The notes beneath the pieces are model-generated. The model was given only the letters and a program-made list of their open reading frames with translations. It ran no database searches and had not been told where the DNA came from. Positions 1 to 64,000 of a DNA stretch of 64,000 nt are shown piece by piece. Location: positions 1,116,001-1,180,000 of the forward strand of contig OZ218950.1 in NCBI GenBank assembly GCA_965112735.1, read 5' to 3'. Position 1 is the stretch's first letter. The number at the start of each line of letters is the position of its first letter. This DNA is from Phaeosaccion multiseriatum (Eukaryota > Protista > Ochrophyta, other classes). Position numbers and translations under genes: made by a program.

Positions 1-87
1 GTCACAATGGTCAAAATGAAATGTCAATCGCACATCCCGGACCCTTACAGTTTCACTTCCAGTTCCTAACTTACAGTTTCCACTTAC

Positions 88-840
88 AGTCATCGGACAC
101 CACACTCGCAACTCGTAACCCGCCGGGCGAGTGTCACCGTCGCCATTTGTGACCTCTCCTATGCCCCCGTCCTCGCCCCTCAGGTCTGCAAACTCCACCT
201 CGCTGCCTGCAGGGGCTCGCATGGCCAGAACACGTTTGCGAGCATTGGCAGAGAGGAAGGCAAAGTCCGAGCGAGTCACGTAGAGGTTCTCCTGTATCAC
301 CAACTGTTCCTGGTGCTGCTGCTGCTGTTGCTGCTGCGCCTGCTGTTGCTGAAGGACGGCGTTCTTGTTCTTGTTGTTGTTGTTGCTGCTGTCGTTGTTG
401 GTGCGGGGGTCCTGTGGCCGTCCTTCCGCTAAGCCTATCTGGGTGAGGAGGTAGTCGCGTATTACGTCCAGCCTCTGTGTGCGGGGGGGGGTGGTGGGGT
501 GGCGTGGGGGAGGGTGGGGTGTGAGGCGAACGAACGCCACCCAAGATACACCAGTGCAGCCAAGACGATGAGAGTGAGTGGGTCGACGAGGGAGGTAGAG
601 GGAGAGAGAGAAGAGAGAGGGAGAGAGAGGAGAGAAAGGGAGAGGAGGAGAGAGAGGAGAGGGGAGAGGAGAGGAAGAGGGAGGGAGAGAGCGAAGAGGG
701 AGACGAAGAGAGAGAGAAGAGAAGAGGGAGAGGAAGAGATAGAGAGAAGGGAAGAGTGTGAGAAAGAGCGAAAGAGGAGAGAGAGGGAGAGACAGAGACA
801 GAACAGGTGTGTCTATCGGCGGTTTAGAGTGTACGCATCG

Positions 841-875
<35 letters not shown>

Positions 876-1727
876 CAGGTGTGTGTGTGGGGGGGCCAGT
901 TGGTATGGCAGAGACGCCACTACAGAGGCAGAGGCAACTCAGAGACAAGAGAGTGAAACTGCTCAAACTCCCTTCCCCCCCCGCCACAGCTCCTACTCTC
1001 CACCTCATCCCCCCCCCCCCCCTTCTCTCACCAGCTCGTGCTGCTGCAGGGCATTCGCCTCAGCGCTCGAGTGCTCGTCCTTCACTCCCTTGCCGTCGTC
1101 CTTCGGGGGTCTGCCTCTTCTCTTTGGCTGCTTCGGCGGCGGTACAGACGGCAGCACCGGCGGTGGCGGCAGCTCGGCACCGGGCATAGGATCATCGTCA
1201 GAGTCCACTCCGGGGCCTTGCCAGAGGATGTGGTTCTTGCTCTGCTTTGTGACTAGCCCGATACCTTCCAAAACGTTGGTGATGTCGTAGATCCGGCGCT
1301 GAGAGGCGAGTGAGGTGTGGAACGACGGAGCAAGGCGGTCGGGGGGGGGGGGGGGGGGCAGAGAGGGATTAGGAGGAGAGTGACCGCGCACCGCGTGGGG
1401 GGGTGTAAAGAGTTTCGCTTTTTGACAGCAAGAAAGGGGGGGTCAGTAGCAGTATAAGCGGCAGCGGGGTGAGGGGGAGAGAAGGGCCGGAGAGGGAGGG
1501 AGAGAAGAGAACGGTGGAGCTTGAAAAAAGGCATCGCAACAAAAGTTCCGCACCTTCTGCACACCGAGAGTGATGGCGGCCTGGTTGAGATCGAGGACGC
1601 CACCCTTGGAGCCCTTGAGCAGCCGCAGGAACCTCTTGGTCAGGATCCCAAGGCTGTTGTCAAAGCGCCCGCCCCGCTCGGAAGTGATGGGCTCAACCCC
1701 CCGAATCACCCCCTCCATAGTAGTCAT
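88..1727 (-). CDS. E2F: E2F-family transcription factor (3 exons seen: 1727-1554, 1298-1032, 474-88; probably continues past the left edge)
   Basis: The spliced protein has the E2F winged-helix signature [13 protein letters not shown]...LDLNQAA.TLGVQK|[28 protein letters not shown], then a coiled coil and a marked-box-like LYVT...[17 protein letters not shown] boundaries are in phase. Confidence 0.92.
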
Positions 1728-2046
1728 TTGCTCTCCGCTGCTTCCACTTCAGGGCAGTCGTGTCCCCTGGAGAGTGCGTGACGGCCTTCGAGTTGGTGCT
1801 GCTGCTGCTGGTATTGCTCCTCCCCTCTCTTTGCAAAACGCTTTGCCTGTCTCAAGCAGGGGCCTTTGCCCAGCGACTACTCACAGCGGCCAGAGGGGAC
1901 GCTTCAAGTGAGGAATAGAATGAGCCACGGACGGCAGGCGAGCAAGTGGAGCCCAGGCTGACAGGAGCGCTTTCCGTGAATAATGATGTGTGTAAAATTT
2001 CTCTATTGATGACCGGTTTTGGTGGGGCGAGATGCCCCACTCGGTG

Positions 2047-2106
2047 AAAGTGGGTATTTTTAGTACCCAATTTTTTTAAAAGTGGGTATTTTTAGTACAG
2101 TACCCA
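2047..2106. repeat. Subterminal 20-bp direct repeat of the Crypton, each copy with internal dyad TGGGTA..TACCCA
   Basis: AAAGTGGGTATTTTTAGTAC at 2047-2066 and 2079-2098. Confidence 0.85.
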
Positions 2107-2252
2107 ATATGGACCAGTAGCGCCCCTTCCCCCCCCCCTCCTTTTTTTGTGTGTGTGTCTGCCCCTGCTACAGGGGAAAATATACTACGCTATGATATGA
2201 CGATATAATGGTATTACCACGATAACAATGGTATTCATATTTACAGACACAC

Positions 2253-2576
2253 TTAGTGTCCGTCCTCAATCATGCATGGCTTACAGTAGTAGTCAAAATC
2301 GCCTTCCACAAAACCCTTGCTGTCGCAAAACTCGACGGTGCACATGTGGTGCACGAGGTTTCCACACGCTCTTTCGGATGGGCAGAGGAACAGCTTGACT
2401 TGCGAGGGCTTAGTACAGCCATACGAGCATGTGAAGGCCATGTCTCCCTCTCTCAAGCCGCCCAACGACGGCGCTGCTGACGCGGCAGCAGCGGCAGTAG
2501 CGGCCGCAGCGGCCGCATCAGAGGCAGCAGCAGAAGCAGCATCAGAAGCAGTACCAGTACCAGTACGCTGTTTTTT
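2253..2576 (-). CDS. PHD-like zinc-finger ORF in the -1 frame at the recombinase 3' end
   Basis: CSYGC...CPSERAC...HHMC...CKPC gives C4-H-C3 spacing. It follows an Ala/Gly/Thr linker and can be reached from the recombinase frame by a -1 shift at the A8 run (2571-2578). Confidence 0.55.
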   Translation of the reverse strand, partial: KKQRTGTGTASDAASAAASDAAAAAATAAAAASAAPSLGGLREGDMAFTCSYGCTKPSQVKLFLCPSERACGNLVHHMCTVEFCDSKGFVEGDFDYYCKPCMIEDGH

Positions 2577-5303
2577 TTGGGCCCCCCTTCCCCCACCCCT
2601 TCCTCCTCGTCCTCCTCCGGCTCCGCCTCCTCCTGTTGCAGCAGCAGCAGCAGCAGCAGCATTGCTGCTGCCACCTCCTCCTCGTCGTCCTCTGCACCGC
2701 TATCACCTCCATCCCCCTCCTTCGACTCGTCTGCACCAGTGCCACTTTCCTTCGCCCTCGCCCGCTTCGCCCGTTTTTTCGCGTCCGCCTGCTGCGCGCT
2801 CCATAAAATATACACGGTGGTCCACACCAGCTGATTGAAGCGGCGCTTGTGAGAATCAGAACGAGACTTGATGTCAAAGGCGTCTTTGACTGCGTCAAAC
2901 ATGCTTCGCGCTTCTTCAAGCGTCGGCTTGTCCTTCCAGAGCCCCTTTTCTTTCGCCGCGGATTCAATCGCACCCATCAAACAGCAAAATTTTGACATCC
3001 TTCGCTTCTCCGCCCTCCCCTGCACGTCTGCTGTCGTGAATTCTCGAAGGCGAGGAGTGCCTGTCATCCAAGCATCCCAAGCAGCGCGCACAGTGAAGCT
3101 AGGGACCTCAAAGTGCTCGGGAAGGGTATGCCACCGGCCGTTGTAGAGATACAGAGGTGGCTGATCTGCACCTGCACAAGAAGAAGAAGAGGGCGGGGCG
3201 CTGCTCGAACCCTCACCAAGGCCCAGAGTGCCTGCCTGGTGAGCCGCGAGAAGGTCGCTGAGCCCACTCTTAGAAAAGGCTGCGTCGAGGGTCGTCTGCA
3301 GGGCCCTGCTCACACCCAGACTGGTGACAGTGCCAGAGGCCTGTGCATTCTCCTCCAGAACGTCACGGATCAGCGTCTCCAAGTCGACCTTGATCGTCTG
3401 GCCCAACACCTCAAGCTTGCCGCCTAGAGAGGCCACGCTGTCCGCCACGACTTGGAATTGCCTCAGCTGCACGACGTGGGGAGGAATCCCGGTTGCAGAA
3501 ATCTCGTCCGTCTCGTCCGGATACTTCAGCACGACATGCTCTGAAAGGTCCGCCAGCAACCTTTGATCTCGGAAGAGCTGTGTCGTGAAAAGAGGGTGAT
3601 TCTCCTGAAGAGTGCTGCGCAGAAAGCCGGCGTGGTACACCACACTGGCAAGACAGAATTCAGCCACCTTCCTCAATCTCAGCGGCACGTCCCTGAAGCA
3701 GCTCACAATGGCTCCCGCGAGCACGTCTTCAATGCCCTCCTTCGCTGTGCCGTCCACCTTGAGGCGCTGAAAAAAGGGAGGAAGCAATGCAAACTCCTTC
3801 GCTGAGATGTTCGCCCCGGAGGCAGCCCGGCCCACATACTGATCTGCTGCATTGATGGGGTTGAAGTAGATGCCCTGGACGCCGGGAAGAGACCATCCCA
3901 TTCGAAGTTGCACAGCAATTGGGTTGGGAGCAGCGGACGAGCCGCTTGTGACGTGCGAGGCAGCGCCCTTGCGCCCAGAATGAGTGCCGAGGTCCTCTGG
4001 AGTCAGCCCCATGCCTTCCAAAATGGACGAGTTCGCCGCCGCCGTACGTCTGAGGAAGCCGCAATACCTATCGTACTGATTGTTGCCAGCGAACAGCGCG
4101 TTCTTCTCAAAACCAAAGCTCAGGAGGTAAACACCAAGCGCGAGGACGGGGCAGATCTCCGGCATGATTGGATTCGCGTAGACGTGGCGAGGATGTCGGG
4201 CCTTCTCTCCCAGCTGGTCGCCCTTTTGCTTCCCAAAATAGACGCAGAGCGCGTCCCCCTTCCACTCGAGATGATCGAGACAAATCTCCACACAGTTGGT
4301 GGCGCGGCACATCAGATTCCAGGAGAGAACGAGGAAGGGGTGGCCAAAGGCGCCCTGTCTGTGCCCGTTCTCACAGACTGCCGAGCTCAGCATTGCTGCG
4401 ATGTACACAAGCGAAGGAAACAGTGGCAACCAAAGACGGCGTCAGGGCTAGGAAGTGAGTGGGGGGCAGTCAATGCATCAGCCACTTGTCTCCACCCACT
4501 CCACTAGTTTCCACTGTCCACTGACTCCACACAGCTGGGAATTTACCTTTGGCAAGAGCGCGGTAGAGAGCGAACGGCATGGGAGCCTTCCCTTCTCTGA
4601 CTTCGACATTTCCCTCCTGCTTCTCTCCTGCGATCGTCCTCTTCAGCCCCTTGGTGAGCGTCGCAAGGTCGCTTTGCAATTTGCGGTGCTGCTCCTCCTG
4701 ATGGTAGTCTCTGTACAGATTGAAGAGTGCAGAGCGTTTCGACTGTGCACCGGCCTTGGATAAGCCCTTCGGCCCCTTCTTGACTTCAAGCAGCCACCCG
4801 AAGAACGCGTCGGCTGTCAGCAGATGGAACAGCAAAGGGTGCGGCGCCCGAGGTGCTTGGATCAAGTGTGCCTTCACCCGCTTCGTCCACTGCGCCTCAG
4901 CCTTCTTCTTGGCCTTTGCTTGGGCTTTCGCTGCTCTCGACACCTCAGCCGGCGTCTGCTGTGCCGCTGCAGTGGCACCACCCGCTCCGCCAGGTGCGGC
5001 GGCTGCTGCGGCTGCTGCTGCTCTCCTCTGTGCTTCCTCCTCTTCCCCATCTTCCCCGTCTTCCTCCTCTTCCCCCTCCGGTGGAGCAAATGCTGTCCTG
5101 AAGTCAGGGTCCAGAAGCTCCGGGTGCTTGCGGAAGAGGTATCGGATCAGCATCGTGGAGGCGCATGCATATCCACTTCTCGAGCGTGGGGCGATGGTGT
5201 TGTTTCGGGGGTTCTGAATCTGCTGCTGCTCTGCAGTAAGCGGTGCTTCTTCCCCCTCTGCTGCTGGTGCTTCCGGAACCGTAGCAACAGCGACGTCAGC
5301 CAT
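2453..5303 (-). CDS. Crypton-type tyrosine recombinase, 2 exons (5303-4547, 4395-2453), 899 aa
   Basis: A phase-1 GT-AG intron at 4546-4396 joins the two listed ORFs in frame. Catalytic motifs: WNLMCRA (R), KQKGDQ (K), HPRHVYANP..PEICPVLAL, GTHSGRKG (HxxR), LRMGW and GIYF (Y). The C-terminal region resembles the GCR1_C-like domain of Cryptons. Confidence 0.88.
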
Positions 5304-5623
5304 GGTATACTCTGTTCTCCTGCAAATTCACGTGGGAGATGCCCCTCCCACCACTGGCATCAGCTGTTACAGCCGGGTATCGTCCGCGCAGCCGCTGCTC
5401 CTCTTACATAGCTGCACTGTGCAAATATGCTGATGCTGTGAATGAAATAAACTCCACGTGGGGAGGGGGGGGAGAATGCCCCACAACCAAAAAATATTGG
5501 ATAAAAAACTTGAAACACGAGCATTCATGGCCCATAAAATATCCAAAACAATTATTTCGTGGGGCAGGTGCCCCACTTCACGGTACTATTAGACATACGG
5601 ACTACAGAGAACTCCTGCTATCC

Positions 5624-5639
5624 TCTTCCCGCGGGAAGA
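5624..5639. promoter_or_regulatory. Perfect 16-bp palindrome resembling a double E2F site
   Basis: TCTTCCCGCGGGAAGA contains TTCCCGCG on both strands (E2F consensus TTTSSCGC). Function is inferred only. Confidence 0.3.
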
Positions 5640-5854
5640 CCAGGGGATATCCCAGGGGTGGAAGTTTAGAGAAACCCTTGATCAAAAGTCGATATCGTAT
5701 TTTTTTTTCTGTTTTTTTCTTCTTTTCGGCTCCTCTCCTCCTCTCCTCACATTCACACATTCACACTTTCAGTTTCTTAGGTGATTCCTATTAAGTCAAT
5801 TGCCTTCCTCCTCCTCCTCCTCCTCCTCCTCCTCCCGCTTCCCCCCCCTCCCCT

Positions 5855-7437
5855 CTACCCCTTCTTCCTGGCCGTCCTCTTGCGCAGCGCAGCGTAGGCA
5901 AAGAGCCTTAACCCCACCGACATGCCCACCAACACCACAATGTTGCGCCACACCATCATATCCTCAAACCCAAACGACCTCAGCACTGTATCCCCGGGTA
6001 TAGGACACACTACGTCGCTCTCGTAAGCCCCGTCCTCGGCCATACTGCAGTCGAATTCACGCCCTTTGAACTCGTTCACAAGCATGCCTGTGTCGGGTGG
6101 AGGAGGGGAGGGGAGGAGGATGGGAGGGGATGGCAGTGGATGGAGGAGGGGATGTTGTAGGCAGTGGGTGGAGGAGGGGGTATGATGGCAGTGGATGGAA
6201 GGAGGAAAGGAAGGAAGGAAGGAAGGAAGGAAGGAAGGAAGGAAGGAAGGAAGGAAGGAAGGAAGGAAGGAAGAAAGGGAAGAAGGCAGGTGGGGGAGGG
6301 AGTCAGGGAAGGCCGTGGGGAGGACGAGCAGGACTTGTTCGGGAAATCGATTCGCCTCTCCCATCCCTCTGTCTCCCCTCCCCACGTCTCTCCTCTTCCT
6401 CTCTCTGCTCCCCCCCTCCTCCCGCACTCACCTCCATAGCCCCAATAGAGGAAGCTGCCGTATTTGAACCAGCGTATCCCCACAGGGATGCGGTCAGCCT
6501 TGAGGTAGAAGCCTGGAGAGGGGGTCACGGGATGACACCAAAAGCAAAGCAAAGCAAAGCAAAGCAAAGTAAAGGAAAGCAAAGCAAAGCAAAGTAAAGT
6601 AAAGCAAAGGAAAGGAAAGGGAAGGGAAGCAAGGTAGAAAGGGAAGAGAAGCAGGGTAGGGTAGGGAATAAAGGGGGATAGGGCGGCGAGGGAGAGGCGA
6701 AGTCAGAGTCAGTGCTGCGACATTGAATGGCCGGGGGGGGGGGGAAGACGAGGAAGGCGACAAAAGCGAATGATCGGGGAGCGTGCTCGACTTGGCCACT
6801 CTCCCTCACCCCCCACCAACCCAATCAACGCACCCACCCCACTCACGCACCCATACCAACCCACCCAACCACCCAACCACCCAACCAACCAACCAACCAA
6901 CCAACCAACCAACCAACCAACCAACCAACCAACCAACCAACCACCCAACCACCCACCCAACCAACCAACCAACCAACCAACCAACCAACCAACCAACCAA
7001 CCAACCAACCAACCAACCAACCAACCAACCAACCAACCAACCAACCAACCAACCGACCAACCAGCCAACCAACCAACCAGCCAACGCACCAAACTAACCA
7101 ACCCAACCCACCCCACCCACCCACCCACCTCCGAAGAGCAGGCTGCTTAGCACGATAACGTAGCTTATGCACGACGCCGTGGCAATGTCCGTAAAGAAGA
7201 CGCCCAGACACAGAGCCGCGCTCTGAGCCCACAAGATCTGACACATGTAGACTGCCATGAAGACTACGTAGGCCTCGGCCGTGCCTCTTAGGCCAGCGCT
7301 GAAGTACACGATGGTGCCAAAGAGGAAGGGCATGAGAAGGTAGATGAGCTGGTAGGGTTGGGGTGGGTGGGTGTGTGGGGTGGGTGGTAGGGCGGTCGGG
7401 GTGCACATGGAGAGAACACAGCAAACGACAACAGAGG

Positions 7438-7508
<71 letters not shown>

Positions 7509-9838
7509 GAGAGAGCGAGACAGAAAGGCGGCGGAAAGAGAGTGAGCAACGGGACAGGAGCGAAATGAGCGCTTTATTCTTCCATAAAGCTCTATCGCAA
7601 AGCATATCTCTCTCACTCTCCCTCCCCTCCCCTCCCCTCCACTCCCCTCCACTCCCCTCCACTCCCCTCCACTCCCCTTCCCTCTCCTCTCCCTCCCCCC
7701 CTCCCCCCCCCCCCTTTCCTCCCCTCCCCTTGTCTCCCCTTCCTCTCACCACATCACTGGATGATTTGGCCAGGAAGTATGGCCCCACTCGATAACTCCC
7801 GGTGGAGCGCTCCCTCGTCATGAGCCCTCGCTCAGCCGGAAACACTCTCAGCATAGAGGACAGCACCGAGAAGCTCTGCTGGATACATAAAAAGAAGAAC
7901 ACCCCTGTGATATCCTGCAAAGAGCCACTTTGCCACCACACCGCACTGACCAACACCACCATGACCACGAACTGAAACAGCTGCACGTTGTCAAAGGCAT
8001 CGCCCTTCGACTGCTTGCTCTGACGGTTCAGCAGCACTCGGTATTGGAACCAGAAGGACGTCTGCCACCGATTCACCACGCTACCGTTGTCCTCGTCCGA
8101 TTCTGCCTTGATTCTGTGGGTGTTGGTGGTACAGTCATCGTGTGGTTCGGGGTGAGGGTGTGAGGGTGAGGATGGAGTGTTGTTGTTGTGGGGTGGGAGT
8201 ATCCTCTCAATCCTCCACTCTCCCCCTTTCATGATCCATATGCCTCTCACCCTCTTCTCACAACTGGCGTACGCACCTGGCCTTTTGCAGCCCTTCTGCC
8301 GTGGGCAGGCCCAGAGCCGCCCGCCCCTCTTGCCCGAGTTCGTTGACATACGCCTCGAAGGTATCCGCCAAGCTCCGTCCTGCCACCAGCTTCCTCCCCT
8401 CTCCCTCCTCATGCTGCTGTTGGACGCCGTGGTCGCCACCACCACCATTGGCTGCCATCCCACCACCACCACCACCACCACCACCACCACCACCGCCGCC
8501 GCCGCCGCCGCCGCGGTTTTCTTTCGTTTCACCTTCCAAGACGCCTTCAGCTATGCTCTCCACCCCATTACCGCCACTGCTATTGCTATTTCTATGGCTA
8601 TTGCTTCCCCTCGAAGTCTCTGCCGGGACCATCGCATCCGTCGAGGAGTGTCCTCCCGCCGCCTCTGCGTCTGCCGCGCTAATGTCGAGGAGCCAGTCGG
8701 CAGGGTTGGTTTGCGGCGGTAAGCTCAGCCCACACTGCGCCTCAAAGTAGGACAGAATGCCGCTAACCCTCCCACTGTACACGGTTCGGCCTTGGCTCAG
8801 CAGCAGAATCTTGTGAAACTGGCGGTAAATGTTGAGCCTCGGCTGGTGAATACTGCAGCACACCACCAGCCCTTCCTTCTCTGCGAGCTCATTAAGTAGA
8901 GTCATGATACTCAGGGCCGTGCTACTATCCAAGCCGCTTGTGGGCTCATCACACATCAGCACGGCGGGTCCCGTCACAAGCTCCACTCCGATGCTCGTCC
9001 GCTTCCGCTCTCCACCGCTCACGCCCCTCTTGGATTCCTTCCCTATGATGGAATCAGCCACACCGCTGAGCTTTAACAGCTGAATGAGCTGGTCCACCCT
9101 CTCCTCCTTCCCCTCCATGTTCTGGGGCAGCCGCAGAAGCGCTGCGTACATGAGTGTATCTCGGACAGTCAGGTTCCACAGCATGAGATCATCTTGGAAA
9201 ACAAAACCCATGCGCCTCTTGAATGCTTTAGACATGGGTTTCCCACCGACGATGACCTGCCCTGTCACGTTCCGCTTGTCCACTCTCTGTGCGAGGACGT
9301 TCAGCAACGACGTCTTTCCGCTGCCGCTGGTCCCCATGAGCGCAAACAGCTCTCCGCGGCAAGCCTCGCCGGACACATTCTGAAGAATCCGTTTGCGTGT
9401 GCTGCTGTTGGAGAGAAATGCCGGACCAAACCCGCTCCCTTTCGTGTCTCCTCCTCTTCTTCCTCCTCCTCCTCCTCCTCCTCCTCCTCCTCCTCCTCCT
9501 CCTCCTCCTCCTCCTCCTCCTCCTCCTCCTCCTCCTCCTCCTCCTCCTCCTCCTCCTCCTCCCTTCCCTCCTTCTAGAGCAAGGACGTCTTCGTCGCTCG
9601 TCATGGCTGTAGGCTTGTCAAGCCCTTGCTCCCTATCATTTCCTCCAGCCCCTCCCCCGACTCGTTTTCGACGAGGCTGCGGAAAAGCGGACCGCCTCTT
9701 CTGGGGGGCCTCGACGGTGATATCATAGCAAATGTCCACAAAGCTGAGGGATGAGATGCTAGTTCCGCGACTCGAGCTTGAGTAGGAGTCCAACGTGGTC
9801 TGATGCTTTAAGCCAGCAGCACTCTGATGGCGCTTCAT
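5855..9838 (-). CDS. ABCG (White-type) half-size ABC transporter; exons 9838-8277, 8113-7750, 7348-7129, 6512-6432, 6087-5855
   Basis: Walker [10 protein letters not shown], signature VSGGERKR, Walker [12 protein letters not shown] and H-loop SIHQP, followed by a TMD (RERSTGSY...YFLAK, ...NEF). All splice sites are GT-AG. Confidence 0.95.
6855..7128. repeat. (AACC)n microsatellite in an ABCG intron
   Basis: Direct observation. Confidence 0.95.
9460..9562. repeat. (CCT)n coding microsatellite giving a poly-Gly tract of more than 30 residues in ABCG
   Basis: Direct observation. Confidence 0.95.
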
Positions 9839-9958
9839 CCAAACCCCCCCCTAAAAAAACAAATGACTAAGCAAAGCGGGAACCTTCCGTGTTGGTGATT
9901 CAAACTCACAGAACTTTTTTTTTTTTTTTTTTTTCGTCACGCCTTCGCCTATTCGCCT

Positions 9959-10640
9959 ATGCGTGGGAGAAGGGATTGTTGGTTTGTTTTGCTCACCACT
10001 GCTTTAGCAAGCGGGGGTGCTTCAGCATGGATATCTAGCGGTGCAACCCTGGGAAATCGAGGCAGAGCTTTGGGAAGGAAGAGGAATTGCAGAGCCGGGC
10101 AGGATAATGTGCTGGTTGCTCCGTTGGTTGGGCGTTCCGAAGATAGGAGCAGGACGACCTTGAGAAGCGGCGCCTGCTTGAAGCTCTCGGCTGCTTCTGT
10201 CCCTTCGCCTCCGCCCAGCTCTCCTGTCATCAGCGACCCTGACGTGGTGAGGGGGTGCTGAGCTGCTCTTCCTCTGTCTTGGTCGTCAGCTACCTACCAT
10301 CCGCTAGCACCTCCAGCACCTCATAACATAAAATGCGCTTCTGTACTCCCTCGCAGGTTATCATTGGCGCAGGGATTGGGGGCCTCTGTTGCGGCGCCCT
10401 TCTTGCCAAGAATGGCCTTAAGGTTGTCATCTGCGAGTCGCACTACCTCGCCGGAGGTTGTGCCCACTCGTTCGAGAGAGACGGCTTTATGTTCGACAGC
10501 GGTCCTTCTATCTTCAGTGGCATGTCAAGGTAGGTGCAGAGGGGGAGAGGGGGGCGCACGGCGGCCATCGCAGCACCAGCAGCTGCAGGATGCCTGACCC
10601 ACTCACTTTCCTCTCCTGCTTCTCATGTATGCGTGCGTGC

Positions 10641-10687
<47 letters not shown>

Positions 10688-13048
10688 TGTGTCTGTGTGT
10701 CGGTGTATCTCTATCAGGCCACCGTACAATCCCCTACAGCAGATTCTTCAGGTACTTTCTACCTTACTTCCTTTCTGCTTACGCGCGGGGATCGGGTGTG
10801 ATTGTGTGAATAGGCAATGACCGGGTAACGAAAGATGAGTCCTTGGCGTAACTCTCCTCCTGCCTTCGTCTTCCCTCTCCCCTACAACAACACCAACACC
10901 AATCCTGACCAAAGGTACTGGAGGAAGAGATCCCTCTCATCACCTACGACGGCTGGGGCACCCTCGTCCCACCCCACACAGGGGAGCACGCCGGCAGCGG
11001 CTCTGACCCCAAACGTATCGGAGAAGACTATTTTAAGTTCCGAACCGGGCCCACTGACTTCAGAGACACCGTTCTGCGGCCGCTCGGGGGGGACGTGGCG
11101 GCGGACGAGTTTGACGCCTTGTTGGCGCTGTGCCAACCGCTGGTGGAGGCATCTGCTGCCATCCCGCCCTTTGCTCTCCGTGCGGACAAATGGATGGCCC
11201 TCACTATGCTGCCGTACTTGCCTCAGTTGTTGCAAGTGGCGCCTCTGGCAGACGAGCTCAATGGGCCCTTCTCGGCTGTCATGGACAAGGTGGGTGGGTG
11301 GAGGGGTGGAGGGAGCAGCAGGTGACAGAAGAGGGCTCTTCTCAGCTTTTCATTTTTACTAACGCAGAGCAGAAGCTTTCCACGAGCGCTGAGCTGTGAC
11401 CTGAGTTAGTGAGTGAGTGAGTGAGTGAGTTAGTGAGTGAGTGAGTGAGTGAGTTGTGGAAGCAGCGAATCATACTATGCGTGCACGTACCCCCACCCAC
11501 CCCTGCTCTGTGTCTCTACCCCCTCTCTCTCTTGTCGTTCCCAGGTGCCTATTACCAGCAAGATCCTCCGCGACTGGCTGGACTTTCTCGCCTTCGCCCT
11601 GAGCGGGCTCAAGGCCGACGCCACGGTGTGTGCAGCAATGGCATATACCATGGGAGACCTCCATCGAGAAGGCGCTGTGCTCGAGTATCCGGAGGGAGGC
11701 GGAGGGGCCATTATTGATGCGCTTGTGCGGGCCTTTACCAAGTTCGGAGGCGAGTTGCGCCTACGTACTCACATTGAGAACATTGAAGTGGAGGAGGGGA
11801 AGGCGGTGGGAGTGAGGCTGCGTGGTAAGGCAGGAGGAGGAGGAGGAGAAGCAGGGGGCGGGGGTAATGTGTTGAGGGCGAAGAAGGGGGTGGTATCGAA
11901 CGCCTCGGTATGGGATACCATGAAACTTATTCCGGAGTTCGAAGTCAGCAAGGGTGGGAAGGAAGGGGAGGAGGAGGTGGAGGAGGAGGTGGCTAAGCAG
12001 CACCAGCGCCCACCGTCATCACCACCACCAGCAGCAGGTGGTGATACAGCAGTCGCACCTGTCATTCCCTCGGACTTTCGCGAGGAGGCGAATGCTGTCC
12101 CGGCCACCATGAGCTTCATGCACCTTCACTTGGGTTTGGAAGGCTTAGACTTACCCGAGGGGACAGAGCCGCACCACACTGTCATCAACGACTGGGACGA
12201 TACCTTGGGTGAGCTAAACATGATGGCTGTCTCCATCCCCACGCTCCTGGACCCGTCGTTGGCACCCGAGGGATGTCATGTGGTGCATGCGTACGCAGCG
12301 GCCAATGAGGAGTGGGGCCCGTGGGAGGGGCTGGACAGGAGGAGCGACGAGTACAAGAAGCTAAAGGAGGAGAGAGCAGAAGCACTGTGGAAGGCAGTAG
12401 GTGAGTTGTGGGACGGAACCTCTCCCTCTTCTCTTCCCCCACCCACACCCACGCACACACACACGCATCCACTCACTCACACACCCAACCCACCCTCACG
12501 GACGGTGGACGGGTTTGAAGAGAGGGTATTGGGTGTGCAAGGTGATGATGTGTTTTTTGCCGAAGAGGACGCTACTTTCCTTTTATCCTACCGGAGATGT
12601 AGTGCACGACTCCTTCGTCCTTCGCATGCATCCATATATATGTATATCGCTATAGTCGATATTTGATACGAAGTCAATATACTGCCGGTGAAACTCCCCT
12701 CGCCCCATGTAAACCCCCCCCCCCTCTTCTCGTCGCTACCTCACCTCACCCTCACCCTCTGCAACAGAGCGCATCATCCCGGATGCGCGGTCCCGTGTGC
12801 GTACGAAGCTCGAAGGGAGCCCCCTCACGCATGCAAGGTTCCTACGGAGAAGCTTTGGATCGTACGGCCCAGGCTATCGAGCGGGAGAGAAGCTCTTTCC
12901 CCAGCCAAACTATGTGCCGCTCCCAGGCCTCCTTTGTTGCGGAGACAGCGTCTTCCCAGGGATAGGCGTGCCTGCCGTGGCTGTCTCCGGGGCATGTGCT
13001 GCGAATACTTTGCTTCCAGCGTGGAAACAGCTGGCCATGTTCAGATGA
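9959..13048 (+). CDS. Plastid-targeted carotenoid isomerase (CRTISO)-like / phytoene-desaturase-family FAD oxidoreductase, about 6 exons
   Basis: Rossmann motif IIGAGIGGL...GG.AHSF..DGF.FDSGPS, then YPEGGGGAIIDALV, SFMHLHLG, GSPLTHARFLRR..GSYGP and CGDSVFPGIGVPAVA.SG. The N-terminal signal ends ASA-W. Confidence 0.9.
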
Positions 13049-13658
13049 CACCACCCGAGCTACGAAATGGACTTGCGTACCGTACCGTACCGTACCGTAC
13101 CGTACCGTACCCCTCTCTGACTCGCTAATCAGTACTTATGAAGACGGGTGGTGCACACGGGTATGAAGCAGAGAAGGGGAGAAGCTTTCTGGCTGTGGTA
13201 AAGGAGGGCAGGCACTGACCGGTTGTGAAAAGAATAATATGCACCGCATACTCAAACCCACTCAAGCTCCTGACCTGGCTGTAGTTGGCACCCGAGGACT
13301 CACCCCTCCCCCCGCTTGCGATGAAACGCAACCCAACCCTGAGATACATACACCCACCTGCACAAACACAGCGATTAAACACCTCTGCTGTGCCTATTTT
13401 ACTCCACTGGAGGTGCGACCTGACGTCTCTATTCTTATTTATTGATTTATAAGTACGTATATAAATACCTGATCAATACGCTTGTCTTTTCACGATGCGA
13501 TTTTTAAACCTTTTTGTTGTATAGTCACTGAAGGGGGCACATACCGTAATCAGTAAAGAGTACACCGCCTCCAACCAGCACAAAATACTTGCTCTTGTTT
13601 GCTTCCTTTCGTCTCGGTAAGGAGGAGCAGGAGCGACACTCTTCCATGTTAGGCAACT

Positions 13659-14684
13659 TCAACAAAAGTCTCCCAGTGTCCCCTCTTCCTCCTCCTCCGC
13701 AGGCTGCTGCTGGTCAAGCTTCTCCAGCGCAGTCGCTTGGGAATCGTCACCAGAGCTGCTGCTACCGAGATCCTTCGCTGCGCTTTTGCTTTGGATGTAG
13801 TGGCTGATGATGCTGCAGCTCGCGTTGCTTCTCAGCAAGGGACAGGGGCGCTCGGGCATCGACGCTACCCCAATCAGCGGCTCTGATAGTGTGCGCCTCC
13901 GTTGCATTAGCCCCTCCTCGGCCTCCCGTCGGCGCTCTTGCAGGGCCTCTCTCGAAGGTCGACGACCTGCTGATGCGGAGGGGGGTTGAGCAGCCGCAGC
14001 GACACTGTTCCCACAACACCACGTCCCCGACGAGCGAGAAATGATTCTTGGTGCTATTCGTGCTGCTACTGTTGATGGTGTCGTTGTCGTTGTTGTTGGT
14101 GTTGTTGGTGTTGGTGTTGTTGTTGTTGTTGTTGCTGCTGTTGTTGTTCTCGTTCTTATTGCTGAGGGGAGTGTTGGAAAGAGTGCACCAGCAGCAGCCG
14201 CCTCAAGACGGCGCTTCCTCGTCGGCTTCTTCGCCGGCAAGAAGCTCTCTACTTTTGGCTCACCACTGCTGGTGCGACCTCTCCTGCTGCACCAACCGAA
14301 CCGGCCCCGAGACGGTCTCGCGGCGTTGACCGCGTCCATCTCTGGGGCTGCTAGCCGCTTTCGGGGGAAGAAATACGCAACGTATCTTGCGTCGTCGTCA
14401 AAAGGAGTGGGCGCTGCTGAAGGGCCCGGCCGTACCTTGCTGTGAGCCCGGGACCTGCTGGGCTCCTGGCTATCTGGGTGCCACTGCTCGCGCTGCTGCA
14501 GTCCCCCTGGCACCATTGCTGCCTCGGTGATGTTGCCTGCTGCACTGCATCTCCCGTTGAGGTTACCCAACCGTGACATCCCTGCTGTTGTTCGGGAGGG
14601 GGGCACTCTATGCTTCATTCCTGAAGTGCAACGCGACTGCGGCACCACCATGCCTGTGTCTGCATCCGCATTCCCTCCAGCCAT
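13659..14684 (-). CDS. Hypothetical protein, orphan paralogue A (intronless, 341 aa)
   Basis: Open frame sharing the blocks PFDDDARY.AYFFP, RRPSREALQERRREAEEGLMQRRRTLSEPLIG and MPERPCPLLRSNASCSIISHYIQSK with the ORF at 16629-17678. Confidence 0.6.
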   Translation of the reverse strand: MAGGNADADTGMVVPQSRCTSGMKHRVPPSRTTAGMSRLGNLNGRCSAAGNITEAAMVPGGLQQREQWHPDSQEPSRSRAHSKVRPGPSAAPTPFDDDARYVAYFFPRKRLAAPEMDAVNAARPSRGRFGWCSRRGRTSSGEPKVESFLPAKKPTRKRRLEAAAAGALFPTLPSAIRTRTTTAATTTTTTPTPTTPTTTTTTPSTVAARIAPRIISRSSGTWCCGNSVAAAAQPPSASAGRRPSREALQERRREAEEGLMQRRRTLSEPLIGVASMPERPCPLLRSNASCSIISHYIQSKSAAKDLGSSSSGDDSQATALEKLDQQQPAEEEEEGTLGDFC

Positions 14685-15074
14685 GCTGAGGACTGTGGAC
14701 TGTGTGTGTGGGGGGGGGGCGAACTACATCAGAGCTTACGGGCAAGACTATGTGTATCTTTTTCCCCCGAGTCGGTTGGGAGCCTGTAACGTAAAACGTT
14801 ACAAAGGCAAGTAGTCCCCCAAAAAAAAAAAAAAAAAAAAACCTTTTTTCCATTTGTTTTACACACTCGCTACCCAGCCCAGTTGTACAGCACCTCCCCC
14901 ATGCTCCTCCTCAGCCATACCTGCCCTCCAAAGAGCCGAAACTGTCGTATCTCTCTTCCCCCCACCACAGAGATGATACCACGCTCAAACTCTTGTAGCA
15001 CCTACCCGCCAAGGAAGTGTAGAAGTATGAGCTCGTGCACATTGCGTGACAACACCAACAACATAAAGGCTTTT

Positions 15075-16232
15075 TTTGGATGAGGACATCGTTTTCATCG
15101 CGTACGGCTGGCGCACACCCTAACCCCACTCTAACTTCTACGGGGGAGCACCGGCGTTCCGACCCCCAAACGCATCGCACAAGGCTATTCTTTTGAAGTG
15201 ACCGACTCCGTGCTGGAGCCGCTCGAGCAGCACAGGTGCACGAGATCCCGCCCTTCGTCCTCTGCGCGAACAAGTGGATGGCCCTCGCTCACCAAGAAGG
15301 GCGGACGAGCTCAACAGACCATTCTCGGCGGTCATGGACGAGGTGGGTGGATGGGTGGAGGGGAGCGAGCAGCAGGAGACAGAGAGCGAGGAGGCTCTTC
15401 TCTGCTTTCCGTTGTACTGGGCAGAGCTGATGTTGTTGGTGGTGGTGGCTGGTGGTGGTGGCAGTGTACGTGTGTCAAGTGGTCAGTCACACATGCCGGG
15501 AGAGGGGTCTGCATGAGGACTGACAGGGGTAAGTGGCTGAGTGAGTGGTGGAAGTAGCGAATCAATCTATATGCTCAAGTACTCCGTTCCACCCCACCCC
15601 TGCCCATTGTCTCCACCCCGTCCCCCCACCCGCTCTCGTCCTTAGGTGCCCGTTACCAGCAAGCTCCTTCGCGACTGTATCAGGTTTCCGGAGCGGGAAG
15701 GGAGCAAGAGTATGGAGGAAGAGCAAGAATGAGGAACAGGAACAGGAGGAGGAGGAGGAACAGGAGGAGGAGGAGGAGGAGGAGGAGGAGGAGGAGGAGG
15801 AGGAGGAGAAGAAGGAGGAGGGGGCAAGTGGGGACACTCTGTGCTGGGAGGGCAGCTCGTGAAACCCGCACGACGACGACGACGACGAGGAGCAAGAATG
15901 AGGGGGAGAACGAGGAGGAGGAGCAGCAGTAGCACCAGCAGCAGAAGGAGCAGGCGAAGCAGCAGCAATAGCGGCAGTAATTTCCTTCGGACTTTCGCGA
16001 AGAGGTGAAGGCTGGGTGTACGAAGCTCGAAGTGAGCCCTCTCACGCACACCACGGTCCTGCGGAGAAGCTTTGGATCGCATAGCCCCGGCTTTCGAGCG
16101 GGAGAGAAGCTCTTTCCCCAGCCCACTGCTTGCCCCTGCCTGGCCTCCTTGCGGTGGAGACAGCGTCTTCCCAAGGGGCCTGCAGCCAAGGTTTTGCCTC
16201 GTGCATGGTAACAGCTTGTCATGTTCAGATGG
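15075..16232 (+). pseudogene. Degraded duplicate of the 3' part of the CRTISO-like gene
   Basis: Collinear matches to 10920-13048 include an intron (e.g. 15246 vs 11161, 15644 vs 11543, 15982 vs 12065, 16017-16230 vs 12800-13047), with large deletions and frameshifts. Confidence 0.85.
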
Positions 16233-16628
16233 AACATAATATACTTTTGCTGGATAATTCACTGTGCATCTCTCTCCCTCTTGACTTCTTGCAACTTCTT
16301 ACTGACGGATTCTTCTTGTACAGTACCGGTACCCGAGGAGCTTTCTGGTAAAGGCGGGCAGGCACTGGGTGTAAAATGACTAATATGGACCGCATACTCA
16401 AACCCACTCACTCGTCTCATCACTATTGACCTGCCCGTAGTTGGTTCGCGAGGACTCGTGTGAGTGTGTCAGCAGGTGCCACCCTCCCCTCTCTCTTCTT
16501 GGGATGACGAGTACAATCCAACCCTGAGACACAGATGCACCAACACACTGTGCAGTGCCAATTGAACCGGGGCGAGGTAGGGACGCATGAAACGATATGT
16601 GCTGACGTCTCATTATTAGTTCGAAGTA

Positions 16629-17678
16629 CTACATCATGCATTGTATTGGCACTCTAACTCTGACATGGCTTCCGACACACGCGAATCCTCGACTCTTTTG
16701 CAGGTGCATGCCGTCATGTGTATACCGCTCCCAATCAACCAGCTCCTCTGCTTCCGTGCTTTCGGCTTGGGTGGCAGGAGGCGCAGGCGCAGTACTGCTC
16801 AATTGCGGGGAGCTGTAATCACAGTATGACACTGTCTCCTCTCCCTCTTCCGCAGGCTGATGGTGGCCAACCTTCTCCAGCTCGGTCGCTCGGGAAGCGT
16901 CGTCGTCGTGGCTGCTGCTGAGATGCTTCACTGCGTTTTTGCTTTGAATGTAGTGGCTGATGATGCTGCAGCTCGCGTTGCTTCTCAGCAAGGGACAGGG
17001 GCGCTCGGGCATCCGCGTGGTGCCAGTGCTGCTGCGGAGCCCAATCAGCGGCTCTGATAGTGTGCGCCTCCGTTGCATTAGCCCCTCCTCGGCCTCCCGT
17101 CGGCGCTCTTGCAGTGCCTCTCTCGAAGGTCGACGACTTGATGGGGGGGTGGGCCGAGCAGCCGCATCGTTTTTGTTGGCAGAACGTGCCTTCGTGGAGC
17201 TTTTCGTGCACGACGGCTCTGAACGAGTTCTTGCTGTTGCTGGTCTTGTTGCTCTTATTCTTGTTGCTGTGGGGACCGTTGGAAAGAGTGCACCGGCAGC
17301 GGTCGCGCCAAGACGGCGCTTCCTCGTCCGGAAGAAGCTCCCTACTGAATGGTTTGAAACTTCGGCTCCAGGTGCTCCGCATTCTACTGGTGTTGCCGGC
17401 GGCCCAGCGGCGGGACGATCGCCACCACTCTTCCTACGACCACGTCTGCTGGGAACACTCCTCCTGCATCGCCGGAGCCACGTCAACACCAGAGAGGGTC
17501 TCACGTCGTGGACCTCCTCCTCCATCTTTTGGGGGAAGAAATACGCCATGTACCTTGCGTCGTCATCGAAAGGAGTGGGTGGTGAAGAACACGGCAGGGG
17601 CATGTTGCGAGCGCGGGTCCTGCTCGGGCTGTGCTGCTGGCAGCAGCGCTCCCGCTGCCGCTGTCCCCCTGGCGCCAT
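16629..17678 (-). CDS. Hypothetical protein, orphan paralogue B (349 aa)
   Basis: Paralogue of 13659-14684; the frame is preserved despite many indels. Confidence 0.6.
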   Translation of the reverse strand: MAPGGQRQRERCCQQHSPSRTRARNMPLPCSSPPTPFDDDARYMAYFFPQKMEEEVHDVRPSLVLTWLRRCRRSVPSRRGRRKSGGDRPAAGPPATPVECGAPGAEVSNHSVGSFFRTRKRRLGATAAGALFPTVPTATRIRATRPATARTRSEPSCTKSSTKARSANKNDAAARPTPPSSRRPSREALQERRREAEEGLMQRRRTLSEPLIGLRSSTGTTRMPERPCPLLRSNASCSIISHYIQSKNAVKHLSSSHDDDASRATELEKVGHHQPAEEGEETVSYCDYSSPQLSSTAPAPPATQAESTEAEELVDWERYTHDGMHLQKSRGFACVGSHVRVRVPIQCMM

Positions 17679-18174
17679 TGCTTCAGTTCAGTTCCGTGTG
17701 TGGTCTTAATTTCTTCTCCTCTTCACGAGATTCCAACGCGGCTGGTACTCGATAAGGGAGGGCGACACCTTCCTCGCCTTTTCTCCTGGTGAAGCACAAC
17801 ACTTATGCCAGGCTCAGAGCCTGTCTCTTCTTTGCCTGTAGCTCTTTCTGAGGGGGGGGTGGATGGAAATGTTGTTGGAAGTGAGCAAGAATAGGGCGGG
17901 GGGAGAGGAGCACGACGTGAGGTCGGGGGACGTGGAAGCGAGGGAAAACAACGAGGAGAAAATGGGCGGGCGGAGCCGGGCGGAGCTTCAACGTCGAACT
18001 CCTCCCAGAAGGGGAAAATGTGCAGAAGGCCACAAAAACGCAGGAAACGGCAAATGAAACCGTTACAGGGTGGGCCCCAAGAAAAAGAAATAAAGCGCGG
18101 CTACTGCACGATGAACGCGAAGAAAATACGTTGAGCCGCGTTTGAACGGCACGGCGGTGGAGTTGGATGCGAAA

Positions 18175-18412
18175 TCGGCCCTGGAAGAGGTTATCAGATT
18201 ACTGATTACGGCCGGCGCAGCCGGCCTGATTACTGATTACTGCCGGCGCCAGCCGGCCTGATTACTGATTATGGCGCCAGCCGGGCCTGATTACTGATTA
18301 TGGCCGGCGCCAGCCGGGTCTGATTACTGATTATGACCGGCGCCAGCCGGCCTGATTACCGTCCTGATTAGTGATTATGACCGGCGCACACTGTAACCTC
18401 TTCCAGGGCCGA
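18175..18412. mobile_element. MITE, 238 bp, with 19-bp TIRs and a 6-bp target-site duplication
   Basis: TCGGCCCTGGAAGAGGTTA (18175-18193) has its exact reverse complement at 18394-18412. GCGAAA flanks both sides (18169-18174, 18413-18418). The interior is about 6 copies of a ~32-bp unit. Confidence 0.85.
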
Positions 18413-18880
18413 GCGAAACGAACTCAGCTTTCATGGCTTTGTCAAAATAATCAACAATCTGGTGGGGTTGCATTTTGCATATATAAAAAGCGTGCGCGGC
18501 CTCCTGCCGACTCACCGCACACGATTACGATTGGCTACCATCGGCTACCATCGGTTGGTTACCAACCGTCCCCTCCCTCCCCCTCCTCCCCGCCCCTCCT
18601 CGTCTATACGGTGCAAATGTCCTATAAAGAAAGAGATAAAAAGAGTGAAGGCAGGCAGACAAGACAGGAGCCACGCCCCCTCGTGCGTCGCCTCATTCCT
18701 CATTCCTCATTCCGCCTTCACACCCGCCTGCCATCCGCCTTCACACCCCTCACGTCAGCACGAGCGCATGCTTACTGCTTCTACGACTGACTACCAAGCC
18801 ATGACACAAACACAAACATGCCCCTCCCTTCCTCCCTCCCTCCCCCCCCCCCCACCCTCTAGCCTCTAGTAGTAACGGCT

Positions 18881-23626
<4,746 letters not shown>

Positions 23627-23822
23627 GATGGAGCAACCTGGTCGTCAACCTCTTCTTCTACAGAGACAATCGAGCTGCCACGATGCCCGAGGGGAAGGCG
23701 CCGCACACACGCACACACACCCCCTCGGGAATATCCCGTGGATACAAACCGCGTCGCTGAACAACGAGAAGACTCTGAAAAATAGAGAAAGGAGAGTTTG
23801 TAATAACCTTAGTGCATACAAG
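23627..23822. promoter_or_regulatory. Putative bidirectional promoter between the F1 beta and F1 delta genes
   Basis: Only 196 bp separate the two divergent start codons. Confidence 0.7.
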
Positions 23823-25846
23823 ATGCTCTCCCTTGTTGCCCGAAGAACTGCTGCGAGTGTGGCCAGACCGTCCCTCAATGTCGTCGGCACGGCAAGGTAC
23901 GTTGGTAAAACGCAACGCTGCCGAAGAGAGGAGCGAGGAAGGGCAGGGAGCAAGAGGGAGGAATGAAGACGAGGAGGAGGATGAGGAGGAGGGGAAACCC
24001 AGCTGCAAGCAACTGCTATACCAATGTCGTTGCGAGGGTTACTGCCCCTCCGAAGATCCTTTGCTTCCTCGGTGCGGCGAGAGTAGGGAAGGGGGAAGGC
24101 TCTGGAACCGAAATGGGATAGGGGATTGGGGACGGGGGAAAGTGGGCGTGAGAGAGGGCTGTGCAGTAGTGGCCGAGCAGCTGAGGAGCTGAACATCATC
24201 CTCGCCGAAGATCTCCTCCGTTGGTTTGGAGTGGATTGGGGCAGTGGCAAACCCATTGAGTAGCCATGAAGGGGGGAGGGATGAAGAAGGGGAGGTGGGG
24301 TTTACAGAGGAATGCGTTTCACTTTGCTCGACCTGCTCATCCGCGACTTCTCTCTGCTTCTACTGCTACTGCTACTGCTGCCGTACCAGTTGGCGTGCCA
24401 TGTCCGAGGCAGCCGCCCCTGTCACAGACAAGGTTAAGCTCAACTTCTGCCTCCCGCACGAGGCCATCTACTCAAATACCTCGGTAGAGTCGGTAAGTGC
24501 ATGTTTGTGTTGGAAACTGGCTCTCTGTATGTATGAATACTGGGCAAGAACGACCTGCGTAGGTGTGCAATCACAAGTTTCCGTCCACCACGGCCTGTGG
24601 TTTTGTCTGTGCTCCTCGTCTCCCCTTGCCTCCTTTGCCCCTCCTTGATGACCCATGTCTCCTTCGCGTCTCCTTGATAAAGGTCATCATCCCGGGCCTT
24701 GCCGGCGAGTACGGAATCACAGCAGGTCACAGCCCGATCGTGGCGGAGCTGAAGGCGGGGGTGGTGCAAATTATTCACGAGACCGGCAAGGTACGTGCGT
24801 GCCACGGCAGGCAGAGGCAGGGGCTGAGGCATGGTGAGGTCAGCCAGAGGGGAGGGGGGGGGGGATGAAACGGCACTGAAGAGGAGAGAGAATGCTACTG
24901 AGCGTAGAATGAAGCGGAGGCACGGAAAGGAGAGGGAGTGGCATAGTGTCATGTCATCGTGTGGGCTGCGCAGCCTTGGAGTGACGGACGCCAGAAGCAA
25001 CGGGGCAGGGCATGAAGAATGTCTGTATGGTTGGGGGGGGGGGGGGGGTGCTTGACACACAGCTCAGATCCATTGTTGATGAATGCTTGTATTGTAGAGA
25101 GAGGGCGGGGTTGATGCCTACAGCGCAAGACTTGCTTCCTCATTCACGTGGCCTGTTTTGCTTATGCTCTGCCCCTCACTCCTCCTCTGCCTCTCTCTCC
25201 TCCTCTCCATGCCACTGCCGCCGCCGCCGCCGCCGCTGCTGCTGCTGCTGCTGCTGCTACTGCGTGGGTGTCCTCCAGGACCCTGAAAAGTTCTTCGTAT
25301 CAGCAGGCTTTGCATTGACGCACAGCAACAGCGTGACTGACATTACTGCCATTGAGGCGGTGAGGCTGGACGAGATTGACGACGCTGCGGTCAAGACGGC
25401 TTACTCAACGGCACAAGCTGCCTTCAACGCCGCTCCGGAGGGAGGCAAGGAGAAGGCAGAGGCACAGGTGCGCACAGGGGTGAGGGAGAGAGTATGAAAA
25501 GAGACTAAGACAGAGGGGAGAGAGTAAGAGAGAGGCAGAGAGAGAAGGGGTTTGTCAGAGAACCAAGAAGTGGATGTAAAGTGTGTTCGGTTTCGTGGGT
25601 TGGGAAGAGGCGAAGAGGGGCTAAGTGAACTCTTTTGCCTCTTTCTCGGCATGCAGCTCCTACTCGGCGGGCGGCCGGTGCGCGTCTCCCTCCAATTTGA
25701 GTTTGACTGACCCCTTGTCCATTCTCTCTGCCCCTTCTCTGTCCTATTGTTCGTTCGTTCGTCCGTCGGTGTTTCTGTTTTGGGGCTTGCAGGTAGCAAT
25801 GGAGTGCGCAACGGCAATGGCGGCGGCCGTCGGAACCTCAGTCTAG
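23823..25846 (+). CDS. ATP16: Mitochondrial ATP synthase F1 delta subunit, 5 exons
   Basis: Presequence MLSLVARRTAASVAR, then KLNFCLPHEAIY, VIIPGLAGEYGITAGHSPIVAELKAGVV and KFFVSAGFA...ITAIEAV, with a C-terminal helical hairpin. Confidence 0.93.
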
Positions 25847-26753
25847 AGCGCCAGGTCAGGGAGGAGCGGAGGAGATGGGAGAGGGGGAGGGTAGAGTTAG
25901 CAGGAGAGGCCGATGAGCCCGCGGGGCGACAGGAGTAGCAGCGACAACAACAACAGCAGCAGAAGCAGCAGCAGCAGCAGCAGCAGCAGGAGTAGCAGCA
26001 GCAGCGACAGCGGCGAAGAGCAGTGCAATCGGGCGGATTTTGGTTGAGCTTAGAGGAGAGGAGTGTTTATAATAGCATCGGGGTCTTTTTTTTTTTAGAA
26101 AATGAACGATCTCTTTACTGGGCTCTCTCGCGTGCTCTGTGGTCATTGTCAATTGCGTGCTTTCGGCCCCCTACTTGTAGGCCACCCGGCTTTGCTTTTA
26201 CCCTCTCTCGACTTTCCGAGCCGAAGGGCTTGCCGAGCCGAGCGCCAGTGGCTCCCCTAGACCGCTCACTTAAATCAAATAGGCCTAGGGCCCAAGCCGC
26301 TTACACGCCGAGAGCCTCGGCTATATCTACCAGTAGGCCAGCCATTTTCTGAAATAATAAGCCGAGCTATGATAGTACGGACTGGAGGGGGGGTGGCTGG
26401 CTTGGGACACAGTTCGGCGTCAACATATTGGAAACAGACGGGCCGCACAGCGATTTTTTGGGGAGGGCGGGCTGGGCGCCAGAGAGGATATAGAAAACCA
26501 CAGCGTGCGACAAGGAGGTGCTAGGAGCAGCAGCGGAAGGGAGGGGAGTGCAGAAGGGGCCAGAGCAGGTATGTGCCGGGTTGGAATCGGCTGGGAGGAG
26601 TGGTGGCGTCCGCTCCACACTTGTCTGGAGTTGGACACGATCACGAGCGGCTGTTCGGTTGAAGCGTGCTCTGGCCCTCTGTTGTGCCCACCGCGGTGCC
26701 GCGGTGCCTTTGCATGGGTTACGACAGGGTGGGAAAACAGTGGCCACTCCACA

Positions 26754-26873
26754 CGACCGTCACTTGCCCTCTCTCTCTCTGGGTCGAGGTAGGATCCCTT
26801 CGCCTACACAAATTGGCCGAGAGATCCTAATTTTTGGAAGCGATGTCGGCATTGGGCTTGCTTACTGCCATCG
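26754..26873 (+). ncRNA. Candidate Sm-class small nuclear RNA (family unresolved)
   Basis: Stem-loop closed by TAGGATC/GATCCTA (26790-26829), then an Sm-like AATTTTTGG (26829-26837), then a further hairpin (26841-26873), in intergenic DNA. Confidence 0.25.
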
Positions 26874-27673
26874 GCCCCCTGGTATAGTTAAGATAGTTGC
26901 TTCGCAATGTGCCTACGGGTGGCCTGGGCTGCACGCTTTAGCTGCTCTCTTTTATAAAGTGTGTGCATGACTGCTTTCGAGAAGGTTTCAGAGTATATAC
27001 TCTTTCTTTGTTGGATGCCCGCCCGAGCCTATTACGAAAGGCATGGCCGGACGTAGTGTGTGGTGTGCAGGTTGTGCATGCACTCTGACGTTGCGCTGCT
27101 GTTGTTTGGGGAGGGAGGCTTCGATGCCGCGGTTCCACACCAAGAGGCGGACCCTTTTTGACACGCCCCTTCCTCCCAGTTTTGATTGTCAGCGGACTCT
27201 TTGAGGATAAGGAGGAGGAGAAGAGGGAATATGGCAGGCGCATGTACAGCCTTACATCGTGCGGAGAGGAGAGCGATTCGGCTTGATGGCCATAACGCCA
27301 ACCCCGTCCGTCGTTCTCCCATTCGTACCCTTCTCACCTTTGGCGTGCCCCCCCCGCCCCCACCCCTCTTGTACGTTCGTGACATGCGCAGGAATGGGGT
27401 CTGGGTAGCGGACAGTCGGATAGAGCGGGCGCGTCTGCCCCCGAGTCGTCGCCGGCAAACTTTAGGGACTAGAGAGGGTAGAGGGAGGGAGAACGGGGGC
27501 TCTTTCAGCCCCCCCCTGTTATTGTTCTTGTTATTGCCCACAGACAGAGACGAGGGCACCAATAGCCGCCACACCAGTCACTCAGGCAGGGTAGAGGAAC
27601 GGGGAGAGAGACAGCAGCAGCAGCAGAAGCACTGCAGCAGTAGTGGGACAGCAGCAGTAGCAGCAGCAGCATC

Positions 27674-30600
27674 ATGCTCGACACCAGCGTGGAGCAGCTG
27701 CTCAAGGAGAACAACCTTCGGGAGGCGCAGCTCAAGAACGTTCTCCGCAGCAAGTCATCGGAGTCGTCCGAGGCCTCCGCCATCCGAAATCAGATCCGAG
27801 ACGTGTACGAGGTCATCCTTTCCAAGGATCCGCACTTCGCAGACAAGAGGGAGGTGGAGCAGGTAAGACTTGAAACGGTCGTCTTAAAGGCGAGGGCTTG
27901 AGTAAGGAGAGGGCATCTAGCCATCGAAAGGAACCGTCTAATAACCATTTTGAGGGAACCATCGATCCCATCTGGGGGGATCAGTTGACCATCTGACCAT
28001 CTGACTGGAGAACCACCCAGCCCATCTACCTGATACTGCCTGCAGTGTGTACTCCCTGCTCAATACTCAGTGCTAGTGCTGTGTCAGTGCTTGTGTAGAG
28101 TCTATAGCCTCCAGCCCACATGTGTATAGATAGGGCCGGAGCGAGTTGCGAGTGTCGCGTCATTCCGTTACAGAAGCATTCATTGTAGTGTATTCCCACC
28201 CCTCTCCATCTCGCGTCCCTCCCTCCCTCCCTCCCTCCTTTGCTCGCGGGGAACACAAAAACAAAACACACGCCACACCACACCACGTACACCCCAGGCG
28301 TTGTGGAAGGTATGCTTCTATAAGCGCATCGAGGACTTTCGAAAGCGCATCCGGAAATACGCGCACTTGTCCGTGCTGCCGGCCAATAATGGGTCCGTCT
28401 TCAACAGCAACAGCAGCGGCAGGGGAGGAGGAGGAGCAGCAGCAGCAGCAGGAGCAGCGGGAGGAGGAGGAAGCGGGGCCATGGCCGGGGCGGCGGCGGG
28501 GTCTTCTCAAGCGAGTCAAGACCTCCAGCAGCACGCACAAGCCACTCAGGCCAGGGAGCATCTTCACCGGGTGTGTCAAAAGTTCAGCCGTTTCCTCACT
28601 GAGTCGACGGCCTTCTACACCAACCTGCTCAGGAGGTTTGAGACGCAGCTCCAGGCAGCAGCCGCCCGCAACGGAACGGACGGTACGTCCAACTCGACAT
28701 CTTGTTTCGTTTTGCTTGACATGTTGCTTCGTGTTGCTTGACATCTTGTTTTGTTTTCCTGTGTGTTCGTGTCTAGATGGGATGTTTGTTTTGTTTTGTG
28801 CCAGGTGGGGATGGCGTCCAAATTCGTTTGCAAGCCCTGTCTCCGCTGCCCTTCTCCCCTCCTCACTACATGTGCTCAGTTTTATTCCTTCTACGCCCTC
28901 CGATTGCCATTTTCTCTAATATTTTCCTTGCCTTGCCCTGCCTTGCCGCCCCCCCCCCCCCGGTCCGCCCCCAACGTGTTCTCTTCCTTCTCCGGCTGTT
29001 GTTGTTGTTGTTGTTGTTGTTGTTTTTGTTGTGGTTGTGGTTGTTGTTGTTGTCGTTGTTGTTGTCGTCGTTGTTGTTCTTGTTCTTGTTCTTGTCGTCG
29101 TCCTTGTTGTTGTTGCAGCAGGTGAGAGAATGGCAAAGATCGCCACGTCCAGTGTGACGCGCTGTCTCATCTTCCTCGGGGATCTCGCCCGATACCGCGA
29201 GCTTCACAGCGAGGTCAATGTCAAGGACTGGTCCACCGCCGAGGCCTTCTACCACCGCGCTCTTGCTGTCCAGCCCTCCTCGGGCAATCCGCACAATCAG
29301 CTGGCCGTCCTGGCCACGTACGCTGACGCGGAAGCCGTGGCTGTGTATCGATATTGTCGCAGTCTAATGGTGACCAAGCCTTTCCTGACTGCACGGGAGA
29401 ATTTGACGCTGCTCTTTGAGAAGAACCGGCAAAAGAGACCCGAGGATGTGCAGCAGACCATGATGCTCGTGTCCGGGGGAGGGGTGGGGGAGGATGGGCA
29501 GCCGCTGCAGGTGGTGATACAGCAGCAGGGAGGAGGAGGCGCGTTCGGTTCGGGCGTTTCTGTTGGCACCACAGGGACAGGAGGATCTTCGTTCGGATCC
29601 GGGTCCGGGGTAGGCAAGAGCAAGCGAGGAGGCAAGGGAGGGGGCAGGGGCAACACAGGGGCGTTGCTCAAGTCCTTCCTGCGACGCTTCGTACGTATGC
29701 ACGGCATCATCTTCTCGGCCCTCCCTTCCGAACTCCCGCTGGCCACTTCACTCTACGAGGGCGCTATTGCTGACTTCAGCACCCTGCTGAGCGGCAGTGC
29801 ATTTGGCGATGCTCTCCTGCTCAAAATGATGGTGGTGTGTCTATTCTCCGTCGTCACCACGGCAAAGCCTACCGAGATTGCCCCCAGCACTGCTAGAGAT
29901 ATGAGCGACGCACAAAGGGCCCAGCTGCTCTCCTACGCGCTTGTCATTGCCTTCGGTGTGGGGGCCAAGATTGGCAGTTACGTGCGTACGCAAGAACCGC
30001 TCATGCCCCCCCAACCACACGGAAGCACCGGAGGTGGAGGGAGTGGAGGGGCAGCATCTGCAGCAGGAGGGGCAGGAGGAGGAGGAGGAGGAGGAGGAGG
30101 AGGAGGAGGGGCAGCAGGAGGAGCAGGAGGAGCAAGTGGAGCAGGTGGTGATACAGGGAGGAGTGAACGGGCGGGCTCCGAGTACGGCAGCAGGGGAGGG
30201 GGCAAGGGAGTGGTGCACCAGCCACAACCTCGGCCCCTGGGCTCCCGTCTGCTGGGCCCAGTACTGTTGCTGTGTGACTGGCTGGAGGCTCAGCCCGCCT
30301 TCCTGCATCAACGCTCCTCGTCCTCGACTGCGAGTAGTAGCCGCACATCTTCCTCCTCCAACACCACTGCCAACATGTCCCCACCAGTTGGTGATATACA
30401 TCACCTGAGCAGCGGGAGCAGCGAGGGGAGCGGCTCCTCCGGACGCCTGATGGACTCGTCCTCTCTGGCGGCGAAGGAGGCCGTGGCCAGAGCAGAGTTC
30501 TTTGAGGTGATTTGTAACCTTGCCAACATGCTGCCCGACCAACCGACGGCATCGAGTGCACCGGCGGTCGGTGGAGTGGCGGAGAGCGACAGCAAGGGCA

Positions 30601-30821
30601 AGCCTATGTATCAAAAGGTGAGCTGAGGAAGAAGGAGACAAAACAGGGGTAACGGCACGATAGATACGGGGCGCGGAGGGAGACGTCAAAGGGGGGCAGG
30701 CTGAGGGTCCTTGTGCTCACTCTCCTTCCGTCCTTCCTTCCGTCCTTCCTTCCTTCCCTCTTTCTTTCTATCTTTCTTTCGTCGTTCCTGACGTTGTGTT
30801 TGGTGGTGGTGGTGGTTGTTG

Positions 30822-30853
<32 letters not shown>

Positions 30854-32128
30854 TTGTTGTCGTTGTCGTTGTTGTTGTTTGTCGCATGCAATTTAGGTAT
30901 TGAAGGAGGCCCTAGACCTGCGCGGCTTCGAGCCGCTTGAGCACCTCTACGCCAAGAGGTACGGTGCCCAGTGGGGCCTTGACGCCGACAGCGCTGTGCC
31001 CGACGACCAAGCAGGCGCCGTGCGCATCGCCAGCGTCAAGGCCTTTGCACACCTCGTTGCTTCGGACCAGGTGGGGGGGGGGGAGATGCGAGGCAAGAAA
31101 CCGCTGTTGACGAGGGACGAATTGACGGGCAAGTACACTCTCACAAGAGGAGGCTACATCCAGCAGCAACAGCAGCAACAGCAGCAACAGCAGCAGCAAC
31201 ATCAGGGTTTCCGGTCGCACCCGGGTGCAGGTGTGTTGTCGCAGTCTTCAGGTAAAACCGTAGTGAGTCCCCGTTTGCCTGAGGATGTCGCCCCATCTCG
31301 GGCAGAGGGAGGAGGAGGAGGTGGCGTCTTTGGTGTCACTGGCGGCATGCTCGGGAGCGGGAGCGGGCATGGGCCGGCAGCAGCCGGGGGGGGAGGAAGG
31401 GGAGGAGGAGGAGGAGGAGGAGGAGGAGGAGGAGGAGGAGGAGGAGGGGGCGGTAGCGGTTTGGAGGATGCAGAGGATGTTATTATGTTCCAGCCTGCTT
31501 TTTCGCGGAGAAGCAGCACGAATGTGAGTGCTACCTGGGGTGCGGCGGGCCCGCCAGTTGGTGATACAGCAGTAGGAGGCGCAGGAATAGGGGCGTCGCC
31601 AACGTATGGCGCTTCCCCGTCCGTCGCACCGGTAGGAAGTCGAGTCCGTAGCACGTCTGCTTACGAGTCCGGAGGTGACAGGGACCATCACCTGTTTCAG
31701 CAGCAGGGGCAGGGGCAGCAGCAGGGGCAGCAGCAGGGGCAGCAGGGGCAACCATACCCAAGTCCGCACCCGCTCCAGTTTCAGCATTCGACGACACACT
31801 CGCAGTCCTCCCCTCCTCCCTTGTCACCATTCGGTGAACACAGTCTCTTTGGCAGCAGCGGCGGAGGGGGCATGATGGCAGGGACGTCCATGCAGGCGTG
31901 GGCCGGGCCCTTCTCAGGGGGTGTGGGCGGCAGCCCCCCCTACGATGTTGGTCGGACCACCACACCGGGAGGGGGGGCGGGAGGGGGGAGGGGGTCTCCT
32001 CCGACGCCGGGGGGGGATGTATCGTCGCATTGGAGAGAGAGGCCGGGAGAGGGGGGCTTGGGGGGCGTGCTTACGTCACCGGGAGGGTACGGAGGAAAGT
32101 TTCAGCCTCAGCAGTCACAGCAGCAGCA

Positions 32129-32160
<32 letters not shown>

Positions 32161-32577
32161 AGCAGCACGGCCCTTACAGTGGTATAGGGCAGCCCTTCGG
32201 ATCTAGCGAGGGGCCTTCGCAGGCACAGCAGCAGCAGGTGGGTGTTTGCGTGCGTGCGTGCGCGTGTGCTGATACCCTCTTTTGCCGCGCTCACACACCG
32301 CACTTACGCCCCCTTTGTCTCTCTCTAGTTACTTTGACCTCCATCCTCTCTTTTACCTCTTCCGCTCACCTGTATTCCTCCCCTGCCTCATGTTTCCCCT
32401 TGAACCAAAGGGGGAGCGAAGGAGCGGATGGCTCGGAGAGGATCCTTTCGGGGGTGTACTGCAGCAGCCGCAGCAGTTGGTGATTCAGCAGCCTTCCCTT
32501 GTTAATGCGCCTCCGGGTATGACGGGACTGACAGAACTATCCACGCCTAGTGGGCCAGAGCACTTCCCGCCGCCGCC

Positions 32578-32608
<31 letters not shown>

Positions 32609-32707
32609 CAGGGGGGCGGCCGAGACAAAGGCAGAGACGAGACGCCTTGGAGCACGCAGTTTGCGCCTTCAGATTCGACATTTTCGTCGTATGGAGTGCA
32701 AAGATGA
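27674..32707 (+). CDS. SMG7: SMG7/EST1-family NMD factor with a long low-complexity C-terminus, about 5 exons
   Basis: EQ|ALWKVCFYKRIEDFR, RCLIFLGDLARY and AFYHRAL...PSSGNPHNQLAVLATY...AVYRYCRSL...PF..ARENL..LFE match the EST1 14-3-3-like domain. No PIN domain was seen. Confidence 0.85.
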
Positions 32708-34164
32708 AGGGCAGGGGCGGGCGGGAGGGAGGGAGGGAGGGAGGGGGGTTTGGGGCAACGGGCCCAAGCTTCAGCAGCAGTTGGGCATTTGATTGGGGGC
32801 TTCATCACGATGCCCACTTCCTGGTGGTGCACTGTGTTTGCACTGTGTGTGTGCCCTGTGTATTCACTGTGTGTGAGCTTCCATCATTGTTGGCATCAGG
32901 GAGAGAGATGATTTGAAGTTATTTGTCACTCACTTGTCCGTGAGAGCTCTGCTGACGCTGGCGGATCGATGGATGGCAATGGATGGCAGGTCTGAGCCTG
33001 TGACGCTGCTGCCCTGTTGGAGTGAGCGCCCTTTGCATGGCCCCCTCCCCTCTTCCCTCGGGGCGGCACGCAAGGCGGCAAGGAGCGAGAAATGGCGAGA
33101 AAACGAAGGCAAAAAGACAAAAAGACGCGTACCGTACCGTACCGTACCGTACCGTACCGTACCGTACCGTACAACTCTCAAGACTCTCTGGGCTGTGCTC
33201 CGCTCCGCCCCGACGACAACGCGGCGACAGCCCGACAACAAGCCGCCCTCCTCTCCTTCCCTCCCTTCCCCCCCTCATGCGCTAATTTTTTTGCGTTGCC
33301 CTGCTCACACTCACACTCAAGTGCGGGAGGGAAGGGCCACGGCGCGTGCGGGAGGTGAGGAAGAACCACAGCGAGAAGGGAGGGTCGGCGAGTCGGGATG
33401 GATGGGAGGAGAGGCAGGGCAGAGCGGGGCGCAGCGGGGCGGGAAGGGACGGGGCGGATGGCAATGGATGGGGCTCTCATGGGACGAATGGCAGCCAATG
33501 GGAGCGTTGTCTGGGACGACTGACGGGGGCGAGCGACTGCTGCCTTTCTCTCGTGCCCACGGCACCCGAGAGCGTGTCAAATCGCGGCCCCATCCACTGC
33601 CATCCCACCCTTTCAATCGGCGTTCTTTTGGTGTTTTGTGTGGAGGCTTCCCTCGATATCTTCCCCCCCCCTCCCCAATCTGAAAAACACGCACAAACAC
33701 ACGCACACACACACACACTGCACAAACCTCGTTCACTCGCGCGCACACATACGCGCCAACGCTGTGTGCCTCCTTTGGGACAGCCGGCACGAAGGAAGAA
33801 GGATAGTACTTAAATTGTAAAGAATTGAAGTATCTTTTTATTGTGTGGAGGAAAGTATTGCGTGTTTGTGGTCCTTGTTTCTTTCCCATTTGTTGCAAGT
33901 GCGTGAGGGCCGAGAAACGAGCGAGACTTCTGCACTGTGAAGGCAATCAACTCAAGAGAGACCCACACGCAGCGCACGCACGAGCGGTGGTGAGGGAGGT
34001 AGGTTGGTGATACGCTTCACTAATTATGGCATCATGTGACCCGTCCTCAGCCACCTACCCCACCCACCGACACCGAACAAGAAACAAGACACAACCAGAG
34101 TGGGGTACAATTCTCTGTACAACTCTCTGTACCTCTCTTGCCTGCGTTGTGTCTCGACATGTGT

Positions 34165-34372
34165 ACTGTAAAGCTCTCTCTTTCTCTTTAGTAAAGCTCT
34201 CTCTCTCTCTCTCTTTAGTAAAGCTCTCTCTCTCTTTAGTAAAGCTCTCTCTCTCTTTAGTAAAGCTCTCTCTCTCTCTCTTTTTAGTAAAGCTCTCTCT
34301 CTCTCTCTCTTTAGTAAAGCTCTCTCTCTCTCTTTAGTAAAGCTCTCTCTCTCTCTCTTTAGTAAAGCTCTC
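34165..34372. repeat. Compound tandem repeat TTTAGTAAAG(CT)n, about 9 units
   Basis: Direct observation; lies just downstream of the virilizer-like stop. Confidence 0.9.
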
Positions 34373-34410
34373 TGTCTCTATTTTGTACCATCGCACCTCT
34401 CTCTGCCCCT

Positions 34411-37400
34411 CTACTTCTTCCCCCTCCTCGGATCCACAGCACGCGCCCTCCTCCTGGGATCTGCAGGTCGCGCCGCCCGTCGGGTGCCATCCGCCGCCGC
34501 TTCTGCTCCTACCCCGCCACCGCTCGTCGCCGTCGTCGTCGCAAGGGGAGGAGGAGGGGCCGCAGCAGCCGCGGGAGGAGCAAGCAGACTGGCACCCGCT
34601 GCAGCCCCCACACCACCATTGACTGCCATCCCACCACCACCACCACTACCGCTACTGCTGCTGCTGCTGAGGCCCTCTCCTCCAGACGGCAGCAAGCCCC
34701 TTCCGACGCCTCCCATGGTGCCGAAAGCTGTTGCTGCTGCTGCTGCTGCTGCTGCTGTATCACCAACTGCTGGTGCGGCTGCTGCTCCGCGGCTAATGTG
34801 GTACCGGTCCATGACGATCGCCCCTCTTTTCATTGGTACCTTCTCTTGCTCCTTCTCCACTGTTTTGCCCGTGCCTTCCATGCTCTCGCCCACGGCAGCA
34901 GCAGCAGTAGAGCATTCTAAGCGAGCCTGCTTTACCCTCTTGCGCACCGCCTCACTCCGAGGGTGATGCGTCCTTCTAAAGCCGTCCACGGAGGCCTCAA
35001 TCTGCCCTTCAAAGGCCTTGAGGCCATCCAGTGCCATCTTCTCCGTCCCACCCCACACCCCACTGCTGCTGCCACCGATGGCACCAGACGGCACATCCGA
35101 TACCCCCAGCCCATCGCTCTGTTGCAGCACACTTCGCATTCTCCGTCGACCCAACAGCGGCAGCTCTTCCTCCAACCAAGTCTCTCTCCCCTCTTGCAGT
35201 TCCTCCCACACCCCCCTCCTCCTCCCCACGTCCGCAGCTGCAGAGTCCTCTGTCCACGCAGCGAGGAGTGGTCTCTCTCCGAACCAGTCCTCCAGCTGCT
35301 GCCGCTCAGCCTCGCCTGAAGCTCCTCCTCCTCCTCCTCCTCCTGGGGTTCAGGACACAAGACATAGAGCAAGAACAAGAGGACAACAGAAAGGATCGTA
35401 CTGTAAGAGTAGGCAAGTATGTTGTAAGTGAGTTAAGTAAGTAAATAAGTAGGCGAGAATACCATTTCATCCATATCGCCCCCTTCTGATGGTCGTGATG
35501 TGTATCAATCAAACACCATGATGTGGTCCTGGTACCAAACCCAGACAGACACGGAACCCCCCTGGGTGGTTTGCATAGCACACTTAAAAAACTGAAACGT
35601 CGATAACACTCTCCTCCACCGTCGTACCTCCCCCTCCCCCTCCTCCTGCTCCTGATCCGTCCCCTCTGACGGCTTCATAGGCATCGCTCAACTCCCTCAC
35701 CCCTCCCCTCAGAGAGCTCATGTACTGTCTGGTAGTGAGTCTGCCCACGACCAGGGAGCAGTCTCGGGATGCCCAGGCGGCCTCGTCAAGGTCTTTCTCG
35801 GCATCGGCGTAGAGGGTTGTGAATGCTGAGAGAGAAGGAGGGAGGGAGGGAGGGAGGGAGGGAGGGAGGGAGGGAGGAAGGGAGGGAGGGAGGGAGGAAG
35901 GGAGGGAGGGAGGGAGGGAGGGAGGGAGGGAGGGAGGGAGGGAGGGAGGGAGGGAGGGAGGGAGGGAGGGGTGAAGGGTCAGTGGCGGCGAAATAGAGGG
36001 GTGAAAGAAATCCAAAACTAAGCTCGAGTCCCATCGAGAAAGAAAAAGAGAGGATGGAGGGGGAGGGGACTATGGCAAAAGACAAAAACAAGAGAACAAA
36101 ACACAGCATTGCACTGATCATTCTGTGGGTACCTCCCCACCCCCCCACCCCCCCCCCGCCCCAACCAACCTTCCAAGGCTCTCTTGAGCAGCGCTAGAGG
36201 CTCTTGCCCGCCCTCCCCCTGTGCCTGTTGCTTAGCGCTCATCTTGGGTGCAAGTACAGCGGCAACATCGGTGACGTCAACAAGGCCCTCCGTCATCAGA
36301 GCAAGGGGCAACTGCACCGCCCAAGAGGCTGGGCGGGAAGGAGGGAGGGAGGGAGGGAGGCAGGGAGGGGAGGGAGGGAGGGGAGGGAGGGTAGGTGGGA
36401 GGGAGGGAGAGAGGGAGTGAGTGAGGGAGGGAGGGAGGGGAGAGGGGAGGGGGGCACGGATTAAACCCACAAGCGCGTATCCGTTTACATCAGAGCCCTG
36501 CTCGCTACCCCCTTTGCCCGCCCACCCACTGCCATCCACTGCCATCCACTGCCATTCCCTGCCATTCCCCCTGCTTGCCCACGTGCGACATGCCAACCCC
36601 CTCCTTTGCTTGTCTTCATTCTATTCTCTGTCTGTCCTATTGTGTCCTGTTCTAATGTACCTCCTGAGCCACTCCTTACACCTCTCTCCCTCTCTCTCTC
36701 TCACCTGCTCTAGTCAGCCGTAAGACCTTCAAATCGAGATCCCTGGCTTTCTTCGCACTAGCTCCTCCTCCTCCTCCTCCTCCTCCTCCTCCTCCCCCGC
36801 CGTCCTTCTCCAGCGTGAGTCTGTGCCTGTACTTGGTATTAATGTCTTCGAGCCCCTTGCAGATGCCCCCCAACAGGCGAGGGAGGAGCATGGTCGTCTT
36901 GCCTGCCGCTACTTCAGCGCCGAGGGCCTCCGACCCACGGGGACGCAGAGCGGCCAACACGTCCTAAGGAGGGAGGGAGAGAGGGAGGGAGGGAGGGAGG
37001 GAGGGAGGGAGGGAGGGAGGGAGAGGAAGGAGGGAGAGAGGGAGGGAGGGACGGACGGAGGGACGGACGGAGGGAGTGAGTGGGAGGAAGTTTGAGACTG
37101 ACTACAGAGAAGTACATCGTAAGAGTACTTGTAGGAGTAGTCGCAGAGGTGGTAGTAGTAGTAGCAGCAGTAGCAGCAGTAGCAGCAGCAGCAGCAGCAG
37201 GAGCAGGAGTAGTAATAGTAGTAGTAGCAGCAGCAGTAGTAGCAGCAGTAGTAGTAGTAATCGTAAGTAGTAATAGTAGCAGCAGTAGCAGCAGCAGTAG
37301 TAGTAGTAGTAGCAAGTAGTAGCAGCAGTAGTAGTAATAGTAGTAGTAGGAGTAGGAGTAGCAGCAGCAGCAGCAGCAGCAGTGGTAATGGTAGTAGTAG

Positions 37401-40400
37401 TAGTAGTAATAGTAGCAGTAGTAGTAGTAGGAGTGGTGGTGGTGGTGGTAGCGGTGCGGTAAGTTGTGTACCTGAGCGGCTCCTGGCCAGCCTGCCAGCG
37501 TTGCAAGCAGCTTCGCCCCTCCGGCGTGCACGTGCAAATCCGCCCTATACACAGCATAGAGGCAAGTCAGTGAAGGCGTAAGTCAGTGAAGGCGTACGTC
37601 AGCAAAGCATATAACCTAAGTGAGAGCAGGGTAAGTGTGATGTGTAAGAAAACATGGGGGGGGGGGAGACGGACGCACAAACATACGCAGAGGGACCTAC
37701 CCCATCTCCTTTACATGCGCCATACCAACACGTACCCTGTACCGCATACCCTATACCCTATACCCCATACCCCATACCCCATTCCCCATACCCCTTACCC
37801 CATACCCTATGTCCTATACCCTACACCCCATACCCTATACCCTATACCCCATACCCCATACCCTATGTCCTATACCCTATACACCATACCCTATACCCCA
37901 TACCCTATACCCCATACCCTACACCCCATACCCTATACCCCATGCCCTATACCCTATACCCCCTACCCCATACCCCATACTACATGCGAGAGCGAAGCAA
38001 GCGAGCGACACACAGGAAAGAAAAAAGCTGTGGGGGACGACAAGGACACGCACACACGCACCCACGCGCACCCACACACGCGCACCTCCTGTCAAGAGCA
38101 ACACACACACAGCCTCGAATCCAATCCCCCCCTAACGTAGAGACAATAATAATGTGAAGGCACAAGCAGCTTCAACGTAGAGATACACACCCACACACCC
38201 AAACACACACCCACACACACACACCCACACACCCACACACCCACACACCCACACACACACCTGTGCCACTTGGCCAGTACGTTTCGGACGGCGTTGGCGA
38301 GCATTGTGAGGGAGCACACGGGGGCTGAGAAGCGCGACACGAGTATTGCACGCCGACCGCTGCAGAATACGTACAGCACCTGGGCAGGGCAGGGGGGGGG
38401 GTCGTGGGGGTGGATGGATGGCAGTGGATGGAGGGTGTGTCGGGACAGAGGGGACGGAGGAGGTGGAGGAGGAAGAGAAGAAGAAGAAGAAGAAGAAGAA
38501 GAAGAAGAAGAAGAAGAAGAAGAAGAAGAAGAAGAAGAAGAAGAAGAAGAAGAAGAAGAAGGAGGAGGAAGAGGAGGAAGAAGAGGAGAAGGAGTAGGAG
38601 GCGAGGAGGGGATGAAGAAGAAGAAGAAGAAGAAGAAGAAGAAGAAGAAGAAGAAGAAGAAGAAGAAGAAGAAGAAGAAGAAGAAGAAGAAGAAGGAGGA
38701 AGAGGAGGAAGAAGAACAGGAGAAGGAGTAGGAGGCGAGGAGGGGATGAGGCGAGGAGGGGGATGAGGGAGAGTAGGAGGGGGAGGGAGAGGAGAAGGAG
38801 GAGGAGGAGAAGGAGGAGGAGGAGGAGGAGGAGGAGGAAGAGTAGGAGAAGGGGGGAGAGGAGGAGGAGGAGGAGGAGGAGGAGGGGGGGGATGAGGAAG
38901 AGGAGGAGGAGGAGGAGGAGGAGGAGGAGGAGGAGGAGGAGGAGGGGGATGAGGAAGAGTAGTAGTAGTAGTAGTAGGAGGAGGAGGCGAGGAGGGGGAG
39001 GAGGGGGCATCATCCCGTGTGTTTGTGCCCTCTCTTACCTCAAGCGCGCAGCGGATCACGTCCGGGTACTTGAGGCCCAGACATGGCAGGAGAGCGCCCA
39101 TTATACCCTGTGATGATACAGCAGTTGGTGATACAGTAGCAGGTTGGAGATACAGCAGCACCACCAGCAGTTGGTCATACAGCACCATCCCGCCCCGTCC
39201 TCCCCTCCTCTCCCCTCCCCACCCCCTCACTCCCAATCCGTACCGAGGAAAGCAGTGCCACTCTGCCCGCAGCGTTAGGCCCATCCGCCAGCTCCTTGAT
39301 GACACCAAGTAGTCGGCATACAGTGGGCCATCCAGTGCCTTCGTCGCCCTTTTCGGTGCCTCCGAGCTGCTGAGACGACGCGATGAAGTGCTCAATCGCA
39401 GAGATCAGTCCCTGGAGGGCCGGGAGGGGGGTGGTGGATGGCAGTGGATGACGGGGGGGTAGGGTGGTGGGTGTGGTGTGGTGAGGGGTGGGGGATGTCG
39501 AGGGAGCTCTCTGTCTTCTCATTTCCATTGAGACAGGACAAAATTCGATCACTCCCCCCGCCCCCGCCCGCACACACACAATCACACCCACACACTCACA
39601 CACACACACTGACCTGTACGAGTTTGGTGGCGAGTGCCCGTGCCGAAGCGGGGCCCAAGTCCACGATACGTTTCGACACCTGACCCAGGGGTGGGAGGGG
39701 GGAGTCCCAGGGGGGTGGGGAGGTCCCAGAGGGGGGAGCGGAGGGGCGAGGGGGAGAGGGGGCGAGGAAATGGCTCGGTCAGAGAAGCGGGTAGATGGAG
39801 AGCGTTTGGAGAACGGACGGGACAAACTGATGTTGTTCGTTGCATACAAAAGGGGACACCCACCCCCACCCTTGAGCGCTGTGTCCTGACACCTCCCCTT
39901 CTGTCATGACACCTCCCCTGCCGTCCTGACACCTCCCCTGCTGTCCTGACACCTCCCCTGTTGTCCTGACACCCACCCTTCTGTCCTGACACCCCCCCCT
40001 TGCCTGTGTCTTGACTCACCTCCTGCACGAGGGACGACACCACCGTACTGCTCGAACCCGCCAAACCGGAAACCAACAAAGACACACTTGCATACTCGCC
40101 ACTTCCTTCGCCCCCCCCCCCTGCTGCCGTTGCTGCTGCTGTTGTTGTTGTTGTTGTTGTTGCTGATGTTGCAGCTTCTGCTGCCCCCTCTGCCGGTGTC
40201 TGCTCTGCTGCGGCTGATGATGACTGGGAGGCTGTGACGAAGAGGGGCACCACCCTGTCCCATTGGTCAAGCATGCTCCTGAGGGCCCTCTCAGTCTGTT
40301 CAGAGGCGGCTTTGTCCTTCCTTCGACCCTCCAGAGAGCTGGCCATGCTTAGCCTGCGCAGTCACGGGGATTGGCCATATTGGGCATATTGGGTATGGTC

Positions 40401-41789
40401 ATTAGGGGTGGTGGTGGTAGTGGTGGTGGTGGTGATAAGGATGGTGGCGGTGGTGATGGTGATGATGAAGGTGGTGATGAGGGTGATGAGGGTGATGATC
40501 ATGGCGGCGGTGATGGTGACAATGGTGGTGGTGAGGGTGACAATGGTGGTGGTGAGGGTGACAATGGTGGTGGTGAGGGTGATGATGGTGGTGGTGAGGG
40601 TGACAATGGTGGTGGTGAGGGTGACAATGGTGGTGGTGAGGGTGACAATGGTGGTGGTGATGGTGACAATGGTGGTGGTGAGGGTGACAATGGTGGTGGT
40701 GAGGGTGACAATGGTGGTGGTGATGGTGACAATGGTGGTGGTGAGGGTGACAATGGTGGTGGTGAGGGTGACAATGGTGGTGGTGATGATGATGATGATG
40801 ATGGTGACAATGGTGGTGGTGATGGTGACAATGGTGGTGGTGAGGGTGACAATGGTGGTGGTGAGGGTGATGATGGTGGTGGTGAGGGTGATGATGGTGG
40901 TCATTGGGGATATGGGAGACAACGAGCCCAAGGCAAGTAAGAGGGAGGTAAGCGATTGTTAAAGGAAAAGGAACAGATTGATAGAGAGAGAGAGAGAGCG
41001 ACAGAGAGAGAGAAAGGGAAGTATCAAGCAGATGCAAAATAGGTAAGAGAGACAAGAGAGAGAGAAGAAAGGGAAGTATCAAGCAGATGCAAAACAGGTC
41101 CTTCGAACACCCTCCCACCCAACCCCTTCCCACCCCCCCCCATTCCCACGTCCCCTCCACTGCCATCCCCCAACTCCACACCCACCCACCTGCCCGCCAG
41201 TCTCCGCAGCTGCAACCCCCCCCATCCACTGCCATCCCCCAGCTGATGGAGTCGAACCGGTCCTGCACAGGGCAGCAGCACCTTTAACAACCGCAATCCC
41301 CCTACATGGTGCGCAGGACAGGCCGAGGCAAAACTCGACAGCTCCAGCAGAAACTCCCTTCCTCCTCCTCCTCCTCCTCCTCCTCCTCCTCCTCCTCCTC
41401 CTCCTCCTCCTCCCCCAAAGCCCCCGTAGCCCCAGATGCCACCCCGCCCGTCGTCTCCTCCCCCACCCGTCCCCTCCGCACGACTCCTTCTCCTCCTCCT
41501 GCCCCCTCCTCCTCGGCCTTGTGCGGGCTGCCCTGCCCCATCCCCCCCCGGGCAGAGCACTCGGCAGCAGCGCGCGACTTGGGCCTCTGCCCGCAGAGCG
41601 AGGGACACAAGCGCAGTGGGGCCGCTGAACAAGCCTTCTACTGCCATCCCTGCCCCTGTCACATCCCCTTCCCCTGCTTTCCCTGCCCCTGCCTGACCGC
41701 TTTCGCCTGCCTCTGCAGAGGGTGTGGCGCCTTTGCCTGACAAGGGAAGCGCCCCTATCGCTGCCTGGATGTCAAGCAAAGCCTGTGTG

Positions 41790-41847
<58 letters not shown>

Positions 41848-44800
41848 TGTGTGTGTGCATATGTGTATGGGTATGTGTGTGTGGAGCGTGTATGTGCACC
41901 ACCAGGAGATGGCAGCGGGCCGGATAGGGAAAGGATCAGTGGATCGACATCGGTTTTTGACGTGGTCGGGGTCACTGAGCTGACATTCTTCGTCAGATGC
42001 GAACTCACAGATTGGATGCCCAACTCACTAACCTGCACAGGAGACATTCCCCATGGACCACCCCGTGTCCCCATCCCCTTTCGTCCTCGCGCCTGCCCTG
42101 CCCCCCTTCCTAGAGGGAAAGGATCAGCCTCTGCATCAGTTGGTGATACAGCCGCCGCCCCCAGCCTTCCCATAGATGCCGCCAGGAGCCGAAGGGCCGG
42201 GAGGGTGGTCAACAAGAGAAGCTCTTGATAGCGCAGTGCGTCTAGGGCAATGGCCGTACTCCTTTGTCTCTTTCTCCGCCTCTCCTTCATTCGCTTCCTC
42301 ACCCCCGCACTCATCCCCTCCTGCTCCTCGCCTTTCTCCTCCTCGTCGTCCTCCTCCTTCCTCTCCTCCACCTCCTCCTTCGCTTTCCCCCTTCCCTCTC
42401 TCCGCTCCCCCGGTACGGGATCACCGCTGGCGACGGCGTCATCATAGTCCAGACAAGTGGATTCGAACATCTCCAGCTGCTGCACCACAGGCGCGGTAAA
42501 GACGCTCACCACGCCGCTGTAAGCCCCATCCTCTGAGGTCTCTGAACCCGAGATAGCACTCCCCCTCCCACTCCCACCGCCGCCATTTGTTGCATCAGCA
42601 GCTACCACCTTAGCCACGGCTGCCTTCCCTCCGGTCAGCCCTTCCGGTGGAGCTCCTTCTTCGACCTCCATCTCCTCGACCTTACAAGGGGGAGACTCTG
42701 TCTTCTTCACCCCCTTCTTCTGCCTCTTCTTGTTATTCTTGCTCCCACTCTCGAATGGTTCTCCCATCGCTTCCATCTTCACCTGCGCAACCCCACCTTC
42801 AGCTTCGGCTCGCTCGTCGCTCATCTCCCCACTCCTCCCCTCCTCCTCCTCCTCCTCCTCCTCCTCCTCCTCCTCCTCCTCCTCCTCCTCCTCTCTCCCG
42901 GCCTTCTCGTCCCTCTCCATCCTCTCGGCACGCATCCAGCACCATTGCCCTGGATTCACCTCCTTAGCAAGAGCATAGCCCAGCACCGCAAGCAGGGCCG
43001 ACAGGCCGCCCTCCACACAGCACAAGCCGTGTAACGCGTACCCCACCCGGCCACTCCTCTCTACACTCCAGGCCAGAGAGCGTAGGGCGAGGGTGAGCTT
43101 GACAAGCGTTAGGCTGCATCTCGCTCGACGGTCCTCCTCCAACACATAAGACCCCATCTCTGTGCATCTGTCTGTTTTTGTCTCTGTCTCTGTACCACCA
43201 ACTGACCCTGCTCCTGCTCCTCCTGCTACGTCTCCTCCTGCATCTTTGTCCACTTGCATGCCATTCCCCTCCTCCTCCTCCTCCTCCTCCTCGTCGTCGT
43301 TCTTCGTTGTCTTCTCCTTCTTTCTTGTTGTTTCTTCGGCTCCTCCTCCTCCCGTCACCAACTCCTTCCCGCTTTGCCGCTTCTGCTGCCCCTGTCCTTG
43401 GTGCTGTCGGTTCTCCTCTCCTCTCCGAACCCCCTCATCCAGCTCCCTCACTAGCCCCACCACCCCCTCCCACAAGCGCTGCACGGACCCTCCTCCTCCT
43501 CCTCCTCCTCCTCCTCCGGTGTCTGACAACCACTCCAGCGCCAGCAGAAGCTCCCTTACCTCCCCTGTTCGCACTCCAGGAAGGCTGTACCCATCGTGAT
43601 GGGGGCTTGATACGCTGCCTCGCACCCTCTGAATCACAAGTGGCAAACGGTGTACCAACGCCTCGGAGACAGCAGGGGAGTCTACCCACAGAAACCACAA
43701 GGCAACGGGCACCGGTAGGCTAGAGAGGGGACGAAGGAGGCGCCTGCAAAGGGCGTGTGCGGCACTTGATCTGCCTGCAGAGGAAGCACCGAGCTCTACC
43801 AGAGAGAGTACGGACGACATTTCGTCCGACCTGCCCCCGGTGCCTTTGGTGAGAGGAGGGGTCAGAGGGGATGGAGGGGGGGGTGGGGAAGGGAGGGGGA
43901 GGGAAATGAGTGCTGGCTTCCTCACCTCTTCCTTTCGTATGCTTGTTTCAAAACACGCAAGAGGAGGCACAAGTTTTAGTACAGACAGACAGACAGGCAG
44001 AATGATCTACAGGCAGACAGGCGGACAGACAGAGACAGCCAGACAGACTGACAGACTGACACCAGGTACTGACCTGTGGTGGTCTTGGCTGTGGCTGCGA
44101 GGAGTTGGCTGGTGAGGTGGGTAGTCTGCACCGCTCGAAGGAGCAAGCGGGAGAGCCCCCGGGGGGTGAGCAGAGACACGCACACTCCGTCTGCCACGTG
44201 GTCCAGCTGGAGGCATATGGGTGAGGAGGTGGAGGGGAGAGGAGGGGAGAGGAGGGGAGGGGAAGGATTGGAGGCGTACAGGTCAATCGCTTTATCTCAC
44301 TCACTCACTCACTCACCCACTCACCCACTCACTCACCCACTCACTCACTCACTCACGTACTCACCACTCACTCACTCCCACACTCACTCACACACACATC
44401 CCACTCACTCATTCACTCACTCACACATCTCACTCACTCACCTCACCTCACTTACTGACTCACTACTCAATCTCTCACTCACTTACTGTCTCACCACTCA
44501 CTCACACACACACACATCTCACTCACTCACTCACTCACACATCTCACTCACTCACTCACTCACTCACTCACTCACTCACTCACTCACTCACTCACTCATC
44601 CACTCACTCACTCACTCACTCACTCACTCACTCACTCACCGTGTGGGTATGTTCTCCTGCCGCCCATGCCGTAAGCGGTGTCTTGAGGCTGCTCGGGTCC
44701 AGCGCCTCTACTAAAGCACTGCTCTCCACAGAGGAAGAGAGGGCGGGAGAGAGAGACGTAGAGAAGAGAGAGAGGAAAGAAAAGAGAGAGAGATGGAAGG

Positions 44801-45538
44801 GGGGCAGGGGAGAGGAGGGGAGGGGGGAGAGAGACAGAGACGGGAGAGAGAGACAGAGAGGGAGGGAGGGAGGGAGGGAGAGAGAAAGAAAGAAGGGAGA
44901 GAGAGGGACAGAGGGGGAGAGATGAACGACAGCAGCAAGACATGCCACAGCCACAAAAAAGGGAGCGGAAGGGAGGGCGGAAGGGGGGGCGGGGGCGGGG
45001 TGGAAGAAACGGTTTTCGAGGCTGAGTGGGGGGTGAAGGAAAGGCCTATAGGGGTGGCAAAGAGAAGGTAGGGGAGGGTCTAATACCCTGAAACTGAAAG
45101 TGTTGTACACGGGTTGGTGACACGCTTCTTGACTTGACTTGACTGGACGACGCACCTGCAGGAAGAGGGGGCACCAGCGAAGATGAGTCCCCCTGTGAGC
45201 ACATCCCCTGCACAAGTCCTAAAGCCCGACCCAAGGCCTCCCTTTCCTCCAAACGCCCCGCCTCCTCCGCCCCCTCCTGGGGAGGATAGCAGTCGGAGCA
45301 CGACAGCTCGGAGACCGACGAAGAGCAGCGTAGCAGCGCACCCAAGGGGGCCGGGGGGGGCTCCTGTTGGAGGGGTATGGGGAGGTGGGGGAGGGCGGGC
45401 GTTGGGAGAGGTATATGGGTATGGGAATGGATGGTGGCGGTTGGAAAGAAATGAAGTGCCAGGGCGAGGGGGCGAGGGGGAGGGGGTTGAGGAGGGGAGC
45501 ACAAGAGCAGCTGCTGTCTGCCTACCTATACACACTCG

Positions 45539-45589
<51 letters not shown>

Positions 45590-48500
45590 GCTGCTGCCTC
45601 CTGCACTGAAGCTTCGGCGGACAGCGCCGCGGCCACCGCCAGTGCGGCTGGGAGTGAGGAAAGAGAGAGAGTGAGAGTGAGAGAGCGAGAGAGTGTGTGA
45701 GAGAGAGAGTGAGAGAGAGTGTGAGAGAGAGAAAGGCAGATGGGCGGGCATACGGGCCAGGGCACACAGGTAGGCAGGCAGGGAGGGACAGGCAGGCATA
45801 TGGGTGAGGGCAGACAGCGGGCATATGGGCAAAGACAGACAAGCAGGGAAAAGGGCGAGAGGGAAACAAACAAAGCAAACACAGCCTCCTCCGTACTCGC
45901 CGCCCCCGCCCCCACCCCCCCTACTTGGACGAGGGTAAACGAACGTACCAGGAAGCTCCAATCGCCAAAACAGCCGAACGAGCGAAGGAGGTATTCCTTC
46001 GACCTGCCCCTTCTTCCCCCACCCTGCCCCGCCCCCATGCAGCCGGGCAGCTGCAGCGGTTGGTGATACGGCAGCCAGCCCCGCGGTGCCATCCACTGCC
46101 ATGCCCCCTTCTTTGTCCTTGTCCAGCAGGGCCGCGAGGGAGTGTCCAGAGGCGTCCTTCAGAGCGTCCAGGGCAGCTCTTGCGGGTGGAAGCATACGGG
46201 CTGATGTACCACCAACTGCTGCATTGGACCGCTCTGAGAAGCGAAGGGCGAGGAGAGCGTCGAGACTGTTGAGAGTGCTTGCCATGGCCTCAAGTTCACT
46301 TGTAACGACATTGTTGGCGAGAGACGCAGGGGGGGCGCCACCCGTCTTGCTCGCCCATTCGTAGATATCAGACACCTTTGTCTCTGCAGAAGACTCTGGC
46401 TCCTGCCCCTCCTGCTCCCCCTGTTGCTGCTGCTGTTGTATCACCAACTGCTGTATCTCGTCGCCAATGCGCACATCCCGCGGCCCAAGCACCACCTTTT
46501 TCAGCGCCTTTAACTGCGTAGAACGCTCTTTCTCCCCCCCCTCCTCCTCCTCCTTCTCCTTCCCTTCACGTGGGCCTTCCCTTCCTTCCTTTCCGGCAGA
46601 GTCTACCTCCATATCGGTTTCGCCGTTCTCGCCTTTGCACGGCAAGACCGCAAGAGAGCAGTACGGCAAGGAAGTGAGAGCAGAGAGAGCAAGGAAGTGA
46701 GATACGTTTCACGTTCGGAGGGAGAAGGATACAGGCAGACAGGCAGACGGAGAGACGGCAGGCAGACAAACCAGCCTGAGAGAGAGAGGCATATGAGCAG
46801 ACAGTGAGGTGTGTGACATGCTGACTGTACCTCCCTCTCCCAAGTTGGAGTTGAAGTTGAAGGCGGCTGAGGCGTTGGCGGCGGTGTCGCGGAGCTTCTC
46901 CAGGCACTTGTACAGGGACACCGTCTGAGGGGAGGGGAGGGCAAGCAGAGGAAAGGGAAAGGGAGGGGAGAGGCAAGCAGGGGATGGGGAGGGGCAAACA
47001 TGAGGAGGAGGAAGAGGAGGAGGAGGAGGAGGAGGAGGAGGAGGAGGAGGAGGAGGAGAGGGGGAGAGTCAAGGGGAAGGGGGACAGGGAAGGGCAGGGG
47101 GAAGGGGAAGAGGGAGGCCCTAACAAGAGGGAGGGGAAGAGGGATGCCCCAGTAAAAGGGAAGGGAGACTCAAGCAGGAGAAGGGAGACACCCCATCAGG
47201 ACAAAGAAGGGGACGCCCAAGAGGAAGAAAAGCCTAAAACAAACAGTTTCAGAAGCGCTGAACACACCACCAGCATCGTACCCTCCGTAGCCGCCGCTCG
47301 TCTTGAAACTCCCTCCCATGCTCACTCCCACCCACCCACACACCTGTACTATCCAACGCCCGTGCTGTATCGCTAGAGGGTGCCTCGCTCTCTTCGCCAG
47401 CACCACTGCGACCGCCTCCAGACCTGTCGTCCGCGCGGGGGCAGGGCGTGCTTCACCTTCCACACCGTCGTTCCTACCAGCCCCGCCAACACTGCCATCG
47501 GCCGCCGCACCATCACCACCACCATCACCACCACCACCATCACCATCGGAGGAGGAGGAGGAGGAGGGCCTCTTGTCGGTGTCTCTTGGCTTGCACAGAG
47601 CCTCAATCACCTCGATGTGGGCCACTCCCGCTGCCAAGGCTCCGAGGGCGTGCACCACACAGAGGGGCGGAGTGTAAGGGTCGTCCAGAAGGACCAACAC
47701 ACCCTCCAGACCCCCGTCCTCCAGCCAAGCCCGGGCAAAGGGCTCTGCCGCCATACAAGCTTCGAGCAAGTGGAGGCCCGCTCGCGCTACTCGATGCCCT
47801 GCTGCTGCTGCAGGAGTGGTAGAAGGAGGAGGAGGAGAAGAAGGTGGCGACTCTAACCGGGGGCGCTTGCTACCCTTGCCCCTCTTTGTCGTCTTCTTCT
47901 CCTCCTCCTCCTCCTCCTCCTCCTCCTCCTCCACCTTCTTCTTGCTGTTCTGCTCCTTGTTGCTCTCGTCCTCGCCCTCCCTCGCATCCTCCTTCTCCTC
48001 TTCCTCCCCCCCTTCCCCCTCTTCCTTCTCTTCCTCCTCCTCCTCCTCGTCGTCGTCGTCCATGCGCCGTACAGCCCCCTTGACTGCCCCAAGCAAAGCT
48101 CCCACCACTTTGGGGGACATCGCCTCCTCACTGGTGACACACTTAGCTGCTGCGTGTCTGCTCACTGACGTACTGCTGCTCGTGGCTGTGCTGCTGCTGC
48201 CCTCCGCGAAGCACGCCGCAACGGTCGCTGCGGCGGTGTGAAGACGGTCTATCGAAGGACTGCTTACAACAACTGGCACTGCTGCTGCTGTATCACCAAC
48301 TGCCGCCGCCGCTGCTGCTGCTGCTGCTGCTGCTGCTGCATCACCGAGGAGGGTCTCCGCCGCCTGCGACAGGGCCTCCACCTGCCTAGCGGAGAGCTGA
48401 AAGTCCTTCGAAGCAGGGTCTCGCCCCTCCATGTCAGCAATAAGGTAGGAGGGCGGAGTGGTGAGAGCGGTCTCGAGCTGCGCGCTGCCCATCCCGTTCA

Positions 48501-49938
48501 TACCACCAACGTCCCCCATTCCTTCCATACCCGTACCACCACTGCCTGCCCCCGCCTGCGTGATTGCTGGCCTCGCCATCCTCTCCACCCACCCTCCCAC
48601 AGAGCTCTTGGCTGAGGCAGGCCATGTTGTAGGCATTTCCTCCCCTGTTGGTGATACAGCAGATACGCTTCCACTAACGAGCGGCACCCAAGGGCGACCT
48701 TCCGCGCGGATCTCGAAGGGCTTTGGCAGCAAAGCCTTGGCCCGAGCTGCCTCCTCCTCTTTCTCCTTCCTCGCTTTCTCTATCCTTTCGGCCGCGGCTC
48801 GATCGACTGTTTCCTTCTGCATACTATACCCTTGCTCCTTCGCCTGCTGCTGCTGGTACTGGTGCTGCTGCTGCTCCTCTTTCTGTGCCCCACTTCCATT
48901 CCCGCCGCCCCCGTTCAGTACCCCCATCGCCTGTCGCTGTAGGAGTTGCTCCACCCCGGACAGCTCTCCATTAGCAGCCGCTGGAGCTTGCACCGCTACT
49001 TGCAGTGGGTCTCCCATCCCCGGTGGAAGATAGCCAACTCCTCCTCCTCCTCCTCCTCCTCCTCCTCCTTGAGCTCGGGGAGATACGCCCACGACGCCGT
49101 TGGCTGCTACTCCTCCTGCCCCTGCTCCCCCTGCTGCTGCTGCCGGCGCACTACCCAAGGGGGCTCCTTGCACTCCCCCGGGGGGCACTGCTTGGTGAGG
49201 GGAGGGTGGCTGGTGGTACTGCTGCTGCTGTGGTTGCTGCGGAGGCTGGAAGGGGGCTTGCTGCTGCGTTGGTGCGGGTGGTGGTGGTGGTGGTGGTGGT
49301 GGCGGTACAAAAGCCGGGGGCTGCACCAGCTTCAGAGCAGATGCCCCCTGCTGCGGCGGCTGGGAGATCTGGGATATTTGTTGGAGCACCTGCTGCTGCT
49401 GCTGCGGCGGCAGCGCCCCAATGTGAATGCCGTACAAGAGCACACTGATGTTGTCGTAGTTCCCTCTGAAAGCAATGTGTCTCGTCACCACGGGCGCCAC
49501 GGTAGGGTACCTCCCGCCCGCCTGTCCGCGAACCTCGATCTGCGGGATGATCCACTCGAAATCCTCGCTGCTAGCGTCGCCTTCCGTCGGTACCGGCGCA
49601 TCCTTATGGCGCTTGGCCAAGACTTCAAAGGTAAAGGGCGTCCTCTGTGTCTCTCCTTTGAAGGCCTGGCACTGCTCGGGCACGGGCGTAATGTCCGGAG
49701 GAATCACCTCGATCCTCTGCAAAAGGATGGGGTATCGAAACACCACCTCATCCACTGTGACTTCAGTGCTTGGATTGCCTCCTCGGCTCTCGTCCAGAGC
49801 TTGGCTAAAGTTGCCAGCGAAAAGCAATACAGGCGGGGGTGGAGGGGCAAGTCCTACTCCAGGAGCAGGGCCTGCACCGCTCGCAGACGCCACGCCGGCC
49901 GTAGACGCGACTCCGGCCGCGCCACTTGCTCCTATCAT
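34411..49938 (-). CDS. VIR: Virilizer/VIRMA-like protein (m6A writer-complex scaffold), large multi-exon gene
   Basis: The N-terminal VDEVVFRYPILLQRIEVIPP...GETQ..PFTFEV...VVTRHIAFRGNYDNISVLLYG resembles the VIR_N domain and is followed by many minus-strand helical (ARM-like) exons. The 3' extent and single-gene status are inferred. Confidence 0.7.
37735..37980. repeat. Heptamer array CCCTATA/CCCCATA, intronic
   Basis: Direct observation. Confidence 0.9.
39880..39992. repeat. 20-bp minisatellite CTGTCCTGACACCTCCCCTG, about 5-6 units, intronic
   Basis: Direct observation. Confidence 0.9.
40405..40900. repeat. 21-bp minisatellite GGTGGTGGTGAGGGTGACAAT, intronic
   Basis: Direct observation; lies upstream of the acceptor near 40354 on the minus strand. 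Confidence 0.9.
44296..44638. repeat. (ACTC)n microsatellite, intronic; a similar array lies at 55320-55442
   Basis: Direct observation. Confidence 0.9.
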
Positions 49939-50588
49939 AACAGCTGCGTTTATATATAAAGGAGAAGGGGGTGGGGGGGATCCAAAAGAAAATCGAGGTC
50001 ATCCAATAAACGGCGAATCGAGATCTTTCACAGATGGCGTAGTGAGCTCCAACCGGATATCCAACACAGCATGAGAGCTGATTTCCCGCGAAGAGGTCCG
50101 AAACATGACCTCCACCTGGACAAGGGGAAGGGCTCACAATCATCCTTCTACCCTACAGTTGTAAAGCAACTCTTCTGGCCACCATAGCCAGAGACTCTGT
50201 GCAGCTGCTTGGAAAAGGGACGGCATCAGTACCCAAACGTGAAGAGGAGAAAGAGAAATAAAATATGGCGAACTTCTCGAGGATGGAAGAGCAGAACATG
50301 GTGTGTGATTGAGTTGAGGGGGGGGGGGAGGATAGGGGGAAGCGGGGTTGGGTTGGTTGCGCGCGATAGGGAGAGAGCGAGAGAGAGGCTGTGCGTCTGC
50401 CCCTCGCCTCCACCCTTTTGATGAAAATAAAAGATTGCACACGTTGTCGCCCACAAAACTTCAATGCCCAACGACGAGTCGGTCCTCATCCTCCCTCCCT
50501 CCTACCCCCGTGCGTCTTATCCTCTCTCTTACGAGTAAAGGAGGGCGTTGCCGATACCCACTACCTGACGGGGTGCACAGACATCGCA

Positions 50589-51811
50589 ATGGTGGCAGGC
50601 GACAGACCCTGCCTCATCGACGACGAGTGGGGCTCGGAGGTGGGCTGGAACCAATTCTCGTGCCAGGTCCGTCTATCAGTCCATCGGTCCATCAGTCAGT
50701 CAGAGAGAGGAGGAGGCCACCTTACACGACCTAGTTTTGCCTGCTGGCTGAAGGAAGACGAGGAGGAGAAAGAGGAGGAGGAGGCAACCTTTTGGGTTCC
50801 CATCTTCCCTCTTCCCTGCCCCCGAAAGAAGAAACGGGAGACAACAACCTATTCCTCCCCCTCCCTCAACCCCTCCTCCCTTCTCTTAAACGCCGCTCTC
50901 ATGTCCTCCAGCTCCACGCCGCCAACGGGCTTGAACACAAGGCCGGCTACTTGCGCAGGAACCCTCACGTACGTGTCGACCTCGTGGAGAGCGCAAGCGG
51001 AAAGACGCTGGCGAGGAAGCGGTCTGGCGCCGGGGGAGGCTCGGTTCCTCTCGCCGCCCCCAGGTGGGACGAGGGCAGCGCAAAGGCCGAGAGCTGCATC
51101 ACACTCGCTCTACCCTCCGGGGCCTCTCTGGAGGGGCTCGGGTTGGTGCTTCACGTGGGGACTCTCAACAGGTGTGTGGCATTCTGGTATCGTGTACACG
51201 ATGCGATGCTGTGTACTACATGTCTTGTAAGGAAGGCGGGGTAGGGAATGGAACGACGTGACTGACTGACTGACTGACTGACTGACTGGCTGGCTTGGTC
51301 CTTCTTTGTGCTGCTCAGGCTCGGCGGAGGAGAGGAAATCATGGGCAGCAGTCCCGTACTGAGCCTCTCAAGGCTCGGAAACCTCCCCAGCGGCACGGGC
51401 TTCCTCAGACTCCCACTCGACTTGAGCGACGGCGGTCAGCTGGAGGTCACCCTTCGCTACCACGACGACGCCCACACCGACACACTTCACCCGGACGTCC
51501 CTGCTGCCCCTGCTCCTGCTGCTGGTGATTTTGCTAGCGAAGAGGGGAAGGAGGAGGATGGACACGATACGAGCAGCGACAGCGACAACGACAATACCAG
51601 TGACTCGGATGCTAGTGCGCAGAAGACAATTGTGCTGACGGCCAAGGAGATTGGGTTGAGTCTGGAGGACCGTTACCTCGGTCTGGCCAGAGAGAAGCCT
51701 GTCAACGACCTCTTTATGACCGAAGGGACTGGTCGTTACACCCTCAAGTTTTACCTCTGGGACCGGCCCAGCCTCGTTGGCTCGGGCTTTGGGGGACAGC
51801 AGCCACAATAG
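50589..51811 (+). CDS. Hypothetical protein with a C2-like domain, 3 exons (about 50589-50666, 50913-51171, 51319-51811)
   Basis: GT-AG-bounded exons encode LHAANGL...NPHVRVDL...APRWDE...L.L.V...GQLEVTLRY, a C2-like pattern. Confidence 0.55.
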
Positions 51812-52490
51812 GTGTGCAATACAGGAGGAGTGGTGGAGTGATGGCGAGTGGGGGAGAGGGGGAGGCGAGGATGTAGTATTGTGGGATGGTCGAAGAAAGA
51901 GGGGGGTTGCTGATGAAGTGAGAGAGGGATGAGAGGGCGGGCTGCAAGTACATGGAGCCCGACTGAATTAGACATGACCGGCTGGACATGGGTGTATAAT
52001 ATACAATATACACACACTTTTGACGCCGCCAACACGCAAATGTACACATACACAAGCACTTACGTACACATTTTAGATGGTAGGAACACAAAAGAAAAGC
52101 GCGAACTCTGGAGAAGCGCGCCGTCTGCTGTTTTCCTCAATCGAAAGAGTCTCCGGGCCACTTGAGTCACTCGCTCTCCGCTGAGCCGTACAATGAAATC
52201 GGCGGCCCCAACATCTCGACACGCACACGTACACACACGCACACACAAGCACGCACGTACGCGCACACAGCACGCACACCAGCACCCGCCGCCTGGCAAA
52301 TGCCCCATTGCCATGACCCCTCAAAGTGGTGTATATCCAATGCCTCTGAGCTGAGCTGAGCTGAGCTGAGGTGCTTGCTCTCCCCACCACCACCATCACC
52401 ACCGATGCTTTTCTCTCCGCGGATGCGCCTCGAGGCCTGGCACGAACAGTGAGTGAGGCCTAAGGCCAAGTAACACACCATTCCTCGGCG

Positions 52491-52545
<55 letters not shown>

Positions 52546-52567
52546 GTTTGATTTTATCTTTTCCACG

Positions 52568-53897
52568 TCATTTGCTGCTGCTGCTGCCGTCCCCCCCGCC
52601 CCCCGGGACTTTCTTGCCCTCCCACGTCTTCCACTCCATGCCATCAGGTGCTGTCCGCTCCTTCTCATAGTCTGTCGTGCCCACCTCGTCCCAATTGGTG
52701 GATAGCACCGTGCCTCCACTCGTCTGCATGCTCTTGACCATCGCCCGTCTCGTGTCCTCCGAGGCATTGCTGTAGATCTGTTTAAACAGAGCGTTGAGTG
52801 CCTCTTCTCCCTCCGGCTTGTCCGCTTCCAACTCTCGGTTGATTTCTTTCTCGACCGTCTCCCAATTCTTCTTACTGGCGTAGGGCCGGGGAATCGACGT
52901 CGGTACAGTACCCTCCTCCCCTGCCTCCTCCCCCCCCGCCTCTCCCTCCACTCCTGCTCCTCCTCCTCCTCCTCCTCCTCCTCCTCCTCCTCCTCCTCCT
53001 TCCCCAGCCCCCCCCATCTCCTTGTCTGTTCCTTCTCCTCCTTCTCCTCCTCCTCCTCCTCCTCCTGCTGCTTCCCGTGCCTTCGCCGCCTCCTCTGCTG
53101 CGGCATCTGCTGCCAACTTGGCCTTCTTGCTCTTGGACACATCAAGGTCTGGCCAGTGCTCCCCAGGCTTCGCCTTCCACACAATTACCTCCACCTTGGC
53201 AGCACTGTACTTGATCTTCCTCTTGGCGGGATTGATTAAGCCGTAGAGGGTGCGGTGGAAGAGAACGGTATCCTCTGCCCCAGAGCCGGACCTGTTGACC
53301 AGGCTCAGCTTGACGCTGTGGTGATACAGGGGTGTGTGTGCATGTATGTGTAAGTAACGCGATACGGGGATGGGAAACGCAGCAAGGAGAGCGTCGATAT
53401 TCCATACTTTTCTTTCCTTCCCTCGCCTCCCCCAACCTGCTCTTGCCTTCCCTCCACGCTTGCCTCCTCCTTCCTCCCCCTCCTCCCACCACTCCCACTC
53501 CAACACCCTCACTTACCTGTCTTCATCAATCTCCACCTTCGCATCCGCCTCCTTGACTCCCTTGTGTAAGATGCTGATGCCCACCTTCTCGTCCGTCTGA
53601 TAGTACTGGAAAGGCGTGGCCAGATGGGTCGGAGCCGGTGGCTTCTTCACCGACGCTGCTGGGGCACGGGAGCCGCCGCCAGTCACCGATGATGTCGGCA
53701 TCCCTATACTGCTGCTGCTACTGCTGCTACCACTGCTGGCGCCTTTGGTTGAGGAAGGAGGAGCACTGCGCCCCCCCCCCGCCGTCTCCCCCTCCCCCCC
53801 CTCATCCTCATCGTCGGAGCAGGCGTCGAGCTCTGCCTCGCACTTGCGCAGCCATGTGCCGTACTTGCGAGCGTCCGCCGGCGGAGCAGAGTTACCA

Positions 53898-53929
<32 letters not shown>

Positions 53930-54262
53930 CTGCTGCAGCTCTTGCCCTTTCCCAAAGGCCTGTTGCGCTGCCTCGAACTCACCCAAAGCAAAGCAGGCGA
54001 CCCCCTTCCTGTGGTACGCAATCTCACTCGCCGGGTCAAGTCGAATGGCCGTCGCCGCGTCTCCCAAGGCCTCTTGATGCCTCCCCAGCTTGAGGAGGGC
54101 AGCGCAGCGGTTGTTGAAGATCGCCGCCCCTGCCGCTTCTGTCGTCCCCTGCGTGGCGATGGATTGATCGATGCCGGCTCCGTAGCTCTGGACGGCGGCT
54201 TCGTAGTCCTCGTCCAGAAAGAGGGCGTTGCCTGCTGCTAGAGCTGCGGAAGCGTCACCCAT
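52568..54262 (-). CDS. SGT1: SGT1 co-chaperone (TPR-CS-SGS), 2 exons
   Basis: TPR repeats, a CS domain (YYQTDEKV...KVEVIVWK...HWPDL) and an SGS domain (KNW...ALNALFKQIY..ASEDTRRAMVKSMQTSGGTVLSTNW). Confidence 0.95.
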
Positions 54263-54589
54263 CTTTTGTTTTTTCCCTCTTTTCTTGTTCTACTCACTCT
54301 CTTTTCTCTCTCTCCCCCCCCTTGTTGCACACACCTCCTCTCCTCCAACTGTTCCCCCCTTTCCCCCCCTTCTCTCTCCGCTCGTTCACTCGCTGCTCCT
54401 CCTCGCCAGACACGACTCCAGCACCCGCAGAAGCAGAGTGACAACAGCACCAGGAGCAGAACTAGGGAGGGTCGTTGCTTTGAGGGGAGCAACGGAACCC
54501 ACCGGGGGCCTCCCGCCCCAGCCTACCCCATTGACATAATATTCCCTTTCCCTCACAAGAGAACAAAGGGCCTTGTTAACCCACACAAG

Positions 54590-57051
54590 ATGAAGACTCT
54601 GTCACCCGCATTGCTCGTGGGGCTTCTGGCTTCTCTTCTTCCTCATGGAGCAGGAGCGATCGGCGGAGGGGATCCCTATGGTGAGTTTGGGGGTTCGAAA
54701 GGAGGGGGAGGACAGGGAGGTGGTGGGCCGAGCGAGTCGCAGCTTCATCTCCTCCTGCTGGTTGTGCTGTCTTACTTCCGACTGAAAGGACCCCATTCGA
54801 GGGAGGTAGGCCTTAAATAGGACAAGTTGTTCCATATAGGGGGGAGATGCTTGTTTTGTATCACCCAGCTAGCACCGGTTTGATCGATCTGCACGGATCT
54901 AGTCTCAGAGGAGCTATCCGACAGGCTATACTCTTCGTGCACTCTTCCAAATCCTATGAAACGCGGTTTTATTCGTGGAGAGCCTGGTTTGGATAGAGGG
55001 TGCGATCTTCGCGGCTGGTGCTTCTCTGCCTCACAGTGCTATCAAGATACGGATACACTGAGTGCTTTTGCTCTCACGAGAGAGAGACACACACTAAGAG
55101 AAAGAGAAGAGAAGAAGAAAAAATGTCTCCTCTGCTTGAAACGTGCGGCTTTGGGAACCTGCACAACAACACGTCTTTGTTATCCACATTTTGAGCCTCT
55201 CCCTCTGGACGGGCGACACGTGGCGCACAGCAGCGAGAATCCCTCCCTCCCTCTCTCTCTAACAAGTGCTCGCAGCTGCTCTTCTCTTATCATCCTCACC
55301 TCACCCACCCACCGACTCACCCACCCACTCACTCACTCACTCACTCACTCACTCACTCACTCACTCACTCACTCACTCACTCACTCACTCACTCACTCAC
55401 TCACTCACTCACTCACTCACTCACTCACTCACTCACTCACTCGCTCACCATTCTACTCACTCCCATCGTCCTCACTCTCACTCACCAACCTCACATGCTC
55501 TCCCCACCCCCTCTCTCTCACTCATTCACTCACTCACTCACTCCCTCACTCACTCACTCACTCACCTCAAGCACCCCCCTCCATCCACTGCCATCCCCTC
55601 CTTTAGGCGACATTGACATGGAAGAAATGATGGCAAGCATGGGCATGGGAGGAGGGATGGGAGGGATGGGCGGCTTCGGAGGCTATGATGACTACGGCGG
55701 TTACGGCGGTTACGGTGGTTACGGAGGGATGGGCGGTGGCTATGGGGGTGGTATGGGGGGGCTCCCCTTTACAAATCTGGCGTCCAAGGAGGAGGTCAGT
55801 GAGTGAGGGAGGGAGGGAAGGAGGGAGGGAAGGAGGAAGGGAATGGGTGAGAGAGAGAGGGAGGGAGGGAGGGAGGGAGGGAGCGAGGGAGCGAGGGAGG
55901 GAGTGAGTGGGCGAGGGAGGGAGTGCGTGGGTGAGCAGCGGTCTATCAGGGCCACTCACTATACCCGTGCTGTCTGGGCGAGGATGGTGCTTGATGGTGC
56001 TTTCGTTTCTCTTTCCCTTTTCCATTCCCCCTCTTATCTGCCTGGCGGAATGGCTGCTTTTGGCTGGCTCTCTTGGCTCTCCCTTGTCCCTCGTCTCCCC
56101 TTGTTCTTGTGTACACTGCCATCTACTGTCATATTTCGAAGTAGTACTTCACTTCTCTACGCTGCTGTCTGTGCCCTCCTCTCTCCCTACCTGCACACGC
56201 CCTCATCCCTGCCATCCACTGCCATCTCATTATCTGCCTATTTGCAGATGGAAGACTTCGTGTCGGCGGATGAAATGACGCCATGTTTGGTTGCCTTCTT
56301 TGATCCAGAGGCAGAGCATGGAGCAGAAGATATGCAGGTACAGACAGAGAGAGAAGAGAGATAGAGGGAGAGGAAAGAGAGGGAGAGGAGAGGGAGAGAA
56401 GAGAGGAGAGAGAGGGGGGGGGGAGACAGAACAGAGAGAGGAGAGAGGAAGGGAGAGAGAGAAGGGCGAGAGAGAAGGGAGAGAGCGTGGGTAGAGGGGA
56501 TACCGTTAAGGGAGAGAGCATGGGTAGAGGGGTACTGTTACGTGTGTGTGAGAGAGGGAGGGGGGGAGAGGAGAAAGAAGAGAGAGAGACAGAGAGGGGA
56601 AGGAGGGAAAAGAGGAGAGCATAGGGCACAATTATGCAGCTAAGCAAGTGCTGTGTGTGTGCGTGCTGTGTGTGCGTGCGTGTAGTGTGTGAGTGTGTAT
56701 GTGTGTGTGTGCGTGTAGTGTGTGAGTGTGTATGTGTGTGTGTGTGCATGTACACATGCTCTGCACGTGTGCCATCATCATTTCGGCCATTCTCATTCAT
56801 CCCGTTTGGGTCGGAAGGAAGAAAGCCGTAGTGAGACTCTAGGATCTGACGACCCAATGATCAAGTGATAAACCCCTCTCCCTCTCTCTCTCACTCACTC
56901 CTTGCCTGCCTGCCTGCCTGCCCCCCTCCCCCCCTCCCTTTCTTTCTCCCTCCCTCCCACCCATCTCTCTCTTTGTTCCATGGTGTGGGCAGAACTTCAT
57001 GGAAGCCGCTCAGGAGCTGTCCAGGACGGACATTAGGATCGGAGCGATGGC

Positions 57052-57120
<69 letters not shown>

Positions 57121-59926
57121 TGTGTGTATGCGTGCGTGTGCGTGTGTTTTCACGGAGGCTCATTTCGGTAAGCCGCCCTCGCTCCAGAGGCAAGTAAGCC
57201 TTGGGAAGCAGGCCTTACTCTTGAGTTAGTACGACCAGAGAGAGCGGCCGAAGGGAATATACCCGCTTTTTGGCGTCACCATCCACTGCCATCCACTGCC
57301 ATCCACTGCCATCTACGATAACGTGCTGCCATATCCCCTCCCCTGCTGCTGCTCTCTCTCTCTGTGCAGACCAGGAGGAAGTAGCGGGATTGGGGTACAG
57401 CAGTGGACGTGTGATGGCATACCCCCCCAAGCGATTCGTCAAGGAGGGAGTGGACAGGTGCGTTCCTCCTCCTCCTCCTCCTCCTCCTCCTCCTCCTCCT
57501 CCTCCTCGCTCTCCTCATCCCCCTCCTCCTCCTCCTCCTCCTCCTCCTCCTCCTCCTCCTCCTCCTCCTCCCCCCTTTCCTCCTCCTATTCCCCCCCTCC
57601 CCCCTTTTCCCCTCTCACTCCTAATATATCCCCCCCACCCCGTCCACTGCCATCTCTCCCCCCCACCCTTATAGAACCAAGTCTCGATTCCCAGGCAGCC
57701 GTATCTCCGCAGACTCTCTCGTGGCGTGGGCGCTGCAGGCAAGCACCCCTTCGGTCGGACAGCTCACCACCGATACTCTGCCCAGGTCAGTCAGTCAGTC
57801 AGTCAGTCAGTCAGTCAGTCAGTCAGTCAGTCAGTCAGTCAGTCATAAGGTCAGTCATAAGGTCAGTAGGTCAGTCAGTCAGTCAGTCAGTCAGTCAGTC
57901 AGTCAGTCAGTCAGTCAGTCAGTCGGTCAGTCAGTCAGTCAGTAGGTCAGTCGGTCAGTAGGTCAGTCAATCAGTCAGTCAGTCAGTAGGTCAGTTGGTC
58001 AGTCAGTCAAGCAGTCAGTCGGTCAGTCAGTCGGTCCGTCAGTCAATAAGGATTGGCGCTTTCTGCTTCTATCGGAGGGCGTTCTGTTCCCTTCACTTTT
58101 CTTGTCTTATACCTTCCTTCCACTTCCTTGCCCCCACTGTCTTCCACCCACTGCCTTCCTTCCCCACGCCACCACCACTCACAGATACTACACACTGGCG
58201 GCGAAGGAAGTAACCGTTTTCACTGACGTGGACCTTGACGCCAACAGCAAGGGCTACGAGTACTTCGCCACAAGGTTACGTAAGGCCACGCAGGGCTTAC
58301 CTAAGCATGAGGTAGTCACCAACATTGCGGATGCAGAAGAGCTCAAGGAGAGGATGGCAGAGAGGTACATGATTACAGATATGGAGGGACGAGATACAGC
58401 GGTGGGCATGCGCGTCGGGCTCAAGTTCTTTGCCATGAAGGTGAGCGTGTTGGTGATACAGAGAGAGAGAGAGAGAGAGAGGGAGGGAGGAGTGGAAGCC
58501 ACACCACGCCATTTGACATCATTTGGTTGGCACTTTCTTGACACAGACGCTATTCTCTTTTTGGAGTAAGCGCAGAAGCTTCCATATGGACCCCATGTAG
58601 TATATGGTGTTCGATTACTGATACGGTCACATAAAACAGAAACTGAAAATTGCTTGACACTTGCTTGACACTTGACATTTGACAGGGTGTGTTTTCAGGA
58701 GAAGCATTGGATGCGTTTGTTCGCTCCGTTCTCGCGGGGGATGTACAGCCCGTACATACAGCAGCGGGGCCGGAGACCTTCTCGGTGAGTGAGACTTGAC
58801 CAGAGCATTTGGTGATACAAAGCAGAGCAGTTGGTGATGCAGAGCAAAGTAGACGAGGTAGAAAGTGATTCAAAACACTCCATGATCATATCACAAGACG
58901 TGACACATGTCGGTGATACATGCTGGTGATATGACACATGTTGGTGAACATGTTGGTGATACAGGAGGAAGCGAAGCGGGGCTGGACCTCCCTCCCTCCC
59001 CTGTCGCTTACACTGAAAGGAATGTGAAGAAAGCCCTTCCTTGGCTGGTCTCAGCCATCCATCTTTCTTCCCTCATCTTTTATCCATCCATCCGTCTACC
59101 CTACCTACCATATGCCTGTGTATGGCACCGTATCACCAACACGCCACAGCCGCCCATGCCATCGTCGCCGTTTGGCGAAGCCCAAGAGGAGGAGGAAGTG
59201 GACGACAGCCACGTCGTGCACGTAACAGACAAAACCGTCAAGGAGGTGAGGTGCTGGAGAGAGAGAAGTCCGGGGAGTCATGGCGATTGCGATTGGGGAG
59301 GGAGGGTGCCCATTCCGTAGCGCATCTTCTTTTGTTCTTTGTGTGCATCTTGCCTTCCGCTGCACTGAACGAACCTATGTTTTCTTGTCCCTCCCCTCTC
59401 CCTCCCTCCCTCCCTCCCCTCCGTCCCTCCCTCCGTCCCTCCCTCCCTCCCTCCCTCCCTCCCTCCCTCCCTCCCTCCCTCCCTCCCTCCCTCCCTCCCT
59501 CCCTCCCTCCCTCCCTCCCCCCCTCCGTCCGTCCGTCCCTCCCTCCCTCCCTCCCCTCCCCGCTTTGTGTATTGCCAGGTGACAGAGAGCGGAGACGTGC
59601 TTATCGAGTTCTACGCGCCTTGGTGTGGCCACTGCAAGGTACGCTGCAAGTATTGCTGTTCGGCCTGTTTGTGTCCTTCTCTCTCCGTCTTTCTCTCTCT
59701 GTCCTTGTCTCTCTTTCTTCTCTCTCCTTCTGTCTCTATCTTCCCCTCTCTCTCCTCTCTTTCTCTCTATCCTCCCTCTATCTCTCTGTTCTGTCCGGTC
59801 CTGTCCTGCTTTGGCTCCTTGCAAAAGTCCAGCTCACGCTGACGTACATCATCACGTCCTCTCATCGGCGACCACCTACACACACACACACAAACACACA
59901 CATACATACACACACACAAACACACA

Positions 59927-59993
<67 letters not shown>

Positions 59994-60267
59994 GCACACG
60001 CACACGCGCACACACATACACACACAGTCCCTCAAGCCAGAGTTCGCCAAGCTTGCTGAGCAACTCAAGGATACCGAGGGCATCACCATCGCGGCTATGG
60101 ACGCTACTCAGCACTCCCCCCCGGACAGTTTCGAGGTCTCGGGCTACCCTTCGATCTTCATGGTCAAGGGAGGGGATGCGAGCAAGCCTGTACGCTACGA
60201 GGGGGCGAGGGACGCGGCGGCGATGTTGGATTACCTCCGGAAGGAGAGCACAGCGACAATTAGCTAA
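54590..60267 (+). CDS. Protein disulfide isomerase-family protein, about 11 exons
   Basis: Signal peptide [23 protein letters not shown], thioredoxin-like domains, and a C-terminal [15 protein letters not shown]|SLKPEF...IAAMDAT...VSGYPSI...YEGAR. Confidence 0.88.
57786..58045. repeat. (GTCA)n microsatellite starting at a PDI splice donor
   Basis: Direct observation. Confidence 0.9.
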
Positions 60268-60774
60268 GGGGGCATCAGCCCAAGGGCGAAGGAGGAGGAG
60301 AGGAGAGGAGAGATGAGGGAGGGAGAGGTCAGCGACCATCTGCTGAGGAGCAGTCGCCAAGGGCTGAGGAGGAGGATAGGTCAGCGAGTATAAGCTAAGG
60401 ACAGGAGAGGAAAAGGGAAAGATGAGGGGATGGAGAGATTCCGGGAACGTCAGCCATGGGGAGTGCGGAGAGGACAGCTCAGGAGAAGGAGACGGCAGAT
60501 CAGCGAGCATCAGCTGAGGAGAAGGAGGGGCTCAGTCAGGATGAGCTAAGGAGAAGGGGACAGAGAGACAGAGAGAAGGACATGTCACCCAAGGAGGAGG
60601 AGAGATGAGCGAGAGCGAGCAAGGAGAACGGAGGGTTCAGCCAGGATGAGCTGAGGAGCTACATCTACGGAGGAGGAGACATGAGCGAGCATGAGCGAAG
60701 GAGAAGGCACTGAGAAGGAAGGGCACGGCAAAGGAGAGCAGAACCTTACAGGAACTGAAAGTTTTTTTTTTTTT

Positions 60775-61156
60775 ACTGCGATTTCGCGGTTGAGTGGCAC
60801 TTTTGACGCCCCATTAATTTTTTTTGACGCCAAATGACGATTTTTTTGACGACGTTTGACGACGTTTGACGACGCTTTAGCCCCCTATTTGACGCCCTTT
60901 GACGCCCTTTGACGCCTTTTGACGCTCTTTGACGCCCTTTGACGCCCTTTTCCGTGATTTTTTTTTACGTCATTTTTTTTAGACGAAATTAAGGCGAATT
61001 AAGATAAAAGGGCGTCAAAGGGCGTCAAAGGGCGTCAAATAGGGGGCTAAAGCGTCGTCAAACGTCGTCAAACGTCGTCAAAAAAATCGTCATTTGGCGT
61101 CAAAAAAAATTAATGGGGCGCGTCAAAAGTGCCACACTCAACCGCGAAATCACAGT
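60775..61156. mobile_element. Foldback/MITE-like element with ~145-bp inverted arms built of TTTGACG units
   Basis: The segment 60775-~60920 is nearly the reverse complement of ~61005-61156. No ORF and no clean TSD. Confidence 0.75.
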
Positions 61157-61644
61157 TAATTAAAAAAAAAATTAAAAAAATAAAACCTCAGATCTATTAA
61201 TATATATATATATATATATACCAGGCCTCTCGCTGCGTGCTCCACACGCTGCCTGCATCATGTAAGCCGCATCCCCCTTGTCCTCTCGGGCCTCTCCTCT
61301 GCCACGACTCTTGGGCCTCCCTCTCTCCCTTCCTCCTCCCTCCTCCCTCCTCCCTCTCCTTCCCCTCCGCTCCTCCTCCCCTCTCCCCCCCCTTCCCCTA
61401 GGCCATCCCGTCCGTGAGCAGCAGCGTCACCAGCACCTGCACCACCGGGCTTGCAGAGATGTCAAGACCCGGGCACTCTATCTTGTCGAACAACAATTGG
61501 TCCACGCGCTCACAACAATTGGTCCACGCGCTCACCGAGCTCGTTCTCGCCATGGTGGAAAGCGGATCCACCCATCGATCATGGGTCCGGGACCAGCCAG
61601 CCAGCCAAGTATACCAAACAATCGCCCGTATCGTACTAGAGGGA

Positions 61645-64000
61645 TCAAACTACATCGAGTCTATCGGCATTCTTGGTCTCCTCAGGCTGTTGCGCACTCT
61701 GCAACGGGAAAGACGCTACTCCTCGGCGAGGGCTGCTTCTCTCTCGAACCGCATGTCTCCTCCACCCCGCTCTGCCCTTGTTGCGAAGGGTTCCCTCTTC
61801 TGCCGGGGCTCCGGCGCTATCCAGCTCCGTTCCGCGACGGCGCGGCGCAGCGAGCGCTCGGGAGGACAAGACGTGCTTTCTCAGCGGTATGCCCACCCAC
61901 GCCACGTCTCCACCCTCTGAATTGGTGACACTTTCACCTCTCATGGCCATGCTCAGGTCACCAACGTTAGCTCCTGCTTCAACGCGGCATCCAGGCTGCA
62001 AGTGAGCCCTTGCTCCGAGCCACGCGTTCTCCCCGACTTGGACAGCCTTGAAGACGAGCCCTCCCGTGCCTTCGATGGTGTGCGTGAAGATTGTGGAGTC
62101 TTGCAACACCACCGCTTCGTCTCCAATGACGAGAAGATGCGCATCATCAGGCCTGAGCCATAAAGATGTGTCCTTGCCAACACTTGCCCCCAGCAGCCGC
62201 AGCCACGCCGCGTACACCGGCCCGCCCGCGAAGTACTTGATGCAGAGAGCCTCTATGAAGGCAGGGCCCATGCTGCCGAAGCGACGTAAATCGAACGAAG
62301 GCGAATCGAACGCTATGGGAGGCTGCCCCTCTTTGGCCTGCAAGGATGTGCCCAGAACTCGATGGAAATGAATGGCTGAGAGAGCGCCCGCCAAGGCCAT
62401 GAGAACTTGAAAGACGAAGCTCCCCAACACAAGGAAGAACACTCCAGTATGGCTCTCGCTCAGAGTATCCTTCGCCACCACTTCCGGAAGGACAAAGGGA
62501 CAGAAGGCGGCAGCCCCATGCACATGGCCATTGCGAAGCAGCAGGTCAGATGCCGACGCGCTGATCAGCACCCCCGGACACCATACGCCGAGGAGCAGCA
62601 CCACAGTCGCAAGCCCACGCAGCGCATTGTGCACCCTCGACGGAACAGGAAGATTGCCTGCTGCATCGACGCCATCCTTCTCAGCATCAGCACTCGCTGG
62701 GTTCGGCAATACAAACGGCCGAGGGGCGCCCACTACAGAAGAGTTGCGCGGCACGTCGTCGTCTCTACCCACAACGGTGCGATCGGCGACCGTGCTTCCG
62801 TCCCCAATGCAAGCTCCGCCCAGGAGAAGAGCTTCGTTCGCAACAACGCTGAAGCGCCCGATGGTGATGCTTTGCGTATCCTCCTCTCCACGAGTTCCCC
62901 CATCATCGAAAAGGTGCACACGGTTCGCGAGCTGGGAGTTTTCCCCTATCCTGAGCTTCTCCCATATCGTAGTGATAGGAAGTGTATGAAGTGTGCACCC
63001 CCGCTCCAGTCTGGCGCCCATGGCGGAAGCAAAAACACGGCTGAGCCCACAGTGTGCCACAAGAAGGAAGCCAACCTTGAAGAGAGGACTCTCCTGAAGA
63101 ACTCCGAGTGACAGCCGTGTGGTGGCGCTGGGGCCCAGTAGCAAGAAAATACGCTGTAGCGATAGCACTGCCACCATGTACAGCAGGCTTCCGATCATCA
63201 GCAGCACGGGGAACGCCAATGCACGAGCGAAGATGGGGACACTCTCCCCCGCGCCATCGTCATCACCCCCACCGGCAAGCACGAGTATCCAGAGGGGCAG
63301 CAGGTACGACCCCAAGTTGGTCACTGAAAGCAGGGCCAAAGCACAAAGCTCTTTTCCTATCCGCCGCAGCCCCTGCTCGCGTTCGACCTCTGCCAGCGGG
63401 CCAGAGAGTGACGAATGACCGAGCGACGCGTACGGACCGAGCTCCATCCCCTCGCCGATGATCACGTCCTTTGGCTCCTCATTCAGGCCCTCCCCCCCCT
63501 CCTGCGTCTGCCCCCCCTCCCATGGAGACGGACACACGTTGGACAGTATGCCCACCTTTGCCCCCTTCCCGATCCTCACGCGATGGACATGGAGCATGCC
63601 ATTCCGAGTAATGACAGACGGGCGAATGACGGCTCCGTACTCGATCACGGCCCCTTCTCCAATCTCGATCAAGTCATGCTCGTGCAGCAGCCAGCTCTCT
63701 AAGCGCGCGCTTCCACTGATTCGTGCCCCCAGCAGGCGGTTCCACACCCGCAAGGCGAAGGTACCACGGAGGGTAGAAATCAGCAGTGCGGCAAGTTTCA
63801 GCACATTCTGCACAGCATACCACCGCCAGTAGTACCAGCTCCTCACGGACCATCGCCCCGGTCGCATGCGGCCCAGCACAGTCCACTTCACCACTGCAAT
63901 CAGGGCAAGGAACCAGCTTGCTGACACGACGACGAGGAGTGGTAGCCAAGAAAGAATCCTCGTATTGCCGCGCCCTGCTCTGCGTAGCAAGTACACGCCA
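61645..64000 (-). CDS. C-terminal part of a Pls/PosA-like membrane NRPS (NRPS terminal domain: three TM plus hexapeptide-repeat modules); 5'-partial
   Basis: KWTVLGRMRPG.W...SWYYWRW, W.RLLGARI...DLIEIGEGAVI, MGARL...LRIGENSQLA...IGDGSTVA and WLRLLGASVGKD...LLVIGDEAVV...QVGENAWLG...W.GIP. The frame is open to the window edge and has no introns. Confidence 0.8.
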   Translation of the reverse strand, partial: GVYLLRRAGRGNTRILSWLPLLVVVSASWFLALIAVVKWTVLGRMRPGRWSVRSWYYWRWYAVQNVLKLAALLISTLRGTFALRVWNRLLGARISGSARLESWLLHEHDLIEIGEGAVIEYGAVIRPSVITRNGMLHVHRVRIGKGAKVGILSNVCPSPWEGGQTQEGGEGLNEEPKDVIIGEGMELGPYASLGHSSLSGPLAEVEREQGLRRIGKELCALALLSVTNLGSYLLPLWILVLAGGGDDDGAGESVPIFARALAFPVLLMIGSLLYMVAVLSLQRIFLLLGPSATTRLSLGVLQESPLFKVGFLLVAHCGLSRVFASAMGARLERGCTLHTLPITTIWEKLRIGENSQLANRVHLFDDGGTRGEEDTQSITIGRFSVVANEALLLGGACIGDGSTVADRTVVGRDDDVPRNSSVVGAPRPFVLPNPASADAEKDGVDAAGNLPVPSRVHNALRGLATVVLLLGVWCPGVLISASASDLLLRNGHVHGAAAFCPFVLPEVVAKDTLSESHTGVFFLVLGSFVFQVLMALAGALSAIHFHRVLGTSLQAKEGQPPIAFDSPSFDLRRFGSMGPAFIEALCIKYFAGGPVYAAWLRLLGASVGKDTSLWLRPDDAHLLVIGDEAVVLQDSTIFTHTIEGTGGLVFKAVQVGENAWLGARAHLQPGCRVEAGANVGDLSMAMRGESVTNSEGGDVAWVGIPLRKHVLSSRALAAPRRRGTELDSAGAPAEEGTLRNKGRAGWRRHAVRERSSPRRGVASFPLQSAQQPEETKNADRLDVV

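Follow-up and report, generated by a model that had tools for sequence, protein, structure and literature searches.

The 64,000-nucleotide stretch of the Phaeosaccion multiseriatum genome analysed here (the window) contains a repeated element whose one long gene is read from the minus strand; no other transposase domain or ORF lies within its 3.6 kb. The element, its gene and a related target site beside it are laid out as follows.

2003 to 5613, minus strand (the gene strand): whole element, 3,611 bp with both terminal CTs counted.
2003 to 2004, plus strand: left CT of the 2-bp terminal direct repeat, at the gene-downstream terminus, placed by copy alignment and empty site.
5612 to 5613, plus strand: right CT of the 2-bp terminal direct repeat, at the gene-upstream terminus, placed in the same way.
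4547 to 5303, minus strand: exon 1, 757 nt, encoding the N-terminal region with core-binding-type motifs.
4396 to 4546, minus strand: intron, 151 nt, GT..AG, phase 1, with its splice anchors present in 28/28 copies.
2456 to 4395, minus strand: exon 2 as read in the window copy (stop codon 2453-2455), encoding the catalytic domain, the C-terminal region and then out-of-frame low-complexity sequence.
4304-4306 (R), 4223-4225 (K), 3980-3982 (H), 3971-3973 (R), 3893-3895 (W) and 3866-3868 (Y), minus strand: catalytic codons, in exon 2.
2253 to 2465, minus strand: Cys-rich (PHD-like) tail ORF, out of frame in the window copy.
5764 to 5778, minus strand: empty paralogue of the target into which three other copies (L005, L011 and L012) inserted, AAGAAA-CT-GAAAGTG, with a single CT.

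An earlier note on this DNA had read the gene as a spliced tyrosine recombinase of 899 amino acids with every catalytic residue in place, and this reading proved sound. The 899-codon spliced product aligns without gaps to unspliced homologues, and R30, K57, H138, R141, W167 and Y176 (exon-2 numbering) are all present and conserved in the homologue alignment. W and Y lie 9 residues apart, the same spacing as in Cre. Exon 1 carries the conserved motifs RSAL..L(F/Y)R and GK.P..F.LY, and the C-terminal region encoded by exon 2 is common to stramenopile relatives. We searched, aligned and folded the exons separately, not as a joined protein. Because a Pfam scan of each exon and the tail ORF matched no family, and neither phmmer with the catalytic part nor an HMM of 67 homologues found anything meaningful among PDB sequences, a fold search was needed to assign the enzyme class. 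The model of exon-2 residues 1-205 (pLDDT 88.7, pTM 0.87) gave Foldseek PDB matches that, among those listed, were all tyrosine recombinases (probability 0.96-1.00). The best was XerH (5jk0, E 1.2e-3), followed by Flp, Cre, the Tn1549 integrase, XerD and the P2 integrase; XerH, Flp, Cre and the Tn1549 integrase were matched by the predicted fold at probability 1.00. As judged from predicted structure and from motifs, the gene encodes a tyrosine recombinase whose catalytic set is complete. Exon-2 residues 195-545, the C-terminal region, are also predicted to fold confidently (pLDDT 86); Foldseek gave no convincing structural match to them, and VIA-align 2 only generic long-helix matches (Z ~7). 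These structure searches recognised no DNA-binding fold in the region that could read the palindromic dyads described below.

At least 32 near-full copies of the element, 98-100% identical, are present in the genome; they fall into two subfamilies, with a mean pairwise divergence of 0.5%. A genome search with the catalytic domain returned this family alone. The earlier note had drawn the element as bounded by its dyads, at 2022-5576. The copies instead share everything from 2003 to 5613, 19 and 37 bp beyond them. In the alignment of the 28 copies with exact ends, the boundaries are sharp, the flanks unrelated and a CT is present at both termini of every copy (28/28). The net gain per insertion is the element plus one CT, and reconstructed empty sites require exactly one CT. 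Insertion sites read (A/T)-A-(T/A/C)-CT, a likeness to the element's own right end, GAACT; A occupies position -2 of the target in 25 of the 28 copies, and only the CT is invariant. One host repeat was hit at an identical position by three independent insertions (L005, L011 and L012). The very tips of the element have no terminal inverted repeats. Similarity between the two ends is limited to the ~20-bp dyad, with no long terminal or split direct repeats.

The earlier description of the element as intact needs correction for the window copy. Compared with the near-identical copy L002, it lacks one C after 2676, and because of this 1-base deletion the tail ORF at 2253-2465 is out of frame. Exon 2 reads in frame into the Cys-rich tail in 20 of the 28 copies, and the family holds about 19 apparently intact genes. 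The end of the window's 899-aa product is translated low-complexity sequence, and a protein made from this copy probably lacks the Cys-rich tail. Since the window copy keeps both ends, intact copies could still mobilise it. For annotation, the element runs from 2003 to 5613 and the tail of the window copy is frameshifted.

The best explanation for the window element is a Crypton-type DNA transposon that is young, was recently active and belongs to the stramenopile (CryptonS-like) kind, in keeping with the earlier assignment to the Cryptons. Its only gene, for a tyrosine recombinase, encodes the catalytic R..K..H-x-x-R..H/W..Y set, and LTRs are absent; the lack of reverse transcriptase and of long or split repeats sets it apart from DIRS, Ngaro and PAT. 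It is multicopy, with unrelated flanks, short terminal direct repeats and a paralogous empty site holding one CT. Reverse transcriptase and RNase H domains had no Pfam match in the element (exons and tail ORF scanned), nor did GCR1_C in the window protein. Like the CryptonS elements of oomycetes and a diatom (PMC3212892), it has one tyrosine-recombinase gene, lacks GCR1_C and reverse transcriptase, and has terminal repeats that are short and direct, with none inverted at the tips. Its protein aligns full-length with Phytophthora, Aphanomyces and Globisporangium proteins at 37-41% identity, exon 2 aligning to the last residues of the oomycete homologues through a conserved C-terminal region with the shared motifs ATGIPPH, LEERA, PP.R and RR..QL.W. 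It differs from CryptonS in its terminal repeat and in the end of its protein. The window repeat is 2 bp (CT, or A-N-CT, with CT alone invariant), whereas CryptonS terminal repeats are 5-6 bp, mostly TATGG, and those of Cryptons generally 4-6 bp (PMC3212892); no clear TATGG termini were found around two oomycete homologues. The window consensus also adds an acidic low-complexity stretch and a Cys-rich tail, where 18/18 aligned homologues end earlier.

CryptonF-1_cRei of Chlamydomonas was the first Crypton seen moving (Lopez-Cortegano et al. 2023, PMC9977147), and its excision is clean, the target alone remaining (PMC9977147). As in the window family, the element end resembles the target and a short motif flanks the insert, and our empty paralogue with a single CT fits clean excision. 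The two differ in group (F versus S-like) and in motif length (5 bp, CACCG/CAYCG, versus 2-4 bp). They differ too in that movement was observed in Chlamydomonas, whereas the window family is known from sequence alone.

Within the termini, both ends of the element carry palindromic dyads and repeats.

2022 to 2040, no strand: dyad GTGGGGC-GAGAT-GCCCCAC, 7-bp arms and 5-bp spacer, outer edge 19 bp inside the gene-downstream terminus.
2047 to 2108, plus strand: 20-nt direct repeat in two copies, 2047-2066 and 2079-2098, with AGTACCCAAT after each.
5332 to 5351, no strand: degenerate dyad GTGGGAG-N6-CTCCCAC, which overlaps a CACGTG word and lies 29 bp before the ATG.
5458 to 5484, no strand: degenerate dyad GTGGGG-N15-CCCCAC.
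5559 to 5576, no strand: dyad GTGGGGC-AGGT-GCCCCAC, 8-bp arms and 2-bp spacer, outer edge 37 bp inside the gene-upstream terminus.

The strong dyads at 2022 and 5559, each followed on the plus strand by T(TCA)CGGT, were confirmed as the earlier note had described them, and the weaker dyads and dyad-bearing direct repeats that it listed are also present. The direct repeats form one weaker dyad each, TGGGTA...TACCCA. Read with 7-bp arms, the 5559 dyad has the 4-bp spacer AGGT, and the spacers of the two strong dyads differ (GAGAT versus AGGT). Between the right arm of the 5458-5484 dyad and the left arm of the 5559 dyad there is imperfect pairing (70% complementary over 27-nt arms). The GC-rich dyad pattern occurs twice in the window, against 0.00 expected from 100 shuffles; genome-wide it has 68 matches against 1 for a reversed control, about 65 of the 68 within copies of the element. 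The mutual resemblance of the element's two ends exceeds that of every one of 1000 shuffles, and the terminal 130 bp contain the heptamer GCCCCAC four times, against a single occurrence in the 3.3-kb interior. The alignment of 28 copies has zero variant columns within 2022-2040, and copy L009 has a G to A change at 5559; given how similar the copies are, no weight can be put on dyad conservation within the family. It is very probable that the dyads have a function as end sequences.

Four related families, at 33-40% protein identity to the window element, could be delimited and formed the comparison of ends; the closest relatives (49% and 42% identity) and the undelimited single-locus relatives L046, L047, L048, L059 and L064 lay outside it. 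The end sequences of the four are unrelated to those of the window element. Each has a short motif of its own, in both orientations and nearly confined to the two ends, and the motif of a sixth family, whose ends are undelimited, shows like confinement outside its gene. In the window family and three of the relatives, the outer edge of the gene-downstream site lies 19, 20, 21 and 22 bp from the terminus, across 3' non-coding lengths of 250 to 720 bp, and at the gene-upstream end a dyad is found 37-68 bp in from the terminus. The exception is the P0085 family, whose downstream site is 5 bp from the end, not ~20 bp; in the P0086 family, end-to-end similarity is significant only if both orientations are allowed. 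The repeated unit in relatives is often a single half-site rather than a hairpin-forming dyad. The indirect support for the dyads as putative accessory (arm-type) sites is that, in five delimited families, the motifs are family-specific, confined to the ends and conserved in their distance from the termini.

Three related metagenomic families have terminal repeats of 3-6 bp: TAA(TT), TCATCA and ACATA. When the junction is reconstituted, three relatives show strong inverted arms of 13-14 bp, 18-22 bp apart; in the window element the best proximal arms match at 8/14 positions and the dyads are 54 bp apart. The two layouts are similar, not identical. Contigs that join the right end to the left end, head to tail, were found for two related families, one of them 2,672 bp long with an exact 127-bp terminal overlap; these are either circle or tandem junctions. 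The genome assembly holds no head-to-tail junction of the window family.

We favour, with moderate confidence, the reading that the window element is a young CryptonS-like transposon whose dyads are putative accessory docking sites for its recombinase. The recombinase would synapse both element ends and exchange strands at or beside the CT. Excision would release a circle of ~3,609 bp and leave a single CT at the donor, and re-insertion of the circle at a new CT site would be the reverse reaction. The strong dyads, 19 and 37 bp inside the termini, and the two weaker dyads deeper in each end would be docked by the element's own protein, probably as dimers; docking at the strong palindromes in particular is probable. 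Docked dyads would mark and align the ends, as arm-type or accessory sites do for bacterial integrases, and would not themselves be crossover sites. For circle excision in the window family, the model draws indirect support from the junction contigs of the two related families. The 2-bp CT repeat counts against the model, being shorter than the 4-6 bp of Cryptons; the overlap of tyrosine recombinases is usually 6-8 bp, and IntDOT of CTnDOT needs just 2 bp of homology at the first exchange.

By analogy, lambda Int, Tn916/Tn1549 Int and CTnDOT IntDOT act through a circle that is excised, demand little or no homology in the core crossover region, and have, on either arm, extra protein-binding sites at a distance of tens of bp from the crossover. 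The Tn1549 integrase bound to circular-intermediate DNA is among the structural matches of the window recombinase. The window element differs from these bacterial systems in being eukaryotic and intron-bearing, in having no separate excisionase gene or recognisable arm-binding domain, and in candidate accessory sites that are palindromes, not direct arm repeats. Beyond the catalytic fold, the resemblance is one of analogy.

The earlier note had taken the dyads for a lox-like pair of core sites, with exchange inside their spacers and 2022-5576 as the mobile unit. Palindromes do stand at both ends in direct register, and the enzyme shares with Cre and Flp the catalytic fold and the R-K-H-R-W-Y set, as well as palindromic sites (their binding being putative here). 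We nevertheless regard this reading as extremely unlikely, and it is already contradicted. Crossover by Cre at loxP and by Flp at FRT lies inside the palindrome's 8-bp spacer, between two identical sites, and a loxP-type core has 13-bp arms; cores of the lox/FRT type in general pair inverted arms of about 11-13 bp across a 6-8-bp spacer. The window dyads have arms of 7 and 8 bp, their spacers of 5 and 2 bp match in neither sequence nor length, and the element ends 19 and 37 bp beyond the dyads: 28/28 copies continue in common past the dyads to the CT and then diverge sharply, and a single CT is restored at the empty site. The note's own refuting condition, that other copies end elsewhere, holds: aligned to one another, the copies end at the CT. 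Hybrid dyads of either possible kind number zero in the whole 67-Mb assembly, and the empty paralogue has one CT. Together, the boundaries at CT, the single-CT empty paralogue and the lack of hybrid dyads place the crossover at or beside the CT, outside the dyads. The sites should be labelled as subterminal accessory sites flanking a CT crossover in place of a lox-like pair.

Three other readings bear on the role of the dyads or of the CT. The dyads might be signals for expression that host factors read and that have no part in recombination: a promoter element upstream with a 3'-end or terminator element downstream, or else UTR hairpins in the RNA. Their positions would suit this, one preceding the ATG by 255 bp and the other following the consensus stop by 213 bp, and CACGTG-type words, a common kind of promoter element, overlap the two weaker upstream dyads. 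We think it unlikely, given that one motif stands at both ends and that the downstream site keeps a constant 19-22 bp from the terminus in four families while its distance to the stop codon varies; motifs wholly different between families also lead one to expect an element-encoded reader, not a shared host factor. Less credible still is structural DNA, with cruciforms or hairpins that would serve circle replication or a gain in copy number rather than let the recombinase recognise the ends. The arms are perfect and GC-rich with short spacers, and Chlamydomonas Cryptons gained copies despite clean excision, by "a complex mode of transposition" (PMC9977147). Against this, the element encodes no replication protein, arms of 7-8 bp are short for stable cruciforms, and the repeated unit of relatives is often a single half-site. 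We give similarly little credence to the CT as a plain 2-bp target-site duplication from a staggered cut, with the recombinase either not the mobiliser or working by a non-canonical route. Sequence by itself cannot separate duplication from crossover, and we know of no tyrosine recombinase overlap as short as 2 bp. Yet the element has no further ORF or transposase domain and no inverted repeats at its ends, and its target is always CT and resembles the element end, the signature of site-specific recombination, as in the active CryptonF-1_cRei, whose end CACCG matches the target CAYCG (PMC9977147).

Returning to recombinase docking at the dyads, we propose tentatively, with slightly less than even confidence, that CryptonS-type elements as a group share a conserved and so far undescribed end architecture. 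In this architecture a family-specific half-site of 7-8 bp would be placed in a site ~20 bp inside the gene-downstream terminus and in a dyad ~40-65 bp inside the gene-upstream terminus; these and the short crossover motif would make up the full recombination site once the circle is joined. Kojima and Jurka (2011) reported no conserved non-coding features and do not mention subterminal motif arrays (PMC3212892).

Cryptons have been known since 2003. Their recombination mechanism is not known, and a 2026 preprint still calls the circular intermediate a hypothesis (10.64898/2026.09.21.753150). The window family supplies exact ends, a target rule, candidate docking sites and many apparently intact genes. 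With the spacing of the candidate docking sites common to relatives, recognition by a Crypton recombinase becomes directly testable at the bench. If the proposed end architecture holds, the family would give the first defined recombinase-and-site pair for a eukaryotic Crypton, and in the relatives' junction contigs Crypton circles would for the first time have left a sign at the sequence level. Builders of genome-engineering tools would also find a compact eukaryotic recombinase with defined sites of interest.

Two minor observations concern relatives and remnants. L046 has two related dyads, one on each side of its gene. A diverged left-end fragment, 77-83% identical, lies at G000:C1:2722864-2723552, and further fragments are present on C13 and C14.

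A genome search recovered at least 32 near-full copies of the element, at 98-100% identity. Aligned together with their flanks, these copies are alike over 2003-5613 and unrelated beyond, and the element terminates in CT at either side. Mean pairwise divergence is 0.5%, with two subfamilies that diverge by 0.2% inside each, indicating that the family is young. The earlier note had described the element as bounded by two palindromic dyads. When we read 1500-6200 directly, both strong dyads were located where that note had placed them, each followed by T(TCA)CGGT on the plus strand, but the copy alignment puts the ends outside them: the dyads are subterminal, 19 bp (left) and 37 bp (right) inside the termini.

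Features of the window element
2022-2040, left strong dyad, GTGGGGC-GAGAT-GCCCCAC, read from the sequence
5559-5576, right strong dyad, GTGGGGC-AGGT-GCCCCAC, in fact 8-bp arms around GG
5303-4547, minus strand, exon 1 of the recombinase gene
4546-4396, minus strand, intron of 151 nt, GT..AG, phase 1
4395 (start), minus strand, exon 2
2253-2465, Cys-rich tail, a separate ORF in the window copy

Weaker dyads at the right end were also seen (5332-5351 and 5458-5484), as were two 20-nt direct repeats within 2047-2098 with a TGGGTA...TACCCA dyad in each, so that each end carries one strong and two weaker dyads of the GTGGG...CCCAC type. The window contains two matches to the strong dyad pattern, where 100 shuffles predict 0.00, and the 67-Mb genome contains 68, where a reversed control gives one; the genomic matches are nearly always paired left and right, ~3.5 kb apart. 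Of the ten substitutions that separate the two subfamilies in the upstream non-coding region (310 bp, 5304-5613), nine cluster in 5416-5577. Those at 5550, 5553 and 5577 adjoin the arms of the 5559-5576 dyad and none lies within them, numbers too small to prove constraint.

The exons of the recombinase gene were searched, aligned and folded separately, without joining. Exon 2 retrieved 208 relatives (top identity 45%), among them many on environmental contigs 2-4 kb long and others from Phytophthora, Aphanomyces and Globisporangium. The splice is supported by unspliced homologues, which in the alignment run continuously from the end of exon 1 into the start of exon 2. As the earlier note had claimed, the catalytic set is complete: R30, K57, H138, R141, W167 and Y176 (exon-2 numbering) fall in invariant or nearly invariant columns. 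Sequence-profile methods recognised no family for the recombinase. A model of exon-2 residues 1-205 (pLDDT 88.7, pTM 0.87) retrieved, among the Foldseek matches listed, tyrosine recombinases only (XerH, Flp, Cre, Tn1549 integrase, XerD and P2 integrase), confirming the enzyme class. The C-terminal region common to stramenopile relatives (exon-2 residues 195-545; window 2759-3811, minus strand) was predicted confidently (pLDDT 86) and includes a long helical hairpin of ~90 residues, beyond which its model matched no known fold among solved structures.

The description of the element as intact holds for the catalytic and conserved C-terminal parts, which are whole; at the tail the reading frame is shifted. 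The open frame of the window copy is shorter than that of most copies; in 20 of 28, exon 2 extends for 712-721 codons into the Cys-rich tail. Three differences separate the window copy from L002, a near-identical copy: two substitutions, at 5516 and 5526, and a missing C after 2676. The missing C makes the 899-codon reading a frameshifted derivative, whose final ~100 residues are translated low-complexity sequence, and no programmed frameshift has to be invoked.

At the target, position -3 is A or T, position -2 is A in 25 of 28 copies and position -1 is T, A or C, so the target is similar to GAACT, the right end of the element itself; in two targets ATTG follows, as at the left end of the element. 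Three copies (L005, L011 and L012) are inserted at the identical position of one diverged host repeat, and their flanks, rejoined via a single CT, correspond to an unoccupied repeat copy at window 5764-5778. These same-site insertions and the nearby empty copy suggest marked target selectivity. The shared repeat reads ...AATAGGAATCACC.AAGAAA-CT-GAAAGTG..., and its unoccupied copy lies only ~150 bp from the window element. Dyad-to-dyad recombination, as proposed earlier, is expected to leave hybrid dyads; neither kind occurs in the genome, and the paralogous empty site holds a single CT. Nor does the genome contain a head-to-tail junction of this family.

In one copy, L024, the left CT is followed by TTTT instead of ATTG (junction homologous to window 2003-2010), and the right CT is likewise followed by TTTT. 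This pattern is expected from staggered exchange over CT plus four bases with the mismatch resolved toward the target, and may reflect it; ordinary mutation is also possible, the flanks being CT-rich simple sequence. Upstream of the full copy L005, at a distance of 1.7 kb and in the same orientation, lies a copy truncated at ~2.9 kb (G000:C1:4957777-4960703 of the host assembly, reaching window-equivalent 4929), perhaps an insertion that was aborted or rearranged. A diverged fragment (G000:C1:2722864-2723552; 77-83% identity) spans the left terminus and tail region, and the genome-wide pattern list has no exact dyad match in it.

We delimited related families from contigs encoding several homologues.

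Related Crypton families, with identity and ends
P0006: 39%, TAA(TT), many different flanks
P0086: 33%, TCATCA, partly from Tara metagenomes
P0114: 36%, ACATA
P0085: 40%, 1-2-bp terminal repeat, two NCBI assemblies

The end sequences of these four families are unlike those of the window family and unlike one another, and each has its own 7-mer, present 3-5 times near the ends in both orientations and at most once inside. In a sixth family, counting that of the window, P0025, whose ends are undefined, the motif is likewise confined outside the gene. In the window, P0006, P0086 and P0114 families, no more than 3 of 1000 shuffles give ends as similar to each other as the real ones, for P0086 only with both orientations allowed. 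In these four, the outer edge of the gene-downstream site lies 19, 20, 21 and 22 bp from the terminus, respectively, while the 3' non-coding length varies from 250 to 720 bp; a dyad is also present 37-68 bp in from the gene-upstream end. The P0085 family deviates, its downstream site being 5 bp from the end. That the spacing follows the DNA terminus instead of the gene speaks for the sites acting in recombination and against a role in expression. In L046, a metagenomic contig of 167 kb with a single-copy relative whose element ends are undefined, two related dyads of the GATGTA-/-TACATC type (3624-3646 and 6197-6220) flank the recombinase gene, one per side, with common TTT-N-GATGT and ACATC-N-TAC flanks.

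In four P0006-family contigs (L055, L056, L057 and L058) and two of the P0086 family (L068 and L069), the right end is joined to the left end with a single terminal repeat between them. One of them, L055 (2,672 bp), has an exact 127-bp terminal overlap, which gives a circular assembly path of 2,545 bp. Such contigs could be excised Crypton circles or head-to-tail tandems. The joined site in three relatives has the crossover motif in a centre of 18-22 bp, between inverted arms of 13-14 bp. For the window family, the junction-nearest arms agree at only 8 of 14 positions, and 54 bp would separate the strong dyads; it has therefore the junction principle of its relatives, not their exact geometry.

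The analysis establishes what class of enzyme the element encodes, where it ends and what target rule it follows, that its copies are young and numerous, that the dyads are specific to it and that relatives conserve the layout. On this basis we propose a mechanism. The dyads would be bound by the element's own protein, probably as dimers; the ends would be brought together, with strand exchange at or beside CT; and a released circle of ~3,609 bp would insert anew at a CT partly resembling its right end. The proposed mechanism has its nearest parallels among bacterial integrases that use accessory sites and require little homology (lambda Int, Tn916/Tn1549 and CTnDOT). For CTnDOT the homology requirement is only 2 bp.

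The element represents a new family within a known kind of transposon, the Cryptons. CryptonS elements share a conserved C-terminal region and have terminal repeats of 5-6 bp, for the most part TATGG; no conserved non-coding sequence was found in them (Kojima and Jurka, PMC3212892). The 2-bp repeat and added Cys-rich tail set the window element apart from these. The first Cryptons seen to be active have an end motif matching the target and excise cleanly (Lopez-Cortegano et al., PMC9977147), and Crypton circles remain a hypothesis in a 2026 preprint (10.64898/2026.09.21.753150). A full-text literature search found no description of subterminal sites in Cryptons. To the left of the element, an ORF on the minus strand (window 1443-1727) encodes an E2F/DP winged-helix domain (Pfam E 9.4e-8). 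The element lies ~275 bp upstream of its ATG, likely in the promoter region, a position reminiscent of the bias towards insertion near genes that has been reported for an active Chlamydomonas Crypton.
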